Of a stretch of DNA of 55,476 nt, positions 1 through 55,476 are shown one piece after another. The notes under the pieces are model-generated. The model was not told the DNA's origin. It saw only the letters and a program-made list of their open reading frames with translations, and ran no database searches. Each line of letters starts with the position of its first letter. Position 1 is the first letter of the stretch. The translations under genes and the position numbers were made by a program. The DNA is taken from assembly GCA_050298595.1 (NCBI GenBank), contig JBNKUM010000017.1, forward strand, positions 1-55,476, given 5' to 3'. The stretch comes from Gammaproteobacteria bacterium. Lineage in GTDB: Bacteria > Pseudomonadota > Gammaproteobacteria > GCA-001735895.

Positions 1-89
1 ACAGATGTAATGATTGTTTGAATGTAAATCGATTCCGCAATACAGTGCTTTCATGGCAGTCTCCAATGAGTGTTGTTGGAACTTTCATT

Positions 90-116
90 GTAGCTCCGCC
101 ACAAGTCGGGGCGGAG
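90..116. repeat. GTAG-type REP palindrome
   Basis: GTAG followed by CTCCGCC...GGCGGAG stem. Confidence 0.45.
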
Positions 117-139
117 ACTGCCTTATGTTTATCAGACTC

Positions 140-337
140 GAATGGTGCTTAGTTAAGCTCAAAGCTAAAATAATGCGTCATTGCGAGGAGTGCGCGACAT
201 GGCAATCTCAACGCATGACGCCACTTTTAGTAGATTACCGCGTCGCAAGCTCGGTAACTGCTGCGTTACTCTACCACCTACGTCCATGCAGGCGTCCTCG
301 TAATGACAGTGCATCAAGTCTTAAGTAAGTGCCATTC
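140..337. mobile_element. IS4-type MITE copy 1, carrying a 44-bp nested insertion
   Basis: Ends GAATGGTGCTTAGTTAAG / CTTAAGTAAGTGCCATTC; near reverse complement of 43421-43575; flanks TTATCAGACTC and TTAACAGGCCC match at 8/11 (decayed TSD). Confidence 0.8.
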
Positions 338-377
338 TTAACAGGCCCTAATTCATTTCGATCATTTAAAATAAATC

Positions 378-405
378 TGTAAGTTTTTTTAAAGCATAAC
401 GACTA
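378..405 (+). promoter_or_regulatory. Putative ECF sigma promoter (autoregulatory)
   Basis: TGTAAG-N16-CGACTA; same motif recurs at 1459-1487. Confidence 0.65.
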
Positions 406-545
406 AGTCTGAAACCAATCACTATTGTTGAAGTGTTAAAGATTTGGTGACTACTATCCCCTGGTTCCCTGATTAATACTCTGGTTAAAAAACACATACA
501 TGGTTATAGTTCCTGCTCTATTAAATATGGATCAGAGCGTATTTC

Positions 546-1175
546 ATGACTGATGACCGAATAACCCCAGCAACAGGAAGAAGTGGAAAAGGGGGGGTAA
601 ATTTTGAAGACGAGGTCTTCTTAACAGAGTTACGTGGGAAAATGCTCAAATTTGCAACGCTCCAGTTATCAGATCCACATTTAGCGGAAGACACTGTTCA
701 GGAAGCACTTATCGGTGCGTTAAAGAATGCTGATTCTTTTCGCCGTCGATCGGCTTTGAAAACGTGGGTGTTTGCGATACTGAAAAATAAAATTGCTGAT
801 GTTTTACGGCAAAAAACACGTAGGTCGGAAGTCACTCATTCATCTATTGATGATGAAGGCGATGATAATCTGGACAAACTTTTTAATTCCAGGGGGTTCT
901 GGCAGGCAGATGAGAAGCCTGTGTCCTGGTCTCAACCGATGGAGTCTGTACAAAATGATCATTTCTGGCTGGTATTCGAAGCCTGTCTTGAGCATTTGCC
1001 GGCAAACCAGGCGCGCCTGTTTATGATGCGGGAATTTATTCAGTTAGACACTGCAGAAATATGTAAAACTCTGGAGATATCTACCAGTAACCTGCATGTC
1101 ATGTTGTATCGCTCCAGATTACGCTTACGAGAATGTCTGGAAAATAACTGGTTCAAAGATGGAGAAAAGTCATGA
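546..1175 (+). CDS. ECF RNA polymerase sigma factor (TIGR02943-like)
   Basis: Region 2 AEDTVQEAL...LKTWVFAILKNK; region 4 EICKTLEISTSNLHVMLYRSRLRL. Confidence 0.92.
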   Translation: MTDDRITPATGRSGKGGVNFEDEVFLTELRGKMLKFATLQLSDPHLAEDTVQEALIGALKNADSFRRRSALKTWVFAILKNKIADVLRQKTRRSEVTHSSIDDEGDDNLDKLFNSRGFWQADEKPVSWSQPMESVQNDHFWLVFEACLEHLPANQARLFMMREFIQLDTAEICKTLEISTSNLHVMLYRSRLRLRECLENNWFKDGEKS

Positions 1176-1390
1176 TGAATTGTAAAAAGGCCACCCTGTT
1201 ATTGTCTGAGGCTCAGGATCGTGAGCTATCTCTTAGCGAGCGCGCTGCGCTGAAAATTCATCTAATGATGTGCTCTGGCTGCGCTAATTTTTCACAGCAG
1301 ATCAATTTATTGCGCAGCTTTACTCAAAACTATACTCAGGGCGATGATGCTCCCCGTACCTCTGAAAAGACGAAAAATGGTCCTGAGTAA
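1172..1390 (+). CDS. zf-HC2 zinc-binding anti-sigma factor
   Basis: MMNCK...HLMMCSGC (HxxxCxxC); overlaps sigma stop codon. Confidence 0.9.
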   Translation: MMNCKKATLLLSEAQDRELSLSERAALKIHLMMCSGCANFSQQINLLRSFTQNYTQGDDAPRTSEKTKNGPE

Positions 1391-1458
1391 GACTCTATAG
1401 TGTTAACAGGTCCTGGTAGCCTTCAGAGCGCTGATTAAAAAATAATTTTCACTTCAAG

Positions 1459-1487
1459 TGTAAGAATTCCAGTAGTTGCAACGACTA
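1459..1487 (+). promoter_or_regulatory. Putative ECF sigma promoter for the radical SAM operon
   Basis: TGTAAG-N17-CGACTA, matches 378-405. Confidence 0.65.
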
Positions 1488-1544
1488 TAAATTAAAGCCG
1501 CATCAATAAGGGTGCTTGTCTTACTTCTAATCTGGAATTTTAAC

Positions 1545-2498
1545 ATGCTTGATACCTTACCCTATCTGGAAACTACAGGGTTTCCGCTGATTACCAGACG
1601 CAACCTGGAAACACTGCAGGTTAATCTTGGATACCGCTGTAATCAGACCTGTCTGCATTGCCATGTAAATGCAGGGCCTAATCGAACAGAAATGATGGAT
1701 CAACACACACTTCAGCAGATTCTACCTGTGTTGCTAGCGCATAAAGTAACGACGCTCGATCTGACTGGTGGGGCGCCTGAGATGCATGATGGATTTCGTG
1801 AGCTGGTCAGTTCGGTGACGCATGCCGGCGTTCATGTTATTGATCGATGTAACCTGACCATCCTGTTCGAACCCGGACAGGAGGATTTAGCTGAATTCCT
1901 GGCTGAAGAAGGCGTTGAAATCATCGCTTCTTTGCCTTGCTACACATTGGAAAACGTAGATCAGCAACGTGGTAAGGGAGTGTTTGATAAAAGTATTGCT
2001 GGCCTACAGAAGCTCAACGCTCTCGGATATGGCAAGCCTGGAAGCGGTTTAAAACTAAACCTGGTTTATAACCCTCAGGGTGCCCAGCTACCGCCAGATC
2101 AACATGAGTTAGAGGCCGATTACAAGCGTGAGCTCAGCAAGCATTTTGCTATTGAATTTAGCCAATTGTTTGTGCTTGCCAATATGCCTGTTAAGCGATT
2201 TGGTTCTACCTTACTCTCTAAAAATGGTTTTAATGATTACATGGCGCTGTTAAAAGCTAATTATTCAGACGATAATCTTGAGCAGGTTATGTGCCGCACT
2301 ATGGTAAACGTAGATTGGCAGGGGCATCTCTATGACTGTGATTTTAATCAGCAACTGGGTATGAACCTTGAAGGTTCGAAAAAGCCTGAATTAAAAGATT
2401 TACTGAATACGAGTCTGCAAGGGCGTGTTATCCGGGTCGCAGATCATTGCTTTGGTTGTACTGCGGGACAGGGTAGTAGCTGTGGCGGCGCGCTCTAA
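1545..2498 (+). CDS. arsS: ArsS-family radical SAM protein (rSAM/Cys-rich, arsenosugar biosynthesis type)
   Basis: LQVNLGYRCNQTCLHCHV (CxxxCxxC), YDCDFNQ, C-terminal HCFGCTAGQGSSCGG; ATG 1545 preferred over the track start 1512. Confidence 0.85.
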   Translation: MLDTLPYLETTGFPLITRRNLETLQVNLGYRCNQTCLHCHVNAGPNRTEMMDQHTLQQILPVLLAHKVTTLDLTGGAPEMHDGFRELVSSVTHAGVHVIDRCNLTILFEPGQEDLAEFLAEEGVEIIASLPCYTLENVDQQRGKGVFDKSIAGLQKLNALGYGKPGSGLKLNLVYNPQGAQLPPDQHELEADYKRELSKHFAIEFSQLFVLANMPVKRFGSTLLSKNGFNDYMALLKANYSDDNLEQVMCRTMVNVDWQGHLYDCDFNQQLGMNLEGSKKPELKDLLNTSLQGRVIRVADHCFGCTAGQGSSCGGAL

Positions 2499-2607
2499 TA
2501 ACCGGAGTCTCAGGTCTGGTAGAAATGTAATATTATTGAGCAGTTCTGTCCTGAAGAAAACTCAATTTATTAAGAATAATTAAATCCTACATCGAGTCAT
2601 ATAAAAC

Positions 2608-3996
2608 ATGATTACTGAACTTGTCATTATCACAGGCGCTATCGCTTTGTTCTCATTACTGCTCTCACCTCGCGTTAAATCTGAAAAGTCTTTTTTTCAT
2701 GGGGTTACGTCGACAGGTGATTCCCCCGCTCTGCTCACGCTGATTTTTTCTCAGGTAACCACCTGGATATTTGCCCGTTCATTAATGAATGCTGCGATTC
2801 TGGGATTCTATTATGGGATTTGGGGCACCCTGGCTTATGCGGCTTATTATCTGTCCTTTATTACCGGGGCTTCGATTATTGACAGCCTGCGATTCTGTCA
2901 TGGCTATACCAATATCCAGAGTTTTCTGTTTGATCGTTTCGGCAGTATCGGCACCGGCTGTTATAACTTTGTGATTGGGTTAAGACTGGTCAGTGAGGTG
3001 TTCGCCAACCTGCTGGTGATCGGTATTCTTTTCGGTGCGGCTGGTAGCGATCTATACACACTGAGTATTGTCGGATTTGCTGTTGTCACCCTGATCTACT
3101 CTATGAGTGGAGGTCTGCATGCTTCCTTGCGTACCGATGTGATGCAAATGATCATTTTTATTATCGTTTTGCTGGCGCTGTTAGTGATTGTTATCGGTGG
3201 CGATACCTTTAGCTGGGATGTACTGGGTTTTAAGGCATTTAATATCAGCGACCCTGGCCCCGTTTTATTGCTTGTGGCTCTGCTTCAGATATGGAGTTAT
3301 CCGATGCATGATCCGGTGATGATGGATAGAGGGTTTCTGGTTGATCGTAGAACGACTCGACGCAGTTTTTATCATGCGGCATGGGTTAGCATCAGCTGTA
3401 TTTTAGGATTTGGCTTATTGGGAATTTTTGCCGGAGCCAATGCTCTGGATGGCGAATCGATGAATGCTGCCTTAAGCCGCTTAACCGGAAACATACCCAT
3501 GCTTTTATTCAGTACTATGCTGGTTATATCTGCTATGTCTACGCTAGATAGCACGCTTTCCAGTTCTGCCAAATTGATCGTTATTGATATGAAGCTGCTG
3601 GGTTATAAACTGATCAATGGACGTCTTGTAATGTCTGTATTTATGCTGCTTGGTTTATTCCTGGTATTTATCGGCAACAAGGATTTATTCAGTGCAGTAG
3701 CTGTTAGCGGCACGGCTTCTATGTATCTGGCACCGGTTATATTTTTCTCATTATGGGGCGGTAGAAACGATATACCCGTGTGGAGTTATGCAGCCAGTTT
3801 CATACTGGCTGTGAGTGCTGCGGTGTTATATTTTCTTGAATCTTCCGGTCATACAATTTTGTTGGGGGATGCGCATAAATATACCAAGTTGTTGTGGATT
3901 TCTCTGGCGGTGCTTATTGGTGGTTGTAGCTTTTTCTGGCTGGGTGGCAAAACTTCTACACAGGAAAAACGTCTTACACAAAGCACGGCAACTTGA
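2608..3996 (+). CDS. Sodium:solute symporter family transporter
   Basis: Many TM helices; YSMSGGLHASLRTD and SAMSTLDSTLSS SSS-family motifs. Confidence 0.85.
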   Translation: MITELVIITGAIALFSLLLSPRVKSEKSFFHGVTSTGDSPALLTLIFSQVTTWIFARSLMNAAILGFYYGIWGTLAYAAYYLSFITGASIIDSLRFCHGYTNIQSFLFDRFGSIGTGCYNFVIGLRLVSEVFANLLVIGILFGAAGSDLYTLSIVGFAVVTLIYSMSGGLHASLRTDVMQMIIFIIVLLALLVIVIGGDTFSWDVLGFKAFNISDPGPVLLLVALLQIWSYPMHDPVMMDRGFLVDRRTTRRSFYHAAWVSISCILGFGLLGIFAGANALDGESMNAALSRLTGNIPMLLFSTMLVISAMSTLDSTLSSSAKLIVIDMKLLGYKLINGRLVMSVFMLLGLFLVFIGNKDLFSAVAVSGTASMYLAPVIFFSLWGGRNDIPVWSYAASFILAVSAAVLYFLESSGHTILLGDAHKYTKLLWISLAVLIGGCSFFWLGGKTSTQEKRLTQSTAT

Positions 3997-5666
3997 GCCC
4001 TGTTATTTTCAAATCGAGACTAATCCTTATGCCCGCTACATTTATCCTGGTTTCAGTGTTTATATTGAGCTTTATCGCCACGGTTCAACTGGTATGGCCA
4101 CCCATCTTATGGGCTTTAGTTATCTGCCTGCCTATGACCATGTTAGGGTTTTATGACATGCTACAAAGTGACCATGCCATCAGGCGTAACTTCCCGTTGT
4201 TTGGACGTGGTCGATGGCTGATGGAGGGGCTACGTCCATATATCAGACAATATCTTCTCGAGTCAGATACCGATGGAACTCCGATCAACAGGATGTTTCG
4301 CAACATCGTTTATCAACGAGCTAAGGGCGCTCGGGAAACTGTACCTTTTGGTACGCGAGTTGATACCTATCGTACGGGTTATGAATGGATGGGGCACTCC
4401 CTGTCTGCCATCGACGTTAATAGTTTTGATGCCGATTTGCGTGTCACGGTTGGTGGTCCAGACTGTCGCCAGCCATACTCTTCCAGTATATTAAATATTT
4501 CAGCCATGAGTTTTGGTGCACTCAGTCAAAATGCCATACTGGCATTAAATCAGGGGGCTCAACTGGGTGGGTTTTCGCATAATACCGGCGAAGGAGGGAT
4601 TAGCCCCCATCACCTCAAGTACGGTGGAGATCTGGTGTGGCAAATTGGCACGGGCTATTTTGGTTGTCGGGATAAACAGGGCTTTTTTTCAGCACAGGAA
4701 TTCAGCCAGAAAGCCAATCTGGATGTGGTGCGAATGATAGAAATCAAGCTATCACAAGGTGCAAAGCCCGGACATGGTGGCATTCTACCTGCGGATAAAA
4801 ATACTGCAGAGATTGCTGACATACGTGGTGTAGAGGTCGGAACTCAGGTTAACTCTCCTCATGTACACAGTGCCTTCGATTCCCCTCTTGGTCTGATGAA
4901 ATTTATCGATCAGTTGCGCACTCTATCTAATGGGAAGCCGGTTGGTTTCAAGCTTTGTATCGGGCGCCAGAGTGAGTTTGTCGCTATCTGTAAAGCCATG
5001 CTGAAAACAAATATTTACCCGGACTTTATAACCGTTGATGGTGGTGAAGGTGGTACGGGTGCCGCCCCATTAGAATATACTAACTCTGTCGGTATGCCGT
5101 TACGCGAAGCCGTTGCGTTTGTTGATGACTGTCTCAGCGGTTTTGGCATACGTCAGCATATTCGTATTATCGCTTCCGGTAAGATTATATCGGGTTTTCA
5201 TCTGGTTAAAAATCTGGCGCTGGGTGCTGATATCTGTAACAGCGCCAGAGGCATGATGCTGGCTTTGGGCTGCGTGCATTCATTAACCTGTAACAGCAAT
5301 AAATGTCCAACGGGTGTGGCAACACAAAACCCTAAATTATTTCGAGGGCTGGTGGTGAGTGATAAAAGTCAACGAGTTGCACAGTTTCATAAAAAGACCG
5401 TGTATGCCACTGCTGATATTATTTCTTCGGCAGGCAAGCGTCACACCCAAGAGCTGAATAGAACCAACATATTTCGACGCACCAGCCAGAACTGTATTCA
5501 GCGATATGATCAAATCTTTCCGTACATACTGCCTGGAAGTTTGCTATCTGATGATATTCCTGAAGCCTTCAGGTTGTATCTGGAAGAGTCCAGTGCAGAA
5601 AGTTTCCAGCCAAAAGACAATTTAACTCGTATCAATAAAGAGAACAGCAGGGTGAAAAGTAATTGA
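3993..5666 (+). CDS. FMN-binding glutamate synthase family protein with N-terminal membrane anchor
   Basis: SAMSFGALS, HNTGEGG, EIKLSQGAKPGHGG, DGGEGGTGAAP, CxxxxxCxxxxCP cluster motif. Confidence 0.9.
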   Translation: MSPVIFKSRLILMPATFILVSVFILSFIATVQLVWPPILWALVICLPMTMLGFYDMLQSDHAIRRNFPLFGRGRWLMEGLRPYIRQYLLESDTDGTPINRMFRNIVYQRAKGARETVPFGTRVDTYRTGYEWMGHSLSAIDVNSFDADLRVTVGGPDCRQPYSSSILNISAMSFGALSQNAILALNQGAQLGGFSHNTGEGGISPHHLKYGGDLVWQIGTGYFGCRDKQGFFSAQEFSQKANLDVVRMIEIKLSQGAKPGHGGILPADKNTAEIADIRGVEVGTQVNSPHVHSAFDSPLGLMKFIDQLRTLSNGKPVGFKLCIGRQSEFVAICKAMLKTNIYPDFITVDGGEGGTGAAPLEYTNSVGMPLREAVAFVDDCLSGFGIRQHIRIIASGKIISGFHLVKNLALGADICNSARGMMLALGCVHSLTCNSNKCPTGVATQNPKLFRGLVVSDKSQRVAQFHKKTVYATADIISSAGKRHTQELNRTNIFRRTSQNCIQRYDQIFPYILPGSLLSDDIPEAFRLYLEESSAESFQPKDNLTRINKENSRVKSN

Positions 5667-5677
5667 TTAGATCTGCC

Positions 5678-6415
5678 TTAGCTCAGGGTGAAGGATAAAG
5701 GAATCTCAAATTGCCACTGTTGGCGATTTATTTTATCTGGGAAAGGGAGTTTTCCTGACACAGCCTGAATGGCTTTCAGCAACGCTTTATCCAGAATCTT
5801 ATGTCCGGTGGAATCGATGACGCGAATCTGTTTGACCGTCCCATCACGCAATACGACAAAACTGACGGTTCCCTTACCTTCTATATTTCGGCGTTGTGCG
5901 CGACGTGGGTAGTCCTTGCTGGCATCGATTAACTTGTTCAAAGTTAGCCTGTACTCGTCTTCCAGTCTGGCAATGACACCCAGATCATGCATCATTTGTT
6001 CGGGTTTAGTTTCGCTTACAGGGCTAACCGGTTGGGGTGGCGGTGCCAGTTTAACGACCTCAACAGGTTGTTGCTCTACCTCAGGTTCGGGTGGTTTAAG
6101 CGTTTTCTTTTTAACGGGTTGAACAACGGGTTTTGGCTTAGGCTTTACAACAGGTTTAGGTTTTATTTTAGCCACCTGCTTTGGCTTCGGTTTTGGTTTA
6201 ATTACAGGTGGCGGGGCTAGCGGTTTTGCTGGCTCTGGTATAACCGTTTGTACGGGTTCAATAGCTGCCTTAAACATGGCCAGTTTGAGTGGCGTAGTCG
6301 TCTGCTGGGTGGATGAGGAAGTGAACTTTCCTGACAGATAGGGGATAGCCACTGCTGCATGCAGCAGTGCAGAAAATAATATTGCAACGATTTCGTAATG
6401 ATAACGCTTCGTCAT
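5678..6415 (-). CDS. tonB: Energy transducer TonB
   Basis: N-terminal TM with SxxxH, KP-rich linker, YPRRAQRRNIEG C-terminal domain. Confidence 0.9.
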   Translation of the reverse strand: MTKRYHYEIVAILFSALLHAAVAIPYLSGKFTSSSTQQTTTPLKLAMFKAAIEPVQTVIPEPAKPLAPPPVIKPKPKPKQVAKIKPKPVVKPKPKPVVQPVKKKTLKPPEPEVEQQPVEVVKLAPPPQPVSPVSETKPEQMMHDLGVIARLEDEYRLTLNKLIDASKDYPRRAQRRNIEGKGTVSFVVLRDGTVKQIRVIDSTGHKILDKALLKAIQAVSGKLPFPDKINRQQWQFEIPLSFTLS

Positions 6416-6419
6416 AATC

Positions 6420-6794
6420 TTATTGCTGTCGAGTAATAATCGATAGCTGTTCGAGCTGATTGGTTTTCAGTAAGTCGATCACCTTGATGAAATTTTCAAA
6501 GGCTACTTTTTTATCCACGCGTAAAATAATAGACGTGTCATGTGTTAAATCCTGCAGTTTGTCCGCTAATTCCTGCTGAGTGACCTGGGTTTCATCAAAA
6601 TAAAACTGGTTCAGTTCATTGATAGCAATCTCACGCGCCTCTTCCTGTTGTAAGGGCTCGCTGCTGGCTGCTTCGGGCACATCGATTTCAATCTTGCCCT
6701 GAGCAATGAAGGTCGCTGTCATCAATACAATGGCCAGCAACACCAGCATGATGTCGATAAATGGAATTACATTGATCTGGTCAAAGCGTTTCAT
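6420..6794 (-). CDS. exbD: ExbD biopolymer transport protein
   Basis: INVIPFIDIMLVLL; ATG 6794 overlaps exbB stop. Confidence 0.92.
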   Translation of the reverse strand: MKRFDQINVIPFIDIMLVLLAIVLMTATFIAQGKIEIDVPEAASSEPLQQEEAREIAINELNQFYFDETQVTQQELADKLQDLTHDTSIILRVDKKVAFENFIKVIDLLKTNQLEQLSIITRQQ

Positions 6795-7219
6795 TGATCC
6801 TGTGCCTGCCTCCATTTTGCGGTCAGCACATCAACCCGACGTAATAGTGAGTTGTAAAACATAATAGAAGGGATGGCGACCACCAGGCCTGCAGCCGTTG
6901 CTTTAAGTGCCAGGGCGAGTCCCAGCATGATTGTTGCGGGGTCTATGTTTCCACCACCCTGGCCAATATCCCAGAATGTAATCAGTATTCCAAACACTGT
7001 GCCTAGCAGCCCGATATAGGGCGCGTTGGAACCAATGCTGGAAATGGCGGTTAATCGATGCGTCAAAACCACCTGAAGCTGCTCAGGGTGTGTGTAGTCT
7101 TCAACCTTAAAGCGCGCATAGAAGATAAAGCGTTCTATGACAAACCAGATCATAAGAAAACTCATCAGGCCGAGCAGCCCGAAAACCATAAAATCAAGAT
7201 ATTGCTTTAAAAATTCCAT
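6791..7219 (-). CDS. exbB: ExbB, short 142-aa type
   Basis: APYIGLLGTVFGI, ALALKATAAGLVVAIP. Confidence 0.92.
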   Translation of the reverse strand: MEFLKQYLDFMVFGLLGLMSFLMIWFVIERFIFYARFKVEDYTHPEQLQVVLTHRLTAISSIGSNAPYIGLLGTVFGILITFWDIGQGGGNIDPATIMLGLALALKATAAGLVVAIPSIMFYNSLLRRVDVLTAKWRQAQDQ

Positions 7220-7221
7220 AA

Positions 7222-7866
7222 CTAAAATGCCATAGCAATACGATAACTACCAATCGCAACCAGTACACTGCTGCCGAACCAGACCAGCCATTTTTTTAGC
7301 CAGGGGTTTCTGCTGCGCAGTTCCTGCCCCAGCTTGCCCAGTAATGGCAGAATGATAAAAAGCGGCGTGATCGCTGCACCAAGACCAAATACAAACCCGT
7401 AAGACATACCGAGCGTAAAGCTGCCAGCTGCAGCACAGGATGCTAAAAGGGCGGCGAGTGGCGCGCAGGGGATAAAGCTAAGGGAGAAACCCAGCATGAA
7501 AGGATGCATGTTATGGCGTTTGCTGATACCACAACCACGATGCTGTTTACCCATGTTGTAAATCAACCAGATACCTGCCAGCACACTACTGGCCCCTATT
7601 AATACATTGCCGATACCACTACGCAGGTAATGCAACAGGAATTCACCAGTAATCCCGGCGAATGCGCCCAACGTTGCATAGGCAGTAACCTTGCCAGAGG
7701 CAAATAGCCCTGCATCAACCAGGCTACCTTTCATGCCGAGATTACGGCTCATCACCCAGCTGCCCATAAAGGGCAGGCAGGATGCAGTGCAGGCAGTAAA
7801 GCCAACGGTGATGCCGAGGATCCAGACGGAAAACAACCCGACCTGTTCCAGTACTATGTTATCCAT
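7222..7866 (-). CDS. DsbD_2/TauE-like membrane protein
   Basis: About 6 TM helices; CxxxC and FIPC motifs typical of DsbD_2/UreH/TauE-like proteins. Confidence 0.7.
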   Translation of the reverse strand: MDNIVLEQVGLFSVWILGITVGFTACTASCLPFMGSWVMSRNLGMKGSLVDAGLFASGKVTAYATLGAFAGITGEFLLHYLRSGIGNVLIGASSVLAGIWLIYNMGKQHRGCGISKRHNMHPFMLGFSLSFIPCAPLAALLASCAAAGSFTLGMSYGFVFGLGAAITPLFIILPLLGKLGQELRSRNPWLKKWLVWFGSSVLVAIGSYRIAMAF

Positions 7867-8921
7867 TAGCCTGGCTCCACAGCAACGGGGCGAGGTTTAG
7901 CTTTTTTGCCTGCTTTTATACCTTCGGGCTTTTCCTGCCTGATGCGCTTCTTATAGTAGTCTCTGCTTGAGCTGAATAATGCAAGCGGGCCAAACTTAAC
8001 CTGGATGACATCGTCATCAGGGCAGAATTCTGCACATCGCCCACACAGCGTACAATCATCATGAAAAGCCTTTGATCCTGACTCTTTCCAGATTTCCTGA
8101 ATATCCATTGGGCAGGCCTTTGTGCAGACGCCACATTTCTCGCATTTCTCATGTTCTTTCTTTACCAGTCGCATGGGCGATAATTTCTGGAACAGGGCGT
8201 TGAATGCGAGTAAGGGACAGATTCTGCAAAATGGTTGCCGCATGGTCATAGACAGGATAACGATAGTGCCAAATAACAGAGCGCGTATGGATGAAAATAT
8301 AATGTCAGCGACACCCGCCGTATTGATGGTTAACTGTTCAAAGTTACCGCTGGCCAGGGTGGTGAGTACTCGGGAAGGGCAGACCTGACAGAAGGCGTCA
8401 CCAGCAGCATGCGGAGCCACGCCAAGACCTGCCACTAATGGCAATATGAAAACCAGTATTGTGAGTAGTAACCATTTAATCGGGCGTACATAGCGCAGTT
8501 GATTAGACGCAAGGCTGTGGTTTTTCTGAAGACCGAAGAAGTGAGACATCTTGTACATCATTTCCTGGAATGTACCGAGCGGACAGATCCAGCCGCAGAA
8601 CATTTTATTCAGGAAAACAAAAAATACATAGAAAGACAGAAAGGTAAACAATAGAGGAATGACTACCTTGTAACTGAATTGTTGTATCTGTACCAGTGCT
8701 TCACCCACTCGATGATGTAATTGATGCTGGGTGGGTATCAATACGCAATAGCTGCCATTTAACTGATCATAGGCACAGGATAGCGCGGGCAGAGATCCTG
8801 ATATTTTTTCTGCAGAATAGTGACCCACCAGCAGACCGCCATACACCAGAAAAAGGAATGACAGAATCTGTACAACAAATCTTACTCGGCCAAGCGTTGG
8901 AGCGCTTATGGAAGAACTCAT
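7866..8921 (-). CDS. Membrane 4Fe-4S binding protein (NapH/MauN-like)
   Basis: FCGWICP, FCQVCP, FCRICP and two CxxCxxCxxxCP motifs. Confidence 0.88.
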   Translation of the reverse strand: MSSSISAPTLGRVRFVVQILSFLFLVYGGLLVGHYSAEKISGSLPALSCAYDQLNGSYCVLIPTQHQLHHRVGEALVQIQQFSYKVVIPLLFTFLSFYVFFVFLNKMFCGWICPLGTFQEMMYKMSHFFGLQKNHSLASNQLRYVRPIKWLLLTILVFILPLVAGLGVAPHAAGDAFCQVCPSRVLTTLASGNFEQLTINTAGVADIIFSSIRALLFGTIVILSMTMRQPFCRICPLLAFNALFQKLSPMRLVKKEHEKCEKCGVCTKACPMDIQEIWKESGSKAFHDDCTLCGRCAEFCPDDDVIQVKFGPLALFSSSRDYYKKRIRQEKPEGIKAGKKAKPRPVAVEPG

Positions 8922-9733
8922 GCTGACCTCCTTTTAAACAAAAATAGGCCGGTTATCAGGCTACCGCTAAAAGCCAGACCAATGGCCGGTAATACGGCTT
9001 TATTGGTGAAGGCATCTTCGCCATATTTGTAATTAAAGGCTGAGGTTTTATTATCATGCTCAACACTGAGGGCAAATTGGGCAGATTTTCTACCATGACT
9101 TGCATGGCCCATGTCATGGCCTTTATGCTTTTCTGCGAAGGCTGCAAAATCATCTGGAAAATTGACAGAGACTATGCCGTTAGCATCGCTGGTCATCGTG
9201 GTGGTTGTGCCGTTACTGGTGTCTAGAACAACGCTTGCATCGGCTAGAGGTTTTCCCTGTGATAGCACGATAAAATCCCAGTGTTCATTGGCTCGAAATC
9301 GTTGGTGTTCGCGCGGTAGATTTACGGGCTTGATTTCCAGTGGCAGTTTGCTTTGCTTTAGCATCTGCCTTGGCGAAGGACCGGGACTAGAAAAATAATG
9401 AACTGTACTTGCAAAGTGTAATCCTTCGCTATCAGCAGCAGTTAACCAGTGGTAATTACCCTGATTTTTACCGCCGGTTTTCATGCTAAAGCTGCCATCA
9501 CCGGTTGCATTTAATTCATTAGCAATAGACTCACCTTCTGATGCTGGAAAATCCTGCATCAAAACATTGCTCATATTGTGGGGGCGAAAAGCAGACTGAG
9601 CACGACGATCAGCACCCTTGATTCGTTCTGGAATAAGTACTGGAGCTGAGGTCCAGTTGACACTCGCCTGTAGCGGAACAGCCAGTGAAGCAAGTACACC
9701 CCAGACAGGAGCCAAATAAATCAGTCTTTTCAT
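8918..9733 (-). CDS. Exported protein, DUF4198-like, with His-rich patch and C-terminal TM
   Basis: Signal peptide; LEIKP...GKPLADASV...TSDANG pattern; HKGHDMGHASH. Confidence 0.6.
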   Translation of the reverse strand: MKRLIYLAPVWGVLASLAVPLQASVNWTSAPVLIPERIKGADRRAQSAFRPHNMSNVLMQDFPASEGESIANELNATGDGSFSMKTGGKNQGNYHWLTAADSEGLHFASTVHYFSSPGPSPRQMLKQSKLPLEIKPVNLPREHQRFRANEHWDFIVLSQGKPLADASVVLDTSNGTTTTMTSDANGIVSVNFPDDFAAFAEKHKGHDMGHASHGRKSAQFALSVEHDNKTSAFNYKYGEDAFTNKAVLPAIGLAFSGSLITGLFLFKRRSA

Positions 9734-11889
9734 GATTTAGCTCCAAAGCTATAGGTGTAATTGAATAGAATGGCGCGTGGAGCACCGGCCTGGTAGGATT
9801 TGTCACCAGCAGTGTCCTTGCTAACTTCTAATGCATAGCGCTCATCGGTCAGGTTGCTAATAGTCAAATCAAACTTGTGCTGCTTCATGGCATAACGCAG
9901 GTTTAAATCGGCAAGCATTTTATTATCTGTCCATTTTTCGCTGTTGGCATTGTCCAAATAGTATTCACCATCTTTGCGTAGTTTAATCTGTGAAGAGAAC
10001 CCTTCTGTGAATTGATATTCAACGAACATATTGGTTTGTTGACGGGGTATTAACGGCAGGTAATTTCCACTACGATCAACGTTAGTAACTGTAGGTCCTA
10101 CACGAACCTGTTCCTGGAAATCGTCATATTTATAGCTGGTAAAATTTAATCCGGCGCCAAAGGTTAACTGAGCAGAAGCTGCATACTGGCCTGAAAATTC
10201 CAGTCCCTGTTTACTGGTCTGGCCGGCATTCACATACTGGCTTTCTCCATCTGCCTGACGAATTTGAATGACTTCATCCTTGCCGGTGATGTCGTATATT
10301 GAGGTATCAAAAGACCAGTTACCACTACGGCCCTTTAATCCGATCTCTATATTGGTATTGCTGGATTTGTTTAGATCAGGGTTACTATTGAGTTCGCTGT
10401 CAGCGGGAATTTGATCAGCTTTGGCGAGGGATACAAATGTGTTGATCTCTTTTGTTAACACATAACTTACTCCAATGCTGGCTGAGCCTAGAGTCAGGTC
10501 ATGGGTGTTATGAGTAACCCCGGCGCCTGAGCCATAATTACCTGTACTGTAGTTATAGGCAATGATTTCGTTTTCATCGATAGTGAGTTTGACATCATCC
10601 ACACGAGCAGTTAAATCCATGCTGAGTCGATCAGTCAAATTCAGGTGTTCAGATGCGAAAAGACCCAGCAGGGTTCCTTTGGTACTGCTAACCTGTGCCA
10701 GTTCGCCCTTATCATCTGACAGGGTGCTAACGATGCGCCCAGATGGAATGGTTTGAACATCTGCATAGGTATACTTTTCAGCATCTTTTGTGGTGTTAAC
10801 CCGATAAGCAATACCAAATACCGTATTTGCATCTCGTCCGCCTATCTGATGTTCATTCTTAATGGCTATCTCTGCGCCCAGCATGTTGGGTGGGTTGCCA
10901 GAGTTATCATTGATGAATCCTGTAACAGGATGGTAGTGGTGGTACTGGCTGTAATAGAGCTTGGGTTCCAGCATATAATCACCCATCGCTATCTCTGCCT
11001 TGGTGTTAAAGAAAACATTCTCGGAATAGCGACCGGTATGTTTGAAGATGCTATCCACGTCATTCTGTTCACCCGTACGCTTGTATTCTTCCCACATGGC
11101 TTCGTCCATACCACCGGATAATTGCATATCAATTTTCGCGAAACCTATCTCGCTTTCCAGCACATTGTCTTCGCCAAATTCAAGGCCGTGTTTGATACTC
11201 AGGTGATCACTGGACTGTTCATTTCGTTTACGCCAACTGTTATTTAATTCACGGTGGCTGAAGGTGACTGACATGGCCTGGTTTTCGTTGATGTCACCAC
11301 CTGTACGAAAATGCAGGTCACTGCCATCGTCATCGTTAATTCCAATTTTTATACGGCCCTTATCCTGGTCAAATACTGATTTGGTGATGATATGAATAGT
11401 GCCGCCTGCAGAACCTGATGCATACATATTGCCGGGTCCACGGGTGACCTCAAGGCGTTCAATGTCCTGACCATCGATTGTATCCAGACGGGTAAAACTA
11501 TCGGGTTCGGTAAGCGGGATACCATCGCGCAGAACCATAATTTCTCGAATGCCATAACGTGCCTTAAGCCCTGAACCACGAATAATCAGCTTGGTGCTAC
11601 TTAAGCCATTTTTTGAATAAGTGACTACACCGGGAATATCCTGTAATGCATCACTGATGGTATTCATTTTTAGCTGGTCTAATTTTTCCTCCCCCATACT
11701 GGATATGGCTGAGGGAACCGTCTTACTTCCCCGTTCAGTTCTTGTTGCTGTGATGGTAACTTCATCAAGGATATCTCCACCTTCTGTTTCCGCGTAGCTG
11801 GGTAATGGGACTAGTGAAGTAATAAAAAGGAAGTATGCCGAAGTAAGGTAGTGATTTGGTTTATTCTTAGTTTGGAAAGTGTGCATCAT
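9730..11889 (-). CDS. TonB-dependent receptor
   Basis: TonB box DEVTITA; plug motifs IIRGSG, IERLEVTRGP, GGTIHIITK; C-terminal NLTDERY...YTYSF. Confidence 0.95.
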   Translation of the reverse strand: MMHTFQTKNKPNHYLTSAYFLFITSLVPLPSYAETEGGDILDEVTITATRTERGSKTVPSAISSMGEEKLDQLKMNTISDALQDIPGVVTYSKNGLSSTKLIIRGSGLKARYGIREIMVLRDGIPLTEPDSFTRLDTIDGQDIERLEVTRGPGNMYASGSAGGTIHIITKSVFDQDKGRIKIGINDDDGSDLHFRTGGDINENQAMSVTFSHRELNNSWRKRNEQSSDHLSIKHGLEFGEDNVLESEIGFAKIDMQLSGGMDEAMWEEYKRTGEQNDVDSIFKHTGRYSENVFFNTKAEIAMGDYMLEPKLYYSQYHHYHPVTGFINDNSGNPPNMLGAEIAIKNEHQIGGRDANTVFGIAYRVNTTKDAEKYTYADVQTIPSGRIVSTLSDDKGELAQVSSTKGTLLGLFASEHLNLTDRLSMDLTARVDDVKLTIDENEIIAYNYSTGNYGSGAGVTHNTHDLTLGSASIGVSYVLTKEINTFVSLAKADQIPADSELNSNPDLNKSSNTNIEIGLKGRSGNWSFDTSIYDITGKDEVIQIRQADGESQYVNAGQTSKQGLEFSGQYAASAQLTFGAGLNFTSYKYDDFQEQVRVGPTVTNVDRSGNYLPLIPRQQTNMFVEYQFTEGFSSQIKLRKDGEYYLDNANSEKWTDNKMLADLNLRYAMKQHKFDLTISNLTDERYALEVSKDTAGDKSYQAGAPRAILFNYTYSFGAKS

Positions 11890-11967
11890 TTGGTACAGCC
11901 CTGTTAGTTCTTACATATATTAGAAAATCTGATGCGGGAATATTAGAGAGGAGGAATTAAAGCGAAA

Positions 11968-11997
11968 GAGACAAATTGTCGCGCGGCATTTTGTCGC
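11968..11997. promoter_or_regulatory. Tandem RegA/RegR-like boxes upstream of the TBDR operon
   Basis: GAGAC-N5-GTCGC directly followed by GCGGC-N5-GTCGC. Confidence 0.5.
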
Positions 11998-12265
11998 ACT
12001 GGAGTAGTCGTATTGTCAATACGGAATAGTCGTATCGCTGGCTAGAACAAAGAGTATTTTTACGTAGATAAAATGTTATCAGGAGGCTGTGGAGATTAAA
12101 TTTTAAGTATATATAGGGGTAAATTATGCGACTTTATCACCACTCATCTTCATCGAATGAATGGCCTCGGGAAGATGGAGGAAATGGTGAATTTGCACTG
12201 AGCAATCAGTTCATTAATCAGAACAATTATAGACTTAGAGGGGCTTAAAAAATATCTTATAACAG

Positions 12266-13174
12266 TTATCTGACACCTTCCCCATAAATTAGTGGTTTGC
12301 GCATAAGGTACCAGGCATCAGAATAAGGAACGGTTCCGTTATCACGTATTATTTGTTTTCCCTTTTTGGAGCTGGCGAATTTAACAAAGTCTTTAACCAT
12401 TTTGTTTGATTTGGCACCGGTAACCAGATAGAGAGGTCGATAAAAAATATAATTACCGGATTTAACATTATCATAGGTTGGTACATAGTCATCGATACCG
12501 ATTATTTTTACATCACGTTTTCTCGCACTACTGACTCCGGTAATGGCGATTGCATCAGGATCTACTTCTACCGCTTTTTCTATGGGGCCGGATGATTTTT
12601 TTATATATTTTTTTGATGTCACGAAGTTAAAGTCGCCTTCTTTAAAAATATATTGGCGTATCGCGTAACCCACACCTGAAATCTTACCTTCTCGAATATA
12701 AAGATGAATGGGTTTGTCTACACCACCGAGTTGTTTCCAGTTGGTTATTTCTCCGCTATATACCTTGCTGATATTGTCAGAAGTAATATTCTCTACTGGA
12801 TTATTTTTGTTCAGAATAACAGCTAATGCATCCCAGGCTACAGGATGAAGTGTTACGTAACTTTCAACACTATCTGACATAGGCAGGGTCATTCTACAGG
12901 TGCCACCCATCATGACTAAACCCCTGGCGGTATCTCTTATTCCTCTGGTTGCACCGCCGCCTTCAATTTGTATTTTTATCCCGGTCTCTTTTTCAAAGCC
13001 CTGTGCGAGTTCTTTCATAAAAGACTTTTGAGTGATTCCACAACCAGCCCATGTGAGTACTGAATCATTGATTTCAGTGAGCGCCAATACCTGTCCAGGT
13101 AGGAATAGAAAGGTCGCAATCAGCAGAGTGATTAAGTTCAAGATGACTATGTGTGTATTTTTTTTTAAGGTCAT
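12266..13174 (-). CDS. PstS-like periplasmic substrate-binding protein (orphan)
   Basis: GGGATRGI, VAWDALAVILNKNNPV, GEITNWKQLGG, YRPLYLV. Confidence 0.8.
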   Translation of the reverse strand: MTLKKNTHIVILNLITLLIATFLFLPGQVLALTEINDSVLTWAGCGITQKSFMKELAQGFEKETGIKIQIEGGGATRGIRDTARGLVMMGGTCRMTLPMSDSVESYVTLHPVAWDALAVILNKNNPVENITSDNISKVYSGEITNWKQLGGVDKPIHLYIREGKISGVGYAIRQYIFKEGDFNFVTSKKYIKKSSGPIEKAVEVDPDAIAITGVSSARKRDVKIIGIDDYVPTYDNVKSGNYIFYRPLYLVTGAKSNKMVKDFVKFASSKKGKQIIRDNGTVPYSDAWYLMRKPLIYGEGVR

Positions 13175-13427
13175 ATTATGATCGCCTCAAACTTCCATGA
13201 AGGGATTAAAGATCAAAGTTATACCAGTTATCTTTGTGGGGTTTTTTTAATATATACTCTACGGCCCAAATTTTCTGACGAGCGGTAAGTAAGTTGTTGG
13301 AATAACTGTTTGATCTTGAGTCTCTGAAAAAGCATTATTCAGGCATTCCCTGATTTGATTATTTGTTTTATGTTGCTCTTAAAATATTAGATTGAGGGAA
13401 AACCGGTTTCTATTTTTGCAGATAACA

Positions 13428-13742
13428 TTAGCGTTTCTCACCGAATAAAAATAACAGGCTTAAAGAAAATGTATCGTTTGAATCGATGTATACTCCGTCG
13501 TAATTATAGTGGTTCCACTGTAAGCGCATCTGCCTGCTACGATCGCCGTATACATTGATATCCAGGCCCAGTCCATAGGTCAGATCGACCGCGTTACCTA
13601 AGCTATTATCGTTATTCGTACCTTTGGATACATCCCACAAATGAACTCCGATACGACCAAACCCATTAATACTGTTGCTCAATGGTTGTGATAATCCTAC
13701 GGTCATGGCAAGGCTGCTGACATCAAATAGTTTGGTTTTCAA
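13428..13742 (-). pseudogene. 3' fragment of an OmpA-like outer-membrane beta-barrel
   Basis: Beta-strand pattern GFGRIGVHLWD, LTYGLGLD, MRLQW; no signal peptide; in-frame stop just upstream of a TTG start. Confidence 0.55.
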
Positions 13743-13777
13743 TCGGTCAGTCTGTAGTTAAAGTTGTTACGAGGATT

Positions 13778-14284
13778 TTATATAGTATTAACTGTAGCAT
13801 TGGATTGATGAATCACCTGCATCAGTGCATCAAGCTGAAACTGATTGAATACCCTGATGCCATTTTTCTCAAGTAAAGCTGTAGTAACGCCTTTACCGGG
13901 TATTTTGATGCCTTTGAATTCGCCATTGTGAATGGTATTGCTTCCGCATGAGGGGCTGGATTCGGTTAATAGTGCGAAGCTAATGCCATGCTGCTGACAA
14001 CACTGCAGGGCTAATTCGGCGCCTCGGAGAAAGGCATCGGTGATATCAATATTCTCATTATTGATTACTCTTGAGCTGCCTGCTAATACCTCGTAACCAC
14101 TACCCTTGATAATCTCAGCAGGAGCGCGAGGTATTGGAAGCCCGCCTGATACTTCAGGGCAAAAGGGGATCACTTCTACAAGATTTAACAAATCGCTGAA
14201 TAGCTGCGTATTAATCGCAAGATCACTACCATTGTATCTCACTTTCTGTCCCATAAAGCAGGCGCTGACCATGATCTTTATCAT
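13778..14284 (-). CDS. DUF523 / 2-thiouracil desulfidase (TudS)-family protein
   Basis: VSACFMG.KVRYNG, CPEVSGGL, SPSCG. Confidence 0.88.
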   Translation of the reverse strand: MIKIMVSACFMGQKVRYNGSDLAINTQLFSDLLNLVEVIPFCPEVSGGLPIPRAPAEIIKGSGYEVLAGSSRVINNENIDITDAFLRGAELALQCCQQHGISFALLTESSPSCGSNTIHNGEFKGIKIPGKGVTTALLEKNGIRVFNQFQLDALMQVIHQSNATVNTI

Positions 14285-14335
14285 GCAAAAAAACTCTTGT
14301 AAGGCATGAGAATTTTAAGGGGTGTATTGTTGCAC

Positions 14336-14932
14336 TTACTGCATGCCTGTATATCGAGGATGATTTTTTATGCGAGTTATCCAGTCGCTAATTTCCGGGT
14401 ATGCCACTAAATCAAAACCACCTTCATCTGCAACATGGGTGTAACCATACAGAGAAATATCCGCAATGCTAAGCCGGTCACCAACCAGATAGGGTGTTTT
14501 CTGTAATTGTTGTTGCATCACTTTAAGCGCTTTATGCCCACCGGGATGTAGTGATTCATATTCCGCGCGTCTATCTTCGGGTAGACCAAGAAATCTGGCA
14601 ATGAAACGAGCTACTGCGATATAGGGTTCATGGCTATACTGCTCAAAGAATTGCCATTGTAAAACCAGCGCGCGTTGATAAGGGTCTTTGGGTATTAGCT
14701 CGCTACCTTCGGCAAGAAAATTCAGTATGGCATTCGATTCACTCAGGTAGCGGCCATCGTCCAGTTCTAGCAGGGGGATTTGCCCATTCGGGTTTTTTTG
14801 CAGAAACTCAGCAGATTTGGTTTCACCACTGAGACTCTCTATGCTTATCCATTGATGCTCGATATCCAGCAAAGAAGTGAGTAGTTTAATCTTGTAACAA
14901 TTGCCAGACAGAATGTCGCCGTAGATTTTCAT
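14336..14932 (-). CDS. Glutathione S-transferase family protein
   Basis: SGNCYK, NPNGQIP, ESNAIL, SIADISLY. Confidence 0.92.
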   Translation of the reverse strand: MKIYGDILSGNCYKIKLLTSLLDIEHQWISIESLSGETKSAEFLQKNPNGQIPLLELDDGRYLSESNAILNFLAEGSELIPKDPYQRALVLQWQFFEQYSHEPYIAVARFIARFLGLPEDRRAEYESLHPGGHKALKVMQQQLQKTPYLVGDRLSIADISLYGYTHVADEGGFDLVAYPEISDWITRIKNHPRYTGMQ

Positions 14933-15148
14933 ATTAGAGTGGATTCAGTTGTTTCGATTGAAAGGGAAAAGGCGTAGATCTCAGCGCAATATGATTAAAC
15001 AGGATGGTCTGGCTCCAGAAGAGAATCATTAATTTTTTGCTTTTTTGCATATCTTTTCGCGATAGTTATTTGAAAGTTTTTTCAGTGGCGGCCGAAAAAG
15101 TTATTTTATTGTTTTATCAAAGGTATACTACTCTTTTTTTCTTAGCCC

Positions 15149-16777
15149 ATGTCACAGTCGCCCTCTATTCGTATCGCACTAGCGCAAATGAATCCCAAAG
15201 TCGGGGATATACAAGGCAATTTGCAGAAAGTCCTGCTACTGGCCAGGCAGGCATGTGAGCAGTATAACGCAGATGTGGTGTTATTCCCTGAACTGGCTTT
15301 AACCGGTTATCCTCCAGAAGATCTACTGTTGCGTCCACAGTTTATTCATCAGGCTGAAGAGGCGATTAAGCAGTTGCAGCAGGAGTTAAGGGATGTGTGT
15401 CTGGTGCTAGGCAGCGTTCAGCAGGTGGATGGGCGTTTATACAATAGCGCGCTGTTTCTGCAGCCTGGTCAGCCCCCCATCTTTTACCATAAGCATAAAT
15501 TGCCTAACTACGGTGTTTTTGACGAGCAGCGTTATTTTACGCCTGGTGATCAACCTTGTGTGGTTAATGTCAAAGGTATTAAGCTGGGTATCACCGTCTG
15601 TGAGGATATCTGGTTTTCTGAACCTGCGAGTTTATCGGTGCAGGCTGGGGCAGAAATCATTATCAACCTGAATGCCTCTCCCTTTCACGCGAGCAAAACA
15701 GCTGAGCGAGTTCAACAGGTGAATCTGCGTGTGGCAGAAAATGCAGTACCGGTTTGTTACGTGAATATGGTCGGCGGTCAGGATGAACTGGTTTTCGATG
15801 GCCATAGCTTTGTTATTGATGCCAACAATGAACTTATCCTTGAAGGCGAAGGTTTTGCAGAGTCATTAATGGCGGTTGAATATGATCAGGCGTCAGGTAT
15901 AAGAGCCATCACTGAATCCTGCCCAGAGCGGAGTGAGCTGGCGCAGCTTTATCAGGCGCTGGTGCTGGCAACCAGAGATTATGTGCTTAAAAATGGATTT
16001 AAAAAAGTGGTACTTGGCTTATCCGGTGGCATCGATTCGGCAATGGTACTGGCTATCGCAGTAGATGCGCTAGGTGCTGATGCAGTACAGGCGATTATGA
16101 TGCCCTATCACTATACTTCGGATATGAGTGTGTCAGATGCCGCTGAGCAGGCGCGCATGCTGGGAGTGGCCTATTCCGAGATTGCTATTGCGAATCCAGT
16201 GCAGGCCTTTATGGATGTACTGCAGGATGAATTCAGCGGCTTGCAGAACGATGTCACCGAAGAAAACCTGCAGGCGCGTAGTCGCGGCGTGATTCTGATG
16301 GCAGTATCCAATAAAAAAGGCGCTATGCTGCTAACCACCGGCAACAAAAGTGAAATGTCGGTGGGTTATGCCACGTTGTATGGAGATATGGCGGGTGGCT
16401 TTGCACCTTTAAAGGATGTTTCCAAATTGAGGGTATTTGCTTTAGCCAGGTATAGAAACAGTTTGAGTCCAGCGATCCCGCAAAGGGTGATAGATAGGCC
16501 GCCTTCCGCAGAGCTGGCACCGGATCAGAAAGATGAAGATTCATTGCCGCCTTACGAAATCCTTGATCCGATTTTACAGATGTATATTGAGCAGGACTTA
16601 TCAGTGGACGAGATTATCGCACAGGGCTATGACACGGATATGGTCAAACGAGTTGCCTGGCTGGTGGATATTAACGAATACAAGCGGCGTCAGTCACCTC
16701 CGGGAGTAAGGGTTACTCAGCGCGCCTTTGGTAAGGAGCGGCGTTATCCGATTACCTCTGGCTTTAAGCGACATTAG
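15149..16777 (+). CDS. nadE: Glutamine-dependent NAD+ synthetase
   Basis: Nitrilase domain FPEL, CEDIW; synthetase SGGIDS, TGNKSE, EYKRRQ. Confidence 0.97.
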   Translation: MSQSPSIRIALAQMNPKVGDIQGNLQKVLLLARQACEQYNADVVLFPELALTGYPPEDLLLRPQFIHQAEEAIKQLQQELRDVCLVLGSVQQVDGRLYNSALFLQPGQPPIFYHKHKLPNYGVFDEQRYFTPGDQPCVVNVKGIKLGITVCEDIWFSEPASLSVQAGAEIIINLNASPFHASKTAERVQQVNLRVAENAVPVCYVNMVGGQDELVFDGHSFVIDANNELILEGEGFAESLMAVEYDQASGIRAITESCPERSELAQLYQALVLATRDYVLKNGFKKVVLGLSGGIDSAMVLAIAVDALGADAVQAIMMPYHYTSDMSVSDAAEQARMLGVAYSEIAIANPVQAFMDVLQDEFSGLQNDVTEENLQARSRGVILMAVSNKKGAMLLTTGNKSEMSVGYATLYGDMAGGFAPLKDVSKLRVFALARYRNSLSPAIPQRVIDRPPSAELAPDQKDEDSLPPYEILDPILQMYIEQDLSVDEIIAQGYDTDMVKRVAWLVDINEYKRRQSPPGVRVTQRAFGKERRYPITSGFKRH

Positions 16778-16818
16778 TAGTACAGGCCCGGAATTTGGAT
16801 ATTATGTGTATTCCGGGC

Positions 16819-16848
16819 AAAAAAAACCGGCATAAAGCCGGTTTTTTT
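16819..16848. terminator. Bidirectional intrinsic terminator
   Basis: A8-CCGGC-ATAAA-GCCGG-T7 between convergent nadE and rpmG. Confidence 0.85.
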
Positions 16849-16870
16849 GAATCAGGATAACAAGATGAAA

Positions 16871-17026
16871 TTACTTGATCTTGGCTTCCTTGTATTCAAC
16901 ATGTTTACGCACAACAGGATCATATTTTTTCATGACCATCTTGTCTGGAGTGTTCTTCTTGTTTTTATCTGTGGTGTAATAATGACCCGTACCAGCAGTT
17001 GAAACCAGTTTGATTTTATCTCTCAT
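16871..17026 (-). CDS. rpmG: 50S ribosomal protein L33 (absent from ORF track)
   Basis: Hand translation [51 protein letters not shown], downstream of rpmB. Confidence 0.97.
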
Positions 17027-17033
17027 AAGTCAC

Positions 17034-17270
17034 CTATACCTTTTCGCCACGCTTGCGCATATCCGCAAGTACTGCTTCGATACCGTTTTTATCGATAATT
17101 CGCATGCCTTTTGTTGAAAGACGCAGTTTTACCCAGCGATTTTCAGCTTCTACCCAGAATTTATGGGTATGCAAATTTGGTAAGAAGCGGCGACGCGTCT
17201 TATTGTGTGCATGTGATACATTGTTTCCAGTAACAGGTTTCTTGCCTGTCACTTGACATACCCGGGACAT
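17034..17270 (-). CDS. rpmB: 50S ribosomal protein L28
   Basis: [32 protein letters not shown]. Confidence 0.98.
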
Positions 17271-17462
17271 GGTCTACTCCGAATGTTTGGTCAATTGCGT
17301 AAGGGCGCGCACTCTACCAGATCAAAAGAGATGATTCAAGCCGCTTTTTGGATTCATCGGGTAACAATATTTGCTGTGCCCAGTCCAGATAGCTTTTCTA
17401 TGAAATATTCATTTAATGATCCATCAAATCAAGCAATAATAAGGTGGACTAAAAAGTAGAAG

Positions 17463-17825
17463 ATGTTGATGGATATCGTATTTATAAAAGACCTGCAGAT
17501 TGAAACCATTATTGGGATTTATGACTGGGAGCGTAAGATTCGCCAGATGATCAGCCTTGACCTGGAAATGGCTACAGATATTAGAAAGGCTGCTAGCTCG
17601 GATAATATTGACGACACGCTTAATTATAAGGCTGTTGCCAAACGGCTGATTTCCTTTGTCAGCGAAAGTGAATATGAGCTGGTGGAAACCTTGGCTGAAA
17701 AAATTTGCAGCATTATTATGCAGGAATTTGATGTGCCCTGGGTAAGACTCACGCTGAATAAGCCGGGGGCTGTGAGTGGTTCCAGGTCGGTAGGTGTTAG
17801 AATTGAACGTGGACAAAGGCAATAA
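17463..17825 (+). CDS. folB: Dihydroneopterin aldolase (start may be 17469)
   Basis: IGIYDWER, TLNY, LVETLAE, KPGA. Confidence 0.96.
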   Translation: MLMDIVFIKDLQIETIIGIYDWERKIRQMISLDLEMATDIRKAASSDNIDDTLNYKAVAKRLISFVSESEYELVETLAEKICSIIMQEFDVPWVRLTLNKPGAVSGSRSVGVRIERGQRQ

Positions 17826-17827
17826 TC

Positions 17828-18319
17828 ATGGCCCAGGTGAGTGTGAGCTTAGGCAGCAATATAGATAGAGAACGAAATATCCGTCGAGCGATAGCTTTAC
17901 TTCAGCAGCATTACGGGGAATTAATCATTTCACCCGTCTATCAAACTGCATCGGTCGGATTTGAAGGCGATGATTTCCTTAATCTGGTGGTACTGTTTTC
18001 CGCATCTGACGAGGTTAGCGATATTGTCAGAGCACTTAAACAGATAGAAGATAGCATGGGGCGTGATCGCTCCTTACCCAGGTTTTCTGCACGAAGCATA
18101 GATCTTGACCTACTCACTTACGATAGTCAGGTTATCGATGAAAATGGGGTGCAGATTCCGCGTCATGAAATCCTTAAAAATGCCTTTGTACTCAAGCCTT
18201 TAAGCGATATTATGGGCAACGAGAGACATCCGGTAGTTGGGAAAACCTATAATGAATTATGGAATGAGATGAAGGATTCAGCAGATCGAATCGAAAATAT
18301 CGCCTTTCACCTGAAATAA
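17828..18319 (+). CDS. folK: 2-amino-4-hydroxy-6-hydroxymethyldihydropteridine diphosphokinase
   Basis: SLGSN, FLN, RSIDLDLL, FVLKPL. Confidence 0.95.
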   Translation: MAQVSVSLGSNIDRERNIRRAIALLQQHYGELIISPVYQTASVGFEGDDFLNLVVLFSASDEVSDIVRALKQIEDSMGRDRSLPRFSARSIDLDLLTYDSQVIDENGVQIPRHEILKNAFVLKPLSDIMGNERHPVVGKTYNELWNEMKDSADRIENIAFHLK

Positions 18320-18495
18320 CTGGCGTTTACCTTTGCTTCGATCATAAACTGTCCTATTGATCTTAAATTGTGTTTTATTCAAAAAATGAAATGTTTTTAT
18401 GATTATGAATTGTGCTTAACTGTGTAGTTAGCAGACGTATCTTGCTAAATCGAGAATTTGAATGAATCCCTTTTCAAAAAAACATCGAACTCAGG

Positions 18496-19764
18496 TTGAG
18501 ACGGGTAGTGGAAATAGAAACGGATAACCTGCATTTCTGGAAATCGTTATCGACATTATTAAGTGATAACTGTCTGCTAACAGATGGTTATCGTCTGATA
18601 TATGTGGGCTCAACTTTTAGTGATTTGCTGGGTGTGGCCTACGATGACCTGTTTGGCCGTCCCTGCGATGACTTTTTCTATCTGCAAAATAAGACTTCTT
18701 TAAGTGAATCCATTCAGGAGCTTCAATCAGAATCGGAAAACAGGCTAAGTTTGCAACTCAGTCTTATCAAGCATCAACCCAGTCACTCGCAACCTTTAAA
18801 TGTGGAATTTCAACAGCATGAAATTCTGGGTTTAAAGCTCATCGTTGGAGTTATTCCAAATTTTAATACGAATCTGGCTGCAGAGCAGGAGCTTGCAGAC
18901 ACTCGCCAGCAATTGAATGCGATTCTCGATAGTTTCAGTAACACCATTTTTCGAACCGATAAGGATGGTTTTATCACAATTATTTCAGACAATGTTAAGG
19001 AGCTCATGGGGTATACACGCGAGGAAGTCATTGGTACCAGATTATCGAGTTATTTCTGGACACCCGAGGACAGGGAGCGCTCAATTCAGGAAATTGAGGG
19101 ACAAAATGGCAATGTGGCCCAGATAGACACTGTCATGCGTCATAAAGATGGATCTCCTGTATGGATATCAACCAATGCACATTTAATTAAAGACGATAAA
19201 GGAGAGCCGATAGGAATAGAGGGAATAGGGCACGATGTAACCTATCAGAAGAAACTTGAACAAAAACTCGAAACGCTCGCCCTAACCGACAGTCTGACGC
19301 AGTTACCCAATCGCAGAGCTCTGATGGATGATCTTCATCGTCACTATCTAACGGCGCGTGCAAATAAATCATCCCTCTCTCTGGTCATGATTGATATCAA
19401 GGGAACCAAAAAGGTGAATGAACGGTTTGGGTATATGTATGGAGATACGCTGATAAAGCAGGTTGCAACTTTGTTGAGGGTGTATACGCTTTTTCCAAAG
19501 GTGTTAGGACGAATTTCTGGAGATGAGTTTTTGTATGTTTTACCAGGGTATACGATAAAAAATACAGCTCAATTTATGGCTCCGATAATTGAAGCGATGA
19601 AGCAGGATGTACTCATGGTAGGGGATAAAAAAATTAATTATTCCTTATCTATTGGTATGACTGAACTCAGAAAAAGTGACAAGAATGAATATGCTGTGCT
19701 CGACAGGGCAGATAGGGCTATTCTAGTTTCCAAACGTGGAATGGCCAACTACGAAATCATGTGA
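18496..19764 (+). CDS. PAS/PAC plus GGDEF-domain protein (SGDEF variant)
   Basis: PAS/PAC HKDGSPVWIS; TDSLTQLPNRR; RISGDEF. Confidence 0.85.
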   Translation: MRRVVEIETDNLHFWKSLSTLLSDNCLLTDGYRLIYVGSTFSDLLGVAYDDLFGRPCDDFFYLQNKTSLSESIQELQSESENRLSLQLSLIKHQPSHSQPLNVEFQQHEILGLKLIVGVIPNFNTNLAAEQELADTRQQLNAILDSFSNTIFRTDKDGFITIISDNVKELMGYTREEVIGTRLSSYFWTPEDRERSIQEIEGQNGNVAQIDTVMRHKDGSPVWISTNAHLIKDDKGEPIGIEGIGHDVTYQKKLEQKLETLALTDSLTQLPNRRALMDDLHRHYLTARANKSSLSLVMIDIKGTKKVNERFGYMYGDTLIKQVATLLRVYTLFPKVLGRISGDEFLYVLPGYTIKNTAQFMAPIIEAMKQDVLMVGDKKINYSLSIGMTELRKSDKNEYAVLDRADRAILVSKRGMANYEIM

Positions 19765-19929
19765 ACAGGGATGAAGCATGGCGTTCCAGCGCTGTTTTCT
19801 GGATGTAGATTACTCCTTCCTCACTCCACAAATAATAGCTTACATAGACCAGATTGTTGACCTGGCTGCAGCAAGGTTTGACAATGATCGCCGGCTGTTC
19901 AAATCCCATTCAATCACATCGAATTTCAA

Positions 19930-22900
19930 ATGACTGATTTAACGACACCTGTACAAACACCCCTGTCTTCTGGTTGGCAGTTCTGGGTAGATCGAGGGGG
20001 TACCTTTACTGATCTGGTTGCGCGACGCCCCGATGGTGTATTGCTAACCCATAAGCTGCTGTCCGAGAATCCTCAGCAATATCCAGATGCAGCGATTCAG
20101 GGGATACGCGATCTACTGGGTGTAAAGGCCGGTGAAAGTTTGCCTGCAGAGCAAATCGAAGCTGTCAAGATGGGTACTACCGTAGCAACTAATGCATTAC
20201 TGGAGCGACAGGGTGATCCGACCCTGCTGGTGACCACCAGAGGTTATGCAGATGCTCTGCGTATTGGCTACCAGACTCGACCTGATCTTTTTGCGCTCAA
20301 TATTGAATTACCAGAAATGCTATATACCCAGGTAGTTGAGATTGATGAGCGCATCGCTGCACAGGGTGAAGTGGTCAGAACTGTGGACGAACAACAGGCC
20401 CGAGTTGAATTAACACGGGCATACAAGCAGGGCCTTCATTCTGTAGCCATTCTGTTTATGCATGGCTATCGTTATCCCGAGCACGAATTGAGAGTGGCGG
20501 AGATAGCCCGAGAGATAGGCTTTACTCAGGTTTCGGTCAGCTCACAGGTCAGTCCATTGATGAAACTGGTGAGCCGGGGTGACACCACCGTGGTAGATGC
20601 CTATCTGTCACCCATCCTGCGACGATATATTAATCGAGTAGCTGATGAATTATCAGCTATGCAGGCATCAGGAGGTCGCCTGATGTTTATGCAGTCTAAC
20701 GGTGGTCTGACCGATGCGCACAGCTTTCAGGGCAAGGATGCGATACTTTCCGGTCCTGCTGGTGGCGTGGTGGGCATGGTGCGTACTGCCGAAGCCGCCG
20801 GGTTTGACCGCTTGATCGGCTTTGATATGGGGGGGACGTCAACCGATGTCAGCCATTATGCCGGTGAATACGAACGCGCTTTTGAGACCGAAGTTGCTGG
20901 CGTAAGAATTCGCGCGCCGATGATGCAAATCCATACGGTTGCAGCCGGTGGTGGCTCTATCTTGCAGTTTGATGGCGCGCGCTTCCGGGTAGGACCTGAC
21001 TCTGCAGGCGCCAATCCCGGACCTGCCAGCTATCGCAATGGTGGGCCGCTTACTGTCACAGATTGTAATGTGATGCTGGGCAAGCTACAGCCGGATCATT
21101 TTCCCCCGGTATTTGGTCCGAACGCCGATCAGCCGCTGGATGCTGAGGTAGTTAGAAAAAAATTTAGCGAGCTGGCTGACGAAATATTTGCAGCGACCAG
21201 TACGCGACGCACTGCAGAGCAGGTAGCCGAGGGTTTTCTCGCCATCGCGGTAGAGAATATGGCGAATGCCATCAAGAAGATTTCGGTTCAACGTGGCTAT
21301 GATATCTCCGAATATACCCTGTGCTGCTTTGGCGGGGCAGGGGGGCAGCATGCCTGTCTGGTGGCTGATGCTCTGGGGATGAAGCGCGTTTATCTGCATC
21401 CTTATTCTGGAGTACTGTCAGCGTTTGGTATGGGGCTGGCAGATCTACGACTGATGCGAGAGAAAGCCGTGGAAGCTGTTCTTGAGAACTCGGTGATGGC
21501 TAGTCTCAGGCAGCAGTTGCTTGAATTACAGCAGGATGGTGAACAGGGGATGCTGGCTCAGGGTGTGCCAGCCTCTCGCATACGCAGTGAATGGAAGTTA
21601 CATCTACGTTATTCCGGGTCGGATACCGCGCTGGTGGTTGCTTACGCAGAGCTGGCAGAGATTATCGATACCTTTGAACAGGCTCACCGTCAGCGTTTCG
21701 GTTTTATCTCCGCCGACAAACCACTGATTGTAGAGGCGCTACAGGTGGAAGTGATTGGGGAATCTGATTCACCAGCTGTTGAAGTCCATGCGCAGCCATC
21801 AATGGAAGTTTCTGTTAAAACCATGCATCAGTCCGTGATGAATGGTGAACCCCACAATACACCATTCTATGAACGGGATTCCCTGCCTGTCGCAACAGCG
21901 ATTAAAGGCCCCGCAGTGATTGTCGAGAAAACCGGCACTATCGTGGTTGAGCCGGGCTGGCAGGCCACGCTCTCTGAACACAATGACATCCTGCTCGAAC
22001 GCTACCAGGCCTTGCCTAAACGGGTTGCTATCGGCACTCAGGTCGATCCGGTGATGCTGGAGATCTTCAATAACCTGTTCATGTCTATTGCCGAGCAGAT
22101 GGGGATGGTGCTGGAAAACACTGCAGCCTCAGTAAATATCAAGGAACGCCTCGATTTCTCCTGCGCGGTATTTGATCAGGCAGGAGAGTTGATCGCCAAT
22201 GCGCCACATATGCCAGTCCATCTGGGCTCGATGAGCGAGAGCATCAAAACGGTCATACGTGAGCGCAACGGCACTATGCAAAAGGGTGATGCTTATGCGC
22301 TGAATGCCCCCTACAACGGGGGAACTCATCTACCCGATGTCACCATCATTAAACCGGTATTCGATGACACAGGTGAGCAGGTCATCTTCTATGTCGCCGC
22401 GCGTGGACATCATGCAGATATCGGAGGCATCACGCCGGGCTCGATGCCACCTGATTCAAGTTCGGTAGAACAGGAAGGGATCCTGATCGACAATGTAAAG
22501 CTGGTGGATCAGGGACGTTTTCTGGAGCAGGAAATGCGCGACCTGCTCAATTCTGGAGACTATCCCTCGCGTAATCCTGATGCCAATATCGCAGACTTTC
22601 AGGCCCAGCTCGCTGCCTGTGAAAAAGGCATGCAGGAACTGCAGCGCATGGTCACCCACTTTGGGCTGGACGTGGTGCATGCCTATATGCGGCATGTACA
22701 GGACAATGCCGAAGAATCTGTACGCCGAGTGCTGGATGTACTCAGCGATGGAGAGTTCTGTTATTCGATGGATGATGGTAATAAGGTCTGCGTGAAAATC
22801 ACTCTGCATAAAGAGGCGCGTCGCGCAGTTATTGATTTCACCGGTACCAGCGAACAGCATCCTGGCAATTACAATGCCCCGGCTGCAGTATGCAAAGCCG

Positions 22901-23571
22901 CTGTATTGTATGTATTCCGTTGCCTGGTGGATGACATGATCCCTCTCAATGAAGGCTGTCTCAAACCACTGGATATCATTATTCCTGAAGGCTCGATGAT
23001 TAATCCGCGTTATCCTGCGGCGGTGGTTGCTGGCAATGTCGAAACCTCACAGGTTATAGTCGATACCCTGTTGGGCGCACTTGGCGTAGCTGCAGCTTCA
23101 CAGGGAACCATGAACAACTTTACCTGGGGTAATGCAGAATATCAGTACTATGAAACTCTGTGTGGCGGTTCCGGTGCCACAGCCACGCAGGCTGGAACTG
23201 ATGCGGTTCATACCCATATGACCAACTCACGTCTGACTGATCCTGAGGTTCTGGAGTGGCGTTTTCCGGTAAGACTGGAGTCGTTTGAGATACGCAAAGG
23301 TTCCGGTGGTAAGGGAAAACATCATGGTGGCGCTGGTGTTGAACGACGCCTGCGTTTTCTTGAACAAATGACAGCCAATATTCTGGCCGGACATCGCAAG
23401 GTTGCGCCATACGGTGTTGCAGGAGGCGAGCCGGGAGCATTGGGTATCAATTATGTAACACACAGTGATGGCCGCGAAACACAGCTGCCAGCCCGAGGGC
23501 AGGTGGATATGATGCCGGGTGATGTATTTGTGATCAAAACTCCTGGTGGTGGCGGATATGGACAAGCTTAA
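19930..23571 (+). CDS. 5-oxoprolinase (fused hydantoinase A/B)
   Basis: [53 protein letters not shown]. Confidence 0.95.
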
Positions 23572-23580
23572 AAAAACAAT

Positions 23581-23610
23581 TTCACCACAGAGGACACAGA
23601 GACCACAGAG
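23581..23610. repeat. Short REP-like motif with CACAGAG x3
   Basis: CACCACAGAGGACACAGAGACCACAGAG. Confidence 0.45.
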
Positions 23611-23777
23611 ATGAAAATTCAAGCAGATTATTACCCTTAAAGCTGAGTGATGAGATTTTAATAGGAAAGGTTTTAGCTATATCACGAAAAAAAATGTCAT
23701 TTTCTTTCTAAACAAGCTGCTATGTTCTTATTACACTCAATAACTATTTTCCAGATGAGTTTTATAAATCCTGATCT

Positions 23778-24593
23778 ATGAGTCTAGAACGTGCACATTA
23801 TAGCTATGCCAGTGATATAGGCGGCTTAGAGTATCTGAAAGCAAGTTTTTATCATCAGAACTTTTCACGCCATGTTCACCAGGGCGCTTGCGTGGGCGTA
23901 ATAGAGCAAGGTGCTCAGGGGTTTTATCGTAGCGGGGCCAATCATATTGCTTCCTGTGACAGTATCATTCTGGTGAATGCTGAAGAAGTTCACGATGGCC
24001 ACTCAATAACTGAAAATGGCTGGTCTTATAAAGCAATCTATCCTATGCCTGAGCAATTAGGGGAGGTGGGCTGTGAAATGGAAGGGCTCAGTCGAGGCAT
24101 ACCTTATTTTACTGAGCCTGTTGTTCATGATCCTGAGCTGGCTTATATGTTACGCCAGTTTTTTAATATACTCGATCAGTCTGACAACACGCTTGAGCGA
24201 CAATCATGGTTTGTCACAACAATATCGGCATTGATTTTACGCCATGGTAAAAGCGCTTCAACACTGTTGGATACAAAGCGCTCCCCTGACAAAATTGACA
24301 CTATAAAACAATACCTGAATGATAACTTTCAGAAAAATGTATCGCTCAATGAGCTGAGCGACCTGGTTCAGTTAAACCCTCAATATCTGGTTAGACTTTT
24401 CCGCAAACATGTCGGTATGCCGCCACATGCCTATCAGGTCCAGACTCGAATTCATAAGGCTAAAGAACTCATTCGGCTAGGCGTTTCACTCAGTGATGCG
24501 GCCGTTGATTGTGGCTTTGCTGATCAGAGCCATATGAATATGTATTTCAAACGTTTTTATGGAACCACTCCGGGTAAATTCACAAAATTGTAA
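23778..24593 (+). CDS. AraC-family transcriptional regulator
   Basis: Cupin N-terminus FSRHVH; HTH GMPPHAY...GFADQSH. Confidence 0.93.
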   Translation: MSLERAHYSYASDIGGLEYLKASFYHQNFSRHVHQGACVGVIEQGAQGFYRSGANHIASCDSIILVNAEEVHDGHSITENGWSYKAIYPMPEQLGEVGCEMEGLSRGIPYFTEPVVHDPELAYMLRQFFNILDQSDNTLERQSWFVTTISALILRHGKSASTLLDTKRSPDKIDTIKQYLNDNFQKNVSLNELSDLVQLNPQYLVRLFRKHVGMPPHAYQVQTRIHKAKELIRLGVSLSDAAVDCGFADQSHMNMYFKRFYGTTPGKFTKL

Positions 24594-24666
24594 GGTCAGT
24601 ATCGTTCAATCTTAACGCCAGGTTATCGTTATCATTCTTCTTTTTTTATTGAAAGAAGAATAACTC

Positions 24667-25380
24667 ATGTCTCAATCAGCTATTACTCGTCACCGTTTTA
24701 TCGATGGCGCGATAGATATCCTCCCTCTCATTCTGGCTGCAATGCCTTTTGGTATCTTATATGGTGCATTGGCTCAGGCTTCCGGTCTTACTCTGTGGAC
24801 ATCGATGGCGATGTCATTTTTTGTGTTTGCAGGCTCCGCGCAGTTTGTCGCTGTTAATCTATTACTCACTGCGGCGCCTGTGCTGGTGATAGTGATTGCG
24901 ACCTTCTTTGTTAATTTACGCCACTTGATGTATAGCGCTAATCTGCTTGAACATGTAAAGCAAACCCCCGCGCCATTAAGGGCGATCATGGCTTTCTGGT
25001 TAACCGATGAAACCTTTGCCGTGGTAGCAAAAAAAACGAGCACTTCATATGACCCATCCTCTATTCACCTGTATTACCTCGGTTCGGCGCTGACTATGTA
25101 TAGTAGCTGGCAGATTTACAGTTTAATCGGCTATCAGCTAGGCACCCAGATTCCTGATGCACAGACATGGGGACTGGATATCGCAATGGTGCTCGCATTC
25201 ATTGGTATTGTCGTACCTTTGCTCAAAACATCCGCCATGTGGGTTTGTGCCATCAGTGCATTCTGTTGCAGCCTTATCACTAAAGACTGGCCCTACCAAA
25301 GTGGATTGATATTTTCTATGTTGTTATCGATTGGGGTAGCTGTTCTGGTGGCACGACTGAGGAGTTCATCTAATGCATGA
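24667..25380 (+). CDS. azlC: AzlC-family amino acid exporter
   Basis: FAGSAQF, VNLRH, LTDETFA. Confidence 0.92.
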   Translation: MSQSAITRHRFIDGAIDILPLILAAMPFGILYGALAQASGLTLWTSMAMSFFVFAGSAQFVAVNLLLTAAPVLVIVIATFFVNLRHLMYSANLLEHVKQTPAPLRAIMAFWLTDETFAVVAKKTSTSYDPSSIHLYYLGSALTMYSSWQIYSLIGYQLGTQIPDAQTWGLDIAMVLAFIGIVVPLLKTSAMWVCAISAFCCSLITKDWPYQSGLIFSMLLSIGVAVLVARLRSSSNA

Positions 25381-25687
25381 TGTGTTTTTAATAGCCGGTA
25401 TGTTTGTAGCCACTTACAGCATTCGATATCTACCTTTTGCCTATGCGCATAAAATCTCATTTCCACTCTGGTTACAGCAGGCTTTGTCCTATGTGCCTGT
25501 TGCGGCACTGACCGCCATAATCGCACCCGTGGTTTTATTTCATGGTGCAGATAATATGGATTTGAGTTTGCAAAATGCTCACCTGGTCGCTGCGGTAGTT
25601 GCATTTGCTATATCACTATTTAGTCGGAGCATGTTGTTTACGATTTTGTCAGGCCTGATAGTTTTTGCTCTGATTAAAGCTATCTAA
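25373..25687 (+). CDS. azlD: AzlD-family protein
   Basis: TYSIRYLP, LSYVPVAALTA; overlaps azlC. Confidence 0.9.
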   Translation: MHDVFLIAGMFVATYSIRYLPFAYAHKISFPLWLQQALSYVPVAALTAIIAPVVLFHGADNMDLSLQNAHLVAAVVAFAISLFSRSMLFTILSGLIVFALIKAI

Positions 25688-25765
25688 TCATGCCCCTACT
25701 AGCTGTCGGGTTGGTGCCTTAGTCGCGGATCAGGTAAAATCCCGCCTCACTTTTTGCGGATAGCT

Positions 25766-27040
25766 ATGACTGTGTCTGACAGCCTACTCATCAATCAACC
25801 CTGCTTTGAACACCTGGAACCGAAGCTTAAGGCCTTCCTCGAACATAAGTCACAGGCATTACGCCTGTCGCTGCAGGATTGTCGGCAGGCCAGTGAGATA
25901 GCGCTGGATCTGCAAATGTGGGGTGGCCCTTCGATTGAGGAATTATGGCCTGATGAATCCAGCATCACGGCCAGTGGAAAAGCGCATAAACAGCAACTGA
26001 TGATCCAGTTGCGCGAGCGCTGGGAACAGCAAAAGGCACAACTGAATGCATATCCCGCAGATAGTGATGCACCTAAAATCAGTGCCGCCGCTGAGCCCTG
26101 TAGTATCGAAAAGCAGGGTCTGGGACTGGGGCGCTGTCCGGTCGCTTCACCGAAAACACTATGCTGCAATCTGCAAACACTGGATGCGGTTGATAACTGT
26201 GGATATGGCTGTAGTTATTGCAGTATTCAATCCTTTTTTGATGGAAAACAAATCAGCTTTGATCGAGGTTTTGCCGACAAACTAAAAAATCTCCAGCTCG
26301 ATCCAGATAAAACCTACCATATCGGTACCGGACAATCTTCCGACTCATTGATGTGGGGCAATAGTCACGGGGTGCTCGATGCGGTGATAGAATTTGCCGC
26401 TGATCATCCCAATGTGATACTGGAATTGAAAACCAAGTCGGCGAACGTCAGTCATCTGCTAAAGGCAAAGCCCAGCCGGAATATTCTATGCACCTGGTCA
26501 TTGAATACACCGACTATTATTGAACATGAAGAGCATGGCACTGCATCCCTTGATAAACGTTTACAGGCCGCACGGAAGATGGCCGATGCGGGTTATATCG
26601 TCGGTTTTCATTTTCATCCTATGGTTCATTATCAGGGCTGGGCAGAAGATTATCAGGCCGTGGTCGAAACACTTACTGAAATGTTTACTCCGGATGAAGT
26701 CGCACTGGTTTCGATAGGCACACTAACCTATATCAAATCAGTGATGAGCGAGATTCGTAAACGAGCGATACCCAGTCAGATCCTGAAAATGCCCATGGTT
26801 GACGCAGCAGGTAAAAAGTCCTACCCAGATGAAATCAAACTCGCGATGTTCAAGCATCTGTATCAGAGCTTTCCTGATAGCTGGAAACACGATGTATTGT
26901 TTTATCTGTGCATGGAAAGTGCGGAGTTATGGGAGCCAGTGTTTGGTTTCGAGTATGCATCCAATGAAGAATTTGAAGCGGCAATGAAAGGCACGTATCT
27001 GCGAAAAATTGCTGGGTGTAGTAGAGAGTTAGACAAATAA
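25766..27040 (+). CDS. Spore photoproduct lyase-like radical SAM protein
   Basis: CGYGCSYC, IGTGQSSDSL, LELKTKS, WSLN, EEHGTASL..RL, FHFHP, YLCME. Confidence 0.8.
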   Translation: MTVSDSLLINQPCFEHLEPKLKAFLEHKSQALRLSLQDCRQASEIALDLQMWGGPSIEELWPDESSITASGKAHKQQLMIQLRERWEQQKAQLNAYPADSDAPKISAAAEPCSIEKQGLGLGRCPVASPKTLCCNLQTLDAVDNCGYGCSYCSIQSFFDGKQISFDRGFADKLKNLQLDPDKTYHIGTGQSSDSLMWGNSHGVLDAVIEFAADHPNVILELKTKSANVSHLLKAKPSRNILCTWSLNTPTIIEHEEHGTASLDKRLQAARKMADAGYIVGFHFHPMVHYQGWAEDYQAVVETLTEMFTPDEVALVSIGTLTYIKSVMSEIRKRAIPSQILKMPMVDAAGKKSYPDEIKLAMFKHLYQSFPDSWKHDVLFYLCMESAELWEPVFGFEYASNEEFEAAMKGTYLRKIAGCSRELDK

Positions 27041-27081
27041 GTCTCCAGGGCACCTCTGAACAATTTCGTTTCCAGAAGAAT

Positions 27082-27762
27082 CTATGTGCATTCAAACCAC
27101 TGCAACGGCTCTGGCAGTTCCATAGCTGAATATTCTATATGAATGATCCTTCTGTGAGATGGAATGGTCGCTTTACGTGATGAGTGAAAAAGAAGGGGGT
27201 TCATTAACAACACATCCCCTGCGTTTGCATTGCACTCTATCACCTTTGAGTCTTCTACAATTTTAATTATCTCGTTTGATTTTATTCTTCCCTGTTTATG
27301 AGTGCCCGGTACAACACGTAACACTCCTGTTTCAGCATTAGCCTTATCTAGATGAATTCTCAATGTTAAAGTGTTAGCCAGATATTCTTCAGGTGGTTCT
27401 GCATGGATAACGCCCTGTTTTTCACTCCAGGACCCAAAGCCTGTTATCTCGTGTTTTGATTTTACAGCTATTGATGTATCCTGGTGCCAGGCAACGTTCC
27501 AGTTGGCGCCTGCTACCTTATCAAAGAATACTGACCTTATTGGATGAGCATCATCCCCTAATATTTCTTTAGCGAAATTTATTAAAGGTAATGAGGTTGC
27601 CAGCTGTTTTATATGGGGAACTTTGTTCATCAAGCTCCTCACCCCATAGTTATTCATTTTTCCTTCAAACTCTGACGTCGCATTAATCAATAAGGATATT
27701 TGCTCCTCATTAAAAACATCTTTTACCAGATAATATCCATTTTGGCTGTATCTTTGTTTCAT
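27082..27762 (-). CDS. Phytanoyl-CoA dioxygenase family Fe(II)/2OG enzyme
   Basis: WHQD (HxD), LRIHLD, VVPGTH, LFHSS. Confidence 0.88.
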   Translation of the reverse strand: MKQRYSQNGYYLVKDVFNEEQISLLINATSEFEGKMNNYGVRSLMNKVPHIKQLATSLPLINFAKEILGDDAHPIRSVFFDKVAGANWNVAWHQDTSIAVKSKHEITGFGSWSEKQGVIHAEPPEEYLANTLTLRIHLDKANAETGVLRVVPGTHKQGRIKSNEIIKIVEDSKVIECNANAGDVLLMNPLLFHSSRKATIPSHRRIIHIEYSAMELPEPLQWFECT

Positions 27763-27778
27763 ACTACTTATCCTGTTC

Positions 27779-27871
27779 TACTAAAGCTGCAAATCACTGG
27801 CAGAAAAAACTGCATAGAGAGGTATGAGCGGAGTAGCTTTTGTCTTTCCGAGCGCATGTGAATTGTTATGA
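27779..27871 (-). other. Degenerate attC-like site
   Basis: Imperfect palindrome ending GTTATGA; upstream gene stop overlaps this core; resembles 44721-44807. Confidence 0.45.
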
Positions 27872-28135
27872 GATAAGTATTTTATCAGATATTCCAGGAA
27901 CCTTGTTTTGGGATTTTCTCTTTTGTTTTTCAGCATATTTAACTTCTAATGGTCTAATATCTTCGAGCGTCTTTTTATTAAAACTCTTCTCATATGAGTG
28001 CTCAATATAGCCTGGAAAAGACTCTTTCCATTGCTCTTGTTTTCTATTTGCCATTCTGCCAATATTTTAAGGATTCAATCCTGACTCCCTGGCCATTTGA
28101 ATTTGCGCATGCGATAAATGAAATTTCTTTCTGAA
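27866..28135 (-). pseudogene. Hypothetical-protein pseudogene
   Basis: RKKFHLSHAQIQMARESGLNP*NIGRMANRKQEQWK: in-frame TAA at 28067-28069; no intact 5' end. Confidence 0.7.
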
Positions 28136-28336
28136 TCAATAAAGCTAGCAAGCGCAAGGGGAGTGTCAATTGTAAGAACTGCCCCGAAATTTTCTTAAAA
28201 AACAAGGCAGAGAGCTCAACGTATCAACAGGCCTTATCGAAAGTAGCAGGTGATTATTAACTGCTTGCATTTCACGGCTTTATGCTGCGTATAATGAGGG
28301 CAACCCTCTTTCAAAATTTAAACCCGTATTGATATA

Positions 28337-28639
28337 TTGAAAACCGATTCAGAAGCCAGTCTCCTCGACAACCTCCCGACAGCTCTAAAGCAGGATTTAG
28401 ACAGGAATCTCTGCACCTGCATGGATGTGCCGAAAAGGCAGGTTATAGATGCCATAATCAAAGGCGCGATGACGCTGGAAGCAGTGAAAAAGGAAACCTA
28501 TGCCGCTACGGGAGCTGGCTGTTGTGTACAACAGGTCGAAAGACTGATTGAATGCCTTTCTGCGCCTTGCGCACGGAAAAGGCGTACAGGCAAGAATAAA
28601 GTGGTTAACGATATCAAGCCCTCGCGCAGTCACAATTAA
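28337..28639 (+). CDS. BFD-like (2Fe-2S)-binding protein
   Basis: LCTCMDV...TYAATGAGCC. Confidence 0.75.
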   Translation: MKTDSEASLLDNLPTALKQDLDRNLCTCMDVPKRQVIDAIIKGAMTLEAVKKETYAATGAGCCVQQVERLIECLSAPCARKRRTGKNKVVNDIKPSRSHN

Positions 28640-28640
28640 A

Positions 28641-28666
28641 AAGGCCCTGAGCGATTACAGGGCCTT
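28641..28666. terminator. Hairpin terminator between convergent genes
   Basis: AAGGCCCTG...CAGGGCCTT. Confidence 0.7.
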
Positions 28667-28688
28667 GAATAGTCGTTTTGCTTGCTGC

Positions 28689-29078
28689 TTATGCAGTGGC
28701 CGTTGCCGTTTTGGCTTGCTGTGCCTGCTGTTCTGCAATTTCCTTGTGTACCTGTTCCATATCCAGCGCTTTAACCTGGGATAACAACTCCGTCAGGGCG
28801 GATTCGGGTAACACACCAGGTTGGGAAAAAATGATGACTTTTTCTCGGAATACCATCAGGGTGGGGATTGAGCGAATCTGGAATTGAGCGGCTAGTTCCT
28901 GCTCCTGTTCTGTGTTGATTTTCGCAAATGTCATATCAGGATTGGCTTCAGCGACCTTCTCAAAGGTCGGAGCAAATGAACGGCATGGTCCGCACCAGGG
29001 CGCCCAAAAATCAACGATAATAATATCATTGCCTTCAATGACTTCAGTAAAATTTTCTTTTGTTACTTCCATAACCAT
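28689..29078 (-). CDS. Thioredoxin
   Basis: DFWAPWCGPC, IRSIPT; ATG 29078 preceded by GAGG. Confidence 0.95.
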   Translation of the reverse strand: MVMEVTKENFTEVIEGNDIIIVDFWAPWCGPCRSFAPTFEKVAEANPDMTFAKINTEQEQELAAQFQIRSIPTLMVFREKVIIFSQPGVLPESALTELLSQVKALDMEQVHKEIAEQQAQQAKTATATA

Positions 29079-29100
29079 AGGGCACCTCGATCTCTGTAGA

Positions 29101-29120
29101 ATATTAGTAATAACTAATAT
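29101..29120. promoter_or_regulatory. Perfect 8-4-8 palindrome upstream of thioredoxin
   Basis: ATATTAGT-AATA-ACTAATAT. Confidence 0.55.
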
Positions 29121-29177
29121 AGTGGTCATGACTGATAAATTCAACCCCTGATATAGTCAGCTATTCCAAGGAGTCAC

Positions 29178-29224
29178 AGGGCTACCGCGTCCTGCGCTCG
29201 CCCCTTACCTATGTCCCTATAGGT
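29178..29224 (+). repeat. Diverged copy of the 46-bp element
   Basis: GCTACCGCGTCCTGCGCTCGCCCCTTACCTATGTCCCTATAGGT resembles the 32125 unit. Confidence 0.6.
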
Positions 29225-29422
29225 AAAGCAGAGATACTGTTATCTCGAGAATGCAAGGATATCGACTGTAATGGTCTAGGAAATAGTGGGTTACACTCTA
29301 ATGCTAGCGGTCAACAGTGGAATCCAGATTTAAGGCTAAATGATAGACTAGTGCCCTGTGCTCCCCTGTGATGCAATAATCTTCTGCTATGCTCAAGAGT
29401 AATCCAGTCAGGGTATCCGGTT

Positions 29423-30217
29423 ATGAGTGAAAACACCTCCTTCGATTCTCAACAAGTCGCCCAGCGGTCCAAAGAAATCTTACTCCGCACAGTGATCTGG
29501 TCCTTTATTGGTGTGCTTTATGGCATGTTGTTCGTGCTGGTTTATAGTTTAGCGATTCATTTCGCGCCAGGTTACTACCCATTATTTATCGCAGGTACGC
29601 TTTCGGGTTGTATTGCCGCGCTAATCTATAGCAGCATGCGACTGGCAGCGATTGTCGCACCTTTGGCTTCGGTAACCAGCATCGCAACCATTATTTATCA
29701 GGGGCAGGTTGTCGAAATAACTAGCCTGCTGATTGTGACAGGGATTGTCGGTGTCATTACCGGGGCAATTTATGGTGTGATGGCTAAACAGTCTCGAGTC
29801 TATCGAGCCGATGCCAAAACGATAGCCGGTATTTTTTCAGGTTCGATAGTGTCTCTGGTATTTGCGTTGTTCTATGAAGTTTATCCCGGTTTTCCGCTGT
29901 TTTTTCTAATCGCTATCATGTGCCTTTTGACAGGCTCCCTGTATGTACTCGTCGCGCCATTCTGTGTCGAGCATCTGGATAATCTGTTGCCGCCGATTGG
30001 TGATGGGGCTATTGCAGGAGGGGGAACCTCGATGTTCGTAGGGTTGGTTCTGTTTATCATGGTTACTGGAGTCACACCAGAAACTGCTGGAGCGTTGGTG
30101 GAAGTTACTAATCAGATTCGTGAATTTATGCCAGCCGCTATTATTGGTGGATTGTTGGGAGGCGGTATATCAGGCTTTATGTCAGGACTGCTGCGTCGGG
30201 AGTGGCAGGATTTATGA
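29423..30217 (+). CDS. Gly-rich multi-pass membrane protein, unknown function
   Basis: About 8 hydrophobic segments. Confidence 0.75.
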   Translation: MSENTSFDSQQVAQRSKEILLRTVIWSFIGVLYGMLFVLVYSLAIHFAPGYYPLFIAGTLSGCIAALIYSSMRLAAIVAPLASVTSIATIIYQGQVVEITSLLIVTGIVGVITGAIYGVMAKQSRVYRADAKTIAGIFSGSIVSLVFALFYEVYPGFPLFFLIAIMCLLTGSLYVLVAPFCVEHLDNLLPPIGDGAIAGGGTSMFVGLVLFIMVTGVTPETAGALVEVTNQIREFMPAAIIGGLLGGGISGFMSGLLRREWQDL

Positions 30218-30459
30218 ATGGAGGCAGGAATTTCAGGGGCTGTTTACTTGCTTCTCGGCGTGGGGCTGGCTTCTTTTAGAGCAGCTCTCTTCTTACTGAA
30301 AAATCAGGGTTCGGTAACGCTAATGCTTACAGGTGGATAATATCCAGGGATAGTTCTCAAATGATTTCAGTCATTTATGGGGTCAGACTGTGGGGCAGGT
30401 CTTAGATTTATGATTGACTCTAAGCTAGACTCCAATCTTTTCATAATTTAGGAAAAATC

Positions 30460-30612
30460 ATGGCTCGTCCAATAAGACTGGAATTTGCCGGAGCGCTTTA
30501 CTACATCACCTAGCGAGGAAATCGAAGAGATGATATTTATGAGAATGATGAGGATCGACAACAGTTTCTGAAATTGTAGAACGATGTCTGTGATACCTAA
30601 AACTGGGAGTGA
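30460..30612 (+). pseudogene. REP-associated tyrosine transposase (RAYT/IS200-like) N-terminal remnant
   Basis: MARPIRLEFAGALYYIT*RGNRRDDIYENDEDRQQFLKL*NDVCDT*NWE*; GGGGTCAG-like motifs upstream. Confidence 0.8.
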
Positions 30613-30784
30613 GGCATTATTCGACAGTCAGTGGAGTTATCAGGGATCATGAATCAAAGACCTAACTCAATAGTCTTCTCTGTCCCCTATTATTGAATTT
30701 TTGACTCAGGTGGTTAGGTTTCCTATCCTCCGAGCACCCGCTAACATAGGTGGTCTTTTTGTATTAAGTTCGTGAGAGCAATGT

Positions 30785-32026
30785 ATGCGTGTAGTTTTTT
30801 TACTGTTTTGTCTGATTTTGTCTGCTTGCGGTGGAGGCGGCGGTGGTCCATCGACAAGCAGCGGTGGTTCATCGGAAAGCGGTGGTGGTTCATCAGAAAG
30901 TGGCAGCTCAGGTATGGATTTCAGAGTGAGCACAACATCAGACAACGCTACGCTAAGTACGCCATTCATGGGGCATACCAAGGTGATGGTAGGTTTCTCA
31001 GGGGGCAGCAGTTCTGGAGACCAGGCACCTTTCGACATGCAGTACCAATATCTGAACGCGGGTAGCTTCAGTACCTATGACCACGCAGGGTGCATGAATG
31101 GCACGGAGCCCGTATCATCGTGCTCCTGGTGGGGTGCCTGGCAGGAGGACGTCGCTGAACGTGGTTTATTCGTGACACGCTTTATCGACACGGCCAGGTC
31201 ACGCACCTGGAACTCCGTGTCCCGTGCACAAATTCCGTTTTTCACCTATTACATGGTGTTGCCCGCTTCCGGGCTGAGTGAAGGTGTAGCAGAAACGTAT
31301 GCGCTGGACGACCAAACGTTTTTGACCAGCTACTTCGATGATTGGCGTTTCCTGTTGCAGAAAATTGGTAACGAACAAGCCATGTTGCATATCGAGCCCG
31401 ACCTGTTCGGGTACCTGAAAGCCAGAGACCAACCCAGCGCGATTCCCGCCAAAGTGACGCAGAGCAACCCAACCGACTGCAGCGGATACGACAACGATGC
31501 TACCGGCTTTACCAAGTGCATGATCCACATGGTGCGCAGCTATGCGCCCAACGCCTCGGTGGGCTTGCATGTATCACCCTGGACCCTTACCAGTTTGGGT
31601 GATGCTGACTCATGGGCCAACTACATGATAGCTTTGGGTGCTGATCAGGGTGATTTTTTGGTGACAGACCCTAGCGATCGCGACGCTGATTGGTACCGCC
31701 TGGTGCAAGGACAGCCAGGGCATGATTGGGATATCGCCAAGATGACTACCTTCTTGCAGTGGACGAAAGATGTTTCGATGGCAGTGGGCAAGCCATTCTT
31801 CCTCTGGCAACTGCCACTGGGCAATTCCTACCAGGACAACACTTACCAGCACTACAAAGACCATCGTGTGGAGCTGCTTTTTTCCCACATCGCTGAAGTG
31901 CGTGATGCCCATGTGGTAGGTATGCTGTTTGGTAGCGGCGAAACTGCGCAAACCAATGTGGAGACGGATGGAGGACTGCTTATTGGAAAGACTAAGCAGC
32001 ACTACATCAGCCGTGGCGGCGACTAG
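30785..32026 (+). CDS. Lipoprotein with Gly/Ser linker, possible glycoside-hydrolase-like barrel
   Basis: Lipobox LSAC; Trp/Tyr-rich body with HIEPD; fold call is inference. Confidence 0.65.
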   Translation: MRVVFLLFCLILSACGGGGGGPSTSSGGSSESGGGSSESGSSGMDFRVSTTSDNATLSTPFMGHTKVMVGFSGGSSSGDQAPFDMQYQYLNAGSFSTYDHAGCMNGTEPVSSCSWWGAWQEDVAERGLFVTRFIDTARSRTWNSVSRAQIPFFTYYMVLPASGLSEGVAETYALDDQTFLTSYFDDWRFLLQKIGNEQAMLHIEPDLFGYLKARDQPSAIPAKVTQSNPTDCSGYDNDATGFTKCMIHMVRSYAPNASVGLHVSPWTLTSLGDADSWANYMIALGADQGDFLVTDPSDRDADWYRLVQGQPGHDWDIAKMTTFLQWTKDVSMAVGKPFFLWQLPLGNSYQDNTYQHYKDHRVELLFSHIAEVRDAHVVGMLFGSGETAQTNVETDGGLLIGKTKQHYISRGGD

Positions 32027-32402
32027 GGCACCTCTGATCAATTATGTTGTATCTCTGGCTCACCGGCTGATGCGCACTCTGCGTTACAACTTCCTGCCAG
32101 GCTTACTCCAAATAAACGACGAGCAAAGCTTCCGCTCCTGCTCACGCTCCTTACCTACGTCCATGTAGGCAAAGCTTCCGCTCCTGCTCACGCTCCTTAC
32201 CTACGTCCATGTAGGTAACAACGAGTGGCGGTATTTTAGCCACAACCCGAAGCACCCAAAGGGCATAAAGGCTGGGAACATTTTTCCTCCAGCGGTGTTT
32301 TCAGTCGCTTATGTAGAATAACTACACAGCACTCCTTCTACCTTGCTGGAAGAAAAAATGGTCTCCAGCAGTGTCAATCAACACGTGTTAACAGGCCCTG
32401 GT
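32025..32402. mobile_element. Composite MITE-like non-coding element
   Basis: Left end AGGGCACCTCTGA also at 27047; right 29 bp match 41136-41164 with 1 mismatch; internal hairpins. Confidence 0.6.
32125..32216 (+). repeat. Tandem pair of a 46-bp element
   Basis: AAAGCTTCCGCTCCTGCTCACGCTCCTTACCTACGTCCATGTAGG(C/T) x2. Confidence 0.95.
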
Positions 32403-32439
32403 GTACCTCGTTATAGAATCTATAACGAGGTACACACGG

Positions 32440-33063
32440 TCAAAGGGAACCCGCCTCTGTGTTTTTCCAGGCGTTGATTGCCTGGACTTGTTTGAGCCAG
32501 CGTTGAAGGTTGGGCAGATCCGTTACGGGGAGTTTGGCGCTTTGCTGGTCGGCTAACGGTGCGGCTATGGCGAAATCGGCGAGTGACAGGCCGCTGTCGC
32601 AAATCCACTCACGGTTGATGAGATGATGCTCAAGAACGTTTGCAGCTTCCATTAAAAGATTTTCGCCACGAGTAACCTCAACGGGATCGGGTGAACCTAT
32701 TCCAGCTAAAGATTTGATTGAATTCTCCCAGTTGAGTATGCCGATACCCGGCATGAAATTTTGCCCACACCAAAAGAGCCACCGGTTAACGTCCGCACGA
32801 CCACGCGGGTCGATGGGCAAAAGAGTCTGGCTGGGAGTAATATCAGCCAGGTACTGCATGATTGCGTAAGACTCCCAAACTATGAATCCGTCGTGTTCTA
32901 GAACAGGGACCAGATGATTCGGGTTCAGTTTAAGAAATTCCGCTGAGTTTTGCTCCCCCTTAAATAAATCCACCAGACTGAGGTTGAGTTTGATTTTAAG
33001 GTGATCTGCTGTCATCAGGACTCGGCGGCTACAAGTTGAGACAGGGTGATAGTAAAGACGCAT
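32440..33063 (-). CDS. Glutathione S-transferase family protein
   Basis: LNPNHLVP, WESYAI, SLADFAI; ATG 33063 after AAGGAG. Confidence 0.92.
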   Translation of the reverse strand: MRLYYHPVSTCSRRVLMTADHLKIKLNLSLVDLFKGEQNSAEFLKLNPNHLVPVLEHDGFIVWESYAIMQYLADITPSQTLLPIDPRGRADVNRWLFWCGQNFMPGIGILNWENSIKSLAGIGSPDPVEVTRGENLLMEAANVLEHHLINREWICDSGLSLADFAIAAPLADQQSAKLPVTDLPNLQRWLKQVQAINAWKNTEAGSL

Positions 33064-33114
33064 GTTTAAAACTCCTTGGTTATTGATAAACAGCGGCATG
33101 GTATTTCTACATAA

Positions 33115-33129
33115 TGACAGAAAGTGTCA
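33115..33129. promoter_or_regulatory. Putative WYL-regulator operator
   Basis: TGACA-N5-TGTCA upstream of GST; related TGCCA-N5-TGGCA at 33945-33959. Confidence 0.55.
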
Positions 33130-33194
33130 GTAGTGATTTATCACCTTTAGCATGTTCCCAGAAATCTTGGGCTACAGACTGCAGGCACTTCCTT

Positions 33195-33905
33195 TCAGGT
33201 GAGTGCTTTGTGCCTGTTTTTTTTCTGAAGAATGTCCACTTCATGCCATTCTTTAAGTAAGATTTGCCGGCGCCGAGGGTAGCGCTCTGTCTTGATCGTC
33301 AAAGCGGATATACGGTCAGTCCTAAAATGACGGAACTCCTGCCGTAGTTCACACCATCCAGCAAGCATCCGAGTATGATCAAAGTAGCCTAGTGAAATAG
33401 GCCAGATGATTCTTTCGGAAATATTTCCTTTCAGATCAAGATATTCAATCAGTACCTTATGCTCTAGTCGAATGGCCTTTCGAATCTGAGAAAGATCGAT
33501 TGCCTCGATATCTTTTTGGTCTCCTTTGGCTACCATCAGAGAATTGGTCTCGAGTGTATTTCGCAGATCCTGGGGTAAAACAGAAGCTATTTTTGATAGT
33601 GCACCTTTTGCGGCCCTGCTCAGCTGCAGGTCTCCCCGTTCAGATACCCAACGAGAGCCTAACACAAGCGCTTCTATTTCCTCTTCGCTAAACATCAATG
33701 GAGGTAGCATAAATCCAGGGCGTAATACATAACCGAGCCCTGGTTCACCTTCAATGTTGGCTCCTTGCCCTTGCAGGGTGGCAATATCCCGGTAAAGTGT
33801 GCGCAGGCTTATCCCTAGTTCTTTGGCTAAATGAGCACCGGTAACTGGAAAACGATGATTTCGTAAGGTCTGTATCAGGTCGAATAATCTTTCGGTGCGA
33901 GACAT
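33195..33905 (-). CDS. YafY-like HTH-WYL transcriptional regulator
   Basis: MSRTERL...SLRTLYRDI...GLGY; GWCELRQEFRHFRTDRI. Confidence 0.93.
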   Translation of the reverse strand: MSRTERLFDLIQTLRNHRFPVTGAHLAKELGISLRTLYRDIATLQGQGANIEGEPGLGYVLRPGFMLPPLMFSEEEIEALVLGSRWVSERGDLQLSRAAKGALSKIASVLPQDLRNTLETNSLMVAKGDQKDIEAIDLSQIRKAIRLEHKVLIEYLDLKGNISERIIWPISLGYFDHTRMLAGWCELRQEFRHFRTDRISALTIKTERYPRRRQILLKEWHEVDILQKKNRHKALT

Positions 33906-34003
33906 GAGTAACTATGTTGGTGACAGGGTGTTGTAAACATATCCTGCCATTATCTGGCAACATGTCAACGAGTAGATGCGAGCAAAAAAAAGTTGTAAAG
34001 AGT

Positions 34004-34030
34004 AAAGGGGACGGAGGGATTAAAAAATGA
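34004..34030 (+). repeat. 27-bp REP-like motif, inverted copy at 45679-45705
   Basis: AAAGGGGACGGAGGGATTAAAAAATGA; 25/27 match to the inverted copy. Confidence 0.75.
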
Positions 34031-34308
34031 GCAATTACATGAATTGGTTAAAATGAATTAGTTCAGACTTAATCTGACACTTCACTTGAAAAAATGAGGA
34101 TTTGCCTGTCGATAACCATCAGAAAGCCCGGCGGATCGCCACGATGCTGGATGTATGGTTGACCGTTAGCATTAACGGTCGCCAGAAAAAACTTCTCTGC
34201 GCAGCGATAAAACCAGCCAGATCGGGCGTGATTTCACTTTGCCACCCGCCGTTCTGTTCCATTCGGGCGTAAATATCCCTGGAGCCCTTTCTCTACGCTT
34301 TAATGCTT

Positions 34309-35010
34309 TTACAGGACGTTCCTCCATGCTGTACGCAGCACATCGGATACGTTGCTCTCCACCAGTTCACCATGAGCCAGAATCACTCTCTCCGCATCCC
34401 AGCCCAAGATCGTTTCCAGTGATTTTTTGACGATAGCTTTTTGGCCCCACCCCATTTGGTATTCTGGAGCAGCCTTTGGGTTGTTCCACATTCTAAATAC
34501 AATCTTCCACCAGAACCTCAGGTACAGGCTTGCTGTATGCCTGTAGTCGTCACCAATGTTCTCGAGTAAATCAACCAGAATAAGCGTTCTGGAAGGTTTA
34601 TGAAAAAACGCGACTTCCCACATGTACTTAGTACCCTGAACGACAACTTGCTGCAACTCACCATCCCAGCGAGGATCCGGCCTGTTCCCGAGAATCCAGT
34701 CAAATGCTATATCGGGTCTTTTTCTCTCCAGTCCGGGACAAATGAACGTCTCAGCGTCTGGATACATGCGCTGAAAATCGGGTACGAATAAATGATGGTA
34801 AGAACCCGGTACCACGATGTACCTGACAGTACCGATAGAATCTAGCCGTTCCTTTATCTGCTCACTGATGGCACAGGGGTCATGCACAAGCAAGTCGCCA
34901 TCACCCATCTTGATTACGGTCATACGTCCGAACAAATCAATGCCCGCGTAACGTACCGGATACTCCAGAATCCATATTTGATCTTTTACATATTCAATTA
35001 GCTGCTCCAC
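34309..35010 (-). CDS. DUF4336-family (MBL-like fold) protein
   Basis: RMTVI, PGSYHHLF, EVAFFHKPSRTLILVD, ILAHG. Confidence 0.8.
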   Translation of the reverse strand: MEQLIEYVKDQIWILEYPVRYAGIDLFGRMTVIKMGDGDLLVHDPCAISEQIKERLDSIGTVRYIVVPGSYHHLFVPDFQRMYPDAETFICPGLERKRPDIAFDWILGNRPDPRWDGELQQVVVQGTKYMWEVAFFHKPSRTLILVDLLENIGDDYRHTASLYLRFWWKIVFRMWNNPKAAPEYQMGWGQKAIVKKSLETILGWDAERVILAHGELVESNVSDVLRTAWRNVL

Positions 35011-35123
35011 TACTTAATCTCCCGTTGTCACAAAATTGAGATTCCGAGACCGATCAATCATCCAGAATACGGTGTTTAATTCGCTCCTCACTCCGTGATT
35101 GACCGTCGTCGAAATCTATAACT

Positions 35124-35174
35124 GGGTCAGATCACAATTTACTCTATTACTAGAATATTCTGTGATCTGGCCCC
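35124..35174. repeat. GGGTCAGATCAC...GTGATCTGRCCC palindromic REP(IN) unit
   Basis: Close copies at 47431-47482 and 47665-47716. Confidence 0.85.
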
Positions 35175-35234
35175 TAATTTCGTATGACCCTGATTTTCGC
35201 CCCACCCCCCCCCCGATTTTCCGAGTAAAGTGGG

Positions 35235-35735
35235 TTGTTTTGTTGTTGGGATGATGCCATCTGTTCTTGTCCTGTTATTGAAGATGATGCCTTAGATACT
35301 ATGCAAAAAATACTACAATCTATCCTCCCGTTTGAATTACCACAAAGTTTTTCGGATGAGGCAACCTGTCAACTGTATAGAAAGTGGGACGAACCTACCA
35401 GGCAGATTCAGATTTCTGCGATTACATTTTTAACAGCACTTTTATACATTATCTTTACTTTTCTGGATAAGTCCTGGGCGTCAGAGCAGGCTCAGATTTT
35501 GATGCTGAGAATTCATCTGTTTGCGGTTGTTCCTATTCTGTTAACGATTAGTTATCTTGCCTATAAAAAGCGGTTTTACGATATTGTAATGCCCGCACTG
35601 ATGTTGTTTCCAATTCCAGCTTACAACGGGCCTGCAGGACCACACAACAACATCGCACGACTGAAACGCGCTGCTGAATCACCGGGAAAATATTGGGAAG
35701 GAGAATCTAACAGAGAAAGCGAAGCATGTAGTTGA
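35235..35735 (+). pseudogene. Probable truncated membrane sensor protein (N-terminal TM part only)
   Basis: Three TM segments, then an abrupt hydrophilic tail of different character. Confidence 0.4.
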
Positions 35736-35746
35736 CCAGTGCCGTC

Positions 35747-36226
35747 TTAAGGCTCCAGTAATAAACGTAGCATACTACGCAGCTGGCTTTTCAGGAGGGA
35801 CCTCTCATCCTCGCTTAACTCTTCCATCATATGACCTTCCATGACGGAAATAATCTCATCACACCTGTTAAGTAACTCCTTACCTGATTCGGTGAGACTG
35901 ATTTGTATGATACGTTTATGTGTCTTATCCGGCTCACGCTTGATCCACCCCTCCGCTTCCATAGACTTAATCAATTCGTTAGCCGCCTGCGGCGAAACCA
36001 TTGTGAGGTCGGCCAGTTGAGCGTTTGACATATTGCCTCGTGCACTAAAAACGGAAAGCGCAGTATACTGGCTAACAGTCACACCCAGAGGGGAGAGAGC
36101 CGTTCGAATCTGTCGGTAAAGACCTCTTTCCAGCCGGCCGATTATATAGGCGACCCCCATAGGTCTCGACGGTTGCTGTTGTTTTGTTTTATCCAGTTCG
36201 TTAAATGAAATCCTGCTTTTCATCAT
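35747..36226 (-). CDS. MarR-family regulator
   Basis: VSQYTAL, SNAQLA, GWIKREPD..HKR..ISLTESG. Confidence 0.9.
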   Translation of the reverse strand: MMKSRISFNELDKTKQQQPSRPMGVAYIIGRLERGLYRQIRTALSPLGVTVSQYTALSVFSARGNMSNAQLADLTMVSPQAANELIKSMEAEGWIKREPDKTHKRIIQISLTESGKELLNRCDEIISVMEGHMMEELSEDERSLLKSQLRSMLRLLLEP

Positions 36227-36389
36227 TCTAATTATCCTACCCAGTCAATAGATTGAAATATGTGAACATTCACCCTGTTGATGGAAACATTGTCGCACAA
36301 ATAAATAATAATATAACAATCGATACCTGTGTTAAGAGCTACTGTTCAGGTATGAGAACAGATTTTGAAGCCTGAAAACAACAGGGGCA

Positions 36390-36486
36390 AGGTATAAGAA
36401 GAATAAACGCAACATCCCGGCATATAAAGCCGGCAACAGACCTTCAGAATCCCACCCGAAACGACAGTAAATCGGGCCAGCATTCA
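36390..36486 (-). mobile_element. IS91/ISCR-like oriIS end, copy 1
   Basis: Minus strand ends GCGTTTATTCTTCTTATACC, similar to ISCR oriIS; 93/97 identical to 37722-37818. Confidence 0.7.
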
Positions 36487-36559
36487 TATTCCGCACGGAA
36501 TTTTCTCACTGTTCGGCATTTTTAGACCTCCTGGTTCTGACCAGACCGCGAGCAATCAG

Positions 36560-36898
36560 TAACTCGGGTGGCGGTGGTAATGCGCCTTTCTTCATGAGGT
36601 AATCCAGAGAAGTGGTGCATATATGCACCGTTTACCGACCTAAGGATGGAATCTTGTCGATCACCGCTTGATCCTCGATACAGGCAATCGCCTGGCTTCA
36701 CCCTTACGCTTTGGGCATACCGAGACCTCGATGCGGCCTACATGGATATAGGTCAGGGGCGTGAGCAGGAGCGGAAGCTTTGAACACTCGCTTCAAGCGT
36801 TGCGCCCAGTTCATCGCTTTGTGTTTCTGCTCCGGCGTCCTGTCTTCGCTTTCCGATAGGTTCGGCCCTTTCACCGTTTGGCTGGTGTTACTCGAGCA
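36560..36898 (-). pseudogene. IS91-family transposase C-terminal remnant
   Basis: ARVTPAKR*KG...DRTPEQKHKAMNWAQRLKRVF/RIEVSVCP...IACIEDQAVIDKI; frameshifts and a 46-bp insertion; limits approximate. Confidence 0.8.
36736..36781 (-). mobile_element. 46-bp element inserted in the IS91 remnant
   Basis: Same family as 32125; removal restores codons GTG TTC CGC ATC (VFRI). Confidence 0.85.
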
Positions 36899-37159
36899 GG
36901 TCGGAGCTAAGAGTTCGGTTCCCCGGGCAGCTTGCTTGCCGCTTCTTCATTATTCAGTTTTTCCGCCTTCGTTATTCTGGTGTTGTCGAAGGGAAAAGAG
37001 CTGAGAATCTTACCGAAACAGTGATTACCATCGGAGTATTCATGCTCATTGTCGGGATGGGGTGCTCGTCAAATAGAAACCGAATGATTCAGATCAATTT
37101 ACTCAATTCTAATGAGTGATAGCTTGAGACACTTTGAATATTTACAGGAAAGTATAATT

Positions 37160-37660
37160 ATGCAAAAACGATACAGGAACCTTATTTCGGATCTTCTTTT
37201 ATTGGCCCTGATTTCTCTATTCCTGGTATCCTGCGGTGGCAGCAGTAGCTCATCCAGTGATAGTGGCTGTGGTACGGTAACCGATATAGGCACTAGTAGC
37301 CTTCTTAATGGTGAACTTGACGCCAGCGATTGCAGAATGTCAGATCTTGATCCAACTTCAGCCGACACTTCTTTTGTCGATGAATACCTTCTTACCCTGA
37401 GTTCTCCGGCAACAATGACGATCACTATGAGGTCAAATGATCTAGACTCGTATCTGGGAGTGCTTGGTCGATCCACGTCTTGTGCCTCGGGATGTACCGC
37501 AGCGGAAGCTAATCTCCTAGCTTCAGATGATGATAGCGGTGGTGGTGCAAGCGGTTTAGATGCTCAGATCACGATATCTCTGAATGCGGGTAGTTATATA
37601 ATTATCGCTAATTCATATGATCCCGAGCCGGGTAGCTATACGCTGGAAACCTCTTTTTAG
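37160..37660 (+). CDS. Lipoprotein with PPC-like beta-sandwich domain
   Basis: Lipobox LVSC, Ser linker, DSYL...DDDSGGG...LNAGSYIIIA...GSYTL. Confidence 0.75.
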   Translation: MQKRYRNLISDLLLLALISLFLVSCGGSSSSSSDSGCGTVTDIGTSSLLNGELDASDCRMSDLDPTSADTSFVDEYLLTLSSPATMTITMRSNDLDSYLGVLGRSTSCASGCTAAEANLLASDDDSGGGASGLDAQITISLNAGSYIIIANSYDPEPGSYTLETSF

Positions 37661-37721
37661 ATAGAGTACTTTCGGTATAGGACCCTGAGTCCTAAATCAT
37701 TGGGCATGATTTTAGAACACC

Positions 37722-37818
37722 AGGTATAAGAATAATAAACGCAACATCCCGGCATATAAAGCCGGCAACAGACCTTCAGAATCCCGCCCGAAGCGACAGT
37801 AAATCGGGCCTGCATTCA
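37722..37818 (-). mobile_element. IS91/ISCR-like oriIS end, copy 2
   Basis: Direct repeat of 36390-36486 with 4 mismatches. Confidence 0.7.
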
Positions 37819-38164
37819 ATCCTGAACCGGGTCGGAGCTAACTAGTGCCCATCCATAAACAGTTACTTTTCAGGAATTTCGCCGACTCCGTGATTTTGCC
37901 GCCGATGTTGCAGTGTAGCATTCACTCTTCGTAAACGCTTTGCCATTAAAAGTGGCGGAGGGTATTCTAAAGAAAGTGCTGGGGCTATTAGTGAAGCCTT
38001 GTTAAGAGTTTTTTGAAATTGATTTTGCTGCGTTAGTGAAGTTATTAGGGCCTGTTACTTTGCTGGTGTGTCAAATGTAAGGCCTGATAAACATAAGGCA
38101 GTCTCGCCCCACACGAGGGCGGGGGCTACAATGAAAGTTCCTACACTCACCATTGGAGACTGCC

Positions 38165-39175
38165 ATGACACTGTATTGCGGAATCGATTTACATTCAAAT
38201 AATCATTTCATCTGCGTGATTGATGATAAAGATAAACGGCTCCTGGAAGTTAAGCTGGATAATTTTTCAGAGCTCACTATTCAGGCTTTATCTCGCTACA
38301 AAAAACGTCTTAAAGGAGTAGCTATTGAGTCCACTTTTAATTGGTATTGGCTGGTTGATGCTTTGATGGAAGCAGGGTTTCACGTTGAGTTGGTCAATAC
38401 AGCCAAGGTAATTCAGTATAGCGGCCTAAAACGTAGCAATGACCGATCAGATGCTTTTCACCTCGCGCACCTGATGCGCCTGAATATTCTCCCTACCGGA
38501 TTTATCTATCCAAAACCTACTCGTGGTTTACGCGATTTAGTACGAAAGAGAATACAGCTGGTACAAGATAGAAGCAGCCATATCATCCGGTTTAAATCCC
38601 AATTTCAGATGCATACTGGGCAAACTATAGGGGCGGACAAAATTAAGACCAAAAAATTCTCCCTGCCGCTAGTTGGTGATGCCAATGTCCAACTTGCCCT
38701 TCAGAGTCACCTGATGCTAATCAGGGCAATAACCCAACAGATCAAAGCGCTGGAGAAAGCCATTATGGCTCAGGTGGAACCCAAACCTGGGTTTGAGGAC
38801 CTGAAGACTGCACCGGGTATCGGGGATATCCTGGCGGAAACTATATTGTTGGAGACCGGACCTATCTCACGTTTCAAAGGCCTCGGTAACTACGCCTCCT
38901 ATTCGCGTTGTGTCGATAGCCGACGTGAAAGTAACGGTAAAAAGAAAGGTGAAAACAACCGCAAGAATGGCAACAAATACCTGGCCTGGGCCTTTATTGA
39001 AGCGGCCAACTTCGCCATCCGTCGTAGTGAAAAAGCCAATCAGTTTTATCTTAAGAAATCAAAAGCAACGAAACCCATCGTTGCTAGAAAAGCGCTGGCA
39101 CACAAGTTATGCCGAGCCTGCTACTGGATCCTGAAAAATGGAGAAGCGTACAACGAAGAGAAAATCTTTGGCTAA
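38165..39175 (+). CDS. IS110-family transposase/recombinase
   Basis: DEDD residues GIDLH, AIEST, NDRSDA; PGIG; RESNG serine loop; ATG 38165 after GGAG. Confidence 0.95.
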   Translation: MTLYCGIDLHSNNHFICVIDDKDKRLLEVKLDNFSELTIQALSRYKKRLKGVAIESTFNWYWLVDALMEAGFHVELVNTAKVIQYSGLKRSNDRSDAFHLAHLMRLNILPTGFIYPKPTRGLRDLVRKRIQLVQDRSSHIIRFKSQFQMHTGQTIGADKIKTKKFSLPLVGDANVQLALQSHLMLIRAITQQIKALEKAIMAQVEPKPGFEDLKTAPGIGDILAETILLETGPISRFKGLGNYASYSRCVDSRRESNGKKKGENNRKNGNKYLAWAFIEAANFAIRRSEKANQFYLKKSKATKPIVARKALAHKLCRACYWILKNGEAYNEEKIFG

Positions 39176-39179
39176 AGTT

Positions 39180-39420
39180 TGAAAGGGCTGGTTAACCATG
39201 TACCGGGTTGGTTAATAACCATCAGGTCTGATTGGACCAGTCCTTTCAATATAAATCGATTATTTAAGTTTGTGCCCATGTGTAGAGCCACAACAGGTTG
39301 GTCGTTACAGGCCACAGATCTGTCATTCATTTGGACTGCACATGGTACCGAGGTTTTTCTGGGGCAATAGCCAGGGCTGTAAAATTACAGCTTGATCCTG
39401 ATGGGTGACTGGTGCGCATT
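39180..39420 (+). ncRNA. Predicted bridge/seek RNA of the IS110-family element
   Basis: 13-bp stem 39180-39192/39236-39248 enclosing target-matching arms; donor-matching ATGGGTGA at 39401-39408; 3' limit approximate. Confidence 0.65.
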
Positions 39421-39546
39421 TACTGCGTCACCATTACTATGAAAAGACGGGTGCGCTGATTTAAATGTATCGATGATTATAACAGCCCGGTATATCGGGA
39501 GGATTTTTTTGTGCCTTCGCTTGACAATTTGCCTAATGGGTGACCC

Positions 39547-39690
39547 GAATGGCACTTACTTAAGCGAAAAAGGTCATCGCGAGCGACAGCGCGGCGATCT
39601 CAAACCTTGTCGGAGCCCCACTACCGAAGAGATTGCCACGTCGCAAGCTCCTCGCAAAGACAGTTTGGTCGCCTTAAGTAAGTGCCATTA
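39547..39690. mobile_element. IS4-type MITE copy 2
   Basis: TIRs GAATGGCACTTACTTAAG / CTTAAGTAAGTGCCATTA; TSD AGGCCTGACCC with left copy split by the IS110. Confidence 0.85.
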
Positions 39691-40304
39691 AGGCCTGACC
39701 CTTGCTTCCTCTTTCGGGAGAAAGAGCTGGGTACTCCAAACTGGGTCAGAACTAAGTAACTCTTTGATTCTAAGAATTTATTGATTATTTAATCCTATGG
39801 CTTTCACCTTAAAGGGTGAATTTATCAAGAAAGATAAAAGCTCTAAGGAAGAAGACGAAACTCCAAACAGATCGTTTTTTGTCCAGGAGTGTTTGTGGGA
39901 TTGATTAAAGCGGTAATCGACGAACAACATATATTTCGAGAATTGCCAAAGCATTATCGAGGTGACTTTGATAGTCAAATGGATGGTTTAAGTCTGCCTT
40001 AATTCGGTGTTCAGACCTACCAGGCTAAAAATCCCAAAGGGCAAAAGACGTTCCCTCAGGGCCTTCCTTTAAATCAACACAGTTCATTACGAACAAAACT
40101 GATTCACTTGTTACAACAAGCATAATAAATACGAAGCGATTGTTGAGCTTTATAGTCAGTCTACCTGCTCGGTTCACTTTCTATTCAGGTTCTTATGATT
40201 TAATCAGGATATCCGTTTCGTAGGCATTCTACTCGCCACAGGGAACGTGTACAGGGGCTTCCGTAGATTGCGGAAATAAGTGGGATTGAAGCGAGAGATA
40301 TTAC

Positions 40305-41114
40305 ATGTTTCGTATAACATCGTTCTTTTTTAAATGGGTTGTACCTGTGGTATGCCTGGTGTTTTTAACAACGTTGAATGCAGGCCAGCTCGATGATTTT
40401 GAAAAAGCTGCCACGGAGGATGATTTGGAAGAGATAGATGTCAGGAAATGCAGGCATAGGCATTGCCATGACGAGCATTACAATGATGAGAATCACCTGG
40501 ATGATTCCTCATCAGGAAGGTTTATTACCGATATCATCGGCATCATCATCACTGAATCTTCGAAAGCAACCCTGGCGCGCGTGCAAGGTACGGCAGACCC
40601 AGTGTATGAAGATATTCCATTGCGCATGCCAGGCTCACCTGACCTGCCCATGTTGAGGTTGGATTTAAACCGACAACATATCGATCAGAACCTATCAGCT
40701 TCAGATTTCAGCATTGAAGGGGGATTTGGCCCACTCGCTTTGCAATACCGCGAGACGAATTTTGTTGAGGACTCTGCTACCAATTTACGCATGACGTATT
40801 TTCATGGACTCTTTCGAATGTCTGGAAGCCCGCAATTCGAGATGGATTTAGGTCTGGGTGAAGTGACCTTAACGGGTAAAGAGCAGCACAGCGGTATGTC
40901 ATTCACCATACCTACCAGCTTTTATACAGCATCCAACCTGCAGATTCGTTTCACGCCAACATGGAGTAAAATAGGGTCGAATGAAATCAGAGATTACGAT
41001 GCTTCAGTTGCTGTTGTACGAAAATATTTTTCCGTAAGGTTGGGGTATCGCAAACTTCAGGCCTTGCATGAAACGCTTCAAGGTCCGTATGTTGGTGTCT
41101 CGTTACACTATTGA
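40305..41114 (+). CDS. Exported protein, probable outer-membrane beta-barrel C-terminus
   Basis: Signal peptide, His-rich patch, amphipathic strands, terminal aromatic (VGVSLHY). Confidence 0.65.
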   Translation: MFRITSFFFKWVVPVVCLVFLTTLNAGQLDDFEKAATEDDLEEIDVRKCRHRHCHDEHYNDENHLDDSSSGRFITDIIGIIITESSKATLARVQGTADPVYEDIPLRMPGSPDLPMLRLDLNRQHIDQNLSASDFSIEGGFGPLALQYRETNFVEDSATNLRMTYFHGLFRMSGSPQFEMDLGLGEVTLTGKEQHSGMSFTIPTSFYTASNLQIRFTPTWSKIGSNEIRDYDASVAVVRKYFSVRLGYRKLQALHETLQGPYVGVSLHY

Positions 41115-41233
41115 TATCTGGTGGTGTACAGGTTTTCAATCAACACGTGATAACAGGCCCTGGTATTCAAGTAATCAGTAGAGTTCGCCTGGTTTTGATC
41201 CACCGCCCGTGGGCAAACAGTGAACGGCATCTT

Positions 41234-43075
41234 TCAATTCTCGAATGCCCCGACGTCCGGGGCGCTTTGTGAACGCGCCTTTCCGAAGTAGTCCTCCAGC
41301 AATCCCTCAATCGGCACACCGCCGTCGTCTGCCTGCGATCCTTGAGACGGTACGAAGTCTTCGGGGGACGATGGCGCGGCACCGGCAAAGAGCGTAGTGG
41401 TGCTAATAATGTTATTGGAATCGTCATTGCTTCCCATGAGACCCAGTTCGGCTACTCCGCCCGTCGATACAACCAAATTGTTTCTTGCACTGGACATGGT
41501 CGCACCATCCATTCTCAATAGAGTAACCTTGCGGTTAGAACTCGAATAGCAGGTGTTGTTATAGAGATCGATGTTCACTGGGGCTGGTTCGACGCCTCTC
41601 TGGGTTGCTCCAACACAACGCACATCACCGGTAGAAGTCGAAGTATCAAACAGATTGTTGCGCACGGTGACGGATTGAGCCCAAAGGACCACCATGACCG
41701 CATTTGAGGAACCCGCTATGAATTGATTCCGTTCCAGCACAATGTCACGTATGCGTTCATCATTTGCTTCGTTCTGCGGACCGATGGCCAGGGGCCAGGC
41801 CTCGACCCCGGCGCGAAAAATGTTGTCCGAAATCTGAACCCGCTCAGTGTACTGCCCATTGCCAAGAAGACCATCATCAAATTTCGGTCCGTGGAGCTTC
41901 AAGAGATGCTTGCCAATCGCCGCCTTGCTCACGATGTTGTGGGTAAGCAGCCCTTTTTCGATGTGAGGCATGCGCCAGACATGCTCCGCCGCAGTGGAAT
42001 CCTCGAAGGAACATCCCATGGCGGCCATGCGTCGTCCCACTAGATACACACCGTTGCCGCCGTTTCCACCGACGATGTTTCGAACGTCGAGTTCCGACAG
42101 GGCGAGCCCATCGTGCAAATCATGAGTCCCTTCCCCCTGGTTGTTCCAGTAACTCAATATCGAATCACCGGCCGATACCGCGCTGTGAACGTTCCGTATG
42201 GTGAGCTTATGCAGCAACAGGTTATTTGTCTGAACACCCAGCCCTATCGCACCTGCGGAGGTTTCTTCTCCAACGATTTGCAGATCCGTGATGCGCCAGT
42301 CATTGGCGGTAAGGGGGGTCCGATCTCCGAAGGAGATACCAGTCCTGGTAGGGTTGAAGACTGGATCTTCACCCGCTCCAAACGCGCCGATGAGACCTGG
42401 TCCCGCGGCATTGATGACAAGCGACTGGGGCATAGACCAGGTTTCACCTCTGCGAAAGAGAATCCGCGTCTCAGGCTGAATGTACGAATTCACTGTGCTG
42501 ATATCAACTGTTTGTATTTGCTGGCAACCGGCAGGCGCACCGCTGAAGTCAGCGGTCTGAGAAATACAAATGGTTGCTTCACCGGAAAACACTTCATCGG
42601 GATCGGTCACCACAATCGTGGCAGTCTGGGTGATCTCTTTTCCGTCAGGTCCAACTGTTGCGGCTGTGGTAACAAAGGTACCCGGCGTCTCAAAAACGTG
42701 GGCCGCGATTGGACCGGTGTGCGTATTCTTGTTCCCGCCGGTTGTGGACCAGCTCCCTGCGCTTGCGTCTCCAAAGTCCCATTTAACAATCTTTGTTCGA
42801 AACGCAGCTCGATCCGTATCAAAAGTGGGCTCAAAAAAGACATAAAGGGGCGCCACGCCTTCAATGCGTGACGGTAGAAGGCCTCCGCAACCTTCCGTTT
42901 GGGCATCGGCTCCCAGACAAGGTGACGGCGTCTCGCTTCCGCTGTTAGTGCTGTCATTCGATCGGGTGTCTCCGTCCGACGACTGACACGCAGTGCAGCC
43001 GAGAAACATGGCACACAACATCACCCTGGTCAACAAACGTGCGTTGTTCAAATACATAGAAAAAATGAGATTCAT
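41234..43075 (-). CDS. Putative lipoprotein with PKD domain and right-handed beta-helix
   Basis: WDFGD...AAHVFETPG (PKD); repeated VRNNLF/LYNNT; C-terminal PDVGAFE. Confidence 0.75.
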   Translation of the reverse strand: MNLIFSMYLNNARLLTRVMLCAMFLGCTACQSSDGDTRSNDSTNSGSETPSPCLGADAQTEGCGGLLPSRIEGVAPLYVFFEPTFDTDRAAFRTKIVKWDFGDASAGSWSTTGGNKNTHTGPIAAHVFETPGTFVTTAATVGPDGKEITQTATIVVTDPDEVFSGEATICISQTADFSGAPAGCQQIQTVDISTVNSYIQPETRILFRRGETWSMPQSLVINAAGPGLIGAFGAGEDPVFNPTRTGISFGDRTPLTANDWRITDLQIVGEETSAGAIGLGVQTNNLLLHKLTIRNVHSAVSAGDSILSYWNNQGEGTHDLHDGLALSELDVRNIVGGNGGNGVYLVGRRMAAMGCSFEDSTAAEHVWRMPHIEKGLLTHNIVSKAAIGKHLLKLHGPKFDDGLLGNGQYTERVQISDNIFRAGVEAWPLAIGPQNEANDERIRDIVLERNQFIAGSSNAVMVVLWAQSVTVRNNLFDTSTSTGDVRCVGATQRGVEPAPVNIDLYNNTCYSSSNRKVTLLRMDGATMSSARNNLVVSTGGVAELGLMGSNDDSNNIISTTTLFAGAAPSSPEDFVPSQGSQADDGGVPIEGLLEDYFGKARSQSAPDVGAFEN

Positions 43076-43420
43076 TGTACTTTTACCGTCCTTTCTGTGA
43101 AATTCCCGAATTGTTGTATGTGCTTTTATGAAAGTAAAATAGCATACGAATTAAGCAACGGTTGAAAAAAGTTGAGTCGGAAGTTGAGCGTAGTGTTCGG
43201 TTTCATTATTTTTCAAAATTTTATCGGGGGTGGGCTCGAGAGCTTGGACGCAGGAGACGAATATTTTCCGCATGGACTCCGATTAAACATGCCATTTATT
43301 CCTTAACAAGGGACCAGGATAGAGACAAGTTGTGGGAAACACGCTTTAGCGGATCGACTCCGCGTATTATCAGAGAATATAATTAAATGAAAACCAGAGT
43401 AACTAATTGGGGTTAGAAGC

Positions 43421-43575
43421 GAGTGGCACTTACTTAAGACTTGATACACCGTCATTACGAGGAGCTTGCGACGCGGTAATCTTCTAAAAGTGACGTCATG
43501 CCATTGAGATTGCCACGTCGCAAGCTCCTCGCAATGACGAATTTTTTTAGTTATGAGCTTAAGTAAGTGCCATTA
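43421..43575. mobile_element. IS4-type MITE copy 3
   Basis: 18-bp TIRs; perfect 11-bp TSD GGGTTAGAAGC at 43410-43420 and 43576-43586. Confidence 0.9.
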
Positions 43576-43627
43576 GGGTTAGAAGCCTGAGGAGATTGAG
43601 CGATAGATTTATGGGAATACAGAAGCA

Positions 43628-44116
43628 ATGAATGAACCGGGACAAAAGAACGATTATCTTGGTGAGCACGCAGAATTACTGATATCGAGCTATCACCGTA
43701 TTACAGGAAAAGATTTGGTAAAAAAAGGACTGGTTGGTACAGAAAAATATAGAGCGCTCTATGATGCACCTTATGCGGTTGTCTCACACGGCACCGAGGA
43801 TGATCCCGTCTTCAACTATGGAAACCGGACAGCGCTCAGGGTGTTTCAAATGGAGTGGCAGGAATTTACTATTTTACCTTCCCGAAAGTCGGCAGAGCCT
43901 CAAAACAGAGCTGAACGAGAATCCCTTTTGACTCGAGTAACCCAGGATGGTTTTATCGACGACTATCGTGGTATTCGGATCTCTTCGACGGGTAACCGAT
44001 TCTGGATAGAAGACGCTACGGTGTGGAACCTGGTTAACGGGAAAGGTGTGTATTGTGGTCAAGCTGCTGTTTTTCACCGTTGGGAGGCTCTGGAAGCAGG
44101 CTCTGCGGAAATATGA
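43628..44116 (+). CDS. MEKHLA-domain protein
   Basis: APYAVVSHGTEDDPVFNYGN, LPSRKSAE, YRGIRISSTG, TVWNL, GQAA. Confidence 0.9.
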   Translation: MNEPGQKNDYLGEHAELLISSYHRITGKDLVKKGLVGTEKYRALYDAPYAVVSHGTEDDPVFNYGNRTALRVFQMEWQEFTILPSRKSAEPQNRAERESLLTRVTQDGFIDDYRGIRISSTGNRFWIEDATVWNLVNGKGVYCGQAAVFHRWEALEAGSAEI

Positions 44117-44261
44117 AAGTGAAATGTAATGCATGAAAAGCCCTTGATCATAAATCAAAGACCAGACCCGAGTGGCACTTATTAACAAAGCCACTGAGCT
44201 TGAAATCTACGCTAAACTTTTAACTAAACAAAGGGGGGCTTGGGGCTTATTGTTAGCATTT

Positions 44262-44669
44262 TTATGTTTTAAATTCACTACCTTCACATTTTATTAAATG
44301 TAAAATTGAAGCGATAAGATCAATAACGGCAAAGATAAGGATAATTGGGTGTTGTGTTAAGAAGTATGCCCAGAACAAAGCCGCAGAAAATAATATTCTT
44401 AAATAACCTTCATACCGACCTATCTCAACTGAAATATTTTTCCAACGCCAAATAGCCCACCCAACGCCTAATATCCCTAACATTTGAACAAAAAGTAAAT
44501 TCATAGGTAAAAAAGTGTCCCAATCTGTTCCTCCAAGCAAAACATTAATCTTAGATAATGTGGCGATATGCTCAGAATTAATAACTGGAACAGCCATAGG
44601 TAACAGCGCAAGAACATCATAAACACAAAATGTTTTTACGATTATTTTATATACTTTATAACTTAACAA
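44262..44669 (-). CDS. Small AT-rich membrane protein, cassette-like
   Basis: About 4 TM segments; GTTAGCA core just past the stop and attC-like site upstream. Confidence 0.6.
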   Translation of the reverse strand: MLSYKVYKIIVKTFCVYDVLALLPMAVPVINSEHIATLSKINVLLGGTDWDTFLPMNLLFVQMLGILGVGWAIWRWKNISVEIGRYEGYLRILFSAALFWAYFLTQHPIILIFAVIDLIASILHLIKCEGSEFKT

Positions 44670-44720
44670 GTCTATTACTCCTTAATAATGTTTTGTGTAA
44701 TAAGACACTAGCCTTTCGGG

Positions 44721-44807
44721 AGCTAACAACCCAAATAACTGGGAAATTTAGTTGCGTAATAGAGTGGAGCGGCTTAAATTGATCCATGTGTATTTTACTT
44801 ATTAGTT
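44721..44807 (-). other. Degenerate attC-like site
   Basis: AGCTAAC...ATTAGTT imperfect palindrome resembling 27779-27871. Confidence 0.45.
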
Positions 44808-44887
44808 TAGCTTTGTTTCATTTGAAATATATCAGAATATTCTTGATATGACTTTGATACTTCTTTTACAAGAAGTTGATTTCCCGT

Positions 44888-45197
44888 TTAAACAGACGCA
44901 AACATCCCAACCATTACACTAAATCCTGGTAATTTTTCAGCTCGTTTTGAATTCTCGTTATTTAATTCAGCTGTTAATTTTCCCAATGCTATTTTTGATG
45001 CCACATATAAAACCCACATACCATGAACCAATGATTCAAATTGAAGGCGAAGCATTCCGATAGCTGAAGTGAAATTGCGAGATGCTAATAATATTTTAAA
45101 ACTCTCAGCATGCTCAAATGAAACGCTACACATTATTTTGCTGATTCTTGTTCTATCAGACTCATCGTATGCAGGATAGCTTAGGAATTGTATGATT
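44888..45197 (-). pseudogene. Internal fragment of a DUF6988-like protein
   Basis: EHAESF..L.....TSA.GMLRLQFESLV..MW pattern; frame continues upstream without a start and breaks off early. Confidence 0.55.
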
Positions 45198-45239
45198 ATG
45201 CGGTTTTTTTTGCCTGATATTTGGCCGTTTCTTTAGTTA

Positions 45240-45321
45240 TGGCCGGGAGTTCTGGGGAATACAATACCCGAAAGGGAAATACCTAGAGCAGTTCTTGTAG
45301 CTGTTTCGACCCTCCTGGCCA
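45240..45321 (+). ncRNA. C4-type antisense RNA-like structure
   Basis: Outer stem TGGCCGGGAG/CTCCTGGCCA, CCC-GAAA-GGG hairpin, preceded by GCGGTTTTTTTTGCC; antisense arm to a downstream RBS. Confidence 0.65.
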
Positions 45322-45368
45322 CCCTTAATGGGTGAATAGTAACGTCGAAATTACTGCAAGGAATAACC

Positions 45369-45569
45369 ATGAAAAAACGACATATTAAAGTTCGTGATAC
45401 ATATTATGAACACCATCTGAAGAAATGGCCTCAACCGCCTCGCGTCCCCAAAATTGAACTCAAAGGCTATTGGCTTAACCAAATAGGTTTTGAGATTGGC
45501 AAACAACTTCAAGTTTTACCGGGCACTGATCATATAGTCATTACCTTAGCACTAGATAAAACATCTTAA
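45369..45569 (+). CDS. SymE-family toxin-like protein
   Basis: PKIELKGYWLNQIGFEIGKQLQV...IVIT; AAGGA RBS; hairpin plus T-run at about 45578-45610. Confidence 0.8.
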   Translation: MKKRHIKVRDTYYEHHLKKWPQPPRVPKIELKGYWLNQIGFEIGKQLQVLPGTDHIVITLALDKTS

Positions 45570-45775
45570 CTTTTTACAAGCCCTGGCTACATGTTGGGGC
45601 TTTTCTTTTTGATCAGGCTTTAAAAACTACGATTTTGATTGTATGTTGAATCTTCAATATATGGGTCCACGTTTACCTTCATTTTTTAATCCCTCCGTCT
45701 CCTTCATTCACAGGCGCACATTCCCTGTTGATGGGGTGGATTACCGCCGTCAGTTTAGCGGATTAAACTGACCGA

Positions 45776-46573
45776 TCAACCGGCAACAGCCGCTTCGTCA
45801 CCCTCGCGCCCCAGTGTCTGGCGGTATTGTGCAGGGCTGATACCCAGTTGCTGGCGGAAACGCTCGCTAAAGCGGGCCTCGGACCTGTAGCCGCAGGCCA
45901 GCGACGTTTCCAGCACGGAATAACCTCGCTGCAACAGGGTAAGGCCATAGCCCATCCGCACATCGGCAAGTACTCGGCGGAAGGAACGGCCCTCTGCGGC
46001 CAGCCTGCGGTTGAGGGTGGCGCGGCTGACCAGCAGATGGCGGCTGACAGTTTCCAGTGTGTGGTCGTCTCCAGGATTGGCGGCCAGGAAACGGCTGACC
46101 CGGTCGCACCAGCTCAATTCTGTTCCGGGAAACAACTGGGACAGTGCGCCAGCCTCGCGCAGTTCGGCAAACATTGCCAGGGTCAGGTGGTATTGCGCAT
46201 CTATGCTCAGCCCCGCATCCAGGCTTTCCGTCAAGAGTTCAAAGGCGTATTCCAGAGCCTTGCTGGCATGTACTATGGGTGGCCGGACCAGTGTCGGGTT
46301 TGACGTCAGCCAATCCGCTGGTGGCGTGGCGACGAAGGCGAGTGCGCGGGATTGAAAGCCGCTGTCATCCGGCAGGTTTACGAATGTAAGGTACTGGTTG
46401 CCGGGTACGGCGAGCCAGCGATGAGCGGCAACCTCCAGAGTCTGTCCGCGCCAGAGTAACTGTTTGCAGCCCCGGTCGACCCGCACCACCGAAGGCGTGG
46501 ATATGTAGACGTTGCGAAGCGACTGGCGCCTCCGGCCCAAAAAATGACTCAGGTAAACCGGAGGCGCAGCCAT
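45776..46573 (-). CDS. AraC-family regulator (YbcM-like)
   Basis: SRATLNRRLAAEG...CGYRSEARFSERF; ATG 46573 just after the ybcL-like stop. Confidence 0.88.
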   Translation of the reverse strand: MAAPPVYLSHFLGRRRQSLRNVYISTPSVVRVDRGCKQLLWRGQTLEVAAHRWLAVPGNQYLTFVNLPDDSGFQSRALAFVATPPADWLTSNPTLVRPPIVHASKALEYAFELLTESLDAGLSIDAQYHLTLAMFAELREAGALSQLFPGTELSWCDRVSRFLAANPGDDHTLETVSRHLLVSRATLNRRLAAEGRSFRRVLADVRMGYGLTLLQRGYSVLETSLACGYRSEARFSERFRQQLGISPAQYRQTLGREGDEAAVAG

Positions 46574-46578
46574 GACGA

Positions 46579-47106
46579 TCAGCGGAAGTAGGTAGCGGTG
46601 AGCGTGGCCTTGTCGATCGCCATGCTGTTGAGCATGAAACCCACCAGCGCGGCCGGGCTGTTGGCATTCACATCCACCTTCCCGGCTTTGAGGGCCCACA
46701 CAGTGAACTGGTAGCGGTGCATGCCGTGACCCTCTGGGGGGCAGGCGCCACCAAAGCCGGGTTTGCCGAAGTCGGTTTCCACCTCCAGGCCCTGCTTGAG
46801 ATTACCGGAAACGCCGCGCGGCAGTTCGCGGGTGTCGGCCGGTAGATTAACCACCACCCAATGCCACCAGCCACTGCCGGTAGGAGCATCCGGGTCGTAG
46901 GCTGTAATCGCGATACTCTTGGTGCCCGCCGGTACGCCGCTCCAGCTCAATTGCGGCGAAATGTTTTTACCGGTACAGCCAAATCCGTTGAACACTTGGT
47001 CATTGGTGAGCAGGCGGCCCTCGCTCATATCGCTGCTTTTCAATTCCAGGGCGGCAGCCTGAGTGGCGACGAGTGCTAGAAGTAGTGTTATGGTGAGTTT
47101 TTTCAT
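46579..47106 (-). CDS. YbhB/YbcL-family (PEBP/Raf kinase inhibitor-like) exported protein
   Basis: Signal peptide; GCTGKNISP, YDPDAPTGSGWWHW, GGACPP, HRY. Confidence 0.93.
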   Translation of the reverse strand: MKKLTITLLLALVATQAAALELKSSDMSEGRLLTNDQVFNGFGCTGKNISPQLSWSGVPAGTKSIAITAYDPDAPTGSGWWHWVVVNLPADTRELPRGVSGNLKQGLEVETDFGKPGFGGACPPEGHGMHRYQFTVWALKAGKVDVNANSPAALVGFMLNSMAIDKATLTATYFR

Positions 47107-47430
47107 TATATCCCTCTTAAGTGATCAGGACCTCTATAGTAGAGCAACCTGTGGAGCTTTACTTTACACAAAGGATCAAAAAGCTGCTAATCTGGCCTAA
47201 TCTGATTCTTTTTGTAGTCTTTGGTGGGGGAACCTTGAAGGAAATAACGGGGTGATACTGACGCGTAAATAATCCACCCCGACAGGAGGGATGCTCTCTG
47301 AAAAAAAGGGCTTCCTTTTGTACAAGCTCACCTCGTACCTGGGTGTTATATGAATAATTGCCAGTATAGCCCGGTCATCATACTGACCATTGACTGCAAA
47401 AACGGGGTCCAGAAACCGGTAACAGAAACC

Positions 47431-47716
47431 GGGGTCAGATCACAATTTACTCTAATATTAGAATATACTGTGATCTGCCCCCGATTTTCTGCAATTTACT
47501 CTAATATTAGAATATACTGTGATCTGACCCCGATTTTGTTCTTGACCCCGATTTTGTTCCGCGATGTAACTGTCCTGGCTTGATTCCATATCGTTCTTCT
47601 ATTGTCTTGCGAAACCTGTCATCGCCAACTGGCTGACAGTATTCACTGGCTCTCTCCGGAAACCGGGGTCAGATCACAATTTACTCTAATATTAGAATAT
47701 ACTGTGATCTGACCCC
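47431..47716. repeat. Cluster of GGGGTCAGATCAC REP(IN) units enclosing a RAYT C-terminal fragment
   Basis: Full units 47431-47482 and 47665-47716 plus partial copies; minus strand of about 47560-47653 reads RASEYCQPVGDDRFRKTIEERYGIKPGQLHR. Confidence 0.8.
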
Positions 47717-47792
47717 GATTTTCACAAATATGACCCTCAGTATATTAATCATGTCTCAACTTTAAAAAGTGAGTTTAGATGTGGTACTCGAA

Positions 47793-49424
47793 TCATACCA
47801 GTTTCTTTTCCTTCTCGGGTTTTCCCTTTTTCTTTAGTTCAAGTGCAGGGTCAACTTTTATAGCAGAAATAGATACACTGTAGTTCAATGTCTTGAGCGT
47901 TTTCAACGCGTTTTTCAATGTAACTTTGGAAAAAAAAGGAAGCTCTTCAGGTATTTTCTTATTTGTCGCTATAGCGTAAACAATTTTATATGAACTCGGA
48001 TCAGGCCTTGCATCAACACACGAAAGCTTTGATGATTTGGGAAGCTTTTCATTTAGCCGCTTCCTAAAGTCAACATCACCAATAAATGCCTCAGATGCAA
48101 CAAATCCTTGCGAAAACAAATGACTTAAAGTTGCTGAACTTCGGTAATATTTAACATGAATAAATTCAGAGGAGTCTCTAATTAGGTCACAGAACTCTAG
48201 TTTGTCATAGGGGCCACCTATTTTTACAAACTTTTTATCCATTAGTTCGATATTGTTATAAGTATCAGAAACGAATTGATTATAGTCCTCCTCCCTATCA
48301 TGGGAATAAATAGGGAATTCAAAATCGCAAACATCAAATCCTTCTAGGTACTTATCAATACGATTAACAAAGTCGGTATTAACAATGTACCACTGGCCAT
48401 TTCTTAGAATATATTGCTCTAATCCAGTCGACACTTCCGCATATAAGCACCGGTATGCGGACCACTTTTGGATTGAATTATATTCGCTATCGTTAATATG
48501 TATAACTTGATGTTTGAGATTTTCTGTAGTTAATGAAATTTCTTTTTCTGAAAAATACTGAATCAAATTATCAATAGTTAAAACGACGTGCCTGGGTGTC
48601 TTTTGATATAGGTCAAACGAATATCCAACTTGCGATTCCCAATCGATAATCTCAGGTTCCCCAAGCCACATTTTATTAAGCTCGCGTTTATCTAGAATAT
48701 CATCAAGCTCTAGGTCTAAAACTTCATGGAGATCTTTGTCCTTAACTCTTTGAATATTTTCAACCCACTCGAATTCCTTCGGAAGTGAAGTTTTATACAT
48801 GGATAGACACTCAAGAAGAATATCTCTCAATCCGTTGAGATTAACTTCTAAAACAAGAGTTAGTGCATCTCTCCCTGTTACGTGCGAGCCCAATATTGAG
48901 ACCCTTGATACACCTGTAAGCGCGTACAACATATCCATTTCTGAATCGACATCAAGGTCAAATACGCCTAAATCAATTGAACTTTGGGTTCTTGAGTTTA
49001 AAGGGTTATGATCATAGTTGGCTTTATCCAAACTTCTTAACTTATCTGGATCAACAGAGTTGAGCGTCACGCGGAGTCCAAAGTCTCTTTCTATAGCTTC
49101 ATTTTTAAGTAGATGAAATCCCGTTCCAAAAGTTAACACAAAGAGATTTTCTTTTAGTTTTACTACTAATGCAGCACCTACAGCTTTTCTACCACCAAAT
49201 GTATCTTCTGGTAAATTCTGATGGTCTGTAAATAGTTTAGTCCAAGGAGGTGGGGGTTTTGGTGGTTCTTTCTTAACATAGAGTATTGCCTCAAGATCCG
49301 GCACCTCCATTCCAATGGGAGGCTGAGAATTCTCCAAGTTTATTGCCTTTGAAACGTCACACCCAATACCAGATTTGGCGAGATATATTGATAATTTCTC
49401 TTTCCGTGGCTTGGGCTTTCTCAT
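47793..49424 (-). CDS. TIGR04141/DUF6119 sporadically distributed protein
   Basis: LSIYL, FGTGFHLL...ERDFGLRVTLN, EFCDL...IHVK...LSHLFSQG; AT-rich. Confidence 0.85.
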   Translation of the reverse strand: MRKPKPRKEKLSIYLAKSGIGCDVSKAINLENSQPPIGMEVPDLEAILYVKKEPPKPPPPWTKLFTDHQNLPEDTFGGRKAVGAALVVKLKENLFVLTFGTGFHLLKNEAIERDFGLRVTLNSVDPDKLRSLDKANYDHNPLNSRTQSSIDLGVFDLDVDSEMDMLYALTGVSRVSILGSHVTGRDALTLVLEVNLNGLRDILLECLSMYKTSLPKEFEWVENIQRVKDKDLHEVLDLELDDILDKRELNKMWLGEPEIIDWESQVGYSFDLYQKTPRHVVLTIDNLIQYFSEKEISLTTENLKHQVIHINDSEYNSIQKWSAYRCLYAEVSTGLEQYILRNGQWYIVNTDFVNRIDKYLEGFDVCDFEFPIYSHDREEDYNQFVSDTYNNIELMDKKFVKIGGPYDKLEFCDLIRDSSEFIHVKYYRSSATLSHLFSQGFVASEAFIGDVDFRKRLNEKLPKSSKLSCVDARPDPSSYKIVYAIATNKKIPEELPFFSKVTLKNALKTLKTLNYSVSISAIKVDPALELKKKGKPEKEKKLV

Positions 49425-49457
49425 TCTAATCCTTCATCTGAGCTAGTTCTTTTTGGT

Positions 49458-49517
49458 AACTAACGTTTGCCATAGGCCGTGCCGCATTTTGGCGTCGGCT
49501 TAATGGCTTGGTTAGGG
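49458..49517 (-). other. Integron attC-like recombination site (60 bp)
   Basis: AACTAAC...GCCATAGGCCG / CGGCTTAATGGC...GTTAGGG with bulged bases, between co-oriented genes. Confidence 0.75.
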
Positions 49518-49533
49518 AGTTCGTATTCCCGTA

Positions 49534-50244
49534 CTACTTGCAACATGTAGATATAACCAGTTCGCCATGCCAATCATTTGCATTTGGATTTCGATCTTTT
49601 GCGCCATGATGCCTAATCCAGCTATCACCGAATGTGCTTTCTATCAGGTAACTGCTAGCGCTCTTATACATCCATAATGCGTTCAGAGCCCCCCTGTCTT
49701 CCTTAAAACCTGTTGGGCAAGATCCGCTTTTTAAAATACAGTAGTGTCCATCGGGCCAATCACCTTGCTTTGATTCCAGCATGCTTACCTTTTCTTGAAG
49801 ATTGAAAAGAACATCGAGCTTATCCGCACCGTCCTTCAATTTATCGGCTGCACTGGCGACGGCTAATACTCCGTCCTTATCCAGTTGATTGACTTGACTT
49901 CTAAGATTTGCGACATCGCGCGTTAATCTATTGGCTTCCTCACCAACAAACCTAGCTCTTTCTTGCACTTTGGCGCTTTCTTGCAATGCAGTAGCAAGAG
50001 AATTCAATTTCTCTGCTAACAAGGGAGATATTTCAGAACGAATTTCTGATTTAACCAAGGCTGTCGCTTGACTAGCAGCTTGCTGAGGAATGATTCCAAA
50101 CACGTAACCTAGCCCAGCTATGATGGCAAGGAAATTGGCAGCTCCAAGCAAGCCGAGCCATTTCAGAAGATAACTATTAATTGCGTCGACTTCCGACTGG
50201 CTGAGCTGAGTTTTTTCTGACTTTGAATTTTGATCGTCTCCCAT
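49534..50244 (-). CDS. Membrane-anchored coiled-coil protein with Cys-rich ApeC-like C-terminus
   Basis: TM, heptad region, WPDGHYCILKSGSCPTGF...ISTCCK. Confidence 0.7.
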   Translation of the reverse strand: MGDDQNSKSEKTQLSQSEVDAINSYLLKWLGLLGAANFLAIIAGLGYVFGIIPQQAASQATALVKSEIRSEISPLLAEKLNSLATALQESAKVQERARFVGEEANRLTRDVANLRSQVNQLDKDGVLAVASAADKLKDGADKLDVLFNLQEKVSMLESKQGDWPDGHYCILKSGSCPTGFKEDRGALNALWMYKSASSYLIESTFGDSWIRHHGAKDRNPNANDWHGELVISTCCK

Positions 50245-50483
50245 ATCTCTCTCCCTAATATTCTAAATATGTGGAAAATTGCGGTGTTTAAAAACCTCAC
50301 AATCCATATATGACTTTTGAAGTTGAGCTGTTTTTTAAAAGTGAAAATCCTATCTTTCCTTTTTAAATTCAAAAGGTTGTAAATTTCACATCCTTTTTAT
50401 TCTTGTTTTAACTCCCGGAATATTACAGCATTTTGCCATGATATTGGTAAATCGATTGAAAAACCGGAGACAGCTGACACCAC

Positions 50484-51407
50484 CTAACCCACCAAAACCC
50501 CCTCAATATCCGAAACCTTAATCTCCGCTATACACCCCGAATTAAAAGCTATCGCATCCCCCTCAATACCATCAGAAAAAATTACCCCCTGTTCCGGCAT
50601 GTATGATTCCAGTTTCAGGGTGTTTTTATTGGTCACTTTTCCAAAAACCAGATCCGTGCCAGTAGCCTGACTAGGGAAGGGCTCACGCACGGCGAACTGG
50701 AGCTTTTTCTCATCCCAGGCAAAGCCCTCTGACATGGGGTGTGCCTTTTGGCCGACTACGCCGATAGCACCGGCCAGTACAGACTGGAACCATCCGGTTG
50801 AGCCAAACCCGGTGGATACAATAATGCCGGATGAGCTTTGCATCTCTGATTGGCCATTCCATTCGATCAGGTAGCGGGCTGAGGTGTGTGATTTGGGGCC
50901 GATAAATAGATCATTCACCGCCAGCATGCTTTGCCCAAGATTTGTTTTAGCTTCAGCAAAGGTTACCCTTCTCTGATCAGCATTCCCGCTCAGGGTTTGT
51001 TGAACGGCTTTGTCCAGATCATCGATTTCAAAAGGGAGTAGCTTGCCGTCCCAGCGCTCGGGATCTGGATTGATCCCGATCACGGGTTGACCATCAAGAT
51101 ACTTTAAGGTGTTTGCGACCAGACCATCCTGTCCGATGACGATGACTATGTCCTGTTTACCGAACTGATAGTTGGGTAAGAAGCTGCGCTCCAGTTGTTG
51201 AAAGATACCTTTGGAGCGAAGCATGACCTTTGCTGTGGTGATTCGCTGTGTGTAGAGGTCATGCTCGTCCAGGTAATCCTTTACATCGACCTGATTGTGC
51301 TCCAGGTAAAACTTCGCCTGGGGCCAGGTATTGAAGCGTTCGATCAATTCCTGCAGGCGGGTTTTACGGGTAATCAGGATAAAGCGTTGGTCTCTGGATG
51401 ACATCAC
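50484..51407 (-). CDS. NAD-kinase-like protein (NrtY-type)
   Basis: IGQDGL (GGDG variant), VNDLF, SSGIIVSTGFGSTGW. Confidence 0.85.
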   Translation of the reverse strand: MMSSRDQRFILITRKTRLQELIERFNTWPQAKFYLEHNQVDVKDYLDEHDLYTQRITTAKVMLRSKGIFQQLERSFLPNYQFGKQDIVIVIGQDGLVANTLKYLDGQPVIGINPDPERWDGKLLPFEIDDLDKAVQQTLSGNADQRRVTFAEAKTNLGQSMLAVNDLFIGPKSHTSARYLIEWNGQSEMQSSSGIIVSTGFGSTGWFQSVLAGAIGVVGQKAHPMSEGFAWDEKKLQFAVREPFPSQATGTDLVFGKVTNKNTLKLESYMPEQGVIFSDGIEGDAIAFNSGCIAEIKVSDIEGVLVG

Positions 51408-52421
51408 TTAACCCCTTTTCATCATTTGACCGAACAGGTCGGGTGTAATGGTTAACTCGCCGATCTTGTCTGAGTTTTGCGCCAGTGATTCAAAGGCCAT
51501 TGCCATTAACTGTTCTGGCTGCATATTAGCTAGCGCCATAGCTTTCAGATTCTCCACCGGCAGCTCTTTGAAGGCTTTCATTTTACTCGCCACTGCATAG
51601 GCATCTGCATCCGATTCTTCCTTACGGTTTGCTACCGAGCGTTCGACCAGTTTCTGTCTCTCGGTTTCATTATCAATCTCGGCCTGGATGCGTTCGCGTT
51701 CAGTTTCTGCCTTACCGCGTTGTAGCTGGCGTTCATTCTGGATTCGAGATTCTTCGATCTGTTGCTCTTTTTGCTGTATGTCGTGTTGAGTTTGCAACTC
51801 TGCCTCTTTAATGGTTCGTTCCTGTTCCACTGATGATTTACGACGCGCATAGATGGCATCATCCGCTTCCTTCAGAATTGATTCCCTGGCTTCGGCTTCT
51901 AAGGCCTTGCGGGTTTCTGGAGTAGGGGTGATAGCAATTACCGAAGTCTTTAAGATCACTATACCCATGGCTTCTAATGATTCATCGTTGGCCAGGCGTT
52001 GCTTGAGATCATTGGCAAGCTCTACATTGATTGCTAAGGCTGATCTCAATGAAAGTGTTTGCACCTTTTCCTGCACAATGGCCTGAGCTGACTGGATGAC
52101 TCGATCGGATAGTTTCATGGGGTCATCTGAGATATAGGATTGACCATCTTTTTTTAGAACGAAGTTCAACATACTGGCGGTCTTTTCTGCATCTTCGATG
52201 CGAAAGGTGATTTGCCCCTGAACCCTGACCTCCTGAAAATCTGAGGTTTGCAGCCCAAAAATAAATGGCGCCTCCTGTGCATTCACTGGGACTGCTGCAA
52301 TGGATGAAGTGGCGGACAGGTAGAAAAAACTTAGCCCTTTACCCTGTTTCACTATGCGCCCATTTCTGGTTTTCACCACATAGGTGGAAGGATCGGCTTT
52401 AAAATATTGAATACCAAACAT
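51408..52421 (-). CDS. SPFH/Band 7 domain protein (NrtX-type)
   Basis: GLSFFY, TSDFQEVRVQG, ADDAIYARR plus coiled coil. Confidence 0.88.
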   Translation of the reverse strand: MFGIQYFKADPSTYVVKTRNGRIVKQGKGLSFFYLSATSSIAAVPVNAQEAPFIFGLQTSDFQEVRVQGQITFRIEDAEKTASMLNFVLKKDGQSYISDDPMKLSDRVIQSAQAIVQEKVQTLSLRSALAINVELANDLKQRLANDESLEAMGIVILKTSVIAITPTPETRKALEAEARESILKEADDAIYARRKSSVEQERTIKEAELQTQHDIQQKEQQIEESRIQNERQLQRGKAETERERIQAEIDNETERQKLVERSVANRKEESDADAYAVASKMKAFKELPVENLKAMALANMQPEQLMAMAFESLAQNSDKIGELTITPDLFGQMMKRG

Positions 52422-52435
52422 GATATTTCTCCTTA

Positions 52436-52506
52436 GTGACTATTGGACACAATTAGATTGTGACTTATAGTCACTAAAAGTCAAGGAGAAAGTGACAAAA
52501 AGTCAC
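52436..52506. promoter_or_regulatory. Three putative NrtR operators
   Basis: GTGAC-N5-GACAC (52436), GTGAC-N5-GTCAC (52460 and 52492). Confidence 0.75.
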
Positions 52507-52529
52507 AAATAAATTTATTTTGGGTTAAA

Positions 52530-53294
52530 ATGACCTCGTTGTATGCAACTTCTGATGAGTATGAGAGCCGCCAGATGACGACCAGAAAAACCACAGATAA
52601 TATTCAAAAGCCATTACTGACCGTGGATTCAGTCCTGTTTACCTACCATGACAGAGCGTTAAAAATTCTGCTGGTGGAGCGATCTTCAGCGCCTGAGCAG
52701 GGTAAGTGGGGATTACCTGGCGGTATTGTGGATGTTGAGAAAGATGAGGATTTGAAGGATACGGCATTACGCAAACTGGTTGAGAAAACGAGCGTGACAC
52801 CGCCGTATCTGGATCAATTAGAAACGGTTGGCAATCAGTCGCGTGACCCAAGAGGGTGGTCGGTTACGGTTTGTTATACGGCCTTGATGGCCTATCAGGA
52901 TTGTCAGCAGCATGTCAGTCATGTATCGGATGTGCGCTGGGTTGAGCTGGACAAAGCGCTTAATATGCAGCTGGCCTTTGATCATCATGACCTGGTTTTA
53001 AGCGCACGAGAACGTATGCGGCAGAGAGCGCTGTATTCCATTGCGCCTGGTTTTGCCCTGCCAGAAAAGTTTACCTTAACCGATCTGCAGCATTTGCATG
53101 AGCTGCTGATTGGAAAGCCTATTCAGAAGCGATCCTTCAGAAGAAGAATAGAGCAGGCCGATTTACTGATCGATAGCGGTGAAAAACAGCACGAAGGAGG
53201 GCGTCCTGCGACCTTATATCGGATGAAAGATGAGGCGATGAGCCACCGATTTGTGCGCAATCTTGAGGCTGGTGATACGCCTTCCGGGAAATAA
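52530..53294 (+). CDS. nrtR: NrtR-family Nudix-wHTH regulator (start may be 52575)
   Basis: WGLPGG, degenerate Nudix box, RDPRGW, LAFDH, wHTH FTLTDLQ...SFRRR...GGRPATLY. Confidence 0.9.
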   Translation: MTSLYATSDEYESRQMTTRKTTDNIQKPLLTVDSVLFTYHDRALKILLVERSSAPEQGKWGLPGGIVDVEKDEDLKDTALRKLVEKTSVTPPYLDQLETVGNQSRDPRGWSVTVCYTALMAYQDCQQHVSHVSDVRWVELDKALNMQLAFDHHDLVLSARERMRQRALYSIAPGFALPEKFTLTDLQHLHELLIGKPIQKRSFRRRIEQADLLIDSGEKQHEGGRPATLYRMKDEAMSHRFVRNLEAGDTPSGK

Positions 53295-53580
53295 ACAGGC
53301 GCTGCCACTCATAATCGAGCATTTAAACATATAATCGGGGAAGCTATCCCGACAGGGCTTAATTTATGCAACAGGGATATCACAGGGCCGACCTGTACAT
53401 TAATTGCCGCAGCGGGCTGGATATTCAGCCGCGAGGCATTGGTTAGCTATAAACCTTTAACCTTTATGGGGGGGCAAGTTTAGCCCTTAGAAAGCAGGGA
53501 TTAGAAAGCCAGGGCGGAGAGCAATCTTTTTAAATATCAGTGCCTCCTGCCCCGTTTTTTTGGGTGGTCGGAATGACCTC

Positions 53581-53865
53581 TCAAAAATCAACCGCACCAA
53601 TTTCCGCAACGAATGGATTATTGAATTTCATCACCGCCTGGTGGGCGGGATGCTGTTGGTAAACCCTGAGTGCTTCTATCGACGCGAATTTTATGCTCAG
53701 CAGGACATCCCAACTGCGAGCTTCCCGCAGAACATCACGGCCTACTTCCAGTGCCTCGATTTCATCGATCTCATCCGATAGCGCCCGGATTTTTTGGCAG
53801 AATTGTTCGATATGCTGTTCGTCTGTCCCGGTTTTGTATTTGATGAAGACGAAGTGCTTTATCAT
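53581..53865 (-). CDS. Dabb-family stress-responsive A/B barrel protein
   Basis: MIKHFVFIK...YQQHPAH...VDF. Confidence 0.88.
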   Translation of the reverse strand: MIKHFVFIKYKTGTDEQHIEQFCQKIRALSDEIDEIEALEVGRDVLREARSWDVLLSIKFASIEALRVYQQHPAHQAVMKFNNPFVAEIGAVDF

Positions 53866-55157
53866 GCCACCGCCTTTTGCACTTTGGCGCCAGTCTCGAT
53901 GATCGACGGTGAGGCATTCAGGGTTTCAATGGCAAAACCCGCTGCGGCTTTGTATTTATGCATCACTTTTTCTCGCTCGGCGGCCGGGAATACTGCCTCA
54001 ATATCATCGAATACTCCGCCGCAGCGTTCATCGAGGATATTCAGTAACTGGAATGGACCGGCTCCCCGGTTACGCAACACAACGGCATTGATTTTTTCGC
54101 ATTGCTGTTCGTTGTAGGCATTCAATGCCTCGCTACTGGCACCGTGTTCGAGCATGGCGGCACCTAATACGCGCGCATCGACAATGGCCTGAGTCGCGCC
54201 GTTTGATCCGGTGGGGTACATCACATGTGCTGCGTCGCCCAGTAACGCCACATTGCCATCGATCCAACTGGGTATGGGGTCCCGATCGATCATAGGGTAC
54301 TCATAGGCACTGTCCGCTTTACTCAACATCTCCGGCACATTGATCCAGTCATAATCCCAATCCTCGAAGTGGTGAATAAAATCTTCAAGCTCGACCTTTT
54401 TATTCCAGTCACCACTGGTCCAGTCTGCGGAATTGTCTGGATTGGTCACTTCGGCAATCCAGTTGATGGTTGCCATTCCCGTTTCGGGATCGACAGGCGA
54501 AATCGGATAAAACACGACGCGGTGATGATGGCTGCCCAGTCCGACAAAAGAGGAACCGGTTCGGATCGGTACGCCCGGCGAGGTGCCGCGCCACATAATC
54601 GTGCCACCCCATTGAATCGGCGGCTGGTCCGGATGCATTTGCGCGCGCACGGCCGAGTGTAATCCATCCGCGGCAATCAGCAGACTCCCTTCGACATCAA
54701 ACCGTTCTCCGTCGCGGGTCTCGATGGTGGCGGTGACACCATCATCCTGGTTTTTATAAGCCACGACTTTATGCCCTGTCTGAACAGATGCTTCTCCAAG
54801 CCTTTCTTTGCAGGTTCGGTAAAGCAGCATTTGCAACTGCCCGCGGTGCACCGCATATTGCGGCCAGTTGTAGCCCGCTTCCAATCCACGTGGCTCGGAA
54901 TAGACCTCTTTGCCGTTCAGGCCCACCAGCGCCCATTCCTTTGCCTTGACACCGATGCCATCCAGCGCCTGCTCATTGAAGCCTAATTCATAGAGCTCTC
55001 TTACCGCATTGGGCTGCAGGTTAATACCTACTCCCAGAGGTTGCAGTTGCTTTACGGATTCAAAAACAACACATTCGATGCCAATTTGATGCAGGGTTAG
55101 CGCGACACTCAAGCCACCAATACCCCCACCGGCAATAATTACAGGACGCTTTTTCAT
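53862..55157 (-). CDS. FAD-dependent monooxygenase (aromatic hydroxylase family)
   Basis: GGGIGGL, AADGLHSAVR, LLGDAAHVMYPTGSNGA. Confidence 0.92.
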   Translation of the reverse strand: MKKRPVIIAGGGIGGLSVALTLHQIGIECVVFESVKQLQPLGVGINLQPNAVRELYELGFNEQALDGIGVKAKEWALVGLNGKEVYSEPRGLEAGYNWPQYAVHRGQLQMLLYRTCKERLGEASVQTGHKVVAYKNQDDGVTATIETRDGERFDVEGSLLIAADGLHSAVRAQMHPDQPPIQWGGTIMWRGTSPGVPIRTGSSFVGLGSHHHRVVFYPISPVDPETGMATINWIAEVTNPDNSADWTSGDWNKKVELEDFIHHFEDWDYDWINVPEMLSKADSAYEYPMIDRDPIPSWIDGNVALLGDAAHVMYPTGSNGATQAIVDARVLGAAMLEHGASSEALNAYNEQQCEKINAVVLRNRGAGPFQLLNILDERCGGVFDDIEAVFPAAEREKVMHKYKAAAGFAIETLNASPSIIETGAKVQKAVA

Positions 55158-55343
55158 GAAATTTCTCGTTATCGTAGTTGATCAAACTTCTTCCCGGATG
55201 ATGCCGGGGCCAACCAAAAGCCATGGCCGAAGGCGGGATTTTACAGAGGTAGGAGGGTTTAGGCTAGAAAACATCGAAATCAAATGGGCGACCCCGTTGT
55301 CACCATGGGTCCTCGAACGGACAAAACGGACAAAACCGGGTCG

Positions 55344-55476
55344 CCCATTAGGCAAATTGTCAAGCGAAGGCACAAAAAAATCCTCCCGATATACCGGGCT
55401 GTTATAATCATCGATACATTTAAATCAGCGCACCCGTCTTTTCATAGTAATGGTGACGCAGTAAATGCGCACCAGT
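55344..55476 (-). mobile_element. Right end of a second, inverted copy of the IS110-family element (runs off window)
   Basis: Reverse complement of 39408-39540 with no mismatch seen. Confidence 0.93.

Follow-up and report, generated by a model that had tools for sequence, protein, structure and literature searches.

The DNA analysed here, which we call the window, is a contig of 55,476 nucleotides from a gammaproteobacterial genome. Positions 38087-39542 are occupied by an insertion sequence of about 1.46 kb that we assign to the IS1111 type. It consists of a 77-nt left end, a gene for a 336-aa DEDD transposase and a 365-nt right end without a credible reading frame (Table 1). This pattern, with a short upstream end and a long non-coding end downstream of the gene, is the layout described for the IS1111 group (PMC11187229, PMC11208160). 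The left junction reads AAGGCC-TG-ATAAACATAAGGCAG and the right junction TTGCCTAATGGG-TG-ACCCGAATGG, and the sequence common to both is limited to TG(A). By eye, TAAGGCA near the left end and TGCCTAA near the right end form a candidate subterminal inverted repeat (six of seven positions), which is at the short end of the 7-17 bp range of the group. The tip motif TGA-TAAnCAT at the left end is conserved across homologues, with the reservation that the pattern used to find left junctions demanded TGA, so that part of the conservation there stems from the search itself. If the element were closed into a circle, the TTGACA of the right end would come to lie 17 nt from the TAAACA of the left tip, with the TG just before TAAACA. 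This is the arrangement of published junction promoters, though the match to a -10 box is poor here (3/6). Inside the linear element, a promoter search found no promoter-like site on the plus strand, and an Rfam search of positions 37000-41000, with E values up to 1, gave no relevant match.

Table 1. Features of the insertion sequence and of its second copy in the window (the roles of the RNA modules are predicted).
Feature	Positions	Strand	Evidence or remarks
Left target half AGGCC and core TG (38085-38086), host DNA	38080-38086	+	Sequence reading
Short left end, ATAAACATAAGGCAG...	38087-38164	+	Subterminal repeat arm TAAGGCA (38094-38100), 5' UTR hairpin, GGAG ribosome-binding site
Transposase/recombinase gene, 336 aa	38165-39175	+	Pfam, NCBIfam, alignment to IS621 and ISCro4
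Target-binding stem-loop, 71 nt	39179-39249	+	Fold, covariation, arm-flank permutations
Linker between the two RNA modules, with conserved UUGGAC at 39331-39336	39250-39350	+	Alignment conservation
Donor-binding module	39351-39408	+	Hairpin covariation, 12-mer match to right tip
Terminal ~130 nt of right end	39409-39540	+	Hairpin around 39410-39433; right tip ...AATGGG
Terminator-like hairpin, then T run	39486-39499, T run to 39510	+	Terminator-site search
TTGACA	39521-39526	+	Sequence reading
Subterminal repeat arm TGCCTAA	39530-39536	+	Sequence reading
Core TG (39541-39542) and right target half ACCCGAA, host DNA	39541-39549	+	In left 11-bp duplication of adjoining repeat
Right end of second copy, ended by contig end; junction ...AATGGG-CG-ACCCGGTTTT	55337-55476	-	Sequence comparison

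The transposase contains the Pfam domains PF01548 (residues 5-147, E 6e-18) and PF02371 (residues 213-295, E 5.8e-13), and scores 182.8 bits with the NCBIfam model NF033542, 'IS110 family RNA-guided transposase', for which the cut-off is 140. By sequence, its only relatives with a solved structure are IS621 (8wt6) and ISCro4 (9t56), and the phmmer match to IS621 is remote (E 1.8e-8). In this alignment E55, D93, D96 and S256 correspond to E60, D102, D105 and S241, which are among the catalytic residues listed for IS621 (PMC11208158). The remaining catalytic Asp, D8 in the motif GIDLH, lies outside the HMMER alignment and was assigned by inspection; with D8 placed in this way, the D-E-D-D plus serine set is present. 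S256 is followed by N257 (codons at 38930-38935) at the position of a glycine that is conserved and structurally important in IS621 (PMC11208158). The surrounding motif ESNGKKKGEN is common to the clade and was used as a pattern in our homologue search. At least 8000 related proteins were found at E <= 1e-30, and the nearest homologues among the matches listed from genome collections share 75% and 71% protein identity.

A first-pass annotation of this region, made from the letters of the DNA, had proposed that the right end encodes a candidate bridge/seek RNA whose guide arms match the insertion sites, and every feature that it named was found where it had been placed. The first 75 nt 3' of the transposase stop codon fold into a stem around an internal loop and a small hairpin, and this stem-loop begins 4 nt after the stop codon. 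The stem comprises 15 bp (39179-39193/39235-39249) and includes the 13 bp noticed originally, and the inner hairpin lies at 39209-39221 (UGGUU-AAU-AACCA), as predicted. This stem-loop has a minimum free energy of -31.2 kcal/mol (z = -4.44), which none of 200 shuffles equalled, and carries a conserved UUGG at 39232-39235. Its internal loop presents two arms, one at 39202-39210 (5') and the other at 39222-39231 (3').

The matches claimed for these arms were reproduced as well. The 5' arm ACCGGGUUG (39202-39210) can form eight Watson-Crick pairs and one U.G pair with the core and right flank of a second, partial copy of the element at the end of the window (copy 2; top strand CGACCCGGT, 55335-55343, minus strand). 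Likewise, the 3' arm AGGUCUGA (39224-39231) shows seven identities and one U.G with the left flank and core of the complete copy (copy 1; AGGCCTGA, 38080-38087), where the target half AGGCC and the core TG account for 7+1 of the eight positions. For the right flank of a further copy on contig C21 (CGACCCGGC), the 5' arm reaches 7+1, and for that of copy 1 itself (TGACCCGAA) only five Watson-Crick pairs and two wobbles of nine. By this pairing, each arm would read a different strand, one to the left and the other to the right of the insertion point. When the non-coding region was shuffled 5000 times with dinucleotide composition preserved, a match like that of the 5' arm appeared in 452 shuffles and one like that of the 3' arm in 456, or about 9% each, so that either arm by itself is weak evidence. 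The two matches together, correctly ordered and separated by 5-40 nt, were obtained in 4 of the 5000 shuffles; one of the three right-flank strings was mis-extracted for this count, with the effect of adding one irrelevant 9-mer. The joint placement of both arms in one covarying stem-loop is not weak evidence.

The second module relates in a similar way to the ends of the element. An octamer equal to the right end plus core, ATGGGTGA at 39401-39408, had been reported; it is present and forms part of a longer, 12-mer match, in which the 3' donor arm CCUGAUGGGUGA (39397-39408) copies the right tip and core at 11 of 12 positions with a wobble as the mismatch. Expressed as DNA, CCTGATGGGTGA (39397-39408) and the right tip with core, CCTAATGGGTGA (39532-39543), have one difference, which would be a G.T wobble, and the degenerate pattern CCTRATGGGTGA occurs at only two places in the 55-kb window, namely the internal copy and the right tip, compared with 0.01 expected. 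Complementarity between the 5' donor arm AGGUUUUUC (39351-39359) and the left tip GATAAACAT is partial; this match is weak (6/8 in the window), and within it GTTTTTC (39353-39359) agrees with the reverse complement of the left-tip GATAAAC at six of seven positions, the figure given at first. Two hairpins lie in this module, at 39363-39372 and 39374-39393. Folded as a single sequence, the second module alone did no better than shuffles (z = -0.03), so that support for its structure comes from the covariation described below.

Two contig ends carry, on the minus strand, sequence 99% identical to the final 140 nt of the element (C17:55337-55476, which is the end of the window, and C21:52832-52971). 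The junction of the C21 copy reads AATGGG-CG-ACCCGGCAAG. These two copies give the best guide matches, and their left flanks are absent from the assembly. Copy 1 is the one complete copy of the element in the assembly, and a second left end of this variant is found on none of the genome's contigs.

The same genome also harbours a sibling element with 68% nucleotide identity, which is split over contigs C22 and C44 (55-nt overlap) and has a further left end at C17:2-135 (minus strand, at the start of the window) and a further right end at C76. A whole-genome search with the covariance model of the first stem-loop recovered exactly two elements, the studied one and this sibling. The window contig starts in a left end of the sibling and stops in the right end of another copy of the studied element; as both of its ends lie inside these elements, they caused the contig breaks. 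Both left ends of the sibling, C17:2-135 (minus strand) and C22, have the same tip as the studied element. The two elements share 90% identity over the final ~60 nt of their right ends, and pairing in the outer stem of the sibling is kept by compensatory changes on both strands. The target arms, by comparison, differ. In the studied element, ACCGGGUUG and AGGUCUGA are the 5' and 3' arms, the right flanks are GACCCGG (twice) and GACCCGA, and the left flank is AGGCC-TG. The sibling has AAAGGGUUG as 5' arm and GAGUCUGA as 3' arm, together with the right flanks GACCCTT and GACCCTA (in full, TGACCCTTA and TGACCCTAA) and the left flank GAGTC-TG (twice). This same-genome control therefore consists of first-loop arms that differ between siblings and flanks that differ in step.

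Folding and covariation across homologues had been named as a check on the proposal. We scanned for homologues in one genome per species and matched at least 600 stretches, at least 549 of which encoded relatives, and kept the best 80. Eight exact duplicates of the downstream 100 nt were dropped, as were two loci with a truncated gene, two whose sequence after the stop codon is unlike the rest (L050 and L096) and one with just 25 nt there (L084). The first stem-loop was thus analysed in 69 sequences, comprising 67 homologues, the window and the sibling. When these were aligned with MAFFT, 11 of the 12 predicted first-loop pairs had changes on both sides. A covariance model built from the MAFFT consensus found the motif in 67 of 74 sources. 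In the alignment fitted to this model (67 sequences), 91.4% of cells were paired versus 65.9% in column shuffles, pairing was 28-46% when partners were slid by 1-3 columns, and double-change cells numbered 214 versus 66 in shuffles (67 homologues). Because the structure guided the model alignment, the MAFFT alignment offers the less biased test.

For the second module, sequences were anchored on [TC]GATGGG at +200 to +360, which was present in 35 of 68 loci; after removal of two mis-anchored loci and addition of the sibling, 34 sequences remained. The two donor-module hairpins were paired in 94.9% of cells against 71.1% in shuffles, with 90 double-change cells against 29. A mini-hairpin that RNAalifold placed in the donor arm (AUCC/GGGU) is invariant and hence uninformative, and was omitted from the pairing count. 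Both the first-loop stems and the donor hairpins therefore covary. In addition, two G.U pairs hardly vary, and since they would read as C.A if the opposite strand encoded the RNA, the RNA strand is that of the gene (+).

We then compared the arms of each homologue with its own insertion site. Junctions were set by the conserved element tips, without use of the arms; a search in which the best arm match could lie anywhere in the flanks and wobble counted as pairing had proved too permissive, with many spurious best matches, and was replaced by these tip-based junctions. Of the 68 loci, 52 yielded a left junction and 45 a right junction followed by sufficient flank. Over seven positions in the 52 loci, the 3' arm scored 4.40 against its own left flank versus 2.64 (sd 0.17) when permuted, and over ten positions in the 45 loci the 5' arm scored 6.91 against its own right flank versus 5.42 (sd 0.15); neither value was reached in 5000 permutations, which treat related elements as independent. 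Allowing wobble gave the same picture. Elements with unlike targets, for example those with the flanks GGCGTGCTT, GTGCTTGTT and GTCTCAAA, have arms that differ correspondingly.

The ends of the elements behave similarly. The 5' donor arm scored 6.58 against its own left tip over nine positions in 31 loci, versus 5.89 (sd 0.11) when permuted (0/5000 reaching the observed value), an excess that is small in size and consistent across the family. The match is complete (9/9) in one element, and most others have the same single U-T mismatch as the window. In 52 of the 53 loci with a recognisable right tip, this tip was repeated inside the element at 9-12 of 12 positions. Departures from the usual tip are matched in the internal copy (GGC in both, in L039 and L043), and the base after TG, which may be A, T, G or C, is the same in both places in most elements. 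A single element may have one such third base at its left junction and another at its right, and so the core common to both is TG, without the A.

These comparisons bear on two other explanations. That the matches are a chance resemblance of short strings would accord with the ease with which each arm alone is found in shuffles, but it leaves the rarity of both arms in order, the 0.01 occurrences expected of the 12-mer and the absence of any family permutation as good as the data to coincidence, and we give it next to no weight. Alternatively, the matches could operate at the DNA level only, as protein-binding sites or remnants of end duplication, with the site chosen by the protein. The internal CCTGATGGGTGA does repeat the right tip in direct orientation at the DNA level, and modular end-like boxes are known for ISPpu9 (PMC12288879). 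However, compensatory changes keep RNA helices, the G.U pairs are strand-specific, and the arms match host DNA outside the element and change with it; moreover, co-purification with this RNA has been published for members of the family (PMC11187229). We consider an explanation confined to DNA very improbable.

We conclude that the locus is very probably an IS1111-type insertion sequence whose right non-coding end encodes a two-module bridge/seek RNA, on the same strand as the transposase gene. This agrees with the RNA-guided recombinase suggested at first: stems covary, arms track their own flanks and ends, the sibling differs in step, and the order of the arms is the published one. By analogy with the published mechanism of the family, the RNA would be made and bound by the recombinase, and a circular intermediate and the corresponding chemistry are predicted. 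The 5' arm of the first module, ACCGGGUU, would pair with the target's top strand on the right side of the crossover (GACCCGGT) and the 3' arm, AGGUCUG, with the bottom strand on the left side (AGGYCYG), so that both target arms together would specify AGGYC-YG-ACCCGGT. The second module would do the same for the joined ends of the element, with its 3' arm CCUGAUGGGUG directed to the bottom strand of the right tip and its 5' arm GUUUUUC forming an imperfect duplex with the left tip's top strand. The RNA-bound DEDD/serine recombinase would then bring together the target and the circular element, whose junction would read ...AATGGG-TG-ATAAACAT, and strand exchange would take place at the TG that both contain, which would leave no duplication beyond that dinucleotide.

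The target of the element had been described as a REP motif of this genome. This holds in so far as the target is a short recurrent extragenic motif, but it is not a large REP family, and the site of copy 1 is an 11-bp duplication belonging to a 144-bp repeat. Copy 1 lies inside the left member of the 11-bp direct repeat AGGCCTGACCC, and intact 11-mers are found at 39691-39701 and at C85. The adjoining repeat is MITE-like, occupies 39547-39690 of the window, has the inverted ends GAATGGCACTTACTTAAG...CTTAAGTAAGTGCCATT, and is flanked by the 11-mers at 38080-38087/39541-39546 and 39691-39701. At least 11 full-length copies exist, with 11-bp flanking repeats that are perfect in 9 of 11, match at 10 of 11 positions in one and are degenerate in one. 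The sequence of these flanking repeats varies by copy, with a loose YCTGAnnC motif in common, and they have the appearance of normal target duplications made by a small non-autonomous element, for which we identified no parent transposase. As the right-hand duplicate at copy 1 is intact, the repeat element came first and the insertion sequence second. The reverse order, with the repeat inserted after the insertion sequence, was ruled out, since the right-hand duplicate is AGGCCTGACCC and not the tip of the insertion sequence. We also dropped the idea that the 144-bp repeat was moved by this recombinase, because its flanking repeats differ between copies, like ordinary target duplications.

Genome-wide, the best guide-fitting site, AGGTCYGACCCGGT, occurs once exactly (C16) and at 7 sites within one mismatch. 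Two of these seven are unoccupied and have CG for TG (C74 and C80), in agreement with the CG at the two other right junctions. GACCCGGTTT was rejected as a large repeat family, with 20 occurrences in the genome versus roughly 8 expected by a hand estimate. The REP meant in the first-pass annotation was probably a 65-nt palindromic repeat family, GGGGTCAGATCACA...TGTGATCTGACCCC with CTGACCCC. The window holds four copies of it, at 35117-35181, 47425-47489, 47474-47538 and 47659-47723, and none of the four contains this insertion sequence. Just upstream of the insertion sequence, a 182-codon frame (37112-37660) lies between two 97-nt direct repeats, 36390-36486 and 37722-37818, which are 96% identical and spaced 1332 nt apart.

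A public sequencing run (X1) bears on the mobility of the element. One of its contigs joins 38077 to 39689, skipping the insertion sequence and the 144-bp repeat together, in a joint that is only moderately reliable (depth 2.1, 32 nt on the shorter side, 90% likeness). Depth in this run is 8-20 over the body of the insertion sequence versus 2 on its flanks, and a right junction with the flank GACCCTTT, a full match to the guide of the sibling, is also present. Along with the intact frame and three near-identical right junctions (99-100% over 140 nt), the joining contig gives indirect support to recent activity of the element. It could still be a genuine family member of which copy 1, or the whole element here, is a relic whose inherited RNA module no longer directs transposition, given that the site of copy 1 fits its own guide only partly and that the assembly has one full copy. 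Against this, the 336-codon frame has kept its catalytic residues, both RNA modules fit the family model (52.1 bits), and the uniform right junctions and the contig that joins the flanks without the element point the same way; we judge a relic to be distinctly improbable.

An isolated piece of the element was also seen. At C94:199405-199541 (minus strand; locus L009), a solo right-end module consists of only the last ~137 nt at 85% identity and lacks both gene and guide module. It begins with 10 additional bases and lies between AAAGACC-TG and ACCCCAG, which are like the two halves of a target; it may have been left behind by excision or may have moved on its own. In the homologue L095 (2661-2789), the sequence after the internal right-tip copy is GTCCCCC, which is like the right half of its own target, in place of the usual CTGGYGCG, and the site resembles a junction formed there.

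A modular organisation, in which the donor-guide DNA (CCTGATGGG-TG-A, 39397-39408) doubles as an internal pseudo right end and the CG junctions reflect tolerance of core mismatches, strikes us as unlikely. Under such an arrangement the recombinase could excise the gene and guide RNA without the last ~135 nt, leaving solo terminal modules behind, and could also mobilise the terminal module alone; the solo copy on C94 would be one such footprint. If this were true, the CG-for-TG junctions would represent insertion that tolerates a wobble-paired core mismatch, with a wider natural target range as the consequence.

Among characterised systems, the bridge/seek RNA element proposed here is close in organisation to the IS1111 elements with seekRNAs, namely ISEc11, ISPa11, ISKpn4 and ISPst6 (PMC11187229). 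It shares with them a DEDD transposase of about 330-350 aa and a non-coding region downstream of the gene, with an RNA that is predicted here to start just after the stop codon. Two short opposite-strand matches that overlap at the crossover are likewise common to both, as is the arm order, in which the top-strand match lies 5' of the bottom-strand match; ISPa11 also inserts into a repeated extragenic element (PMC11187229). Unlike these four, the present element, known from its sequence, belongs to a different lineage (homologues were sought in genome collections), with the predicted target AGGYC-YG-ACCCGGT and a short candidate subterminal repeat (6/7). A bridge RNA has been predicted in the right end of 93% of catalogued IS1111 elements (PMC11208160).

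Features common to this element and the bridge RNA of IS621 are the two loops, one for the target and one for the donor, that each read both strands on either side of a common dinucleotide core, as well as the composite DEDD and serine catalysis and the circular intermediate, both of which are predicted here (PMC11208160, PMC11208158). IS621 differs, as described there, in belonging to the IS110 group, in having its RNA upstream of the gene and the arms in reversed order, and in its core, which is CT instead of TG. ISPpu9 of Pseudomonas putida has repeated extragenic targets, internal end-like boxes and solo modules in the genome (PMC12288879), whose counterparts here are the internal right-tip copy and the C94 solo terminal module. 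ISPpu9 differs in being an IS110-group element, and the downstream small RNA is reported as not required for its transposition (PMC12288879); the modular behaviour is that of ISPpu9.

The element is a sound but ordinary new example of the bridge/seek RNA system described in 2024. It leaves knowledge of the mechanism unchanged, and as a candidate tool it is one of thousands of such elements. As seen here, raw sequence alone can be enough for a reader to identify a bridge/seek RNA and to place its guide arms correctly. The element adds a well-documented natural example from a widespread IS1111-type clade, with a TG core, a clear consensus anatomy and an arm-to-flank correspondence that extends over some 50 independent elements. 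Within one genome, the two siblings have the same ends and donor loop and different target loops, which amounts to natural reprogramming.
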